Source: Mobula hypostoma (Eukaryota). Taken from it: a DNA stretch of 64,000 nt. Below the pieces are notes generated by a model. The model had not been told where the DNA came from and did not search any database. It saw only the letters and a list, made by a program, of their open reading frames with translations. Location of the stretch: contig NC_086097.1 of NCBI RefSeq assembly GCF_963921235.1, forward strand, positions 49,726,001 to 49,790,000, written 5' to 3'. Position numbers and translations under genes: made by a program. Positions 1 through 64,000 of the stretch are shown here, in pieces (position 1 is the stretch's first letter; each line of letters begins with the position of its first letter).

Positions 1-410
1 TTGGGTTGCCTCCAACCTGACGACATGAACATCGATTTCTCAAACTTCCAGTAGTGCCCCCTCCCACTCCTTCACCATTTCCCAGTTCCATTTCCCTCTT
101 TCTCCTTATCTCCTTACCTACTCCTCTTCTTCCCTTTTTTCCATGGCGTTCTGTCCTCTCCTATCAGATTCTGCCTTCTCCAGACCTTTATCTTTTTCAC
201 CTATCGACTTCCCAGCTCTTTCCTTCACCCCTCTCCCCCTCCCAGTTTCACCTACCACCTTCCTCCCCCACTCCCACCTTCTCACACTAACTCCTTACCA
301 TTTTTCTCCAGTTCTGATGAAGGGCTTCGGCCCAAAACATCGACTGTTAACTCTTGCACGGATGCTGCCTGGCCTGCTGAGTTCCTCCGGCATTTTATCT
401 GTGTTGCTAA
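1..410 (+). mobile_element. Penelope-like element 3' end (GIY-YIG C-terminus, pyrimidine-rich UTR, pseudo-LTR)
   Basis: Begins LGCLQPDDMNIDFSNFQ*, matching the ORF ends at ~56430-56490 and ~57890-57950. Followed by a CT-rich tract, a hammerhead motif and gatgctgcctggcctgctgagttcctcc, as in the other copies. Confidence 0.8.
309..346 (+). ncRNA. Degenerate minimal hammerhead ribozyme motif
   Basis: CAGTT-CTGATGA-A-GGGC(TTCG)GCCC-AAAA-CATC-GACTG. GAAA>AAAA and CGTC>CATC are CpG-type decays. Confidence 0.65.
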
Positions 411-499
411 AGAGAGATTTATTTTTTTGCATGAATTTACAGGAAAAAGAAGTGCAATAGAATGTTTTCAAAAAAAATTATAAGTAGACAAAGACTGAA

Positions 500-1970
500 A
501 AAGAAGTCAAAATGGGGCAAATAAAAAATAATACCGAAATCATGAGTTCTGAAGAGTCCTTTTGAAAAGTCATAGAATAAGTTCAGAGTAGTGGTAAATG
601 AAGTTATCCACATTGGTTCAGGAGCCTGATGGTTTAGGATAATGACTGTTCCTGAAGCTAGTAGTGTAGGCCCTAAGGCTTTTGGCCCATGGTAGTAGCA
701 AGAAGAATGCACGGCCCGGATGGTGGAGGTCGTTTATGATAAATGTTGCTCTGCTGCAGTAGTGCTCCATGTAAATGTAGTCAATAGTGGGGGAGGGGGG
801 TTGTAGCTGTTTCCTGTCCTAGAATTTTAAAGTTACAGACCCTGTCCACCTCCTTGCTCCTATTACAGACTGTCTCATGGCTCCCCAATTCTTCCTCCTG
901 CAGCCAATAATTATCCCTTTGCAACACGTACAAAATGCTGGAGGCACTCAGCAGGCCAGGCAGCATCTATGGATAAAGGTATAAAGGTACAGTTGACGGT
1001 TCAAGCCACTGAGCTCCCACCGAAAATCATCTCTTTAGTTTTGTTGACTTTGAGTGAGTGGCTGTTGTTGTGGCACCACTCAACAGGATTTCCATTCAGC
1101 CTTCCATGTGCTGATTTGTCACCACCTATGATTTGGCCAACAACCGTGGTGTCGTCAGCAAGCATTAGTGGCGTACATAGCCTTGTGGTCATGAGTGAAG
1201 CAGGGGTCTAAGCACGCAGCCTTGTCGTGCATCTATGCTCATGGCAGATGTGGCGATGCCTGTGAGAAAAAGAAGGAAGCAAACGTTGGGTTTTGGAGTT
1301 CGGGGATGAGCAAAACCCTTAATGGCTAAAAAGATTAGAATCAGAATCAGTTTTATTGCCAATAACTTATCTGATATTTAATTTGTTGTTTTGCAGCAGC
1401 AGTATAGTACCAAGACACAAAAATTACTATAAATTACTATAGATAAATTGTGCAAGTACATTGGGTTTAGGAGGTTGGGGATGACTGTTTCCTTTGATAA
1501 CTATAAAAAGATTAGGAATACTCTTAAAATACTCCATCATTGGGGACCCCCACCACCCAGGACATGCTCTCTTCTCACTGCTGCCATCAGGAAGAAGGTG
1601 CAGGAGCCTCAGGATTCACACCACCAGGTTCTGGAACAGTTACTACCCCTCAACCATCAGGCTCCTGAATCAAGGGGATAACTACATTCAACTTCATTTG
1701 ATCCCAGTGATCTCACAACCTATGGACTCACTTTCAAGGACGCTTCATCTCATGTTTTCGATATTTATTGCTTATTTATTTATTATTATTAATTTTTTTT
1801 TGTATTTGCAATTTGTTGTCTTTTGCACACTGGTTGAATTCATCCAAGTTGGTCTTTCAATGATTCTATTATGGTTATTATTTGTTGCATACATCCGGAG
1901 AAAATGACTCTCAGGGTTGTATATGGTGACATATATGTACTTTTATAATAAATTTACCTTGAACTTTGAA
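500..1970. mobile_element. Cluster of Rex1/Babar-type LINE fragments (both strands) plus a short Penelope pLTR piece at ~920-1005 (-)
   Basis: ORF 1001-1192(-) LADDTTVVGQI...WCHNNSHSLKVNKTKEMI. ORF 1494-1907(+) IIGDPHHPGHALFSLLPSGRR..RFWNSYYP, then aataaa and a (ctttgaa) tail. Confidence 0.75.
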
Positions 1971-1974
1971 AATG

Positions 1975-2676
1975 GAAATCAGGAGGGCAAAGAGAGAGCA
2001 TGAGATGGATCTGGCAAGCAAGGCCTGAAGGTTCTGTAGCTATATTAAGACTGGAAAGGAGGCTAGGGAGAGAGCACATCCCATTAGAGATTGGTAGGGC
2101 CCCTTGTGTTTTGAGCCGTAGGAGATGAGTAGGATTTGTAACAAATATTTCTCCTCAGTGTTTATGAACAAGATCGTGTCTGCTCAAAAGATAAGGTCAA
2201 CAGGTGGAGAGGTTTTGGAGAACGTTCAAATAAACAAGGAGAGGTATTCACAGCCTTATGGTGCATTAAAGTGGATAAATCCCCCATGCTTAACTGAATG
2301 CATCTGCAGACTTTGTGGGTGATGGACAGGAAATTATGGAAGCTCTTGCAGACGTATTTGCTTCATCACTGGCCAGTGGTGAAGTTCCCAAAGACTGGAA
2401 GGTGGCTAATGTTGTTTCATTATTTATAAAGATAGCAAAGACAAGCCAGAAAACTGCAGGCCGGAGATCAGTAATGGGGAAGGTACAGGGGGAAATTCTG
2501 AAGGACAAGATCTAACACCATTTCGATAGACAGAGTCTGATTAGGAGAAGTCAGCCTGGCTTTGTGCATGGGAGGTCACCTTCGATAAATGTTTTAGAGA
2601 CTTTTGAAGCAGTAATCAAAAAGGTAGGGCAGTAGTTGATGTCCATTTGGACTAGTGAGACCTTCAACAAGGTCCT
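1975..2676 (+). mobile_element. Old CR1 LINE ORF2 fragment, left part (continues at 7474-7820)
   Basis: EALADVFASSLASGEVPKDWKVANVVSLF. It breaks at ttcaacaaggtcct and resumes at tcctgcatggtaagctggtctggaagg (the KVPHGKL motif). Confidence 0.75.
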
Positions 2677-5600
2677 TAAGACCATTCAGCCCATTGAGTC
2701 TGCTCTGCCATTTCATCATGGCTGATCTCAGATCCCCCTCAACCCCATACACCTGCCTTCTCACCATATCCTTTGATGCACTGACCGATCAGGAAACGAT
2801 CAACTTCCACTTTAAATATGCCCACGGACTTGACCTCTACTGCAATCTGTGACAGAGCATTTCACAGATTCACAATTCTTTTGGCTAAAATAAATCCTCC
2901 TTACCTCTGTTTTAAAAGGTCACCCCTCAATTTTGTGGTTGTGCCCTCTAATTCCGGATACCCCCACCAGAGGAGATATCCTCTCCACCTCCACCCCATC
3001 CAGTCATTTCAACATTCAGTAGGTTTCAATGAGATCCCCCCGCAGTCTTCTAAACTCCAGTGAGTACAGGCCCAAAGCTGCCAAATGCTTCTCATATGTT
3101 AACCCCTTCATTCCCAGAATCATCCTTGTGAACCTCTTCTGGACTCTCTCCAACGACAATACATCCATTCTGAGATAAAGGGCTCAAAACTGTTGACAAT
3201 AATCCAAGTGTGGCCTGACTGGTGTCTCATAAAGGCTCAGCGTTATCTCTTTGCTTTTATATTCTATTCTCCTTGAAATAATTGCATCTGCCTTCTTTAC
3301 CACAGACTCAACCTGTAAATTAACATCTTATACAAGGACTCCTAAGTCCCTCTGCACCTCTGATGTTTGAACTTTCTCCCCATTTAGATGATAGTCCGCA
3401 CTATTGTTCCTTTTACCAAAATGCATTATCACACATTTCCCAACACTGTATTCCATCCGCTACTTTTTTCCCATTCTTCCAATTTGCTTAAGTCCTGCTG
3501 CAATCACATTGCTTCCTCAACACTACCTATCCCTCCACCTATCTTTGCATCATCTGCAAACTTCACCACAAAGCCACCAATTCCATTATCCAAATCACTG
3601 ACAAACAATGTGAAAAGTAAAGGTCCCAATACTGATGCCCGAAGAACAGTTCTTAGTCACCGGCAGTCAACCAGAAAAGGCCCCTTTTATTCCCACTCGC
3701 TGCCTCCTGCCTGTCAGCCATTCCACTATCCATGCCAGAATCTTTCCTGTAACATCACAGGATTTTATCATGTTCAGCGATCTCATGTGTGGCACCTTAT
3801 CAAACGTCTTCTGAAAATCCAAGTAAATGACATCCACTGCCTCTCCTTTGTCCATCCTGCTTGCTACTTCCTCGAAGAATTCTAACAGATTTGTCAGGCA
3901 AGATTTCCCTTTTCAGAAACCATGCTGACTTCGACATTTTATCATTATTCTCCCAGTACCCCGAAACCTCATCCTTAATAATAGACTCTAACACTTTTAC
4001 AACCACTGAAGTTAGGCTAACTGACCTATAGTGTCTTTTGCCTTCCTCCCTTCTTAAAGAGTGGAGTGACATTTGCAGTGTTCCAGTCCTTCAGGACCAT
4101 GCCAGAATCAAGTGATTCTTGAAATATCTTGACCAATGCATCCGTTATCTCTTCAGCAACCTCTCTCAGGATTCTGGGATGTAGTCCATCTGGTCCAGGT
4201 GACTTGTCCAGCTTACGACCTTTGAGTTTACCTCACAACTTTTTCCCTTGTAATCGCAATGGCACTCACTCCTGCTATCTGACACTCGTGGACCTCTAGC
4301 ACACTGCTAGTGTCTTCCACAGTGAAAACAGATGCAAAGTAATAGGCGGGAGGAGAAGATGGCGGCGCAACACAGCTCGCAGCGACCACTCCAGTGGTGA
4401 TGTCTGTTATTTGTCAAGTAGGGTGCTGTGCGCAATCCTGATTTGATGGAGACGGACATGAGAGCACAGAGTAACATCTGGTGAAACTTCTGAAATGCCT
4501 GCTTCGCTGCTGCTGCTACTGTGTGGTCCAGAATCTCTGGAGGGGAAGGCCCCGAGTCCTCGGCTTTGCTTGTTGCTCAGCGGCCGGGGTGGGGTCAAAG
4601 TGCTCGGCAGAGGATGGTGCTCAGAGGGGCTGTGTCAGAGGGGCTGGTCGGAGGCTCGAAGTTTTGGACGGACTCAGAGTCCGCTGCGGTTGGGTGCTTC
4701 CAATGGTGCTGCATCGGCAAATTTGCGGCGCTTGGAGGTTCATGGCAGGGAGAGTTCCTCCCTTCTGCTGCCTGCGTGAGATGATGAGGCTATCAGGACT
4801 TTGAGACTTTTTTTTTTACCTTGCCCATAGTCTGCTCTTTATCAAATTATGGTATTGCTTTGCACTGTTGTAACTATATGTTATAATTATGTGGTTTTGT
4901 CAGCTTTGGTCTTGGTTTGTCCTGTGTTTTCTCATGATAGCATTCTGGAGGAATGTTGTATCATTTTTTAATGCATGCATTTCTAAATGACAATAAACGA
5001 GGACTGAGTGTCCTAATAATCTAAAAAAAATTACCCATTAAGTTAATCTACTATTTCTTTGTCCCCCATTACCACCTCACCAACATCATTTTCCAGTGCT
5101 CCAATATCAACTCTCACCTCCCTTTTACTCCTCACATAACTGAAAAAAAACTTTTGGTGTCCTGCTTTATATTATTGCCTACTCTGCCCTCATATTTCAA
5201 CTTTTTCCTTATAGATATTTTAGTTGCCTTTTGGTGGATTTTTAAAGCTTCCTAATCATCCAACTTCTCAGTCACTTTTGATACCTCATATGCCCTTTCC
5301 TTGACTTTTATGCAGTCCTTAACTTCCTTTGTCAGCCACAGTTACTTACCCCTGCCATTTGAGAACTTCTTCCTCTGTGGAACATATCTATCCTGCGCCT
5401 TGTGAACTATTCCCAGAATCTTCAACCATCTCTGCTCTGCTGTTATCCCTGCCAGTATCCTCCTCCAATCCACCTGGGCAAGCTCCTCTCTCATGCTCTT
5501 GTAATTTCCTTTATTCCATTGCGATACTGATACACGTGACTTATGCTTCTCCCGCTCAAATTGCAGTATGAATTCAATCACTTTATGATCACTGCCTCCT

Positions 5601-7473
5601 AAGGGTTCCTTTGTGTTGAGCTCCCTATTAAGATCTGGGTTATTACACAACACCCAATCTAAGACAGTCTTTCCCCGAGTAGGCTCAAGCACAAGCTGCT
5701 CTAAAAACCCATCTCGTAAGCATTCAACAAATTCCCTCTCTTGCAATCCAGCACCAACCTGATTTTCCCAAACCCCTTACATATTGAAGTCCCCCATTAC
5801 AAATGTGTCATAACCCCCATATCTTGGCTCCTATTTGGAAGCCTATATATGATTCTCATGTTTTATTTACCCTTGCAATTTCTTAACCCTACCCGCAAAG
5901 ATTCAACCCTATGTCATCTCTTTCTAAAGATGTAATTCCATCTCTTACAACAGAGCCATATCACCGCCTATGCCTTCCTGCCTGTCCTTTAGATACAAAA
6001 TATATCCTTTGATGTTAAGATCCCAACTATGGTCTTCTTTCAGCCATGACTCTGTGATGCCCACAACATCATACTGTCCAGCCTCAATTGCGCCACGAGT
6101 TCGTCCACCTTATTCCAAACGCTACGCACATTCAAATACAACACCTTCAATCCTGCATTCTTTGCCCTTTTGAATTTTGCCTCTGTGGTACAATTTAACT
6201 TTGCTCTGTCTGCATTTGTACCCAATCATTGGCTTGTCCTTCCTTACATTCATGTTACCACCATCATCTACTTGTAAACCTGCTGGTTCATCCTCAGCTC
6301 TATTATGCTGGTTCCCATCCTCCTGCCATATTAGTTCACTCTCAATTGCTCTGGTAAATCTGCCCCATAAGAATATTGGTCCCCCTTGGATTCAAGTGCA
6401 ACCCATCCCTTTTGTACAGGTCCCACCTGACCCAGAATAGGAACCAATTATCCAGAAATCAGAATCCCTGCCCCCTGTTCTAATTCTTCAGCACATATTT
6501 ATTTGCCACCTCATTCTATTCTTAACCTCACTGTCGCATGGCACAGGCAGCAATCCCGAGATTACTACCCTTGAGATCCTGCTTCTCAGCTTCCTTCCTA
6601 ACTCCCCGTACTCTTTTTTCAGGACTTCCTCCCTTTTTCTACACTTGTCGTAGGTGCCAATATGTACCATGACTTCTGGCTGCTTGCCTTCTCTTTTCGG
6701 GATATTGTGGACACATCTAGAAACATTGTGGACCCTAGCACCTGGGAGGGAAACTACCATCCATGTTTCCATTTTGCATCCACAGAATCACCTATCTACG
6801 CCCCTCACTATAGAGTCCCCTATTACTGCTGCCATCCTTTTCAGTTCCCTACCCTTCTGAGCCACAGGGCCAGATTCAGTGCCAGAAGCATGGCCGTTGT
6901 TGCTCCCCCCAGGTGGGTTCCCCCCACAGTACTCAAAATGGAGTACTTACTGTTGAGGGGAATGGCCACAGGGGTGCTCTCCACTATCTGACATTCTCCC
7001 TTCCTTCTCCTGACAGACAACCATTTATCTGTCTCCTGTAGCCTTGGGGTGTCTACCTCCCTGTAGCTCCTGTCTATTTCTGCTTCACTCTCCCGAACAA
7101 GCCGAAGGACATCGAGCTGCAGCTCCAGTTCCCTAACACGCTCTCTAAGGAGCTGCATCTCGATGCACCTGGTGCAGATGTTGCCATCAGGGAGGCTGGG
7201 AGCCTCCTGGAAATCCCATCTGACATCCAGAATAGAACTCTTGCTCTGTAGACATATCCCCTATTCTCTGAAGATATAAATAAGAAATAAGGAATGAACT
7301 TATCTACTTACCTTGCCTCTGCCTGTTCTCACCAAAACCTTATTACTCTGTCCCAGACTACTCCAATGACAACCACCCCCAGATAACCACTCCGCTAGGT
7401 AGTACCTCTCTTTTATAGAGACCTAGTTTTTAAACGATCTTCACCAGATCTGCGCAGGAATGCTTCTGTTGCA
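2677..7473 (-). mobile_element. Near full-length decayed CR1 LINE (5'UTR, ORF1 with SGNH-esterase-like domain, APE endonuclease, RT)
   Basis: ORF1: CTRCIEMQLLRERVRELE, VVSLPGARV..PEVMVHIGT..RVVISGLLP. EN: LKVLYLNVRS, LGGSDH. RT: VDVIYLDFQKTFDKVPH. The 4-bp duplication tcct at 2673-2676 and 7474-7477 bounds it inside an older CR1. Confidence 0.88.
4342..5030 (+). mobile_element. Non-autonomous retroposon (GC-rich head, AATAAA and A-tail) inserted in CR1
   Basis: Interrupts the CR1 sequence gatgcaaagta|cccatt. Starts ggcgggaggagaagatggcggcg and ends tgacaataaa...aatctaaaaaaaa. No recognisable coding domain. Confidence 0.7.
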
Positions 7474-7820
7474 TCCTGCATGGTAAGCTGGTCTGGAAGG
7501 TTAGGTCCTATGGAATCCAGGGAGAGCTGCTGTGGGAACCTTGTTATTCATTATTTATACAAATGATTTGTATGCAGATGCACAAGGCTTCATCAGTAAA
7601 TTTTTGTAACAAAATTAGGATGTGTTTTTTTGGTAGGTGTTGTCCATAAGATCAGTATCATTTAAGAAGCACTTGCATAGGTACATGGAGTGTAGGGCTT
7701 AGAGGGATATGGCCTGATCACAAGGAAATTGGGACGACTGGGTGGCACCACTGTCAGCATGGACTCATTGGAGCAAATGGCATGTATCCATGCTATATAG
7801 CACTGTGACTCTATGATTCC
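7474..7820 (+). mobile_element. Old CR1 fragments (right part of 1975-2676) with 3' end
   Basis: Degenerate RT pieces (ttgttattcattatttatacaaatgatttg) and a CR1-type 3' end (atttaagaagcacttg...ctgtgactctatgattc). Confidence 0.65.
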
Positions 7821-8047
7821 TTAACACTATGAAGTGGGACACAGGGACCTTACTGATTGACAGGATCAATAGAAGGTCTCTTTAACCAGTGAAATGGAAG
7901 CTTTGGAAAAGAAGTTTAGGACCGAGAAGCTGTATGAATCAAAGTTAAATGCTGAAAGAAAGGTTTGAAAGAAAAAAAAAACATATGGTAAAGGGGACAA
8001 ATGTACCAAACTTAGAAGTGACATTTAACTTTTAATTATGCAAAAGT

Positions 8048-8458
8048 CCTCCAAGAGGATCACAATCTTGTCGTAGGGTTTGGAGGCTTGTGTGCCTCAA
8101 TGACCTGGAGAGCTGTGTTGGCTGGAGTCAGGGCTTTATGCTTTGGCTCTTGGAAGATCACCCATGCCAAACAGGTCAAAGAGAAGAGGCCAGACTAATA
8201 GCGGTCCAGCAGTCCTCCAGGTTCAGGGGTTCAGCTCAAGGCTAACAACCCTGACTGGTAGAACAAAACTGTTATGGAAACAGCAATGAAGATTCCTTCT
8301 ACATCCTGAGTCTCCACCCGGGACTTGCATGACTGACAGAAGTGAAAACCGAGAGGAAGCTACTGACATTATGAAGGAAGCCCTGAACGCCACCAGAGAT
8401 GGAGGTCTTTCATTGCTGCCCCTAAATGCCAGCGGTGTAATTGGCAGTAAAATAAAAA
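8048..8458 (+). mobile_element. Bipartite non-autonomous RTE-derived element (RTE 5'UTR fused to RTE 3' end)
   Basis: 5' part resembles RTE 5'UTRs (ggcttgtgtgcctcaatgacc...cacccatgcc...ccagactaa...ggctaacaaccc). 3' part encodes WRSFIAA, like RTE ORF ends. TSD tatgcaaaagt (8037-8047) / tatgcagaagt (8459-8469). Confidence 0.7.
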
Positions 8459-9199
8459 TATGCAGAAGTAACTAAAACTAACACAGTGAAGTAAATAGTA
8501 ATGAATGCCAATGTTTATTAATAAACCAAAATCATTTTTACAAACATCAAATTATGAGAAAAAATTAAATTCCAGCTAATTTGTGAAAATTCAACATCAA
8601 AAGAATAGAATGTCCTCCAAAGCATCTTTTTCAAATCTAGCAACACCTTCTGATTACTAAATGAACTGTTACCTTTAGATCACTAAAATTCTATAACTAA
8701 CACTAATTTTTCTATGACTATTCTTTTATTATCTTCAATGAATGTTCTAAAAAATATGTAGATTTCTTATGGTCCCATAGAGTTTTTGAAATTATTGGAG
8801 TTATTTTTAATTAATGTTTCATAAAACAAAAGTAAAACATTTGATTCTACAATGTGTAATAAAAGCATTAGTACATAAATTTCAATGGTGGTGATTATAT
8901 TTTTATTCTATACTTTTTCCTTGCCTATTATAGTCATCTACTCTGTTTCAGATTTAAAATTAAATCTGTTTTCCAAATCTTAAAATAGTACAGATGGAAG
9001 CAATGAGAAATAAAGGCAGACAACACTCATGGACACTTAGATCAAGAAGCCTCCATACTCATCTTATGTACCTAAATCCTGGATAAAAGATTTGACAAAT
9101 AACCAGTACTGAAAACAATAGAGAAAGCAGGAGATAGAGGTATGCGGGAGAAGGCAAGGTGATTTGGAATGATGCTGGAACAAAGAGAAAATATAGATG

Positions 9200-9960
9200 A
9201 CATTTGAGATGCTGATCTCCAAGCCACAGTTGATGCTTTCACAGAAGCAGACAAGAAGATGAACCGCACACTCAATATTTATCAGCCAAACTTGGTTTAA
9301 TTGAGGAAAAGGGATTTTGAAGGACCACAGATCTAGAGTTCAAAATAAATTTCATTATCAAAGCACATATACTGTACATCATCATATACAACCCTGAGAC
9401 CTTTGTCAGCACGTTCAAAAAAACTACAGAATAATAACATTAACAGGAACAATGAAAGAATGCCCAACTAGGACATTCAACCAGTGTGAAGAGGAGTGAA
9501 AACTGCAAATACAAAAAGAAGAAATAATAATAATAATAAATAAATAAGCAATAAATATCAAGAAAATGAGATGAAGAGTCCTTGAAAGTTAAGTTTCGAA
9601 GACACTTCAATGATGGGGCAAGTGCAGTTGAGTGGTTATCCCTTTTGGTTCAAGAGCCTCATGGTTGAGGGTCATAACTGTTCCTAAAGCTGGTGGTGTG
9701 AGTCTTGAGGCTCTTGTGCCTTCTTTCTAATCGACTCTATTGTATGGCAGTGATCCCTGCTCTCCCGCTGTTCTTCTAGGCTTAGAATACCTGCAACAGA
9801 CACCACGGGACTGAAAAAATGCCACCAGCAAAGGTTCTGCAAAATCATCCACATTCTCGGGAAAAGGAGCTGAATGAGCGTCAGTCAATTCTCCTAGGCC
9901 AACGTCCCCAGTACTGAAGCCCGAGTTCCATCACTGAGATTCAGATGGCATTGATACCAG
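9200..9960 (+). mobile_element. Ancient RTE LINE RT remnants split by a Rex1-type 3' end (~9335-9730, -)
   Basis: ADLQATVDAFTEADKKMNRTLNI at ~9210-9280. Later HQQRFCKIIHI and ANVPSTEA, motifs typical of RTE ORFs. Confidence 0.5.
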
Positions 9961-10489
9961 AGTGAAGTCACTGCACAGTTTTCCATTAGTTTAGAACACT
10001 AGCTGCCCCACTGTCACAGGCACTTTGATGGAGGTGTGGTCCAGCGTCACAGCAAGAAACATTGAGAAAGGTTTTAGGGTAAAGAAACCTGGTTTCGTGC
10101 CTGTCTTCACTCAGATTGGCTGTACTTGTTAATATCATGGCCTGCATCTCATCATGGAGCTATCATTAGATGGTGATAAATTTCTTGGGGGGGGGGTTGA
10201 ATGCGTAGAGACTATTTTACAGTTTTTCTTGATCTAGGAAGGCTATAATGACATTGAAAAGGCCACTTTCAATGTCTGCTGCTGCTTTCTGCATTTCTAT
10301 TGAGTTATTGTGCAGTGAACAATAACCGGGTTATTTTAACTGAGTCAGCATGAGCTCGCGGGGCTGAAGGGCTGTTTTGCTCTATGATTCTACGAGACAG
10401 ACGTGAAATTAAACAGAAAGAACTGTAAATTCCTAATATGAAGATGAACAGACAATAATGGGAAAATAACATTATCATTCAATAAATAA

Positions 10490-11520
10490 TGAAATGACTT
10501 TTTGAAGATGCAACAAGAAAGTTGATGAGGGCAAGGCAGTAGATGGGAACTATTTGCTCTTCAGTAAGACTTAGACAAGGTTCCTCATGGTAGATTGCTC
10601 TAGAAGGTGAGATCACATGTAATCCATGGACAGCGAGCTAACTAAATACTGTATAGAATTGGCTTAATGGCAGGAAACAGAGCGTGATGTTGGAAAACTT
10701 TTCTTATCTGCAGGACAGTGACTCATGGTGTTCCCCAGAGCTCAGTGCTCAGTCCTTTGCTATTTGTCATCAATGATTTACTTCAGAATGTCAAGGCATG
10801 GTTAGTAACTTTGCAGATGTCAGTGAAGATTGTTATTAGGATTTACAGAAGAATCTTGATCAGCTGGGTAAGTGGGCAGAGGAACAGCGAATGGAGATTA
10901 AATCAGATAAGAGTTGAGTTTGCATTTTGGGAAAACAAAGTAAGGTAGGGCATTCATAGTGAATGGTAGGGCCTTAGGGATTGTTGCAGAACAAAGAGGC
11001 TTTGGAGTACAAGTACCTGGTTCTCTGAAAGTGGCATTGTAGATAGGGTAGTAAAGAATTCTTGTAGTACACCAGCCTTCACCAGTCAGAGCACTTAATA
11101 TTACAACTGCATCAGGATGTTTGTGATCCAGATTTGGCCTCATGGACAACATGTTGCGTCACCCTGATCACCCTGCTAAAGGAATGATGCCATTAAGCTG
11201 CAAAGAGTGCAGAGGATGTTGCTGGGGCTCGAGGGACTGAGTTGTGGAGAGAGTTGAGCAGGTTGAAACTTTTATCATTGAAACATAGGGAAATAAGGGG
11301 TGATCTTAGAGAAGTGTATAAATTTACGATGGGCATCGATAGGGTGATAGTCCACAGACTGTTTCCCAGGTACATGTACAATATTTAAAAGGAATTTAGA
11401 CAGATACATTGATAGGAAAGGTTTAGAGAGATATAGGCCAAGTGACCTTAGATAGGATTCTTGGTTGGCCTTGATCAGTTGGACCGAAGTCCATGGTCCA
11501 TGGTGTATGACTCTATAAAT
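10490..11520 (+). mobile_element. Old CR1 LINE RT and 3' end
   Basis: VTHGVPQSSVLSPLLFVINDL, many frameshifts, CR1 3' UTR. Confidence 0.8.
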
Positions 11521-11663
11521 CACTTCCTAGTTTGCTAGGGGTTAATGCTAACTTTTTAAAACCTAATTTTAACTAAAATGCCCATTATTTACTTATTTGA
11601 GGGACAAAATAATCACTGACAACATCAGCATATGTTGCCTATACATAATTTACCTGGAGAAGT

Positions 11664-13050
11664 TTAACGTCGGTAGTAGGTAAGTTATTGGAGGGAGTAC
11701 TAAGAGACAGAATCTACAAGCATTTGGATAGACAGGGACTTATTAGGGAGAGTCAACATGGCTTTGTGCATGGTAGGTCATGTTTGACCAATCTATTGGA
11801 GTTTTTCGAGGAGGTTACCAGGAAAGTGGATGAAGGGAAGGCAGTGGATATTGTCTACATGGACTTCAGTAAACCTTTGACAAGGTCCCGCATGGGAGGT
11901 TAGTTAGGAAAATTCAGTCGCTAGGTATACATGGAGAGGTGGTAAATTGGATTAGACATTGGCTCAATGGAAGAAGCCAAAGAGTGGTAGTAGAGAATTG
12001 CTTCTCCGAGTAGAGGCCTGTGACTAGTGGTGTGCCACAGGGATCAGTGTTGGGTCCATTGTTATTTGTCATCTATATCAATGATCTGGATGATAATGTG
12101 GTAAATTGGATCAGCAAATTTGCTGATGATACAAAGATTGGAGGTGTAGTAGACAGTGAGGAAGGTTTTCAGAGCCTGCAGAGGGACTTGGACCAGCTGG
12201 AAAAATGGGCTGAGAAATGGCAGATGGAGTTTAATACAGACAAGTGTGAGGTATTGCACGTTGGAAGGACAAACCAACGTAGAACATACAGGGTTAATGG
12301 TAAGGCACTGAGGAGTGCAGTGGAACAGAGGGATCTGGGAATACAGATACAAAATTCCCTAAAAGTGGCGTCACAGGTAGATAGGGTCGTAAAGAGAGCT
12401 TTTGGTACATTGGCCTTTATTAATCAAAGTATTGAGTATAAGAGCTGGAATGCTATGATGATGTTGTATAAGGCATTGGTGAGGCCAAATCTGGAGTATT
12501 GTGTTCAGTTTTGGTCACCAAATTACAGGAAGGATATAAATAAGGTTGAAAGAGTGCAGAGAAGGTTTACGAGGATGTTGCCGGGACTTGGGAAACTCAG
12601 TTACAGAGAAAGGTTGAATAGGTTAGGACTTTATTCCCTGGAGCGTAGAAGAATGAGGGGAGATTTGATAGAGGTATATAAAATTATGATGGGTATAGGT
12701 ATAGATAGAGTGAATGCAAGCAAGCTTTTTCCACTGAGGCAAGGGGAGAGAAAAAAACAGAGGACATGGGTTAAGGGTGAGGGGGGAAAAGTTTGAAGGG
12801 AACATTGGGGGGGGGCTTCTTCACACAGAGAGTGGTGGGAGTATGGAATGAGCTGCCAGACGAGGTGGTAAATGCGCGTTCTTTTTTAACATTTAAGAAT
12901 AAATTGGACAGATACATGGATGGGAGGTGTATGGAGGGATATGGTCCATGTGCAGGTCAGTGGGACTAGGCAGAAAATGGTTCGGCACAGCCAAGAAGGG
13001 CCAAAAGGCCTGTTTCTGTGCTGTAGTTTCTATGGTTCTATGGTTCTATG
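11664..13050 (+). mobile_element. Young 5'-truncated CR1 LINE (RT)
   Basis: ORFs 11688-11903 and 12020-12796: QHGFVHGRSCLTNL, GVPQGSVLGPLLF, KFADDTK. Ends in an (ttctatgg)n tail. Confidence 0.93.
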
Positions 13051-13406
13051 TGCTGCTGCACCTTCGACTTAAGCCATCACATTCTTTCTGGTGAAGGTAC
13101 TCTTACACACAATAAGACAGGGAGTTTCAGGGTTTAGACCCAACAATGATGCAGAAACAGATAGAAAGGTGTACAACTTGGAGTTAAATCTATAGTGAGT
13201 TTTCACATGCACCTGCTGCCTTCGTCCTTCTTGATGAAGGAAGTTTGAGGGGTATTATGAAAATAGCCTTGGAAAGTTGCTTCAGTGCATTTTGTAAATG
13301 GTGCACGTCTTGTATATGTAAAACTATTGGGATGCCGAGAGGTAAGGCACTCACTGAAAGTGGCCACACAAGTCAATATGGTGGTAAAGGTGTATGGCAT
13401 GCTGGC

Positions 13407-13586
13407 TGTTGTGTCTGTGCACATCTATATATCAATTAAATAAAAGTACGCACACTGGAGATGGTTTATCTGACAATTCACATAGTAGGGAGAGAGAAAA
13501 CAATGTGCATATGTAGACAACAGATCAATATATAGTGCTAAGGGGTGAGGGGTCATTGCTCTAAAAAAATAGATCCATACATTACA
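13407..13586 (-). repeat. 3' LTR of the Gypsy element
   Basis: TG...CA termini; direct repeat of 19326-19513. Polypurine tract aaaggaggaggaag on the minus strand at 13587-13600. Confidence 0.92.
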
Positions 13587-15583
13587 CTTCCTCCTCCTTT
13601 AGATTAATGGTACATAAAACTGCATATGCACAAAGCATTCAAATTCCCTTTCATAAACCACATTCCAAATAAACATGCGTTCACAATAACATTCCATAAC
13701 TAATTCCACTGTTCTAAAGGTTCAGTCTTTCGGGTGGTGCTCTGTTTCTTTCAGGATAGCGTCTCTGGACCTGTGGAGTGGCATCAGGTTTGGTCGGTGT
13801 CTTGTCTAATACAACTTTCTCGGTTACGCTGTCACACTGTTGTCAGTGACACATCATTGAGAGGGAAGGCTGGTGACTGTAACATGTCCATCTTGTTCGA
13901 TGCAGTTGACTCAGGTGTGTTCTTTGGTTGAGCATCCAGTATTTGGTCCACATGATGTATCCATGACTGATCAACAACATCGACTGTGTACATCAGTGGT
14001 CTAGTTCTTGCAGCTTTCCTACTGGGTGTTCACTTGTCTTCTTGGTAATCATGCACTAGGACTTCTTGTCCAATCTCAAAACTCCTTGCTGCTTCACTTG
14101 GAAACTGGCTGAACTGTTTATTCTGCACTTTCCTCCATGGATTTGGTTTCTGGAAGTTTAGGTGAGATCTCAGATTCCTGTTCATGAACAGCATTGTGGG
14201 AGTTTGATTTGTCGTTGCATGAACAGTTCTGGTACACAAAAAGGAAGTTGTCCACCTTCTGCTGTAGAGAAAGGTCCTCCTTGTCCATTGCCTTAATGAA
14301 CTTCCTATAAGGTTTGGATAAACCTTTCAGCTAACCCATTCATCGCTGGGTGGTGAGGAGCTGACTTGAAATGGCTGATGCCATTTTTCTTCATGAACTG
14401 TCTGAATTCCTCTGACATATATTGTGGTATGTTGTCATTCACAATTTGTTCTGGTAAGCCGTTTCAGGTGAAGATAGTCCTCTGGGCAGAGACACTCTTT
14501 GCTGAGGTGGTTGACTTCATTGGTATAATCTCCAGTCATTTTGAATGAATATCCACAGCAATCAGAAACAAGGAGTCCATGAATGGCCCAGAAAAGTCAA
14601 TACGTACTCTTTGCCATGGTGATGACGGCCACTCCCACAGGTGTAACGGTGCCTGTGGGGATACATTTTGAACTTTTTAGCATCCTGAACAGTTTTTGGT
14701 CAAGTCTTCAATATGTCTATAGATTCCCGACCACCACGTGTAGCTCTGGGTGAGACTCCTCATCTTGACTGTACCTAGGTGTCCTTCGTGCAGATTTTCT
14801 AGCACTCGGGTGTGCAGTTTAGAGGGAAGCATAACACGAGATCCATACATCAGGGTTCTTTGACATGGTGACAGTTGGTCTTGTCTCACTGAGAACTCTG
14901 GAAACATAGGATTACTGTGAGCTGGCCATCATTTCATAGACTTTTGAAAAAGTTGGGTCATTCCCTGTTTCCCTTTGTATTTTAGAATTTGTCACCAGCA
15001 ACTGGTCCACCAATCTGGTGTGGAACACTTCTTCTGGGTCACAGTATGAAGATTTTTCATCAGTTGCCAATAGTGGAAGATGTAACAAGCCATCAGTGTT
15101 GCTGTGTTGTTTGGCACCCTTGAACTTTATGTCATAAGAATGAGCTCCTAGGAATAGTGCCCAACGTTGTAACCAGGTAGTGGTCATCACTGGAATTCAA
15201 AATAGACACAAAGGGCTGGTGGTCTGTCACTAGCATAAACTTTTGTCCGTAGAGGGAAACTGCTCCAATGCCATAAGGGGACATATCGCACACCTGGGCC
15301 ATAATGGGTGAGCAGTTCATCTGATGTTATTAGTCTCTGTTCCTTGAATGCTTTTTCACATCTTTCTGACCATTCCCACTTTGCTCCTGTCTATAGTAGT
15401 GTGTTCAATGGATGCAGCACTGTTGCAATGTTTGGGAGACACCGGTGGTAGTAGTTTGCAAGGCCCAAGTATGACCTTAGTTGTGATACATTTTCCGGTT
15501 TGGGCGCCTGTAGCGCTGCTTCAATCTTCCCGTGTGACTTATGTAAACCATGCTTGTCAATGACATGTCCACAATATGAGATT

Positions 15584-16238
15584 TAGAAACATAGAAACAG
15601 AAAACATGTAACACAATACAGGCCCTTCGGCCCACAAAGCTCTGCCAAACATGTCCCTATCTTAGGACTACCTAGGCTTTACCCACAGTCCTCTATTTTT
15701 CTAAGCTCCATGTAGCCATCCAGGAGTCTCTTAAAAGACCCTATCGTTTCTGCCTCCACCACCGCCGCCAGCAGCCCATTCCACACACTCACCACTCTGC
15801 GAAGAAAAAAAAACTTACCCCCGACATCTCCTCTGTACCTACTTCCAAACACCTTAAAACTGTGCCCTCTCGTGTTAGCCATTTCAGCCCTGGAGAAAAG
15901 CCTTTGACTATCCATACAATCAATACTTCTCATTATCTTGTACACCTCTATCAGGTCACCTCTCATTCTCCATCGCTCCAAGGAGAAAAGGCCAAGTTCA
16001 CTCAACCTATTCTCATAAGGCATGCTCCCCAATCCAGGCAACATCCTTGTAAATCTCCTCTGCACCGTTTCTATGGTTTCCATGTCCTTCCTGTAGTGAG
16101 GCAACCAGAATTGAGCACAATACTCCAAGTGGGGTCTGACCAGGGTCCTATGTAGCTGCAACATTACCTCTCAGCTCTTAAATTTAATCCCATGATTGAT
16201 GAAGGCCAATGTACCATATGTCTTCTTAACTACAGACC
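15584..16238 (-). mobile_element. CR1 3' fragment inserted in the Gypsy pol
   Basis: ORF 15679-16164 LVRPHLEYCAQFW...RMRGDLIEVYK; tail agaaacatagaaac. Confidence 0.9.
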
Positions 16239-17834
16239 TTAATTCTTCAAAAACTCTCATTTCTCTCTCTTTGCGCACTGACCATACTCACTCTGCCTGG
16301 TAAGCACTTTACCAAGGTTCTGGAGGTGCTCTTCATCATTTTTGCCAGTCATGATGATGTCATCAAGGTAACATTGTGTTCCTGGGAAATCTTGAGCACT
16401 TGGTCTGTGGTTCTTTGCCAAATTGCTGGAGCTGATGTGATGCCAAAGTCGAGACAATTATACTGGAACAGTCCCTTGTGAGTGTTGATTGTGCGGAACT
16501 TCCTGCTTGATTCCTCAATCTCCTTTTGCAGATAGGCTTGTGACAAGTCAATCATTGAAAACATCTTTCCGCCTGCCAAAGATACAAAATTGTCCTCTAT
16601 TTGTGGCAGGGGATACTGCATAGTACGCAGCACTGGGTTGATGCTCACCTTGAAATCTCCGCGTATGCAAACGGCTCCAGCCTTCCCTTTCTTGATCACT
16701 GGGACAATGGGCGTGGCCCAATCGCTCCACTCAACCTTGGAGAGAATTCCAGACGCCTCCAAGCTCTGCAGTTCAGCATCCACTTTAGGACATTGTGGGT
16801 AAGGCACTGGATGTATTTTATGGAATCTTGGTGTTGCTGTTTCATCCAGTTCATCTCTGGCCTTCATGCCTTTGAGTTTAACAATCCCCTTCTCAAACAC
16901 CTCATTATCATTAAGCAGCTGTGTCAGTCTCTGGTTAGTACCATTTGGGCTACTGTTTGCTGTTGATGTCACATTGAGAGCTTTGATTGTCTGCCAGTCT
17001 AGTTGGATTTTTCTCAACCATTCATATTGAAAAGTGCTGGTCCTAAGTACATAAAGCTCTAACTGTTATGTTTGGCCTGCATACATCACATTTACTTTCA
17101 GTTTGCCTTTGAGAGACACTTTTTTACCTGTGTAAGTCTTTAGTATCTCTGGGGTCTTCTCCAATGGTATCTTAGAAAACAGTCTGTTGAAGTCAGCCTC
17201 TGGAATATGAACAAAGCTGACCCTGTTTCCAGCTCCATTTGCAGTTTTACACCAACACATCTATTGTGATCCAGATGATTTAATGATCTGCTTCAGTTAT
17301 ACTGTGCAATTCCAGGCATGATAGTTCACCTTTGTCAGACTCTACGTCGTCTGATTCTGCTTTACATTTGGTAACCTGATACATTTGCTTAGTTTTGTGT
17401 TTGTGACTTTTCACTTGGTTGTGCCTTGCACAGTCCCTCCATGTAACCTTGTCTGTGACACTTTCTGCAGACTTTTTCTTTAAACCAACAGCCATTTACA
17501 TCATAGGAAGATTTACCATATTGATAAAATTTTCGCTTTTTTGCACCATTTAGGGATATTTTCTGCACTTCACATTCTAACCTCCTTTTCTGTAGTTCTG
17601 CTGCTTTCTTTGCTGCAGTCTCTAACAATATTGCAATGGTCAATGCCCATTTTAAGGTTAGGTCTGTTACAAGGAGCATTGGAGAACGGACCCAAGTGCG
17701 GGACACCGACACGTAGGTAGCATTAACAGAAGTGTGTTTATTAACAGTTGCAAAGAAGGCTGGAGAGCGAGGTTCAGATGCCTATGTGGACGTAATCGTT
17801 GGACAACAAACTGGAGGAGCGAGGTCCCGGAGCT

Positions 17835-18150
17835 TGGTCATGGAGCCTGGACTTGGACACGAAGCCTGGACTTGGACTTGGACACGGAACCTGGATTTGA
17901 ACTCGGACACAGAGCTGGGACTTGAACCTTGGACACGGAGCCTGGACTCGAACTTGGACACAGGGCCTGGTCTCGAACTTGGACACGGAACCTGGATTTG
18001 AACTCGGACACAGAGCTGGGACTTGAACCTTGGACACGGAGCCTGGACTCGAACTTGGACACAGGGCCTGGTCTCGAACTTGGACATGGGGCCTGGACTC
18101 GAACTTGGACATGGAGCCGGGACTCGAACCCTGGGTACGGAGCTGGGACT
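17835..18150. repeat. Minisatellite of 25-26-bp units with a duplicated 101-bp higher-order unit
   Basis: Units like GGACACGGAGCCTGGACTCGAACTT; 17880-17980 is repeated at 17981-18081. Confidence 0.9.
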
Positions 18151-18169
18151 CAGACTTGTAACGACAAAA

Positions 18170-18480
18170 CCAAACAACAACAGGTAAATCATATCTTGAC
18201 TTGGAATAGCAGAAACGGCCTGCAATCCTCAGCTGGACACGAGACGTAAAACGAAACAACGACAGACATTTCATATCTTGACTCAGAGTAGCACCTGAAG
18301 CGGCAAATGGCCTGCAATCACTTAACTGGACACGAAGGGACAGAGTTCCTGACTCGGAGTAGCGGCAAACGGTCAGCAATCCTCAGCTGGACACGAAAAC
18401 GACAGAATTCACATCTTGACTCGGAGCAGCAGCAAATGGCCAGCAACATTCAGCTGGACACGAAAACGGCAGAATTCCCA
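18170..18480. repeat. About four imperfect 55-90-bp tandem repeats
   Basis: Recurrent (tct)tgactcggagtagc..aaatggcc.gcaatcctcagctggacacga. Confidence 0.75.
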
Positions 18481-19311
18481 AAGCAAACCCAGGCACCGAA
18501 GCAACTGAGAGTCCACTATTCTCAGCGGCCCGGAACATGCAATGCCGCACTGGCCGAGGTAACGGTCCAGCCCCGAGTAGATGTAAGTTAGAGTTTTTAT
18601 GTTCCCGGTTCGGATAAGAATCAGGTGCCTTAATCAAGGAGCCAGGTAAAACATGGGGAAGAGGAAATTAAACGAAATGAGGAGTCAACAGACCGGACTG
18701 TGACAAGGTCTCTTTCTGCAGTAGCCTCATTTGAGTGCTTTGACTATGCATGCCACATACAAGCCTGTCTCTAATGCATCAGAAAGTCCATCTCGAAAGT
18801 CACAGTACTGGGAAAATTTGTGCAGTATTCAGAATGTACTCAGAAATGCTTTCCTCCTTTGACTGGTTCCTTTTGTAAAATCTAAATCTCTCAGCTATTA
18901 CCATCATTTTAAGGCTGAAGTGGTTTTGTAAAATGTCAACAATTTCGTCGAACATCTTGCTTCCTGGCTTTTCAGGAGTAGCTAGGTTGCATAAGAGACT
19001 GGACATCCTTGCAGCCATTAAGCCAAGCAGTGAAGGGCTGTCTCTTGCTCCTCCATGTTGTTCACATTACAATACAGTTCAACCCTCCTGAATTATGACT
19101 CATTAATGCTATCAAATTCTTCAACTTTCCCAACTGAAGCCATCATCACATTATTTTCATTTTAAATTCAGCGTGACTTTCACTGTTACTATGCACTGTT
19201 ACTCATGCGTTCGTTAGCACCTGTGACGGCTTTCTCATGCTGTTTAACTTTCGCTAGTTCGTCCCATAATTATTGGTGCGGTTGGTGCCATTCTCGGACA
19301 TTCAGGTTTGG

Positions 19312-19322
19312 CCTCGTTGCCA
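19312..19322 (-). promoter_or_regulatory. Primer-binding site, probably tRNA-Ser(GCU)
   Basis: TGGCAACGAGG lies 3 nt inside the 5' LTR. It has one CpG-type mismatch to the complement of the tRNA-Ser(GCU) 3' end (..CCUCGUCGCCA). Confidence 0.7.
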
Positions 19323-19325
19323 ATT

Positions 19326-19513
19326 TGTTGTGTCTGTGCACAACTACAGATTGATTAAATAAAAGCATGCGCACGGGAGGTGGCTTTAACTGGAGTGTTC
19401 ACATTGCAGCAAGAGACAGAGAGAACAATGTGTATGCGTAGTGAACAAATCAATATGCAGTGCTGGGGAGGGGGGTGGTAATTGCTCTAAAAGAAATAGA
19501 TCCATACATTACA
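19326..19513 (-). repeat. 5' LTR of the Gypsy element
   Basis: Direct repeat of 13407-13586, adjacent to the PBS. Confidence 0.92.
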
Positions 19514-19639
19514 TTGGCCTTTATTAGTTGAGGCATTGAGATCAAGAGTCAGGAAGTTATGTTGCAGTTTTATAAAACTCTGGTTAAGCCATGTCTGGAG
19601 TACTGCATTCCATTCTGGTCACCCCATTATAGAAATGAT

Positions 19640-22600
19640 GAATTGAATTGAATTGACTTTATTACTCACATCTTTCATATACGTGAGGAGTAAAAATCTT
19701 TACATTACATCTCCACCTAAATGTGCAATGTGCAATTTATAGTAATTTATAATAAATAGTATGTAAAACAGGACAGTCAATACAACATAGAACTACAGTT
19801 GTGTCAGCATGAATTAATCAGTCTGATGGCCTGGTGGGAAAAGCTGTCCCAGAGCCAGTTGGTCCTGGCTTTTATGTTGAGGTACTGTTTCCTGTATGGT
19901 AGCAGCTTGTCGTTGGGATGACTCGGGTTCCCAATGATCCTTCAGACCTTTTTACACACTTGTCTTTGTAAATTTCCTGAATAGTGGGAAGTTCACATCT
20001 ACAGATGCACTGGGCTGTCCACACCACTCTCTGCAGAGTCCAATGATTGAGGGAAGTACATTTCCCATACCAGGCAGTAATGCAGCCAGTCAGGATGTTC
20101 TCAATAGTGCCCCGATAGAAAGTTCTTGGGATTTGAGGGCCCATACCAAACTTCTTCAACCATCTGAGGTAAAAGAGGCACTGTTGTGCCTTTTTCACCA
20201 CACAGCAAGTACGTACAGACCATGTGAGATCCTCGGTTACATTTATGCCAAGGAACTTAAGCTGTTCACCCTCTCAACCCCAGATCCATAGATGTCAATA
20301 GACATTTCTCCATTTCTCCTGTAGTCCACAACAAGCTCCTTTGTTTTTACAACACTGAGGGAGAGGTTGTTTTCTTGACATCACTGTGATGGTGATGACT
20401 TCTTCTCTACAGGCTGCTTCATTATTATTTGAGATTAGAGTTTCTTAAATGCATCTATTTTAATGCTAGGAGCATTGTAAGAAAGATGGATGAGCTTAGA
20501 GCATGGATTGATACCTGGAAATATGATGTTGTAGCTATTAGTGAAACATGGCTGCAGGAGGGGTGTGATTGGCAACTAAATATTCCTGGATTTCGTTGCT
20601 TCAGGTGTGATAGAATCGGAGGGGCAAGAGGGGGAGGTATTGCATTGCTTGCCAGAGAAAATATTACAACGGTGCTTTGACAAGATAGATTAGAGGACTC
20701 ATCTAGGGAGGCTATTTGGGTGGAATTGAGGAATGGGAAAGGTGTAGTAATGCTTATAGGGGTGTATTATAGACCACCTAATGGGGAGCAAGAATTGGAG
20801 GAGCAAATTTGTAAGGAGATAGCAGATATTTGTAGTAAGCACAAGGTTGTGATTCTGGGAAATTTTAATTTTTCACACATAGACTGGGAAACCCATGCTG
20901 TAAAAGGGCTGGATGGATTGGACTTTGTAAAATATATGCAAGATAGTTTTTTTGCAGCAATACATAGAGGTACCAACTAGAGAAGGGGCAGTGTTGGATC
21001 TCCTGTTAGGGAATGAGATAGATCAGGTGACAGAGGTATGTGTTGGGGAGCACTTTTGGTCCAGTGATCACAATGCCATTAGTTTCAATATAATTATGGA
21101 GAAGGATAGGACTGGATCCAGGGTTGAGATTTATGATTGGAGAAAGGCTAACATTGAGCAGATGCGAAAGGATTTAGAAGGAGTGGATTGGGACAATTTA
21201 TTTTATGGGAAGGATGTAATAGAGAAATGGAGGTCATTTAAGGGTGAAATTTTGAGGGTACAGAATCTTTATGTTCCTGTTAGGTTGAAAGGAAAGGTTA
21301 AAAGTTTGAGAGAACCATGGTTTTCAAGGGATATTGGAAACTTGGTTCGGAAAAAGAGAGAGATCTACAATAAATATAGGCAGCTTGGAGTAAATGAGGT
21401 GCTCGAGGAATATAAAGAATGTAAAACGAATCTTAAGAAAGAAATTAGAAAAGCTAAAAGATATGAGGTTGCTTTGGCAAGTAAGGTGAAAATAAATCCA
21501 AAGGGTTTCTACAGTTATATTAATAGCAAAAGGATAGTGAAGGATAAAGTTGGTCCCTTAGAGAATCAGAGTGGACGGATATTTGCAGAGTCAAAAGAGA
21601 TGGGGGAGATTTTGAACAATTTCTTTTCTTCGGTATTCACTAAGGAGAAGAATATTGAATTGTGTAAGGTAAGGGAAACAAGTAGGGTAGTTATGGAAAC
21701 TATGATGATTAAAGAAGAGGAAGTACCGACGCTTTTAAGGAGTATAAAAGTGGATAAGTCTCCGGGTCTTGACAGGATATTCCCTAGGACCTTGAGGGAA
21801 GTTAGTGTGGAAATAGCAGGGGCTCTGACAGAAATATTTCAAATGATATTAGAAACGGGGATGCTGCCAGAGGATTGGCGTATTGCTCATGTTGTTCCAT
21901 TGTCTAAAAAGGGTTCTAAGAGTAAATCTAGCAATTATCAGCCTCTGAGTTTGACGTCAATGCTGGGTAAATCGATGGAAAATATTCTTAAAGGTGGTAT
22001 ATATAGTTATCTGGATAGACAGGGTCTGATTAGGAACAGTCGACATGACAAATGTTATTGAATTTTTTGAAGAGGTTACTAGGAAAGTTGATGAGGGTAA
22101 AGCGGTGGAAGTTGTCTATATGGACTTCAGTAAGGCCTTTGACAAGGTTCCACACGGAAGGTTAGTTAGGAAGGTTCAATCGTTAGGTATTAATATTGAA
22201 GTAGTAAAATGGATTCAGCAGTGGCTGGATGGGAGACACCAGAGAGTAGTGGTGGATAACTGTTTGTCAGATTGGAGGCCGGTGACTAGTGGTGTGCCTC
22301 AGGGGTCTGTACTGGGTCCAATGTTGTTTGTTATATATATTAACAATCTGGATGATGGGGTGGTAAATTGGATTAGTAAGTATGCAGATGATACTAAGAT
22401 AGGTGGAGTTGTGGATAATGAAGTAGGTTTTCAAAGCTTGCAGAGAGATTTAGGCCAGTTAGAAGAGTGGGCTGAAAGATGGCAGATGGAATTTAATGCT
22501 GATAAATGTGAGGTGCTACATTTTGGTAGGACTAATCAAAATAGGACATACATGGTAAATGGTAGGGTATTAAAGAATGCAGTAGAACAGGGGGATCTAG

Positions 22601-24200
22601 GAATAATGGTGCATAGTTCCCTGAAGGTGGAATCTCATGTGGATAGGCTGGTGAAGAAAGCTTTTGGCATGCTGGCGTTTATAAGTCAGAGCATTGGGTA
22701 TAGGAGTTGGGATGTAATGTTGAAATTGTACAAGGTATTGGTAAGACCAAATTTGGAGTATTGTGTACAGTTCTGGTCACCGAATTATAGGAAAGATGTC
22801 AACAAAATTGAGAGAGTACAGAGAAGAATTACTAGAATGTTACCTGGGTTTCATCTCCTAAGTTCCAGAGAAAGGTTGAACAAATTGGGTCTTTATTCTT
22901 TGGAGCAAAGAAAGTTGAGGGGGGACTTGATAGAGGTATTTAAAATTATGAGGGGGATAGATAGAGTTGATGTGGATAGGCTTTTTCCATTGAGAGTGGG
23001 GGAGATTCAAACAAGAGGACATGAGTTGAGAGTAAAAGAGCAAAAGTTTAGGGGTAACATGAGGGGGAACTTCTTTACTCAGAGAGTGATAGCTGTGTGG
23101 AATGAACTTCCAGCAGAAGTGGCTGAGGCAGGTTCGATGTTGTCATTTAAAGTTAAATTGGATAGCTATATGGACAGGAAAGGAATGGAGGATTATGGTC
23201 TGAGTGCAGGTCGGTGGGACTAGGTGAAAGTAAGAGTTCGGCACGGACTAGAAAGGCTGAGATGGCCTGTTTCCATGCTGTAATTGTTATATGGTTATAT
23301 GGTTATAGGCTAATCAATGTAGTATCATCTGCAAATTTAAGTAGCATATTGGAGTTGTGGGTGGCAACACAATCATGGGAATACAGAGAGTAAAGGAGGG
23401 GGCTAAGTACACAGCCCTGAGGGACTCCTATGTTGAGGGTCAGAGGGGCAAAGGTGAGGGATCCCACTCTTACCACCTGCCAGCGATCTAACGAGAAGTC
23501 CAGGATCCAGCTATACAAGGCAGGGTGAAGTCTGAGGTTTCTGAGCTTCTTGTCAAGTGTTGAGAGAATTATGGTGTTGAATGCTGAACTGTAGTCCAAG
23601 ATCAGCATTCTCACATAAGCATCCTTCTTTCCAGATGTGTAACGACGGTGAGTAGAGCTGTGGCTATTGCATCATTTGTTGATCGTATGTGTCGGTAGGT
23701 GAATTGTAGGGGATAGTGTGTGGTAGCAAGCTGCAGATGTAATCCTTGACCAGCCTCTCAAAGCATTTGCTTATTATTGAGGTGAGTGCAACAATACACC
23801 AGCCATTCAGACATGTTACCTTGGTCTTTTTAAGTACCAGAACAATGGTGGATGTTTTGAAGCAGGAGGGCACTCTACACTGGGAGAGGAAGAGATTGAA
23901 AATGTCTGAAAGCAAACCTGCTAGTTGTACCTGCCCTGGGGTGCCGTCCGGTCCTATAGCCTTGTGACTGTCCACTCGTTGGAAACACCAGCATACTTCA
24001 GCCTCAGAGATGACCAAGCTGCCGGTCACTTCAGTGGTTCTCTTCAGGGGCGCAGTATTGGCAACATCCAAATGAGCATAAAAAAGATTTAGCTCATCAG
24101 GGAGAGAGGTAGCAATGTTGGAAACATCACTGCATTTAGCTTTGAAGTCTGCAATGGTGTGTAGACCTTGCCTTAAGCTGCAAATGTTGTTGGTGGAAAG
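19640..24200 (-). mobile_element. Rex1/Babar-type LINE (19640-20433 and 23305-24200), split by a CR1
   Basis: Tail aattgaattgaattg. [51 protein letters not shown]. Junction gagatta|ggctaatc. Confidence 0.88.
20434..23304 (+). mobile_element. Young CR1 LINE with nearly complete ORF2 (APE endonuclease and RT)
   Basis: ORFs 20429-20680, 20720-20980, 20952-22061 and 22045-23223: YFNARS, ISETW, YRPP, SDH, GVPQGSVLGP, YADD. Tail (ggttatat)n. Confidence 0.95.
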
Positions 24201-24202
24201 TT

Positions 24203-24670
24203 AGTGCAGAAGAGGTTTATCAGGACGCTGTCTCGACTAGAGGGCGTGTGCTATAAAGAGTGGGTACACAAAACTTGGGTTGTTTTCTCGGGAGCAGCAG
24301 AGCTTGAAGGGAGACTTGTTAGAAGTTTATGAAAGAATGAGAGGTATAGACTGCTGATGTCTTTTTTCCCCAGGGTTGAGATGTCTAATATGAGAAGGCA
24401 TGCATTTAAGGTGTGGGGGAAAATTCAAAGGCGATATACAGGACAAGATTTATATTTACACTGTGAGTAGCAGATAGCTGAGAACTGCTGCCAGGACTGG
24501 CTGTGGAGGCAGGTATGATCTAGGCAATTTAAGAGCTTCTTAGATAGGTACATGTATATGCAAAAAAAAATGGAGGAATATGGATCACATGCAGGCAGAA
24601 GGGATAAAGTGCATTAGCTTAATGAGTTTTGCACACCATTGTTCTTGTGCTGTAATGTTCTATGTCCTAT
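24203..24670 (+). mobile_element. 3' part of the old CR1 whose upstream pieces are 13330-13406 and 19514-19639
   Basis: Resumes at agtgcagaagaggttt (VQKRF) after ccccattatagaaatgatg at 19639. CR1 3' end. Confidence 0.75.
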
Positions 24671-24849
24671 ATCAAGAGCATGCCTTCCACTTGTGGAACA
24701 AACGTTACAGGGGCAACATTTGCCCTTATCAAACCTGTCTGAATGTGGTCCAGTCTTATTCTCTTTCGGAATTTCTGAATAACAATTAGAATTATATATT
24801 CAGCAGTCTTTATGATCATTCCCCATTCTGACTTTACCATGGAGGGAAA

Positions 24850-25260
24850 GTCACTGACAGCTGAAGATTGTTGGGCCTAGTACACTGCCTTGAGAAACTC
24901 TGCAGCTTCTATGAAGGCTGGAAGAAGTGACAACATCTTCCTTTATGCATGGTCTGGATCCAATCATTGTAGTACTATCTCCTGATATCCATTAACTTTA
25001 CAGGGCTTCTTGATGCCAAACTCAGTCAAATGCTGTCTCAATATTAGGGGTAATCACTCTTACTTTGACTCTAGAATTTATCTCCTTGGTGCATGTTTGG
25101 AACCATGTGATTATCTGTGAAACTCAAGATGAGAATAAGTGAACAGATTCATGATGAGTGAATACCACTTGATTACACTGTTGGAGGGATCTTCCTTCAC
25201 CTTGCTGATGATTGAGTAGGCTAATGAGGCAGTAGTTAGCCAGACTGGATTTGGAATTAA
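24850..25260 (-). mobile_element. Very old CR1/L2-group RT remnant
   Basis: Minus strand reads VSQGSVLGPTIFSC and a degenerate AAFDxVWH-like motif. Confidence 0.5.
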
Positions 25261-25719
25261 CAATAAAATGACCATGCAAAAGTGGCAACATCTGACAAGA
25301 TAACAAGAGAGAAAGCACCATTTTTCATATGACAGGTAGTCCAAATGACAGCACACACAGATTCACCCAGCGGCAGGCAAACCTCCCATTATTTGTCACC
25401 ACACCCTATGCCTTGGATTCATAGTAACAAAGGCAGGAAACAAACAGAACTTCTCAAATTGCCAGGTCTAGTTGAACCACAATAGTGGCAAAACTGACTT
25501 GTAGCTATTATTGCTGGACTTGTTTGTAAAGTAGCTTTCCAAGTTTAGATGTTAGTCTTCAGGTGTTCATGAGAAGGACTTTGCAAGGTCAACTGGACTG
25601 GGCGAGATCATGCCACATTCAACTTATGTTCTTTCAGCAAATCTGCCGAGCCTGTGAATCTTTGGTACTTCTATCTATTAAATAGTTTACTCCACCAGGA
25701 ATTTAACATTAAGGGATTT

Positions 25720-27080
25720 GACAATGTTAGGTTATTGTTTATTGACTACAGCAGCACCTTCAATACTATAACTCCAAGCAAACTCATCACCAGACTCCAG
25801 ACTCCTGAGAGTCAATGCCTCCCCCGAAACTGGATCCTTGACTTCCTGACCAACAAACTGCAATCAGTAAGGATAGGCAACAAAACCTCTGCCATTAGCT
25901 GGCTGGTGGTGTAGTGGCACCTGCACTGGACTTTGAGGTGAGTGGTCCAAGGTTCGAATCCAGCCGGCTCCTTGCACGCTTTCCATCTACGTTGGGTTGA
26001 GTGCAGAGCTAGCAACTTGGCCTTGTAAAAAAAATAGACAAGTTCTAAAGAAGTGGCAACATTACTGCCCAATGCACAGAAAGGAACAACAAACTTCACC
26101 ATGGTTTTTGTAAACACTGGTGCTCTACAATGTTGCATCCCCAGCCCCCTATTCTACTCATGACGGTGTGGGCACACACTCAGCTCTAACTCCTTCTCCA
26201 AGTTTGAAGATGATACCACCATGGTGGGATATATTTCAAATAACAATGAGTTGGAGTACACGAAGGAGATAAAGACCTTAGTGACATGGTGTTTGGACAA
26301 AAACCACTCCCTCAATGTAAACAAAACGAAAGAGCTGCTCATTGACTTCAGAAAAGGTAGAGGGCTGCACATGCTCCTGTCTACATCAATGCTGCTGACG
26401 TTGAAAGGGTTGAGAGCTTCAAGTTTCGAGGAGAGAATTTCACAAGTAGCATGTCCTGGTTCATGTTGAGGTCACGGCCAAGAAACTCACCACTGACTCT
26501 ACTTCCTTAGGAGGCTAAAGAAATTTGGCAAGTCCCCGTCAATTTTTATTGATGCAGCGTAGAAAGAATTGTATCTGGATGCATAATGGCTTGGTATGGC
26601 AACTGATCTGCACGTGACCACAGGAAACTGCAGAGAGTTTTGGATGCGCCTCAGCACATCACGAAAACCAGCGTGGACTCTGCCAATACTTCTCGCTGCC
26701 TCAGTAAAGCAGCCAGCATAATCAAAGACCCCACACACTCCTGACATTCTCTCTTCTCCCCTCTCCCTTCGGGCAAAAGATAAGAAAATCCTGAATTCAC
26801 ATATCACCAGCATCAAGGACAGCTTCTACCCCACTGCAATAAGGATATTAAATGGTTCCTTAGTATGATAAGATGGACTCTTGACCTCACAATCTACCTC
26901 TTTATGATCGTACACTTCATTGTTTACCTGCACTGCACTTTATAGTAACTTTTACACTTTATCCTGCATTGTTACTGTTTTACCTTGTTCAACCTCAATA
27001 CTCTGTGTAATGATTTAATCTGTATGAACAAAGTATGAGAAAGGATTTCACTGTTTCTTGGTATGTGACAATAAAACCAA
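25720..27080 (+). mobile_element. Rex1/Babar-type LINE split by a SINE
   Basis: VRLLFIDYSSTFNTI, KFEDDTT, LNVNKTKELLIDFRK; ends gtgacaataaa. Confidence 0.85.
25898..26092 (+). mobile_element. tRNA-derived SINE
   Basis: A box TGGTGTAGTGG at 25907-25917, B box GGTTCGAATCC at 25951-25961, acceptor-like stem GCTGGCT/AGCCGGC, then a non-tRNA body and an aacaacaa tail. Confidence 0.85.
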
Positions 27081-30000
27081 TGGTGGGCTGAAGGTCCTGT
27101 TTTTCTGCTGTACAACTCTATGACTGCGACCAATTTTAAAAAGTACTTCCAACATTTGAAACAAACTGATTGGAATACATTTTAAATATATCTTTATCAG
27201 CAAAAGAAAAATCTGGATACTTTGTTTTAAGTGCACCCTTATTTTTATATATCAAGAACTGGGAAACCGTAAAACCAAAGTATCCTTCACCTTGGTTGAA
27301 GAAAAGCTGGATTACAGCAAGCAATAAAACATAGAATCGGGATTTAAACACTTCCAAAGAGTAAGAACAGCCATGGTTACTACCAGTTCCAACAGCGTGT
27401 AATTAACATTGTGCGCAAATATTAGATGACACAACTGTCTGAATATTCATGGAAACTTGGAACAGTTTATTGCTAAAGTGTTTGACAACCTGCACACATC
27501 AAGATAATTCTCGATAAAAGCAGGTAGGGATCTGAGCCAGTAGTACTTTTCAGGTACATGGAAACTTTTTGACATACTGAAGGGTCCAGAATATTAATAG
27601 CTGGAGCTCTGGCACTGGAATAGTTTATCCTGCCTGTGGATAGCACAGGGAAATATTCATGAAAGGAAACATCTCTCCACTCAACAATAAAAGCTGGACT
27701 TCCCCCACACCCTCGCCCAACACCAAGGGGGGGGGTTCTCCTTCCCCCTCCTCTCACCACAAATCATCACTGACACAGTGCCAATACCTCCCACAAAAAC
27801 CATGTCTGCCTAACCACACAGTCTGGGGTTGATGCTTCCCCAACACAGGCTGAACTGGATTAGAAAAATGTGCGACAAATAAATTTTCAGTGGAGTCGTA
27901 AGCACCTCTCAGATGCACCATGCCAGCCAACATCTTGGACTGAACCAGGAACATTAACATCAGCTGATGCATCTGACACTATAAGCTCTCTGCTAGAAAG
28001 ATCACCTCTTTAATCCCTGTTGGTCCATCACCACGACTATGCTAGCTGCCAAATCCTCAAATATGTTTTAAATATGTCAGACATTAACCATAATCATTTT
28101 TGTCCAGATGAAGGATCTCCATTCCCCTCCACAGATGCTGCCTGATCTGCTGAGTTCCTACAGCTCTTGTTTCTTGCTCCAGATTCCAGTATCTGCAGCC
28201 TCTTGTGTCTCCAACACCATTTCAAGTTTCCCCTGACCTCATAACCTTGAAAATATTTTAAAATCTGCTAGCTTTGACCTTACTCAGATCTCGTGTGCTT
28301 GCTGTGTGCAACATGGGTTACATGTCATTAATTCCTCCATTTTAAAGTTCTCATCCTTAAGTTCTAATCCCACAATGGTTTTATGCCTTTTTAGGACACT
28401 AACATTTCTAGTCCCGCAATTGCCTACACTTTTCTGTGCTCCTCCAACTCTTTTACTCTGCCATTTGCAACTATGGCTTCAGCTATCTCAGTTCATCACT
28501 CTTCAGTTCTGCTCCCAAGCTCCTGCCTCTCCATGTCTGTGGCTTCCTTCAAGACTATCCTTGAATCATTCCTCTCTGCTACATTGAAATGGTCTGGCAT
28601 CACACCTCAAATAAATATTCAGAATCAGTTTGTGAAGGTGTTAATGAGGAATATAAGCGTTCTTATTTCATTTTTTAAAAAGCAATATTACACCATATAG
28701 GAGTGATTTTTCCCAAACTTGGTGGAACTCAATTAATACCATCATATTAGGACTAACAGGTCATTCTATAAAATCATCTAATCTGAGAGAAGTGATCATT
28801 TGCAAGCAACTTGAAAAAAAATTTCCTGTTTTCCAAACTAAATCATTACAAACGATGACATCAGTGAAATATCAGGTGAAATGTGACCATGCTGTGCACG
28901 TGTATTGGGATCGCCTGTGAAGCCACCCCTTTCACTATCACACCTTCAGTCATTGTGTACGAAATTTGTGTATAACAGCAGGAATTCACTTAATGGGAGA
29001 TAGAATTAATGTAAGGCTTGCAACTGAAACTCTTGTTCTTCACAGCAACCTGCATTTAAATCAGAAGAAAACCCAAGCTGAGTTACTGAGTGTCAGTCTG
29101 GGGGTCATTTTGGTTTGACTTATTCAGGGAATGCCTAAACAAAAAGACCAAGATAAAACATTGAGATTATTCGTCAACAGTAAACCAAGTGACTACTATG
29201 TCTAACTACAGGGACCAATACTAATTGAAACATCCAGATTTTCTATCAGTCAGTCCTTTGGAATTAGATAGATAGATAGACATACTTTATTAATCCCGAG
29301 GGAAATTGAACATGACTTGCTTCCACTTCAGTTGTGTAGGTTCTGAACTGGCTAAGGAAGTCACAGACTATTCCATAGCAAACAGATAAATTGAAGCAGC
29401 ACAACAGCCAGCTGAAATACTACAGGAAAAGGCACTAGGAAAGAACAATGTTGTTCAATTTACAGCCACCTGGGTGGAATTACTATGAATCAAATAACTT
29501 CAGAGAGAAGAGACGCCAGGACAGCCTGTTGCCTCCAGGTGCCAGGGTCAAAGATGTCTCTGAACGACTGCAGAAAATTCTCGAAGGTTGGGTGAACAGT
29601 CAAAAGTCGTTGTACATATTGGTACAAATGACATTGGCAGAACAGGGGACAAGGTCCTACAGAATGAGTACAGGAAGTCAGGCAAGAAATGAAAATGCAG
29701 GACCTCAAGGATAGTGGCCTCCAGATTACTTTTGGTGCCTTGTGCTAGTGAGTCCAGCAGTAGAAAGATAGGCCAGATGAATGCATGGCTGAAGGCTTGG
29801 TGCAATGGGAGAGATTCAGGTTCTTGGATCATTCCAGCCTCTTCTGGAGTAGAGACAACCTGTACAAGAGGGACAGTTTGCACTTGAACCAGAAGGGGAC
29901 TAATATCCTACTAGGTAATTTGCTTTTGTCTCCATGGAAGGTTTAAACTAGACTGGAAGAGAGTTGCGGCTTGAGAGCACAAAGTCAGTGAGAAGACAGT

Positions 30001-30303
30001 GGTACATGCAGAAACCCATCAGGCGAGTCATGTTTACAGTAAAAGAGCAGATAGAACCACTGCTTAAATTGCATATATTTCAATGCATGAAGTTTATCAA
30101 GTAAGGCAGACAAACTAAGGGCATGGATTGCTTCTCGGAACTGCGATGTTCAGCCATAACAGATATGTGGCTGAGAGAAGGGCAGCACTGGCAGCTCAGT
30201 GTTCCAGGACACTAATAATTTATTGGATGACTACAATCCCCTCCGAATAGTCAGTGGGAACCTGAGGAATAAATTCTCAGGAAATTGCACACAGTGAGAA
30301 TAG

Positions 30304-30897
30304 CAGACATCCCACCCTGCAAAAACTCATTTCAGGGAGGTAGCATCATCAATTTGTGGGAGACTCCTGGAACTTCCAGGAGAGGTGGGATGTCTGCAAT
30401 AGAGTAGCTTCTTAGCAGCTAGTCAGCTAGTTTAAATAACGTTCGCTATGCTAATGAACGAATGACACCTGTTAAACTCCCCTCAACATGTCTTTTACAG
30501 TCTTAAACCACCATGGGTAATAGAAAAGTCACTGTTGCAAACAGTGCAGTGAACAACACTGTCATTATTTTTGACCCCTATTAGGCAGGGGTACACTTTA
30601 GTGTAGTCTGGGGTGACGTACGTTTTACATTTTCCTTTTTTGGAACACTCTGCTATGGCATGCTCACTCCCCTGCTCTCTCGCTTGCTCCCCCACCCGCT
30701 CTCCCCCCCGCCCTCGCTCCCCCCCTCCCTCTCTCTCCCTCTCTCCCTCGCCCGCACTCTCTCGCACTCACTCTCTCGCGTTCCCTCGCTCTCGAAAAAA
30801 TCGATTTCCGGGATATTGTATATAATTTGCGGGCATCAGGGAGCCAATATCAATATGCAGGAGACTTCTGAAACTTCCGGGAAAGGTGGGATATCTA
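30304..30897 (-). mobile_element. Non-autonomous hAT DNA transposon with a transposase N-terminal zinc-finger remnant
   Basis: TIR CAGACATCCCACC / GGTGGGATATCT. Flanking (g)agaatag repeat is consistent with an 8-bp TSD. Minus ORF CTVCNSDFSITHGG resembles the BED-like finger of hAT transposases. Confidence 0.75.
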
Positions 30898-32714
30898 GAA
30901 TAGTAAGGTAGTACTAGAGAGAGATTCTAATGATCATGGTATCGACTGGGCCACCCCGAATGCAAAAGGCCTGGATGGGGTGGAATATGTGTGATGCATC
31001 CAAGACAGTTTCCTCATGCAATATATAGGGGAATCTACTAAGGAAAGAGCAATATGAGCCTCGTCTTAGGGAACAAGATAGGACAAGTAACTGAAGTAAC
31101 AGTTGGATGCACTTTGGGTCTAGTGACCACAATTTTAAAATAGGTATGAAAAAATATAGAACTGGTCCACAGGTTAAAGTCCTGAACTGGAGCAGGGTCA
31201 ACTTTGAGGACATGAAGCAGGATCTAGCTTGGGTCAAAGTCTAAGGAATGGTTAGCAAGTAGAAAGTTCTTACCAGGGTCATATCAGGGTGAAGGGTAGA
31301 CATACCAAATTCAGGGAACCTTGGCTGACAAGAGATATCAGGGCTCCAGTAAGGAATAAAGAAGGAAGCATGCATTGCACTTTGGGAGCTGGGCACATAA
31401 GAAATACGATCGGGAGTTGGCCAACCAACCCATCAAGCCTGCTCTGCCATTCAATATGATCATGGCTAATCTGGCCATGGACTCAGCTCCACCTACCTAC
31501 CTTTTCCCCATAACCCTTAACCCCCACAATGCAAAACATCTATCTAGCTGTGTACAAATGAATGTCTTGACAAATATAAAAAGGTTAACGCCATGCTTAC
31601 GAGGGAAATAAGGAGAACAAAAAGATGGTATGAGGTGGATTGTCAGGCACAGTTAAAAGTAATCCCAAGGATTTCTTCAGTTATGTTAGCAATAGAAGGG
31701 TGACTAGAGAGAGACCAGGTCCTCTGAAAACACCACCAGGGGCACCAGTGTGTGGAGCTACAGGAGATGGCTGCAGTATTTACTGCCCATTCCTCCTTGC
31801 AGTTTACTAAGAAGAATATTATGGATGCCAAAGAAATGAGGACAGTAAGTAGAGAGGACTTGGATCACATGCATATTATGAGGAAAGAGGTATTTGCAGG
31901 TTTGAAGTACATTCAGGTGGGCAAATCTCCAGGGCCTAACCAACAGCACCCCAGATCTTGTGGGAGGACAGGAAAAAAATTGTGGAGGCCCTTCTAGATA
32001 TATTTGCCTCGTTGTTAGCCACTGGCAAAGTTCCAGAAGACTAGAGAGTGGCTAATGTAGTTTCATTGTTCAAAAAGGACAGCAGGGACAAGCCAAGGAA
32101 CTACAGCTGGTGAGCCTGGCTGGAGGGAATACTGAGGGACAAGATCTACCAACACTTGGATAGTCAAGGCCTGATCAGGAGTAGTCAGCATGGAGTTTTT
32201 CCATGAGGCAATTAAGCGGATAGTTGAAGGGAGGGTGGTGGATATTATCTATATGGTCTTTAGTAAGGCCTTTAATAAGGTCCCAGACAGCAGGCTGATT
32301 TGAAAGGTTAGGTTGCATGGGATTCGAGGGGCAGTATATGAGGAGGATTCTGAATATGCTCAATGATAGGAGGCAGAAGGTGAACAGTTAAAGCCTGATT
32401 CTCTGACTGGAAGTCTGTGGCTAGTGGGGTACCCAGGGGTCAATGTTGGGACCTCTGTTATTCATTATTTATGTAAATGATTTAGATGTAAATTTACATG
32501 CCACAATTAGCAAGTTCGTTGATGAGACTAAATTAGGAGATCTAGTGAAGCATGTTACAATGAATAGCAAAGACATCTTGATCAGTTGGGAGATTGGCTG
32601 AGGAATGGCAAATGTACTTCAACTCAGACAAGTGTGAGGTAATGCAGTCAAACCAAGGTTGGACATACAGTGAATGGCAGACCACTGACTAGTGTTGTGG
32701 AAAAGAAGGACCTT

Positions 32715-33879
32715 CTGTCCCCTGCTCCTACAGCTCAGAAATCACCTGAGCTGTCTTCAGATTCGTCTGGGGATCCAAGATGGAGTGGGTCAGATGGACC
32801 GTCATGCATAAGTCCCTGGACAATGGGGGCAAGAATATCCCCAATGTAGCCCTCACCCTGATGGCCAGCTTAGTGTGTGGCTGCATCAGGTTGTGTGTAG
32901 ACCCAGATATGTGGGCACCAAGTACCACTATGTGCCCAGGTTCTACCTGTTGCCCTGGCTACGAAGGATGGGTCTGGTCCCACTCCCATGCAACGCCCCA
33001 GTCAGCTGGTCGTTGCCACCATACCTGTCCTTCGTAGAAAAGTTCTTCCAGGAGAACGCCTTTGACCACAAGGCCATCAGGCAGTGGTTGGCACGTAATG
33101 TCCTGCAGGCACTGCAGGAGAAGGACAAGATGGACACAGTGGGGCGGTTCCCTGAGCAGACCGTCCAGTTCATCTGGCAAAATGCCTCATCGCCAGACCT
33201 CGCCTGGCTGGCAGTGAGAGGGGCCCTCCCAGTCAGACCCCTCCTGTACGCCCGGAACGTCGTCTCCGCACCCCACTGCCCACGGGAGGACTGCAGTGAG
33301 GGGGAATCTGTGACCCACCTCTTTGCACACTGTCAGTTTCTCAGAGAGGGTGTGGAGGAGGACGGACGGGCTAGTGTCACGTTTCATCCCCAGCAGCTGC
33401 GTAACAGAGGACTCTCTGATCTACGGGCTGTTCCCGGGGACACACACGGAGACCAACATCCGGTGCTGCTGGTAGATCATCAACTCAGTGATAGACACCC
33501 TTTGGTTGGCCCGAAACTTGATGATCTACCAGCACATGGAAATGTCCGTGGGAGAATGCTGCCGACTGGCACATTCTCGGTTGCAGCAGTACGTGCTGAG
33601 GGACGCACTGAAACTTGGTGCAGCCACCGCAAGGGCCCAGTGGGGAAGGACCACGGTTTAGGGTTCTTCTCTCGAGGGAGTGGGAGGGGTCAAGTGGCGG
33701 GGAGTATACCCCTCAACAATGGTGTGGTAAGGTGAACAACTGGAGTGCCACGTTGGTGGCCAAAAGTATGGATATGTACAGACCATAATGGAAACGTATG
33801 TAAAGGATGGAAAGTCATTGAATGGTTTATTGTATATAATTTTATTTTTGAATAAAGTATATCTTGAAATTTTAAAAAA
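32715..33879 (+). mobile_element. Tx1/L1-clade LINE 3' portion
   Basis: FRFVWGSK..KSLDNGG; zinc knuckle CPREDCSEGESVTHLFAHC; AATAAA at 33851 and an A-tract; interrupts a CR1. Confidence 0.8.
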
Positions 33880-35176
33880 GCGCACAGGTCACTGAAAGCA
33901 ACCATGCAAGTAGACAGGTGGTGAAAAAGGTGTTTAGCATGCTGGTCTTTACCAGTCTGGGCCTCAAGTTTAAGAGTATGAAGAGATACAAGATAAGAGG
34001 GAGAAATTTAAAAGAGACCTGAGAGGTAACTTCTTTACACGGACTACATGGATTGAGCTGCCAAAGGAAATGGTTGAGGCGAGTACAATTGCAACATTTA
34101 AGAGGCACTTGTATAAATACGTGGAGGGCAGGGGTTTGGAGGGATATAGGCCAAACATGGGTAACTGTGACCAGAAGGGAGGACACTATGGTCAGCAGGG
34201 ACCAGTTGGGCCGAAGGGCCTGTTTCTGTGCTGTATTATTCTATGGCTCTACAGAGATCTTTATCAAGAACGTTGCCATATGCAGTAATAAATTCAGGAA
34301 AAAAATGACTGTGACTGAATCTATTGGTAAGTGCCTTGCATAATCAGTATAAAATAATAAACAAGGAATTAGCTTTTATCTGCAATAGTTATTTTTGAAA
34401 CAGAATTTGCTGTGAAGCTTGAAGGTACACGGAGCTTAGAAAAATAGAGGGCTATGGATAACCCTAGATCATTTCTAAAGTAAGTACATGTTCGGCACAG
34501 CTTTGTAATGTGCTGTAGGTTTTCTATGTTTCTATGAAAGGAAATATTTACAGGGTAAGAACAAAGAACTTGGATAGTTCTTTCTAGGAATGAGTGCAAA
34601 CACAATGAAGCACATTTCAAATACGTTCCTTTGATTTCTGCAATAGCTCTGGCCAGAATTTCACAGATTTCCACAGTCTTCTCCCTCTTCTTAAACTGTG
34701 TATCACCATAGAAACCCCAGCTTAACCCTATCAAATATTTCCTTTGAGCTTTCCACCCCTCTTTCACTCTTTCTACCACTTGATACTAATATTCTCACTT
34801 CACTACTTCCGTTGAAGAGTCTTTGACCTGAAATATTAAGTGTTTCGTAATTTCTATAAATGCTATCTGAGCCGCTGAGTGCTCCCAGCATTTTCTGTTT
34901 TTCGGTTCAGATTTCCAGTATCTGCAATTTTTAATTTTCAGTTTCCTGAAGGTGAAAGTTATGGTGGGTTTCATGATCAATGTCTGCCCCTGCTGAGGAA
35001 TAACTCTCATGATGTGGAAATTGGTTCACATTTTCTGGGGTCTCTGTATGGGTTCCGGATTGCACAGCATGGGTAGGTTAGGAGTGGACCTTTGTCTTTC
35101 AGATATTTGCGTGAACTTACTTAAGAGAACTAGCTGACGATGACTTGTTACTTGGAACCAGTTCAAAGAAAGATGA

Positions 35177-35455
35177 TGCATACAAAATGCTGGAGGAACT
35201 CAGCAGGTCAGACAGCATCTTCGGAAAGGAATGAACAGTCTATGTTTCCATCCGAGGCCCTTCATCAGATTTGGGGACCAGAGACTCTTCATCAGGGTGA
35301 AGGGTTTCGGCCCGAAAAACTAGCACATACAAAATGCTGGAGGAATTCAGCAGGTCAAGCAGCCTCTATGGAAAGGGATAAAGAAGTCAATTTTCTCCAG
35401 CATTTTGTGTGTGTTACACTGGATTTCCAGCATCTACAGAATCTCCTGTGTCAGT
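35177..35455. mobile_element. Miniature Penelope-pLTR-derived fold-back element
   Basis: Two minus-strand pLTR pieces, three hammerhead core fragments and a plus-strand tail. Flanks gaaagatga (35168-35176) / gaaaaatga (35456-35464). Confidence 0.7.
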
Positions 35456-36779
35456 GAAAAATGACTGCTGCTAAATGTATAAAATAAGTCTACTATCAAG
35501 AGTTAGATTTGCAACATTGATGAAACTAATTTCTTACTTTGATACTGGCTTTGTCGTATGTATAAATGTGCTACTATGATTCTCAAAAAAACATATCTGG
35601 TGACTGGTTTGTTGCATGACAGAAATAACTTCTTTGAAATAATTTGTAGAATTGCATCAGTGTTTTTAATAGGATATGACTAGTTTAGCATTGACTAACA
35701 GAACTTGTTTTGTACAGAAACTTAGCAGGTTGTAAGTGGTTGGGAGCAGAATGCACTGCTCAGTGGGGGTGGGAAGGAAGAGAGTGCAGTGGAAGCTGAG
35801 TCAGTCATGTCTTTCAAAGATGAAGTGCATAAATAGGAAAGGAAGGAAATGTTGGGGTTATGTGGAAAGGTGGGGGATGGGACCAGCTCGTCGGCTGTTC
35901 CGTGAAGCCACACAGACCTGAAAAGTCAAACAACTTCTTCCATTCTGTAACCTTTGCAATGCTGTGAAGTTGTAAACGTTAGACAATAATGGACATCTTA
36001 TATGAAATGTCCCTATTGCTGTAAGCTTATCTGATTTTGAATTTTGAGTGATTTTGTTTTTCTTTTTAGAAAATAATTAAAACTTATTGGCAATGTTCTG
36101 CATTTAAGTAGCACATAAGATTTTCCAACAATGACTTTCTTAGGTACAAGGGCAAAAATAAAGAAGCCAGAGAAGAAGGTAAAGCAGTGGCCAGAATCTT
36201 GGGTCAACATAGAGTTTTTAAATAAGTTTTAACGGAATTGGAGAGGGTAGAGGAGTATCTGGTTATTCAAGATCAAATATCAGGAAGTGGCCTAATAACG
36301 CAAAGAGGACATAAGTTAGGCGGTAAAGGGTGCTATTGATTTTGTCAGGTGTCAAAGCTAGATTCTTGGATAATTCTTGAAGAAAATGGAAGAGGCAGAA
36401 AGAAATTCTTGGCAATGATCCATTAGTTTGAATGGATTTAGGCCTCACTGAGTGGGTTAAGGATATGGAAAATGGATGATGCAGCAGAGCATAGCAAATG
36501 CTGTAGAGGAAATTGAGAATCAACGTATTTCATGCTCATAATTATGGAGGATGTAATTTATGGCATGAGTTCTGCCATTTCGGTGCTGTGCCAGAGTCCA
36601 AATCTGACTGAAAAGATCAGTCAGATCAGTCAGAAGTCAAACAGTTGCAAGAGAGAAATCAGTGAATCTAAGCAGTGACAGTGAATTCCAGCATTTCAAA
36701 GAAGTAAGACTGAATTAAAAGCAGACTATTCATCTGCAATTATATGTCAGAAGTAACTGGAATGCAATCGGCGGGGCGG

Positions 36780-37535
36780 GGTGCAGGAGCTGATATTCAG
36801 GAACAAGCTTAGGGAGTACATCAAATGAGATTGCTAAGAAACTAGACAGACACATTGATTCAGTGGTATAAATGTTGGGAGGTTCCTAAGGGAGGTTTGT
36901 CTGAGAAGAATACGTAGAGAAAGCAGCGAAAAAAAGGTTTGTCTCAACATATGTTACAGGGTGTTGCTGAGGTCATATCTGGCATACTGAGCACAGTTCT
37001 TGTCTACTTCTTGTCCTAAAATAGAGTATATAGAAGCATTGGAGGCCATCCAAAAGAGCTTCACTAGGCTAAATCCAGGAAGGGAAGCAGTGTCTTATCA
37101 AGATAGGCTAAACAGGTCGGATCAGTATTCTTTGGAGATTAGTTGAATAAGGGTTGAACTTATTGTGGCAATAATAAAGGGGAAATGTTGAGCTATTTTC
37201 ACGTGTAGATTTTCACGTCTTGATTGGGGGACATAGTTACAAGATAATGGGCCAGTCATTTTTAAATGGATGTTCGTAGAAATTTCATATTTCATATTTC
37301 AGAGTGTGATGATGCTCTGGAATTCTATGCCCCTGATGTTCATGGTGGCCAGATCATTAGAGGTATATAAGGTGGCGAGAATTTTTTTTGAATGATTGGG
37401 GAACTGAGGGTTATGAGGAACTGGTACAAAAGCGGAGTTGAAGCCAACTTAGATCAGCCTTGATCATTTTGAACAGCAGGGTAAGTTTGAAGAGCCTAGT
37501 GGCCGTCTCCTGCCCCTACTTTTTTATGTTCTTGT
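36780..37535 (+). mobile_element. Old CR1 3' region
   Basis: Degenerate LRSYLAY.AQF and EALEAIQKSFTRL motifs; CR1-like 3' end. Confidence 0.6.
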
Positions 37536-38169
37536 CAAAGTCACACTAACTGTTGGAAATGAAAGAATTCAATGATAATCCAAGGAATAAAGAAGCAGGT
37601 TATTATTTTGTTCTCCAGGGTGGTCCTGAATGGTAAACTATTGTTCAGTGTTAAAATAGTGAATCTAGATTCTAATAGTCCAGGTGGATTACAAAATTAG
37701 AAAAAGGTATTAGATACAGACATTAGTAGCATTTGTCAGATGTTAGACCAAGTAAAGCTTGCTCATCAGGAATCAAACATTATTTACTAGAGCTCCTTTA
37801 ATGCAAGAAGATTAAAGCTCAAGATACGACAGACATTCATCATTCTGAAGAGGGTGGGAAAATCAGAAAAAAAACATACATTGAACCATAATCTCATACT
37901 GGAAACAAATTTCTCTTCAATAAGCTGTGCCTGCTATTCTTTCATTATTCAGAAAGGAAAATCAATTATCTAAGAGTGAAGAAACCGAGAGCTGTAAATA
38001 GCAGGTCAAGACAAATATGGAAATGATGAAACATCTTGGTTGTTTGACAAGGTCAGATTTTAGTTGTTTCAAGCTACAGGCACTGAAGGGTTTGCTTTCT
38101 AATGGACGATTTTAGAGCAGATGACCCAAATTTATTAATACTAAAGCCAACTTCATAAATGATGATCAT

Positions 38170-39335
38170 TGACGGTATTAGAAGAATTGTTGATAGATAA
38201 CTCTGGAGCTCTCCCATCCACACCACCAAACTCAGAGTTCCCATACCCTGCACTGCTTGTTTCTACCTCCTACCCGAAGTCCACAAACTTAACTGTCCAG
38301 GTAGGCCCATTGTTTCTGCCTGCTCCTGCTGAACTTGGGTCCTCATATTCTGACTTCATTCTAGCTCCTTGGTTCAGTCCCTTTCTACCTACATCCACAA
38401 CACTCCTCATGCTCTCGATCTCCTCAATAACTTTCAATTCCCTGGCCTGACTGCCTCACTTTCACCATGGATGTCCAGTCCCTATACATTTCTACACCCT
38501 CCCCCAACCCCATCAAGAAGGCTTTAAACTTCTCAATAAATAAATAGCCAGCTCCCCTCCACCACCACCCTCCTCCATCTGACAGAACTAGGACTCGCCC
38601 TCTACAACTTCTCCTCAGCCTCTTCCCACTTTCGCCAGATTTGAGGTGTAAATTTGAGGGCAACCGCATGAGCCCCAATCATGCCTGCCTTTTAGATGGC
38701 TACGAAGAGCAGACCATGTTCAAAGCCTTCTCTGGTAATGCTCCCCAATTCTTCCTCTGCTACATTGAAGAACTCATTGCTGCTGTTTCATACACCCATG
38801 CTGAGCTTGTCAATTTCATCAGCTTTACCTCCATCTTCCACCCTGCCCTTAAGTTCAATCTCTCTGTCTCCATCTCTGAAGCCAAATGGTCTACCGGCAT
38901 CTTTTATAAACCTATCAATTCCCATGGTTGTCTTAACTACACATCTTCCTACCCTGTCTCCTGTAAAAATGCTGTTCTCTTTTCTCAGTTCCTTCCTCTC
39001 CTGTGCATCTGTTCCAAGGATGCGGCTTTCCTTTCCAGGACTTCAGAGGTGTCCTCCTTCTTTGAAAAAAAAGGGGTTTCCCTTCCTCCATCATTGATGT
39101 TGCCCTCACCCACATCTGCACTCACCCCATCTTCCAGCCACCTTAACAGGGATAGAGTTCTTCTTGTCCTCATCTATTACCCTGTCCAACACATCACTCT
39201 CCACAATTTCCACCATCTTCAATAGGATCCTACCACCAAACACATTGGTGTGATTCATCGTAAACTGGGTGACCACTTATATTCCGTCTGGTTAGCCTCC
39301 AACCTGATGGCATAAATATTGATTTCTCCTTCCGT
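38170..39335 (+). mobile_element. Decayed Penelope-like element (RT)
   Basis: FTMDVQSLY and MSPNHACLLDGYEEQTMF; colinear with 55035-56925, with an internal deletion. Confidence 0.8.
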
Positions 39336-40214
39336 ATTATGGATATTAGGTACAGATGAGATAAGAACCCCACATACGTTTGTAGTTTGCAAATTAGTTC
39401 ATCAACGGTTTCCACTAGTGGTCCTTTCATGCAGAAGGATTAAAGTTCAAGCTACGGTATAGTAAAAAATTTAAGACTATCCAGTGCCAGGCAGAAATGA
39501 AAAACATGTTGAACTACCTATGGAATTTAATTCATCTGAGTCTATCAGTCTCATTTAGAGAAGGAAAGTCAGTAATCCAAGAATAAAAATAATAACGTAA
39601 ATGCAGTTCTCAACAAAATATAACTGTAAAGTAACATGTCCTTTCACTACCCTAAGTATATGCAAGATATGGTAGTAATTTGACAAGAATGTGATCCTTT
39701 GATTGTCATAATTAATTCACAGCTTTAGGCTTCAGTACGCAAGTCACCTACTTGGGCAGCCCCTCTGGATCCACTCCAGTTCTATGGCTTTTGAGGTGAT
39801 TCATAAATCCTACACACAAAGGACAGGAGGTGTCTCATGGGCAGGATGGGTGAGGAAATTTTGAGGTCATATGCTCCTTCTGAAACTTATACCGTGATTC
39901 TGTGTGCTCCCAACGCACTTCCCTCCTGAATGTTTCTTCTCCACTTTGAGGGATTGTGGGTCAGAGGTCATGGAGAAGGTTGCACTTCACAAGGTAGATA
40001 AACACACAGTCTTTTCTGACTCTCTCCGGGTGCTGTATGAAACACCAACCAGGACCTGCATCCGTTCCATGCCTTCTGCAGAAACCTTTCTAGTAATTGT
40101 TTGAAATCTGGTTTACAGTAAACTGCTGGTAAACATTCAATGAAGAAACTAAATGCAGGCTGAATGACCACTTTTACTCAGTCAGCAACATTGTCTCAGT
40201 GCTTCCCTTTGCCT

Positions 40215-40715
40215 GACATATTAATTTGCCATCCCACTTCCTCTTTTCCCTCCTTATATCTGGCCTCCTACATTATTCCAATAGAATTCAATGCAGGTAA
40301 TCTCTATTAGGTACATTGCAGCCTTCCAGAACGCTACGTTCAATAATTTCAGATAGTTGGCCATTCTTATCTTTCACCTTTTTTCACCTCTTTCTTCCGG
40401 AATTTCAGGTTCCACTTGTTTCCTTATACTTGCACATTTCTCAAGCATTCCTTATTTCAATCAATAATTGCTATCATTTTCTTACAGCCAATTCCATTAC
40501 CACTTATGTTAAACAATCTCATCAGATCTCTATCTTATGACAGAGCTCCTCTGTTGTTCGCTCAACACATGTCTTTGCTTTGCAGTTGAAACATTTCTTA
40601 CCACGGTCCCCACCCCCCCAGTTATTGTAAAAGAGTATGAACCTGAAAAGTAAACTCTATTTCCACCGATTCTATTTGACCTGCAGAGTTTTCCAGCACT
40701 TTCAGTTTAATTCAA
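40215..40715 (+). mobile_element. Very old Penelope-like 3' end
   Basis: ggcctcctacatt..ggtacattgcagcct, then ttgacctgcagagttttccagcacttt, similar to the pLTR tail. Confidence 0.45.
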
Positions 40716-41177
40716 CTTGTGCAATTTTTCAGCTCATTAATTGTATAGACATTTATCACAAATTATATTTCAAGATGTATTAACAAGTGAAAGTTCTTTA
40801 TTGCATAGTCAAAACTATTTTTGATTTGAAGAAATCCTTACAGCAATTCTAAGCAAAGCCCAATGGCCCTGGTAATTTTATTGACTGATAATATATAACT
40901 GTTTCCATACATCATTTTTGCTAGATAGAGCTTCAGAACTTATTTGACTAAAGAAAATTGAAGTTATTGTAATGGCATTTTGTACTGCAGTTTTTACTCA
41001 AAGGGTATTTGATATTCCTGGTTATAAAGATTGGTAAAACTTTTTGGCTTGGAAATCAATTAGGCATGGGATCACCAAAGTTCATTTAATTGTTTTAAAG
41101 AAGAATGCTGCTGAGATAAATCCTATAATTCTTGGATGATTCATAGCAACAAAACTTATTGTGCTGATTCCTACAGA

Positions 41178-42670
41178 TTCAGAGTCAAAGTTCAAAGACA
41201 ATTTATTATCAAAGTACATTTTATGTCACCATATACAACCCAGGTCGACTGGTGGTGCAGTGAGATCAGCGCCGGGCTCGAGAACAGAGATTCCCAAGTT
41301 TGATCCCGTGACAGACCGCCCCGCCCCCATGCGTGCTCTCCATCTGTGCCGGGTTGATGTCAAGCTCACAACTCGGCCTCGTAAAATAATAATGCGAAAT
41401 GTCTGTGTGTGGAGTGGCGCCCCACACAGCCTTTCGAACTGCGCCTTGTAAGGCATGAAAATGCCCGATGCTGGCCTCTCATGCTGAGTCGACGTCCTCA
41501 TCATATACAACCCTGAGTTTCATTTTCTTGCGGGCAGTCACAGCAAATGCAAGAATTACAGTGGAAACAATGAAAGCACACCCAACTGGATGGACAAACA
41601 ATCACTGTGCAAAAAGCAACAAATTTGCAAATACAAGATGAAAGAGAAAAACAATAATAATATGAATAAGTAATAAATATCGAGAACATGAGATGAAGGG
41701 TCCTTGAAAGTGAGTCCATATGTTGTCGGAACAGTTCAGTCATGGGGGCGGGGGACGAGAAAAACTGACTGAAGTTATCCCCTCTGGTTCAGGACTCTGA
41801 TGGTTGAGGGGTAGTAACTGTTCCTGAATCTGGTGGTGCGTGTCCTGAGGCTCCTGTACCTCCTTCCTGATGGCAGCAACAAGAAGAGAGCATGACCTGT
41901 ATGGTGGGGGTCCTTGGTGATGGATGCTGCTTTCCTCCGACAGTGCTCCATGTGGATGTGCTCAATAGTGGGGAGGGCTTTAGCTATGGTGAACTGGGCT
42001 GTACCCATTCTACTTTGTAGGCTTTACCATTCAAGGACATTGGCGTTTCCACACAAGGCCGTGATGCAACCAGTCAGCATACTCTCCACCACACATCTAT
42101 AGAAGTTTGTCAAAGTTTTAGATGACATGCTGAATCTTTGCAAACTTATAAGAAAGTAGAGGCACTGCTGTGCTTTCATCATAATTACATTTAACATGTT
42201 AGACCCAGGACAGATCCTCTGAAATGATAACACTGAGGAATTTAAAGTTGCTGACTCTCTGATCCCCTGATGAGGACCGGCACATGGACTTCCAGTTTCC
42301 TCCTCCTGAAGTCAATAATCATCTCCTTGGTCCTGCTGACATTAAGTGAGGGGTTGTTGTTGTGGTGCCACTCAGGGAGAGTTTCAATCTCCCTTTTATA
42401 TGCTGATTCATCGACACCCTTGAAACAGAATCAGGTTTAATATCACTGGCATATGTCAAGAAATTTGTTTTGCGGCAACAGTACATTGCAATACATAATA
42501 ATAAAAAAATACAAATTACAATAAGAAATATATGTTAAAATTAAATTACATAAGAAGTGCAAAAAGAAAGCCAAAAAAATCATCCATTCAGAAATCTGAT
42601 GGCAGAGAGGAAGAAGCTGTTCGTAAAATGTTGAGTGTGTGTCTTCAGGCTCCTGTACCTCCTCCTTGAT
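41178..42670 (-). mobile_element. Rex1/Babar-type LINE 3' fragments (two adjacent)
   Basis: KAQQCLYFLISLQRFSM, KDPHHTGHALFLLLPSGRRYRS; tails ttcaaag and agaatcag. Confidence 0.85.
41242..41501 (+). mobile_element. tRNA-derived SINE with a 12-bp TSD
   Basis: Exact TSD catatacaaccc at 41230-41241 and 41502-41513. A-box-like tggtgcagtg, B-box-like agtttgatccc. Shares a middle motif with the 25898 SINE. Confidence 0.82.
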
Positions 42671-42929
42671 GGGTACAATGTGGTAACTGCTAAATAACAT
42701 TATATAGGCTTACAAGAGCCAAGTTCATTGCAATTTAACACTAGTTATTTTTATTTTATGTGATGTGCTTTTGAGAATATTAAGCAATGTACTGACATTA
42801 TTAAAACAACATTTGGTCTACATAAATTTAAAGTATGAACATACAGAACTAGAATAAATAAATGAGACCTTCTTTAATTTTGTTGAGCTTGTAAAGCAGT
42901 ACTTGTTACTTGCAACATATATCAATTTA

Positions 42930-44118
42930 TCAGAATCAAAATCAGAATCAGAATCAGGTTTATTATCACCGGCATGTGATGTGAAATTTGTTAACTTAGC
43001 AGCAGCAGTTCTATGCAATGCATAATCTAGCAGAGAGTGAAAAAAATAAATTAAATAAAACATAATAATAAATAAACAAGTAAATCAATCACATATAATG
43101 AATAGATTTTTGAAAAATGTGCAAAAACAGAAATACTGTATATTAAAAAAAGTGAGGTAGCGTCCAAAGCTTCAAAGTCCATTTAGGAATCGGATGGCAG
43201 AGGGGAAGCAGCTGTTCCTGAATCACTGAGTGTGTGCCTTCAGGTTTCTGTACCTCCTACCTGATGGAAACAGTGAGAAAAGATCATGCCCTGGGTGCTG
43301 GAGGAGGTCCTTAATAATGGACGCTGCCTTTCTGAGACACCACTCCCCAAAGATGTCCTGGGTACTTTGTAGGCTAGTGCCCAAGATGGAGCTGACTAGA
43401 TTTACAACCTTCTGCAGCTTCTTTCAATCCTGTGCAGTAGCCCCCCCCCCCCCCCATACCAGACAGTGATGCAGCCTGTCAGAATGCTTTCCACGGTGCA
43501 ACTATAGAAGCTTTTGAGTGTATTTGTTGACATGCCAAATCTCTTCAAACTCCTAATAAAGTATAGCCACTGTCTTGCCTTCTTTATGACTACATCGATA
43601 TGTTGGGACCAGGTTAGATCCTCAGAGATCTGGACACCGAGGAACTTGAAGCTGCTCACTGTCTCCACTTCTGATCCCTCTATGAGGATTGGTCTGTGCT
43701 CCTTCACCTTACCCTTCCTGAAGTCCACAATCAGCCCTTTCATCTTACTGACGTTGAGTGCCAGGTTGTTGCTGCGGCACCACTCCACTAGTTGGCATAT
43801 CTCACTCCTGTACGCCCTCTCATCACCACCTGAGATTCTACCAACAATGGTTGTATTGTCAGCAAATTTGTAGATGGTAATTGAGCTATGCCTAGCCACA
43901 TAGTCATGTGTATACAGAGAGTAGAGCAGTGGGCTAAGCACACACCCCTGAGGTGTGCCAGTATTGAGTGTCACCGAGGAGGATATGCTATCACCAACCC
44001 GCACAGACTGTGGTCTTCCGGTTAGGAAGTCGAGGATCCAGTCGCAGAGGGAAGTACAGAGGCCGAGGTTCTGCAACTTCCCAATCAGGATTGTGGGAAT
44101 GATGGTATTAAATGGTAT
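42930..44118 (-). mobile_element. Relatively young Rex1/Babar-type LINE (RT to 3' tail)
   Basis: ORF 43402-44121 [35 protein letters not shown]; (agaatc)n tail. Confidence 0.92.
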
Positions 44119-44711
44119 CAAAAGTTAAATGTAAAAATAAAGCATATAACCAATTTCTCTTTTGACTCCAACTTTATTTATAAAGATAAAAAGTATCTTG
44201 ATAGCCTGAACTTTGCTCGGCAATTATTTTCCATTCAGACAAATACATATGCTGATATGTTAGAGGTGCTTTGTCCAAGACGTAGGGAACCCAATTACAA
44301 ATTGTCTATTCAAATATTATTTTCTAATAGCATATGGAGGTAGGCTGTACAGGCATCTATGATTTAGTTTGTTCCAGACAACCCAGCTATTATATATAAT
44401 AAATCCAAAGGTTCAGCTTCATAAAATAATGTCTTCTTTTACTATTTGAAGTTAATTTGCTAGGAAATTTGCATATAAATAATTTTCTGACAGCAAAATC
44501 TAATATGTTGCAGTACCATATCAGAATAAAAATAATATTTTCTACTCGAGTTGTAGACACAAGCCGCAGAAGTGGTCATTAAATACCAAAAATATGTCAG
44601 TTTGCATATGTTAGACTGCTCCCAGATTTCATTATCAGAATTAATTGCAAGTATCGTTTCATCATAGGGGATGAAATCAGATACCTCAACATAAACTAAA
44701 GGTTTTAATAG

Positions 44712-45510
44712 AGTCATATAGTCATAGAGCACTACAATGCAGAAACAGGCCCTTCAGCCCATCTCATCCTTGCCAACCTAGTGCTATCTACCTGCACCTG
44801 GACCACAACTCTCCATACACTTCTCATCCATGTGCTTGCTCAAACTACTCTTAAATGTTACAAATGAAGCCACATCTATCACTTCTACTGGCAGCTTGTT
44901 CCACACTCGCCACCCTCTGAGTGAAGCAGTTCCACTTTGGGTTCCCCTTAAATTCACTTAACCTATGACCTCTAGTTCTAGTATCCTCCAACTTCAGTGA
45001 AAAAAGACTGCTTACATTAACACTATCTATACCTCTCATTATTTTGTATACATCTATCTGATCTCACCTCATTTTCCTACACTCTTGGAAGTAAAGTTGT
45101 TAAAGTAGTTAATCTTTCATCATAACTCAGGCACTCACATCTGGCAACCTGTACATTTTCTCTGCACTCTTCAAAGTTTGTTGATATCTTTCCTGTAGGT
45201 AAGTGACAATACTCCATATCCTCAAAAGTTTGTTAAGATATGGCATGAAATCTAAAACTTTGACCAACTTCGATAGATGTGTAGTGGAGAGTACATTGAC
45301 AGGTTGCATTACAGCCTGGGATGAAAACACCAAAGCCCTTGTACAAAAAACCCTTCAGAAAGTAGTGGATATGGCCCAGTCCATCAGGGGTAAAGCCCTC
45401 CCCACCATTCAGCCCATCTACTCTGGTGGCAGCATCCATCAGAGGACCATCACAACCTACACCATGCTCTCTCCTCGCTGCTGCCACCAGGAAAATGATG
45501 CAGGAGATCT
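44712..45510. mobile_element. CR1 3' end (-, ~44712-45210) and Rex1 fragment (+, ~45215-45510)
   Basis: MRGIDSVNVSSLF..TRGH; LRYGMKSKTLTNFDRCVVESTLTGCIT. Confidence 0.75.
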
Positions 45511-45646
45511 CAAACATGAGAAATTCTGCAGAGGCTGTAAATCCAAAGTAACACGCACAAAATGCTAGAGGAGCTCAGGTCAGGCAGCATCCATGGAAAA
45601 GTGTAAATGGTTGACACTTTGAGCCAAGAGCCTTCTTCGGCACTGG
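45510..45646 (-). mobile_element. Penelope pLTR fragment with a degraded hammerhead
   Basis: Reverse complement reads ccagtg-ccgaaga-aggctcttggctc-aaag-tgtc..ggatgctgcctgacc..tail. Confidence 0.6.
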
Positions 45647-48600
45647 AGTGGCACTGAGGCTGACCCTGTGTCTCAGAAGGGTAGGGAACAGAAGAGGAGG
45701 GCAGTGGTAATAGGGGACTCTACAGTTAGGAGGACAGATAGGTGATTCTGTGGACGCGAAAAAGAAACAAGGATGGTAGTTTGCCTCCCAGGTGCCAGGG
45801 TTCATGATGTTTCTGAGCGAGGCCACAATATCCTGAAATGGGAGGGTGAGCAGTCAGAGGTCATGGTACATATTGGTACCAACGACATTGGTAGAAAAAG
45901 GGTGGAGGTCCTGAAAGCAGAATACAGGGAGTTAGGAAGGAAGCTGAGGAGCAGGATCTCAAAGGTAGTAATCTTGGGATTGCTGCCTGTGCCACGTGAC
46001 AGTGAGTATAAGAATAGAATAAGGTGGAGGATAAATGTGTAGCTGAAGGATTGGAGCGGGGGCAGGGATTCAGATTTTTGGATCATTGGGACCTCTTTTG
46101 GGGCAGGTGTGACCTATACAAAAAGGACAGAACACTAGAACACCACAGCACAGTACAGGCCCTTCGGACCTCAATGTTGTGCCAACCCATATATTCCTTT
46201 AAAAAAGTACTAAACCCACACTACCCCATAACCTTCTATATTTCTTTCATCCATGTGCCTGTCCAAGAGGTTAGACTTGAATCCGAGGGGGACCAATATC
46301 CTGGCGGGGAGGCTTGCTAGTGCTCTTGGGGAGGGTTTAAACCAGATTTGCAGGCGGGTGGGAACCAAAGTGAAGAGGCAGATGATGGGGAGGTTGGAGC
46401 ACAGTACAGACAGCTTGTAGGGAGTTTGTGAGGAAGGATAGGCAGATGTTAGAGCAAAGATGCACTCAGCCTGATAGTTTGAGAAGTGCCTATTTTAATG
46501 CAAGGAGTATCATAATCAAGGTGGATGAATTTAGAGCGTGGATCAATAAGTGGAACTGTGACATTGTGGCCATTACAGAGGTTTGGATGTCTCAGGAGCA
46601 GGAATGACTGCTGAGTGTGCCGGGCTTTAGATGTTTCAAAAAGAACAGAGAGGGAGACAAAAGAGGTGGAGGCGTGGCATTGCTAATTAGGGATCGTGTC
46701 ACGGCTGCAGAAAAGGAGGAAGTCGTGGAGGGATTGTCTTCTGGGTCAGTGGGGGTGGAAGTCAGAAACAGGAAAGGGGCAATAACTCTACTAGGCGTTT
46801 TTATAGACCCCCAATAGTAACAGGGATATCGAGGAGCAGATAGGGAGGCAGATTCTGGAACGGTTCTGGAATAATAATAGGGTTGTTGTAATGGGAGATT
46901 TTAGCGTTCCTAATATTGACTGGCATCTGCAAGGGGTTTAGATGGGATGGAGTTTGTTAGGTGTGTTCAGGAAGGTTTCCTCAAGCAATATGTAGATAAG
47001 CCAACTAGAGGAGAGGCTGTACTTGATCTGATATTGAGAAATGAATCTGGTTTGGTGTCAGATCTCTCGGTGGGAGAGCATTTAGGAGGTAGTGACCACA
47101 ACTCTATCTCCTTCACCATAGTACTGGAGAGGGATAGGAGCAGATAATTTGGGAAAACATTTAATTGGGGTAGGGGAAAATATGATACTATTAGGCAGGA
47201 ACTTGGGAGCATAAATTGGGAGCAGCTGTTCTCGGGGAAATGCATGGCAGAAATGTGGCAAATGTTTAGGGAACATTTGCATGGAGTTCTGCATAGGTAT
47301 GTTCCATTGAGGCAGGGAAAGGATGGTAGAGTTAAAGAACCATGGTGTGCAAAGTATGTAGAAAATCTAGTTAAGAAGAAAAGATTACGAAATGTTCAAG
47401 AAACTAGGCACTGTTAGAGCTCTATAAAATTACAAGGTTACTAGGAAGGAGCTTAAGAATGAATTAGGAGAGCCAGAAGGTGCCACGAGAAGGCCTTGGT
47501 GAGCAGGATTAAGGAAAACCCCAAGGCATTCTACAAGTATGTGAAGAGCAAGAGAAACCATAGAAACCATAGAAAAACTACAGCACAGAAACAGGCCTTT
47601 TGGCCCTTCTTGGCTGTGCCGAACCACTTTCTGCCTAGTCCCACTGACCTGCACATGGACCATATCCCTCCATACACCTCCCATCCATGTATCTGTCCAA
47701 TTTATTCTTAAATGTTAAAAAAGAACCCACATTTACCACCTCATCTGGCAGCTCATTCCATACTCCCACCACTCTCTGTGTGAAGAAACCCCCCCGAATG
47801 TTCACTTTAAACTTTTCCCCCCTCACCCTTAACCCATGTCCTCTGGTTTTTTCTCCCCTTGCCTCAGTGGAAAAAGCCTGCTTGCATTCACTCTATCTAT
47901 ACCCATCATAATTTTATATACCTCTATCAAATCTCCACTCATTCTTCTATGCTCCAGGGAATAAAGTCCTAACCTATTCAACCTTTCTCTGTAACTGAGT
48001 TTCTCAAGTCCCGGCAACATCCTTGTAAACCTTCTCTGCACTCTTTCAACCTTATTTATATCCTTCCTGTAATTTGGTGACCAAAACTGAACACAATACT
48101 CCAGATTCGGCCTCACTAATGCCTTATACAACCTCATCATAACATTCCAGCTCTTACACTCAACACTTTGATTAATAAAGGCCGATGTACCAAAAGCTCT
48201 CTTTACGACCCTATCTTCCTGTGACGCCACAGAGGATGAGCCGTGTGAGAATAGGACCAATCAGGTGTGATAGTGGAAACGTGTGCATGGAGTCGGTGGA
48301 GGTAGCAGAGGTACTTAATGAATACTTTGCTTCAGTATTCACCAGGGAAAAAGACCTTGGCAATTGTGGGGATGGCTTACAGCATATGTTTGAGCATATA
48401 GACATTAAGAAAGAAGATGTGCTGGAGCTTTTGAAAAGCATTAAGTTAGATAAGTCACTGGGACCGGATGAGTTATACCCCAGCCTACTGTACGAAGCGA
48501 GGTGGGAGATCGCTGAGCCTCTTGCAATGATCTTTGCATCGTCAATAGGGATGGGAGAAGTACCGGAGGATTGGAGGATTGGAGGGTTGTAAATGTTGTT

Positions 48601-50480
48601 CCGTTGTTCAAGAAAGGGAGTAGAGCTAACCCAGGAAATCATAGACCAGTGATTCAGACTTCAGTGGTGGGCAAGTTGTTGGAGGAGATCCTGAGAGGCG
48701 GGATTTATGAGCATTTGGAGAGACTTAATCTGATTAGGGATAGTCTGCATGGCTTTGTCAAGGGCAGATCATACCTTACAAGCCTGATTGAATTCTTTGA
48801 GGATGTAACAAAACGCATTGAAGAAGGTAGTACAGTGGATGTAGTGTATATGGATTTCAGTAAGGCATTTGATAAAGTTCCCCATGCAAGCTCCTTCAGA
48901 AAGTAAAGAGACATGGGATCCAAGGCGACTTTGCTTTGTGGATCCAGAACTGGCTTGACCACAGAAAGCAAAAGGTTGTTGTAGATGGTTCGTACTCTGC
49001 ATGGAGATCAGTGACCAGTGGTGTTCTGCAGCGATCTGTTCTGGGACCCCTCCTCTTTGTGATTTTTATAAATGACCTGGATGAAGAAGTAGAAGGGTGG
49101 ATTAGTAAGTTTGCAGATGTCACAAAGGTTGGGGTTGTTGTGGATAGTCTGGAGGGTTGCCAAAGGTTACAGCGGGTCATCAACTGGGCTGAGAAGTGGC
49201 AGATGGACCTCAATCCAGATAAGTATGAAGTGGTTCATTTTGGTAGGTCCAATTTGAAGACAGAATATCATATAAATGGTAAGACTCTCGGCAGTGTGGA
49301 GGATCTGAGAGATCTTGGGGTCCATGGTGCTAGGGCACTCAAAGCTACTGTGCAGGTTGACAGTGTTGTTAAGAAAGTGTATGGTGTGTTGGCATTCAAC
49401 AACCGTGGGATTGAGTTCAAGAGCCATAAAACCATAAGATATAGTAGCAGAAGTAGGCCATGCGGCCCACTGAGTCTGCTCCATCATTCAATCATGGCTG
49501 ATCCAATTCTTCCAGTCATCCCCACTCCCTGCCTTCTTCCCATACTCTTTGATGTCCTAGCTAATCAAGAACCTATCTATCTCTGCCTTAAATGCTCCCA
49601 ATGACTTGGCCTCCACAGCCACTCACGGCAACAAATTCCACAGATTTACCATCCTCTGACTAAAGTAATTTCTCCACACTTCTGTTCTAAGTGGACGTCC
49701 TTCAATCCTGAAGTCGTGTCCTCTTGTCCTAGACTCCCCTACCATGGGAAATAACTTTGCCATATCTAATCTGTTCAGGCCTTTTAACATTCGGAATGTT
49801 TCTATGAGATCCCCTCTCATTCTCCTGAACTCCAGGGAATACAGCTCAAGAGCTGCCAGATGTTCCTCATATGGTAACCCTTTCAACCCTTTCACTTGGT
49901 CGTGAGGTAATGTTACAGCTACATAAGACCTTGGTCAGACTCCACTTGGAGTACTGTGTTTAGTTCTGGTCACCTCACTACAGGAAGGATGTGGATACTA
50001 TAGAGTGCAGAGGAGATTTACAAGGATGTTGCCTGGACTGGAGAGCATACCTTATGAGAATAGGTTGAGTGTACTTGGCCTTTTCTCCTTGGAGTAATGG
50101 AGGATGAGAGGTGACCTGATAGAGGTGTATAAGATGGTGAGGGGCATTGATCATGTGGATAGCCAGAGGCTTTTTCCCAGGGCTGAAATGGCTAACATGA
50201 GGGAGCATAGTTTTAAGGTGCTTGGAAATAGGTACTGAGGGGATGTGAGGGGTAAGTGGTGGGTGCGTGGAATGCACTGCTGGCAGTGATGGTGGAAGCG
50301 GATACAATAGGGTCTTTTAAAAGCCTCTTAGATAGGTACATGGAGCTTAGAAAAATAGAGGGCTATGCGCTAGGGAAATTCTAGGCAGTCTCTACAGTAG
50401 GTTACATTGTTGGCATTACATTGTGGGCCGAAGGGCCTGTAATGTGCTGTAAATTTCTATGTTCTATGTTCTATGTTCTA
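45647..50480 (+). mobile_element. CR1 LINE (ORF1 esterase, EN, RT, tail) with three antisense CR1 3'-end insertions
   Basis: VVCLPGARVHDVS..VHIGTNDI; LGGSDHN; DFSKAFDKVPH; (ttctatg)n tail. Inserts at 46131-46267, 47555-48230 and ~49425-49900. Confidence 0.9.
47555..48230 (-). mobile_element. Young CR1 3' fragment, same subfamily as 11664-13050
   Basis: agag duplicated at 47551-47554 and 48231-48234. Sequence closely matches the reverse complement of ~12365-13045. Confidence 0.9.
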
Positions 50481-50559
50481 TGAAAGGAAGCGGGAAGATG
50501 CCAGAATAAAAGGGAATAATGGAAGGAGCAATTCCTGCGGGACCAAGGGATCGCAGGGC

Positions 50560-50894
50560 CCACACCATCAAGTTCAGGAACAGTTATTACCCCTCAACTA
50601 TCAGGCTCCTGAACCAGAGGGGATAACATCATTCATCCCATTACTGAACTGTTCCCACAACCTTTGGAGTCGCTTTCAAGGACTCTTCATCTCGTGTTCT
50701 CCATATTTATTGTTTACTTATATATTATTATTATTTTTTCCTTTTGTATCTGCACATTCTCTTTTGCATATTAGTTGTTTGCCCGTCCTGTTGGGTGTGG
50801 TCTTTCATTGATTCGATTGTGTCTCTCAGAATTACTGTGTATGCCTGCAAGAAAATGAACCTTAGGGCTTTATATAGTGACATATGTGTACTTT
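50560..50894 (+). mobile_element. Rex1-type 3' end
   Basis: Colinear with 1615-1945. Confidence 0.8.
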
Positions 50895-53072
50895 ACCAAG
50901 CAGAAAAAAGGCGACCTAACAGTTGTCTGGTTAGACCTTGCAAATGCCTACAGGTCTATTCCACGTGACCTCATGCTATAAGGACTCGACACTACTACAT
51001 CCCAGTGGCTATTCGAGACATGATCACCAGCTACCTAGGAGGATTCAAACTCAGATTTACATCAGCCCATTTCACAACTAGTTGGCAGGACCTCCAGAAG
51101 GCGATTCCAACAGGGGGCACCATCTCCCCCATCCTATTTATTATGGGAATGAACCTCCTATTATCAGCAGCAGAAGATGTAACCCACGGCCCGACGCTGG
51201 AGTTGGGTATTGTTCAGCCGGCTCTACGAGGGTTCATGGACGATGTCACTATAACAACTGTGTCACACGTCCGAGAAAGATGCGTATTGGAAACCCTGGG
51301 TAATGTAGCCACTTGGGCGAGGATGTCCTTCAAGACCAAGAAGTCCAGGTGCATGGTGATCAGAAAGGGTAAAGTTATAGCAAGTTTAGCCTCCAAGTTC
51401 AGGGTGAGGTCATCCCTTCCATCGAAAATAACCCGATAAAATGCTTGGGGAAGTGGTTTAATGTGTCACTGACAGATGGGGACAATGTCGCCGATGCTGT
51501 GAAGCAGACAGAGGAATGGCTGAAGAAGATCGACAAATCCAGACTTCCGGGTAAATTCAAGACCTGGCTGTACCAATACGGCATTCTGCCCAGGCTTCTC
51601 TGGCTCTTCACACTTTATGAGTTCCCCATGACTGTCGTAGAGGGCATCGAGAGGAAAACCAACAAGCACCTGCGGAGATGGTTGGGAGTTCCCTCAAGCT
51701 TCTCTTCAGCGGGCCTATACATTCGTTCTGGGCAACTGCAGCTTCCCCTGTCATCTGTTGTGGAGGAATTCAAGGTGGCAAAATGCAGAGCCTTATTAAG
51801 CTTGAGAGATTCTAATGTCGTCTTGGTAAAGCAAGCAGGCGTTACAACCAGATCTGAGCGCAAGTGGGCAGCCAACGCAGCTGTGGAGCAGGTGCTATGT
51901 TCTCTGAAGCTGCGAGATATCATCGGCAATCCTTGAGTCGGGCGGCAAGGCCTCGGCTCAGTTCACTTCCAGAAGTGGGGAAACTCAAGCATAAGGAACA
52001 GGCAAGACATGCAGAAATATGGATCCGTGAGGAAGAGAAGCAGATTTCAAAGGCAGTGGAACAAGGGTCCCAGGGTACCTGGACAAAATGGGATCTGCCT
52101 AAGCGCAAGATCTCATGGGCAGAGTTATGAAGACGGGAGCCCTTCCATATTTCCTTCCTCTTGTGATCCGTGTATGACACCCTTCCTTCACCATTACATT
52201 TGTACACATGGGGGATGAGAGAGGACCTGAACTGTAAGCTCTGTGGTCAGAAGGGGACACTGGCTCATATACTGTCCGGGTGTAAAACAGCTCTAACTCA
52301 AGGACGGTATAGGTGGCGCCATGATAAGGTGCTTCTGGCTCTTGCTGACACACTAGAGCGGGAGAGATGCAAGAAGAGGACGGCTGGCACAGATTTGAGG
52401 AAGGCCATCACCTTCATCAAAGAGGGAGCCAGGCTTTTCGTAACCAAAAAACCAAAGCCCAATCTGCTGCTAACAGCCAAGTCCTGGGAGATGAGGGTCG
52501 ATGTGGGAAGGAGGTTGCAGTTCCTGGATGTGGTGCACACAACCCTACGCCCGGACATTGTACTGTGGTCAACGGAAGACAAGAAAATAATTGTGGTTGA
52601 GTTGACTGTGCCATGGGAGGAGGGATGGGAAGAGGCCCACGAGAGAAAGGCCTTGAAGTACCAGCCCTTACTGCAGGAGTGTAAAGACAAGGGATGGCAG
52701 GCATGGTTGTTCCCTGTGGAGATTGGCTGCAGAGGTTTTCCAGCCAAATCAGCATGGCGGTTGTTGTCAGATCTGGGCCTGGACGAAAGGAGCAAAAACA
52801 AGCAGCTTGTAGGATGGGGGAAGAGGCAGTACGAGCTTCTTGTTGGATTTGGATTAGGCGAGAGGAGGAGAGCTGGAAGCCGGGAGCAGACGGGCAGTGA
52901 TTTGGCCATCACTGCCTGCCCAGCAACTGGACAGTGTCGTGGTTAAGGTTGAAACACTTGGTGAAGGTTGGGAACCATCTGATGACATCTGCTCCTGGCT
53001 GAAGGTTACGGTTACCTTATACGGTAACTGGAGAATGCACCCTAACAGGTGTATGTAACAAGTAACAAGTAA
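50895..53072 (+). mobile_element. 5'-truncated R2-superfamily (Hero/NeSL-like) non-LTR retrotransposon: RT plus restriction-like endonuclease
   Basis: VVWLDLANAY, GGTISPILF, GFMDD. CCHC knuckle CKLCGQKGTLAHILSGC, RH motif RYRWRHD, RLE LRPDIVLW..IIVVELTVPWE..K..KY. Tail (aacaagt)2. Confidence 0.9.
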
Positions 53073-53089
53073 GCTTTGAAATTCGATCT

Positions 53090-54290
53090 CAGCAATATCT
53101 TACACAACTTCACTGTAACATCCCAACACCTGTAGTCAATGCTGATTTATGAAGGCCAATGTGCCAAAAGCTCTCTTTAGGACCTATGTCCCTTGCTGCC
53201 ACTTTCCAGGAACCATGGATCTGTATTCACAGATCCCTTTGTTCTAGCACACTCCTCCGAGCTCTATCATTCACTGTGTAAATCTTATCCTAGTGTGTCC
53301 TTTCAAAATACAACACCTCACACTGTCTGCATTAAATTCTATCTGCCATTTTTAAGCCCTCTTCCCTATCTCATCGAGATCACACTGCAAGTTTTGATAG
53401 CCCTCCTCGCTGTCCATTACAACCCCCAATATTGGAATCATCTGTAAATTTTCTGATCCATTTTACCACATTAACATCTAAAACATTTATATAGATGACA
53501 AATAATGGACCCAACACTGATTCCTGCAGCACACCTCTAATCAGTCTTCCAGTCAGACAGACAATCCTCTACTACCACCCTTAGGTGTCTCCCATTAAGG
53601 CAATGTCAAATCCAACTGATTAGTTTATACTGACCGCTAAGCGATTAACCTTCTGGACCAGCCACTCGTGCAGGCCTTCGCCAAAAACCTTGCTAAAGCT
53701 CATGTAGACAATGTCCACCAACTTTTGTTCATCAAATTTCTTGGTAACCTCCTCGAAAAACTCTATAAGATTGGTTAGACAAGACCTGCTACACACAAAG
53801 TCTTGTTAACTATCCCTAATCAGGTCCTGTCTATCCAAATACATATACAGTACATCCTGTCCCTCAGGATACTTTCTTTCTTTTCAAATCTTTTTAATAT
53901 TATTGAAAACTAACAAGAGTACATTGAAGTAGGCAACACTTACAATGTCTCAAGAAAAAAGACATTGTTTTAAAGATTGAAAGAATTTTGGTGACAAAAA
54001 AAAGAGAGAAAAAACCCTACTAAGCAAGGAAAAATGAGGGGAAAAAAAAAACCCATTAGGTGTCCAACCCCAGAGCCATGCATCATACAAAAAGCTTCTA
54101 TTAGAATACTTTTCAATAATTTACCTGTGACTTGCCGGCCTATAATTTCCCATCTCATTCTTTCCTGAACAATATAATATTACTAGCTATTCTCCTCTCC
54201 TTTGGCACCTCACTCACATTTTAAATAACTCTGCCAGAGCCCCTGAATTTGTGCTCTAGCCTCCCACAAAGTCCAAGGCAACACTGTGTC
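53090..54290 (-). mobile_element. Old CR1 RT fragment with an A-rich retroposon 3' end inserted at 53876-54102
   Basis: Minus-strand RT motifs (SVLGPLLFVIYIN). The insert is flanked by aggatacttt / agaatacttt. Confidence 0.65.
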
Positions 54291-54729
54291 AGTCATCGGA
54301 GCACTGGAGAACTTCCTGACATCCCCAATCCTGGAAGATGAGTACATATTCTACTGCCACAACTGTCATTCCAACTTGAACTTACTAGAACATCATTTTG
54401 ATTTCCACTCACTTCTTCAGCTTATTAACACTGAAATATCAGCTCTGCACTCTAACATTGGCTGGTGCAACATTGGCCACACCTCCTGACCCTAACTTTT
54501 ATTATTGGTTGCTGCAAATTAGGTAATTACCCAATCAGTTATCAACTAATAATTTACTTCTACATTCCTGGTCAATGTGACTAAAGCTGCTCAGTAAATA
54601 AACTTACTGAACTTAGAAAATCATATTACTGGATGTAATTGCCCTTTCTTCATCCATCTTAACAAACTTGCTGATGGGGGCAGACAAACAACAAAGACTT
54701 TTGACAAATACTCCTTATTCCAACTCACA

Positions 54730-55035
54730 TAACATAGAACATAGAACATTGAAACTTACAGCACATTATTGGCCCTTCGGCCCACAATGTTGTGCCGACC
54801 AAGTAACCTACTCTAGAGACTGCTTATAATTTCCCTAGCACAGAGCCCTTTATTTTTCTAAGCTCCATGTACCTATCTAAGAGGCTCTTAAAAGACCCTA
54901 TCATATCTGCTTCCACCACCGCTGCCAGCAGTTCATTTAATGGATCCACCACTCTCTGTGTGGAAAACTTACTCCTGATATCCCCTTGGTTACCTATTTC
55001 CAAGCACCTTAAAACTATGTCCCCTCATGTTAGCC
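54730..55035 (-). mobile_element. CR1 3' tail fragment
   Basis: (aacatag)n tail; colinear with 15600-15880. Confidence 0.8.
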
Positions 55036-56925
55036 AGTCCAGCTGGTTCAGTCCCTTCCTACCTACATCTGTGATACTTCACACACTCTTGATCTTTTCA
55101 ATGATCTCAAGTTCCCTGGCCCTGATCAACTCGTTTTCACTATGGATGTCTAGTCCCCATACACCTCCATCCCCCATCAGGAGGGCCTCGAAGCTCTCCA
55201 CTTCTTTCTCGACAACAGACCCAAACTGTTGCCCTCCACCACCACCCTCATCCGTCTGACAGAACTGGTCCTCACTGTCAATAATTTCTCCTTTGGCTCC
55301 TCCCACTTCCTTAAAAAAAAAGGTGCAGCCATGGGCACTTGCATGGGTCCCAGCTAGGCCTGCCTTTTTGTCAGCTACGTGGTACAGTCTATGTTCCCAG
55401 CCTTCCCTAGTAATGGTCCCCGACTCATCCTACACTACACCAATGACTGCATTGGAGCTGCTTCCTGCACTCATGCTGAGCGCATCGACTTCATCAGCTT
55501 TGCCTCCAACTTCCACCCTGCCCCCACATTTACTTGGTCCATTTCTAACACCTCCCTCTCCTTTCTCAATCTCTGAAGACTGTCTACCTACTAATATCTT
55601 TTCCATCCTACTGATTCTCACAGCTACCTGGACTATACTTCTTCCCACCCTGTCACTCGAAAAATGCCACCCCCTTCTCTCAGTTCCTCTATCTCCACCA
55701 CATCTGCTTTCAGGATGAGGCTCTTCATTCCAGCACTAATGAGATGTCTTCCTTCTTCAATGGAAGGGGCTTTCCTTCCTCCACCGTCAACACTGCCCTC
55801 ACCCGCGTCTCTTCCATTTCACACACGTCTGCCCTTAACCTAACCTCCCGCCACTAGACCAGAGATAGGGTTCCTCTTGTCCTCACCTACCACCCCACCA
55901 GCCACAGCGCCCAACACATAATTCTCTGTAACTTCTGTCATCTCCAACTGGATCCCACTGCCAAGCACATCTTCCCATTTTTCCTCTCTCCCATCTTTCT
56001 GCTTTCCACAGGAATTGCTCCCTCCGCGATTCCCTTGTCTCCCCATTCACCCCCCCCCACTGATCTCCATCCTGGCACTTATCCTTGCAAGCAGAACAAG
56101 GGCCACACCTGCCCCTACACCACTCCCTCTCTACCATTCAGAGCCCCAAACATTCCTTCCAGGTGAGGTGAAACTTCACCGGTGAGTCTGTTGGGGTCAT
56201 CTCCTGTATCCATTGCTCTCAGTGTGGCCTCCTGTGTATTGTTGAGACCCAATATAGATTGGGAGACCGCTTTGCTGAGCACTTTTGCTCTGTCCACCAG
56301 GAAAAGCAGGATCTCCGTCGCCACCCATTTCAATTCCACCTCTCATTCCCATTTTGACATGTCAGTCCATGGCCTCATCTTCTGCCCTGATAAGGCCACT
56401 CTTAGGTTAGGAGAGCGACACCTTATATTCCTTCTGAGTAGCCTCCAACCCAAAGGCATGAGCATCGATTTCTTAATCTTCTGGTAACTGTCCACCCCCT
56501 GCCCCCTCCCCTTCACCATTTCCCTTTCCTGTTTTCCTCTCTCTCCTATCTCCTTACTTGCCCATCACCCCCCTCCGGTGCTCCTCCTCTGTCCCTTTCT
56601 TCTGTAATTTTCTACCCCCTCCTATCACATTCCCCTTCCTCCAGCCCTTTGTCTCTTTCACCAATCAACTTCCCAGCTCTTTACTTCATCCTTTCCCCCT
56701 CTCCCAGTTTCACCTATCACCTGCCACCTCGTGCTTCTCCTTCCCTTCCCCCACCTTCTTGCTCTGATTTCTCATTCGTTTTTCCTGTCCTAATGAAGGG
56801 ACTAAGTCCAAAACGCCGACTGTTTATTCATTTCCATGGATGCTGCCTGACCAGCTGAGTCCCTCCAGCATTTTGTGGGGTTCACCTCAGATTTCCAGCA
56901 TCTGCAGATTTTTCTCATATTTGCG
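55036..56925 (+). mobile_element. Penelope-like element (RT, Cys-rich linker, GIY-YIG endonuclease, pLTR), probably Neptune-type
   Basis: LVQSLPTYI..FTMDV, KGAAMG, GTYPCKQNKGHTCPY. Decayed GIY-YIG GVISCIHCSQCGLLCIVETQYRLGDRFAEH, then LQPKGMSIDF. Hammerhead remnant at 56785-56822. Confidence 0.88.
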
Positions 56926-57517
56926 CGCATAGGAATAATAGTGTCTTCTCCATCTGTGATTACTGATATATATTACTTCTGCATACTTTTGAATGTAGTA
57001 TAACCAGTTTGTATGACCTTACTGTGACCGAGGCCACGCTCCATTTCAGCTGACAAAATCTAACAGAAATGAGGAAGAAACACTTCTATGTATTTTTAAA
57101 CTGGTATTGTGTTCATTACTTTTAAGAATACCAGAAGGGAACTTAGTGCCTAGCGATCTATTTACTTCTGATTCTAAGAAAGCACACCATGCTTAGTTCC
57201 TCTTTTATAACTAAACAATCGCCATACTAATTTCTTAGTCTTGTGTATTTTAATATGAAGTCCCAATAGATAAACACACATTGTGTGTATATTTAGACTG
57301 TAATTTTAATTATGTATGCACTTTTCTAAGAGTATTCTGTCTTCTGATGTCGTGACAGATAATGAAATTGCATCTTTGATCAAATTTCAAATCTTTATTG
57401 AAAATAAAAATCTTCCATTTGTTTCTGGTCTTATTGGATCTAGCATCATAATTCAATAAACACACATAAAATGCTGGTGGAACGCAGCAGGCCAGGCAGC
57501 ATCTATAGGAAGAAGTA

Positions 57518-57555
57518 CAGTCGACATTTCAGGTTGAGACCTTTCGTCAGGACTA
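57518..57555 (-). ncRNA. Minimal hammerhead ribozyme motif
   Basis: Reverse complement: TAGTC-CTGACGA-A-AGGT(CTCA)ACCT-GAAA-T-GTC-GACTG. Confidence 0.75.
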
Positions 57556-57808
57556 ACGGAAAAAAGAGATAGTAAGAGATTTGAAAGTGGGAAAGTGGGA
57601 GGGGGAGGGGGAGACCTGAAATGATAGAAGACAGGAGAGGGAGGGATGAAGCCAGGAGCTGGGAAGTTGATTGGCAAAAGGGATACAAGGCTGGAGAAGG
57701 GGGAGGATCATGGGACAGAAGGCCTTGGAAGAAAGAAAGGGGAGGGCAGCACCAGAGGAAGATGGAGAACAGGCAAGAAGTTATTGTGAGAAGGAAAGAG
57801 AGAGAAAA

Positions 57809-57811
<3 letters not shown>

Positions 57812-57842
<31 letters not shown>
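57812..57842. repeat. (GA)n microsatellite
   Basis: Direct read. Confidence 0.95.
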
Positions 57843-57846
<4 letters not shown>

Positions 57847-58261
57847 ATTAATTAATAGGGATGAGGTAAGAAGGGGAAGAGGGGTATTAACGGAAGTTAG
57901 AGAAATCAATGTTCATGCCATCAGGTTGGAGGCTACCCAGATGGAATATAAGGTGTTGTTCCTCCAACCTGAGTGTGGCTTCATCTGGACAGTAGAGGCG
58001 GCTATGGATTGATATATCGGAATGGGAATGGGACGTGGAATTAAAATGTGTGGCCACTGGGAGATCCTGCTTCCTCTGGTGCTCCCCTCCCCCTTTCTTT
58101 CTTCCAAGGCCTTCCGTCCCATGATACTCCCCCTTCTTCAGCCTTATATCCCTTTTGCCAATGAACTTCTCAGCTCTTGGTTTCTTCCCTCCCCCTCCTG
58201 TCTTCTCCTATCATTTTGGGTCTCCCCCTCCCACTTTCAAATCTCGTACTCTCTTTTCTGT

Positions 58262-58299
58262 TAGTCCTGACGAAGGGGCTTGACCCGAAACGTTGACTG
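58262..58299 (+). ncRNA. Minimal hammerhead ribozyme motif, intact core
   Basis: TAGTC-CTGACGA-A-GGG(GCTTGA)CCC-GAAA-C-GTT-GACTG. Predicted cleavage after 58294. Confidence 0.8.
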
Positions 58300-59418
58300 T
58301 ACCTCTTCCTATAGATGCTGCCTGGCCTGCTGCGTTCACCAGCAATTTGTGTGTGTTGCTTGAATTTCCAGCACCTGCAGATTTTCTCATGTTTGCGATC
58401 ATAATTCAGTGATCATTATAAGAAAGTAAACAGGTTAAGCAAAGAGAAAACCGGATCTTGGATTTCTGAGAATTCTATTGCTAATTCACAAATTGTTAAT
58501 CATATACTGTATACCCAGTATAAGCATTCTGATACAAGTGGCCTCTCTCCTTCTTTTGTTGTTTTTTTCTATGATTCTGACTTTTTTGGTAAAAAATAGA
58601 TCCACATCCTTCTATTCAAAGAAGAAAAAAAGCAATCCATTCTGCTAAGGTAGCAAAATATCTTTTTCATTAAACATTACTGTATATTACAAATAATTAA
58701 AGACGTTTAACATGACATTATTACAATGATATGTTCTGCTAATACAACTATGTAACCTGCTCATGGGCTAAGATATAGACTCTTCATATTGTAAAGTGTT
58801 TTTAGTTAAAGTTCTTATGGAAGTCGGTAAGGCAGTCCAATTGACTGCCAATATGCCTTTAATGGTATTTACATTTTCTGCTACATTAGAACTGAAAAGA
58901 GAAGACTCCAAATTCTCATGCAGTACTAAACCTATAAGTAGCCGATATTGTAAGTTTGCTTTCTTTTTACCTTTCTGCAAAATGTATCATTTACAAAGCC
59001 AAGAGGGAGGATGTTGCAGCTCAGTCATTCTCAGGCATTACTAATCATTGCGAGATTGCACATATTGCTTGGAATGAGTTTCAGTATGAGTTACTTGCTA
59101 AATTCCTGCCCCAACTTTCATTTGCCATTCCCCTCCCTCTCCACTGGCAATACCCTACCCTCATGTCTATAGTAAAATGACTCAGCATTACTTACTAATT
59201 ATAAAAATCCTGCTAATCAGAATGCAACATGTAACTGTTTTTACTTGTTGCACAGCAGACAGTTAGAGAACAAGAAATGCTGCCTTGTTTTAAATGGCAT
59301 GATCATGCTCTATGGGAAAGCCTCAGAGACAACTGGAACTTTTCAAATTGTTAAGTATTATGATTGAATGTTGAACTTTGAGAAGACAATCAAAGTAAAT
59401 TTGTTATCAAAATATATA

Positions 59419-62400
59419 CAATGCCTATAAAAAGTATACACCCCCTTGGAATTGGTCATGTTTTATTGTTTTAAAAACATTGAATCACAGTGGATTTAAT
59501 TTGGCTTTTTTGACACTTATCAACAAAAAAAGACTCTTTCATGTCAAAGTGAAGACAGACCTCTACAAAGTGATCTAATTAATTACAAATTTAAACCAAA
59601 AAATAATTGATTGCATAACAATTCGCCCCCTTCAAGTCAGTATTTAGTACATGCACCTTTGGCAGCAATTACAGCCTTGAGTCTGTGTGGATAGGTTTGC
59701 ACATCTGGACACTGCAATCTTCCCCATTCTTTACAAAACTGCTCAAGCTCTGTCAGATTGCATGGGGATTGTGAGTAAATAGCTCTCTTCAAGTCCAGCC
59801 ACAAATTCTTAATTGGATTGTGGTCTGGACTATTACTTGGCCACTCAAGGACGTTAACTTTGCTATTTTTAAGCCATTCCTGGGTAGCTTTGGCTTTATG
59901 CTTGGGGTCATTGTCTTGCTGGAAAACAAATCTTCTCCCATAAGACCATAAGATATAGAAGCAGAAGTAGGCCATTCTGCCCATCGAGTCTGCTCCGCCA
60001 TTCAATCATGGGCTGATCTAATTCTTCCAGTCATCCCCACTCCCCTGCCTTCGCCTCATACTCTTTGATGCCCTGATTAATCAAGAACCTATCTATCTTT
60101 GCCTTAAATACACCCAATGACTTGGCCTCCACAGCCGCTCATGGCAACAAATTCCACAGATTTACCACCCTCTGACTAAAGTAATTTCTCCACATCTCAG
60201 TTCTAAGTGGACACCCTTCAATCTCGAAGTTGCGCCCTCTTGTCCTAGAATCCCCTACCATGGGAAATAACTTTGCTGTATCTAATCTGTTCCAGCCTTT
60301 TAACATTCGGAATGTTTCTATGAGATCCCCCTCATTCTCCTGAACTCCAGGGAATACAGCTCAAGAGCTACCAGACATTCCTCATAAGGTAACCCTTTCA
60401 TTCCGGGAATCAATCACGTGAATCTTCTCTGAAAGCTCTCTAATATCAGTATATCCTTTCTAAAACAAGGAGCCCAAAACTGCACACAATACTCCAAATG
60501 TGGTCTCACGAGTGCCTTATAGATCCTCAACATCACATCTCTGCTCTTATATTCTATACCTCTAGAAATGAGTGCCAACACTGCATTGGTCTTCTTCACC
60601 ACCGAGTCAACCTGGAGGTTAACCTTTGGGGTATCCTGCACAAGGACTCCCAAGTCCCTTTGCATCTCTGCAATTTGAATTCTCTCCCCGTCTAAATAAC
60701 GCTCTGCCTGTTTATTTCTTTCACCAAAGTGCATGACCTTACACTTTCCAACATTATATTTCATTTGCCACTTCTTTGCCCATTCCCCTAAACTATCCAA
60801 GTCTTTCTGCAGGCTCTCTGTTTCCTCAACACTCACCCCCTCCTCCACCTATCTTTGTACCATTGGCAAACTTAGCCACAAATCCATTAATCCCGTTGTC
60901 CAAATCATTGACATACATCATAAAAAGCAGCGGTCCCAACACCAACCCCTGTGAAACTCCACTGGTAACCAGCAGCCCACCAGAATAGGATCCCTTTATT
61001 CCCACTCCCTATTTTCTGCCAATCAGCCAGTGCTCCACCCATACTAGTAACTTCCCTGTAATTCCACGGGCTCTTATCTTGCTAAGCAGCTTCATGTGCA
61101 GCACCTTGTCAAAGGCCTTCTGAAAATCCAACTACACCACATCTACTACATCTCTCTCTGCTTGCAATTTCCTCAAAAATATTGTCGTAGGTTAGTTAGG
61201 CAGGATTTTCCTTTCAGGAAACCATGCTGGCTTTGGCCTATCTTGTCATGTGCCTCCAAGTATTCCGTAATCTCATCCCTAACTATCGATTCCAACGACT
61301 TCCCAACCACTGATGTTGGACTAACAGGTCTAGTTTCCTTTCTGCTGCCTCCCACCCTTCTTAAATAGCAGAGTAACTTTTGCAATTTTCCAATCAACCA
61401 GTACAATGCCAGAATCTATTGGTTCTTGAAAGATCACCATTAATGCCTCTGCAGTCGCTCTAGCTATTTCCTTCAGAACCCGAGGGTGCATTCCATCAGG
61501 TCTAGGAGATTTATCCACCTTCAGACTATTAAGCTTCCTGAGCACCTTCTCAGTCGTAGTTTTCACGGTAGAAACTTCACTTCCCTGACACTCTCGAATG
61601 TCCAGTATGCTGCAGATGTCTTCCATTGTGAAGACTAATGCAAAATATGCATTCAATTCCTCTGCCATCTCTGCGTCTCTCATTACAATGTCTCCAGTGT
61701 CATTTTCTATTGGTCCTATATCTACCCTCAACTCTCTTTTACCCTTTATATACTTAGAAAAGCTTTCAGTATCTTCTTTGATATTAGTCGCCAACTGCCC
61801 TTCATAATTCATCTTTTCCTTCCTAATGACCTTCTTAGTTTCCTTCTTCAAGTTTTTAAAAGCTTCCCAGTCCTCTAACTTCCCACTAACTTTGGCTTCC
61901 TTGTATGCCCTCTCTTTTGCTTTTACTTTGGCTGACTTCACTTGTCAGCCACAGTAGTGTCCTTCTTCCATTCGAAAATTTCTTCTTGTTTGGAATATAT
62001 CTGTCTTGCACTTCCCTCATTTTTCACAGAAACTCCAGCCATTGCTGTTCTGCTGTCCTTCCTGCTAGTGTCCCTTTCCAGTCAACCTTGGCCAGTTCCC
62101 CTTTCATGCCTTTGTAATTTCCTTTATTCCACTGAAATACCAACACATTAGATTTTATTTTTTCCCTCTCAAATTTCAATGTAAACTTGATCATATTGTG
62201 ATCACTGTTCCCTAAGGTTTCCTTAACCTTAAGCTCTCTTACCACCTTTAGATCATTGCACAACACCCAATCCCGCACAGCCAATCCTCGAGTAGCCTCA
62301 ACAGCAAGCTGTTCTAAAAAGACATCCCTTAGCATTCTACAAATTCTCTCTCTTGAGGTCCAGTATTGACATTGTATTCCCAATCCACTTTCATGTTAAA

Positions 62401-64000
62401 ATCCCCAATGATTATCTGACATGCCTTTTCTATCTCCTGCTGTAATTTGTAATCCACATCCCAGCTGCTGTTTGGAGGCCTGTATACAAATGCCATTAGG
62501 GTCCTTTTACCCTTGGCATTTCTGAACTCAACCCATAGGTACTCCACACCTTCCGATCCTATGTCATCCCTCTCTAATGATTTCATATTATTTCCGATAC
62601 ACAGGGCCACACCACCCCCTCTGCCTACTAACCTATCTTTCTGATACACCATATATCCTTGGACATTCAACTCCCAAAGGCAACCACCCTTTAGTCAAGT
62701 TCAGAGATGGCCACATCGTCATACTTTCCAATCTGTAGTGGAATTTCAAGATTGTCCATTTTATTCCATACGCTGCGTGCATTCAAATACAACACTCTCA
62801 GTTCTGTATTTGTTGCTTTCTGTTTTAACTACACCATGCCTCTATTGCCCTGTAACTCATCCCACTGGCTGTGATTATGCCTCACCTCCGGCCTGTCCTT
62901 TCTATCATCTCTGTTGTACACTATCTTTGATTTATTTCTGTTTTCCTCTTCCTCAGCCCTATCACTTTGGTTCCCAGCCCCCTTCCAAATTAGTTTAAAC
63001 CTTCCCTAATAGCTCTATTAAACCTGCCTGCTAGGGTACTGGACCCCTTTGGGTTCAGGTGTAACCCATTCTTTTCGTACAGGTTGTACCTCCCCCAGAA
63101 GATGCCCCAATGATCCAGGAACCGGAAGCCCTGCCCCCTACTCCAGTCTCAGCCAACCATTAATATGCCTGATCATGCTATTCTTCTGCTCGTTAGCACG
63201 TGGCACAGGCAGCAATCCTGAGATTACTACCCTGGAGGTCCTGCTTTTCAGTTACCAAGTCGCAGTTCTCTTGCAGACTGCGTCAGGTTTTCCTCCAGGA
63301 TTTCCCTGTATTTTGCTGTATTCATTTTACCCTCTACCTTCACAAGCCTGCTGCAGTGAATCATCCCCACAGTATGATGCAGCCACCACCTATGCTTCAC
63401 AGTAGGGATGATGTGTTATTGATGACGTGCGGTGTTTGATTTACACCAAACATAGCATATAATCTGAAAACCAAAAAGCTTAATTTTGGTTTTATCAGGC
63501 TGACCTCAGAGTCTCCCACATGCCTTCAGGCAAACTCTAGCCGAGACTTCATGTGAGTATTTTTTCAACAATGGCTTTCTCTTTGCCATTCTCCCATAAA
63601 GCTGCGACTGGTGAAGCACCCAGGCAACAGGTGTTGTAAGTGCAGTCTCTCCCATTTCAGCCACTGAAACTTGTAACTCCTCCAGAGTTGTCATAGATCT
63701 CTTGGTGGCCTTGCTCTCTAATCCCTTTCTTGCATGGTTACACAGTTTTTGAGGACAGCCTTTCAAGGCCGATTTACAGCTGTGCAATATTCTTTCCATT
63801 TTTTGATGATTGACATAACTGCACTCCAAGGGATATTCAGTGACTGGAATTTTCTTGTATCCATCTCCTGACACATGCTTTCAATAACCTTTTCACAGAG
63901 TTGCTTGGAGTGTTCTTTAGTCTCGATGGCAAGTTTTTGCCAGGATACTGACTCACCAGCAGTTGGACCTTCCAGATACAGGTGCATTTTTACTTTAGTC
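59419..64000 (-). mobile_element. Tc1 DNA transposon (59419-59940 and 63255-64000, runs off the window), split by a CR1
   Basis: TA then TIR caatgcctataaaaagtatacacccccttgg, with an inner repeat at ~59610-59635. FQQDNDPKH..WPSNSPDHNPIKNLW..IAAKGACTKY*; N-terminal SGDGYKKI and RKPLLKK. Confidence 0.9.
59941..63254 (-). mobile_element. CR1 LINE (end of ORF1, EN, RT, tail) inserted in the Tc1 transposase
   Basis: VYRPPN, IIGDFN, LGNSDHN, QHGFLKGKSCLTNL, LVRPHLEYCVQFW; tail ccataagaccataaga. Confidence 0.92.

What the first reader, a model, noticed from the sequence alone, without database searches (positions are those of the whole stretch)
57456..58397. Fold-back Penelope insertion with a near-intact hammerhead ribozyme on each strand
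Seen: an exact 11-bp TSD encloses inverted arms of about 300 bp (57456-~57763 versus ~58070-58357) around a GIY-YIG C-terminal remnant. Only the right arm has the extra ~40-nt tail. Each arm keeps CUGACGA, GAAA and an NUH triplet (GUC, GUU) with stems I and II, and the plus copy keeps the palindromic ACGU in place of helix III. Established: Penelope elements form inverted pLTR structures, and their minimal hammerheads cleave as dimers. Inference: transcription from either direction yields an RNA with one ribozyme and its own antisense. Long-hairpin formation (ADAR or Dicer substrate) would then compete with cleavage, giving a potential self-silencing switch.
Basis: partly seen in the sequence, partly recalled or inferred. 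Interest (0 to 1): 0.75.

Follow-up and report, generated by a model that had tools for sequence, protein, structure and literature searches.

The report
Ordinary head-to-head Penelope-like retroelement insertion
This mirror-image repeat is a real but old and decaying insertion of two truncated copies of a Penelope-like jumping gene, a shape already described and present in an estimated tens of thousands of places in this genome; its two ribozyme motifs are predicted to be smothered by the hairpin, so it likely does not work as a switch.

Summary
Observation confirmed: TSD, inverted arms (261/289 identical), one-sided 40-nt tail, endonuclease remnant and both minimal hammerheads are where stated. 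The TSD is probably 14 bp with two transitions. The locus is two 5'-truncated Neptune-type PLE copies joined head to head at an 11/12-nt microhomology. This shape, and dual hammerheads on opposite strands, are in print (PMC3846280, PMC8557442, PMC4209133), and this scan noted it before on other DNA (179 findings). It is common here: 5 TSD-bounded cases in 600 kb of unselected DNA. The 'switch' is not supported. In either direction the antisense arm is transcribed before the ribozyme, and folding the ribozyme costs a predicted 41-46 kcal/mol. Both motifs have decayed at least as fast as their flanks, mostly at CpG sites (3/36, 4/36 changes). The arms share no derived change, so there is no sign of conversion or of selection on the hairpin. 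The by-product of value is mechanistic: 42 of 42 TSD-bounded pairs carry exactly one tail, and either arm can be the longer, which fits priming from both nicked strands better than snap-back.

The parts
57445..57458 (.). Left target-site duplication (11 bp exact, 57445-57455; probably 14 bp with two transitions)
   Evidence: family boundary at 57459; TSD size distribution
57459..58081 (-). 5'-truncated PLE copy A: end of endonuclease ORF, 3' UTR with (GA)n tract, hammerhead, ends at the tailless site
57890..58081 (-). Last 64 codons of the GIY-YIG endonuclease domain, frame still open
   Evidence: translation; 91-95% identical to many copies; same C-terminus as 793-aa ORF in L171
57519..57554 (-). 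Minimal type-I hammerhead, copy A (GUC triplet; AUGU instead of ACGU; A-U at 10.1-11.1); predicted cut after 57523
58070..58081 (.). Junction microhomology (11 of 12 nt) between an endonuclease-coding stretch and the 3' UTR
58070..58397 (+). 5'-truncated PLE copy B: 3' UTR part, hammerhead, 40-nt tail
58263..58298 (+). Minimal type-I hammerhead, copy B (ACGU kept; GUU triplet; stem II 3 bp); predicted cut after 58294
58358..58397 (+). PLE tail, present on this arm only
58398..58411 (.). Right target-site duplication (11 bp exact, 58398-58408; probably 14 bp)

Best explanation
It is an old head-to-head insertion of two 5'-truncated copies of a Neptune-type Penelope-like retrotransposon, likely made in one event and likely neutral since. 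The element protein likely nicked both DNA strands about 14 bp apart and primed one cDNA from each nick, one from the tail-side start site and one from the start site 40 nt upstream. The cDNAs stopped after about 330 and 620 nt and likely annealed through an 11/12-nt inverted microhomology. The hammerheads are inherited parts of the element's terminal repeat. In a read-through transcript from either side they would be trapped in a ~290-bp hairpin and would not cleave.
For: Shown: family ORF has RT (PF00078, E 1.2e-5, under Pfam's cut-off), DKG motif, CX4CxxC linker and GIY-CxxC-YIG endonuclease, the Neptune/Nematis features of PMC8557442. 42 of 49 head-to-head pairs had a TSD (null 2 of 150) and 42 of those 42 have exactly one tail; 35 of them were fetched without a tail in the query. 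The tailless arm is longer in 19, the tailed arm in 15, about equal in 8 (my tally); here the tailed arm is the shorter, which a snap-back of one cDNA cannot give. Arms share a near-private variant in 3 of 9 and 5 of 20 fold-backs against 6.8% and 2.9% of unrelated pairs. Neutral decay here: arms are 4.1% and 2.9% from the family majority at non-CpG sites (median 4.0%), share 0 derived changes and rank 41st and 23rd of 68 as each other's neighbour; hammerheads 3/36 and 4/36 changed versus 12/252 and 9/259 outside; G-U wobble bias 12 vs 7, p = 0.36. A contig of organism D joins both flanks with 122 letters between, against 1031 here. From print: PAc nicks and extends both strands and has two RT start sites that bracket the tail (PMC11167929).
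Against: No intermediate was observed; the two-ended model is inferred. This locus's own arms share no private variant, so one RNA versus two cannot be told here, and they differ at 4 of 18 family-variable sites. L058 (6 of 11) and L162 (9 of 31) have arms that look like different sub-lineages. A>G was only 1 of 11 shared variants. Tailless/tailless pairs without a TSD exist (L060; L060, L101). Organism D's site has 44 letters more than a clean empty site (122 vs 78), so it is not a base-exact pre-insertion allele. The insertion is retained at its left junction in organisms B and C, which neutrality allows but does not require. With about 300 bp per arm, weak selection would be missed.
Confidence: 0.78

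Rival explanations
1. One reading: a transcript of this locus chooses between ribozyme cleavage and a long hairpin that feeds ADAR or Dicer, and this regulates the element or a host gene.
For: Both cores and stem I are intact; in isolation stems I and II form with probability 0.84-0.99. The hairpin is very stable (-566.5 kcal/mol). The insertion has persisted in at least three species labels.
Against: Antisense precedes ribozyme in both directions; penalty 41-46 kcal/mol. Even without the antisense arm, 250 nt of upstream context drops stem I probability to 1e-4 and 6e-3. Minimal PLE hammerheads did not cleave as monomers and were weak as dimers (PMC4209133); the Anolis one needed the element protein, and no RNA-seq ends were seen at its cut site (PMC11167929). 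The double-hammerhead form is predicted less stable than two monomers (by 1.7 and 5.6 kcal/mol). No conservation signal. 36 of 69 family copies keep core plus stems, and 11 of 42 TSD-bounded fold-backs keep both, so two intact motifs need no selection.
Confidence: 0.05
2. Same neutral insertion, but made by self-priming (snap-back) on one antisense template, as proposed for Adineta PLEs.
For: Proposed in PMC3846280 from junction palindromes; many mini fold-backs here have palindromic junctions inside the hammerhead; arms usually belong to the same sub-lineage; the junction microhomology fits intramolecular annealing too.
Against: Here the tail sits on the shorter arm and the longer arm holds 300 nt that the tailed arm lacks, so neither arm can be a simple copy of the other; both length orders occur (19 vs 15).
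Confidence: 0.12
3. Two independent insertions, the second targeted into or beside the first, giving a chance inverted pair.
For: PLEs cluster (another, older copy lies at 55043-56931); the arms are no closer to each other than to other copies; L002 looks like such a case (72% vs 77% arms, no TSD).
Against: One TSD encloses both copies and there is no second TSD at the junction; both arms are of the same age class; the one-tail rule holds in 42 of 42; head-to-head pairs outnumber tail-to-tail 16 to 6 in 600 kb.
Confidence: 0.05

Closest known systems
Canonical EN+ PLE insertion with inverted 5'-truncated copy, one-sided 30-40-bp tail and TSD (PMC8557442 Fig. 2 legend; Pen2/Pen2a_Av in PMC3846280)
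   Same: Head-to-head inverted copies, tail on one end, one TSD round the whole unit, hammerhead in the terminal repeat.
   Different: Both copies are short and there is no full ORF; TSDs here are longer (11-18 bp, mode 14) than the 8-10 bp reported for Adineta.
Dual minimal hammerheads 100-700 bp apart on opposite strands in Schistosoma PLEs (PMC4209133)
   Same: Two minimal type-I motifs on opposite strands about 710 bp apart; extra A between positions 9 and 10.1; palindromic 15.2-16.2.
   Different: Vertebrate host; stem II of 4 bp rather than 7-8 bp; here TSD and tail were mapped.
PAc (Poseidon of Anolis), PMC11167929
   Same: Tail defined by two end points; hammerhead just upstream; supplies the both-strand priming used in the model.
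   Different: Penelope/Poseidon clade lacks the CX2-5CxxC linker that this family has; the parts read do not derive inverted insertions from both-strand priming.
L1 twin priming (recalled; only search listings seen)
   Same: Two primers from opposite nicks, inverted junction with microhomology, single TSD.
   Different: In L1 the two cDNAs cover different parts of the RNA; here both cover the same 3' end, giving a fold-back.

Membership tests
EN+ Penelope-like elements | Single ORF with PLE-type RT and C-terminal GIY-YIG endonuclease with CCHH motif | tested here: met
   Met by the family: 793-aa frame in L171 with DKG, RT core, GIY-CxxC-YIG and two later histidines. The locus holds only the last 64 codons.
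EN+ Penelope-like elements | 5' truncation, inverted adjacent copy, 30-40-nt tail at one end | tested here: met
EN+ Penelope-like elements | Target-site duplication | tested here: met
   11 bp exact, probably 14 bp
Neptune clade | CX2-5CxxC linker between RT and EN | tested here: met
   CX4CxxC in L171, L172, L177; criterion from PMC8557442; shared with Nematis
Neptune clade | Placement by RT phylogeny | not tested
   No reference PLE RT set was at hand; no tree was built.
Penelope/Poseidon clade | Absence of the CX2-5CxxC linker | tested here: not met
   Linker present, so not Penelope in the strict sense
Minimal type-I hammerhead of PLEs | CUGANGA, bulged nucleotide, GAAA, NUH, stems I and II | tested here: met
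   Both copies; family stems pair in 32-39 of 40 motifs per position, with little covariation
Minimal type-I hammerhead of PLEs | Palindromic 15.1-16.1 and G10.1-C11.1 | tested here: inconclusive
   Plus copy meets both; minus copy meets neither (AUGU; A-U). G-U at 10.1-11.1 is common in the family (27 of 40), A-U rare (1 of 40).
Minimal type-I hammerhead of PLEs | Self-cleavage as a dimer | not testable with these tools
   Needs an in vitro assay
Rfam hammerhead families | Covariance-model match | tested here: not met
   No match
Non-LTR retrozymes | Head-to-tail tandem monomers each with a hammerhead on the same strand | tested here: not met
   Copies are inverted, one motif per strand; definition from bioRxiv 10.64898/2026.07.22.740005 passages

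The most novel reading that the evidence does not exclude
Neptune insertion is a two-ended reaction: a protein dimer nicks both strands about 14 bp apart and always assigns the tail-side start site to one nick and the upstream start site to the other, copying the same RNA (or RNA of one source) twice. This would explain the inverted repeats and one-sided tail of PLEs, and means the family's own mechanism has seeded tens of thousands of hairpin loci whose ribozymes are always trapped, a possible built-in source of silencing dsRNA.
Probability: 0.5. Interest if true: 0.45.

Novelty: new member of a known kind. Interest (0 to 1): 0.17.

Why it matters
The locus itself matters little: it is one decaying copy of a described structure. 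As a class, these insertions record a PLE transposition step that the literature calls unexplained (PMC8557442). The strict one-tail rule and the free choice of the longer arm give a direct prediction for the existing in vitro PAc system and argue against the published self-priming idea. They also warn that two ribozymes on opposite strands is the expected by-product of PLE insertion, not a sign of regulation.

Tried and rejected
Expression: no RNA holder was listed for 56950-59400. Contigs of four presumed RNA runs (2 studies; one flagged probably DNA) left the unique flanks 56952-57198 and 58434-59174 uncovered, while the repeat parts drew short contigs of other copies; this is no evidence either way, and editing or cut ends cannot be read from contigs. 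Rfam: nothing relevant. Pfam on the 64-aa remnant: only a chance hit. Host gene: 148 of 1161 candidate unique frames in 264 kb were scanned; they gave a BTB-zinc-finger gene whose CpG island lies about 14 kb to the right, and two retroelement fragments; short exons could be missed. An AKT-like exon 117 kb to the left looks decayed, and no Pkinase_C match lies near (60 candidates scored). Gene conversion between arms: rejected here (0 shared changes), though L012 looks converted or privately templated (6/277 apart, 7 shared). One RNA versus two: not settled. Family-level lower divergence of the hammerhead (1.6% vs 3.3%) was not used, because many of the copies were found with hammerhead-containing queries. 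The 5'-end pile-up just upstream of the hammerhead was not used, because local alignments of old subfamilies can stop there. Lunse et al. (PMC5785218) was not held. Searches for a paper on shark PLE hammerhead inversions gave 0; for twin priming in PLEs none relevant among 11 listed; most subscription papers are outside the library.

Full report
Setting. The window lies at G000:C1:49,726,001-49,790,000 in a 3.48-Gb genome and is dominated by retroelement frames. I take the host for a cartilaginous fish from recalled repeat content; no call names it.

Observation. The 11-mer duplication occurs exactly twice in the window; the arms align at 261 of 289 columns; the right arm alone carries 40 extra bases; a 64-codon frame on the minus strand is the end of a PLE endonuclease. 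The cut positions given are right. One refinement: family copies in four DNA runs start at 57459, and the three bases after the 11-mer differ by two transitions, so the TSD is probably 14 bp, the commonest size among 42 related insertions (16 of 42).

Anatomy. The insert is two truncated copies joined at their 5' ends: copy A on the minus strand (58081 to 57459: ORF end, 3' UTR, hammerhead, no tail) and copy B on the plus strand (58070 to 58397: part of the UTR, hammerhead, tail). The junction uses a natural inverted match of 11 of 12 bases between the coding region and the UTR. A long family copy encodes a 793-aa frame with DKG motif, RT, a CX4CxxC linker and GIY-CxxC-YIG; by the criteria in PMC8557442 (passages) this is Neptune-type, not Penelope/Poseidon. 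No tree was built.

How common. In 60 unselected 10-kb stretches (600 kb) there were 78 family ends and 16 head-to-head pairs within 2.5 kb, against 6 tail-to-tail and 9 direct; scaled up, about 450,000 ends and 53,000-150,000 pairs. A stricter finder gave 5 TSD-bounded pairs in the same DNA, about 29,000 genome-wide by my arithmetic (roughly 9,000-68,000); the stretches come from the four largest contigs sampled only. The endonuclease remnant drew 159,433 first-look candidates. Of 42 TSD-bounded pairs across all loci, 11 keep core and stems in both arms; none of those 11 was among the 5 unselected ones.

Age and selection. Among 69 long copies the median non-CpG distance from the majority is 4.0%; the two arms are at 4.1% and 2.9%, share no derived change and are not each other's nearest neighbours. 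The hammerheads carry 3 and 4 changes in 36 bases, five of the seven at CpG columns, against 4.8% and 3.5% outside. The plus motif lost a stem-II pair and has GUU (still a cleavable triplet; PMC3138052 passages); the minus motif lost the palindrome and the G10.1-C11.1 pair that PMC4209133 calls highly conserved. Arm mismatches show no significant wobble bias (12 vs 7). In other species, contigs of organisms B and C run 11 and 24 bases into the left arm, while one contig of organism D joins both flanks with 122 letters between; a clean empty site would have 78. The insertion is thus probably younger than the split from D (flanks 6.5-8.6% apart) and older than the split from C.

The proposed switch. 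Geometry is the main objection: read from either side, the antisense arm comes first. Folding the transcript up to five bases past the ribozyme gives stem I probabilities below 1e-25 and a cost of 45.8 (plus) and 41.1 (minus) kcal/mol to hold the ribozyme fold; alone, the motifs form both stems with probability 0.84-0.99. These are equilibrium predictions and ignore proteins. The two motifs are on opposite strands, so no cis dimer is possible. In print, a minimal PLE hammerhead did not cleave as a monomer and only weakly as a dimer (PMC4209133, parts 1-2 of 4 read), and the Anolis one cleaved only with protein and was dispensable for insertion in vitro (PMC11167929, parts 1-2 of 4 read). So the expected outcome of any read-through is hairpin without cleavage. 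Whether the locus is transcribed could not be decided. No intact gene was found to span it; the nearest is a BTB-zinc-finger gene of ZBTB18 type starting about 14 kb to the right.

Mechanism of origin. Of 49 head-to-head pairs, 42 had a TSD (null 2 of 150), and all 42 have exactly one tail; 35 of these came from queries without the tail (duplicates L031, L141, L144, L145, L179 dropped first). After allowing for the tail, the tailless arm is longer in 19, the tailed arm in 15 and they are about equal in 8 (my tally; lengths from BLAST against one reference). Arms mostly share sub-lineage markers and share near-private variants more often than unrelated copies (3 of 9 and 5 of 20 against 6.8% and 2.9%; only pairs with both arms long were testable). 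With the in vitro finding that both strands are nicked and extended and that two RT start sites bracket the tail, the simplest reading is one cDNA from each nick, joined by microhomology. This is inference. The published alternative, self-priming on an antisense template (PMC3846280 passages), does not easily put the tail on the shorter arm. Against a single RNA: L058 and L162 look discordant, and this locus is uninformative.

Prior knowledge. The inverted copy with a one-sided tail is the textbook PLE unit (PMC8557442, PMC3846280, PMC8969392; passages). Dual minimal hammerheads 100-700 bp apart on opposite strands were reported in 2014 (PMC4209133). Dimer cleavage is summarised in PMC6765202 (passages); the Lunse paper itself was not seen. 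No supplements were opened. This scan's notes hold 179 similar findings in at least 28 genomes, including this one; these are unchecked AI notes and are not counted as support.

Verdict. Real, correctly described, ordinary. New member of a known kind; interest 0.17.

Noticed in passing
L038:747-969, L042:2895-3145, L103:2402-2609, L126:1935-2143, L172:5278-5488, L195:2939-3154 and others: Many mini fold-backs of about 190-250 bp with 12-18-bp TSDs whose junction lies inside or just 5' of the hammerhead core, i.e. upstream of the predicted cut site; 52 family ends in L061-L140 start in that 20-base bin, which may mark the RNA 5' end or only where alignments stop.
   Followed up: partly
L065:346-480 (-), G000:C1:49666346-49666480: AKT-type PH-domain exon (E 2.8e-11 to AKT3) with several substitutions and no AG at the expected acceptor; three related exons elsewhere. 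Possibly a decayed extra AKT paralogue, head to head with the ZBTB18-type gene.
   Followed up: partly
L071:8401-9000 and L071:9920 to L072:1304 (+): CpG island followed by an intact BTB plus C2H2 zinc-finger ORF of ZBTB18 type, about 14-16 kb right of the finding.
   Followed up: partly
window 55043-56931 (+): Older, longer copy of the same PLE family (about 77% to the long reference), with tail and a degenerate hammerhead, 525 bp left of the finding; in a plus-strand transcript it would pair with copy A.
   Followed up: partly
L012:1510-2344: Fold-back whose arms are only 6/277 apart and share 7 derived changes although each is 3-4% from the family majority: arm-to-arm conversion or a diverged single template.
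   Followed up: no
L058:1463-3054; L162:327-2086: TSD-bounded fold-backs whose arms carry different sub-lineage markers (6 of 11; 9 of 31): candidates for two-template insertions.
   Followed up: no
window 50969-52946 (+): Low-copy retroelement with RT (PF00078 E 6.2e-8) and a downstream cysteine/nuclease-like frame, unlike the common CR1-type repeats of the window; the restriction-like endonuclease reading is from recall.
   Followed up: no
window 134-408, 921-981, 35184-35440, 38201-39335, 45511-45601: Further fragments of the same PLE family, including a hammerhead core near 35268 (-).
   Followed up: no
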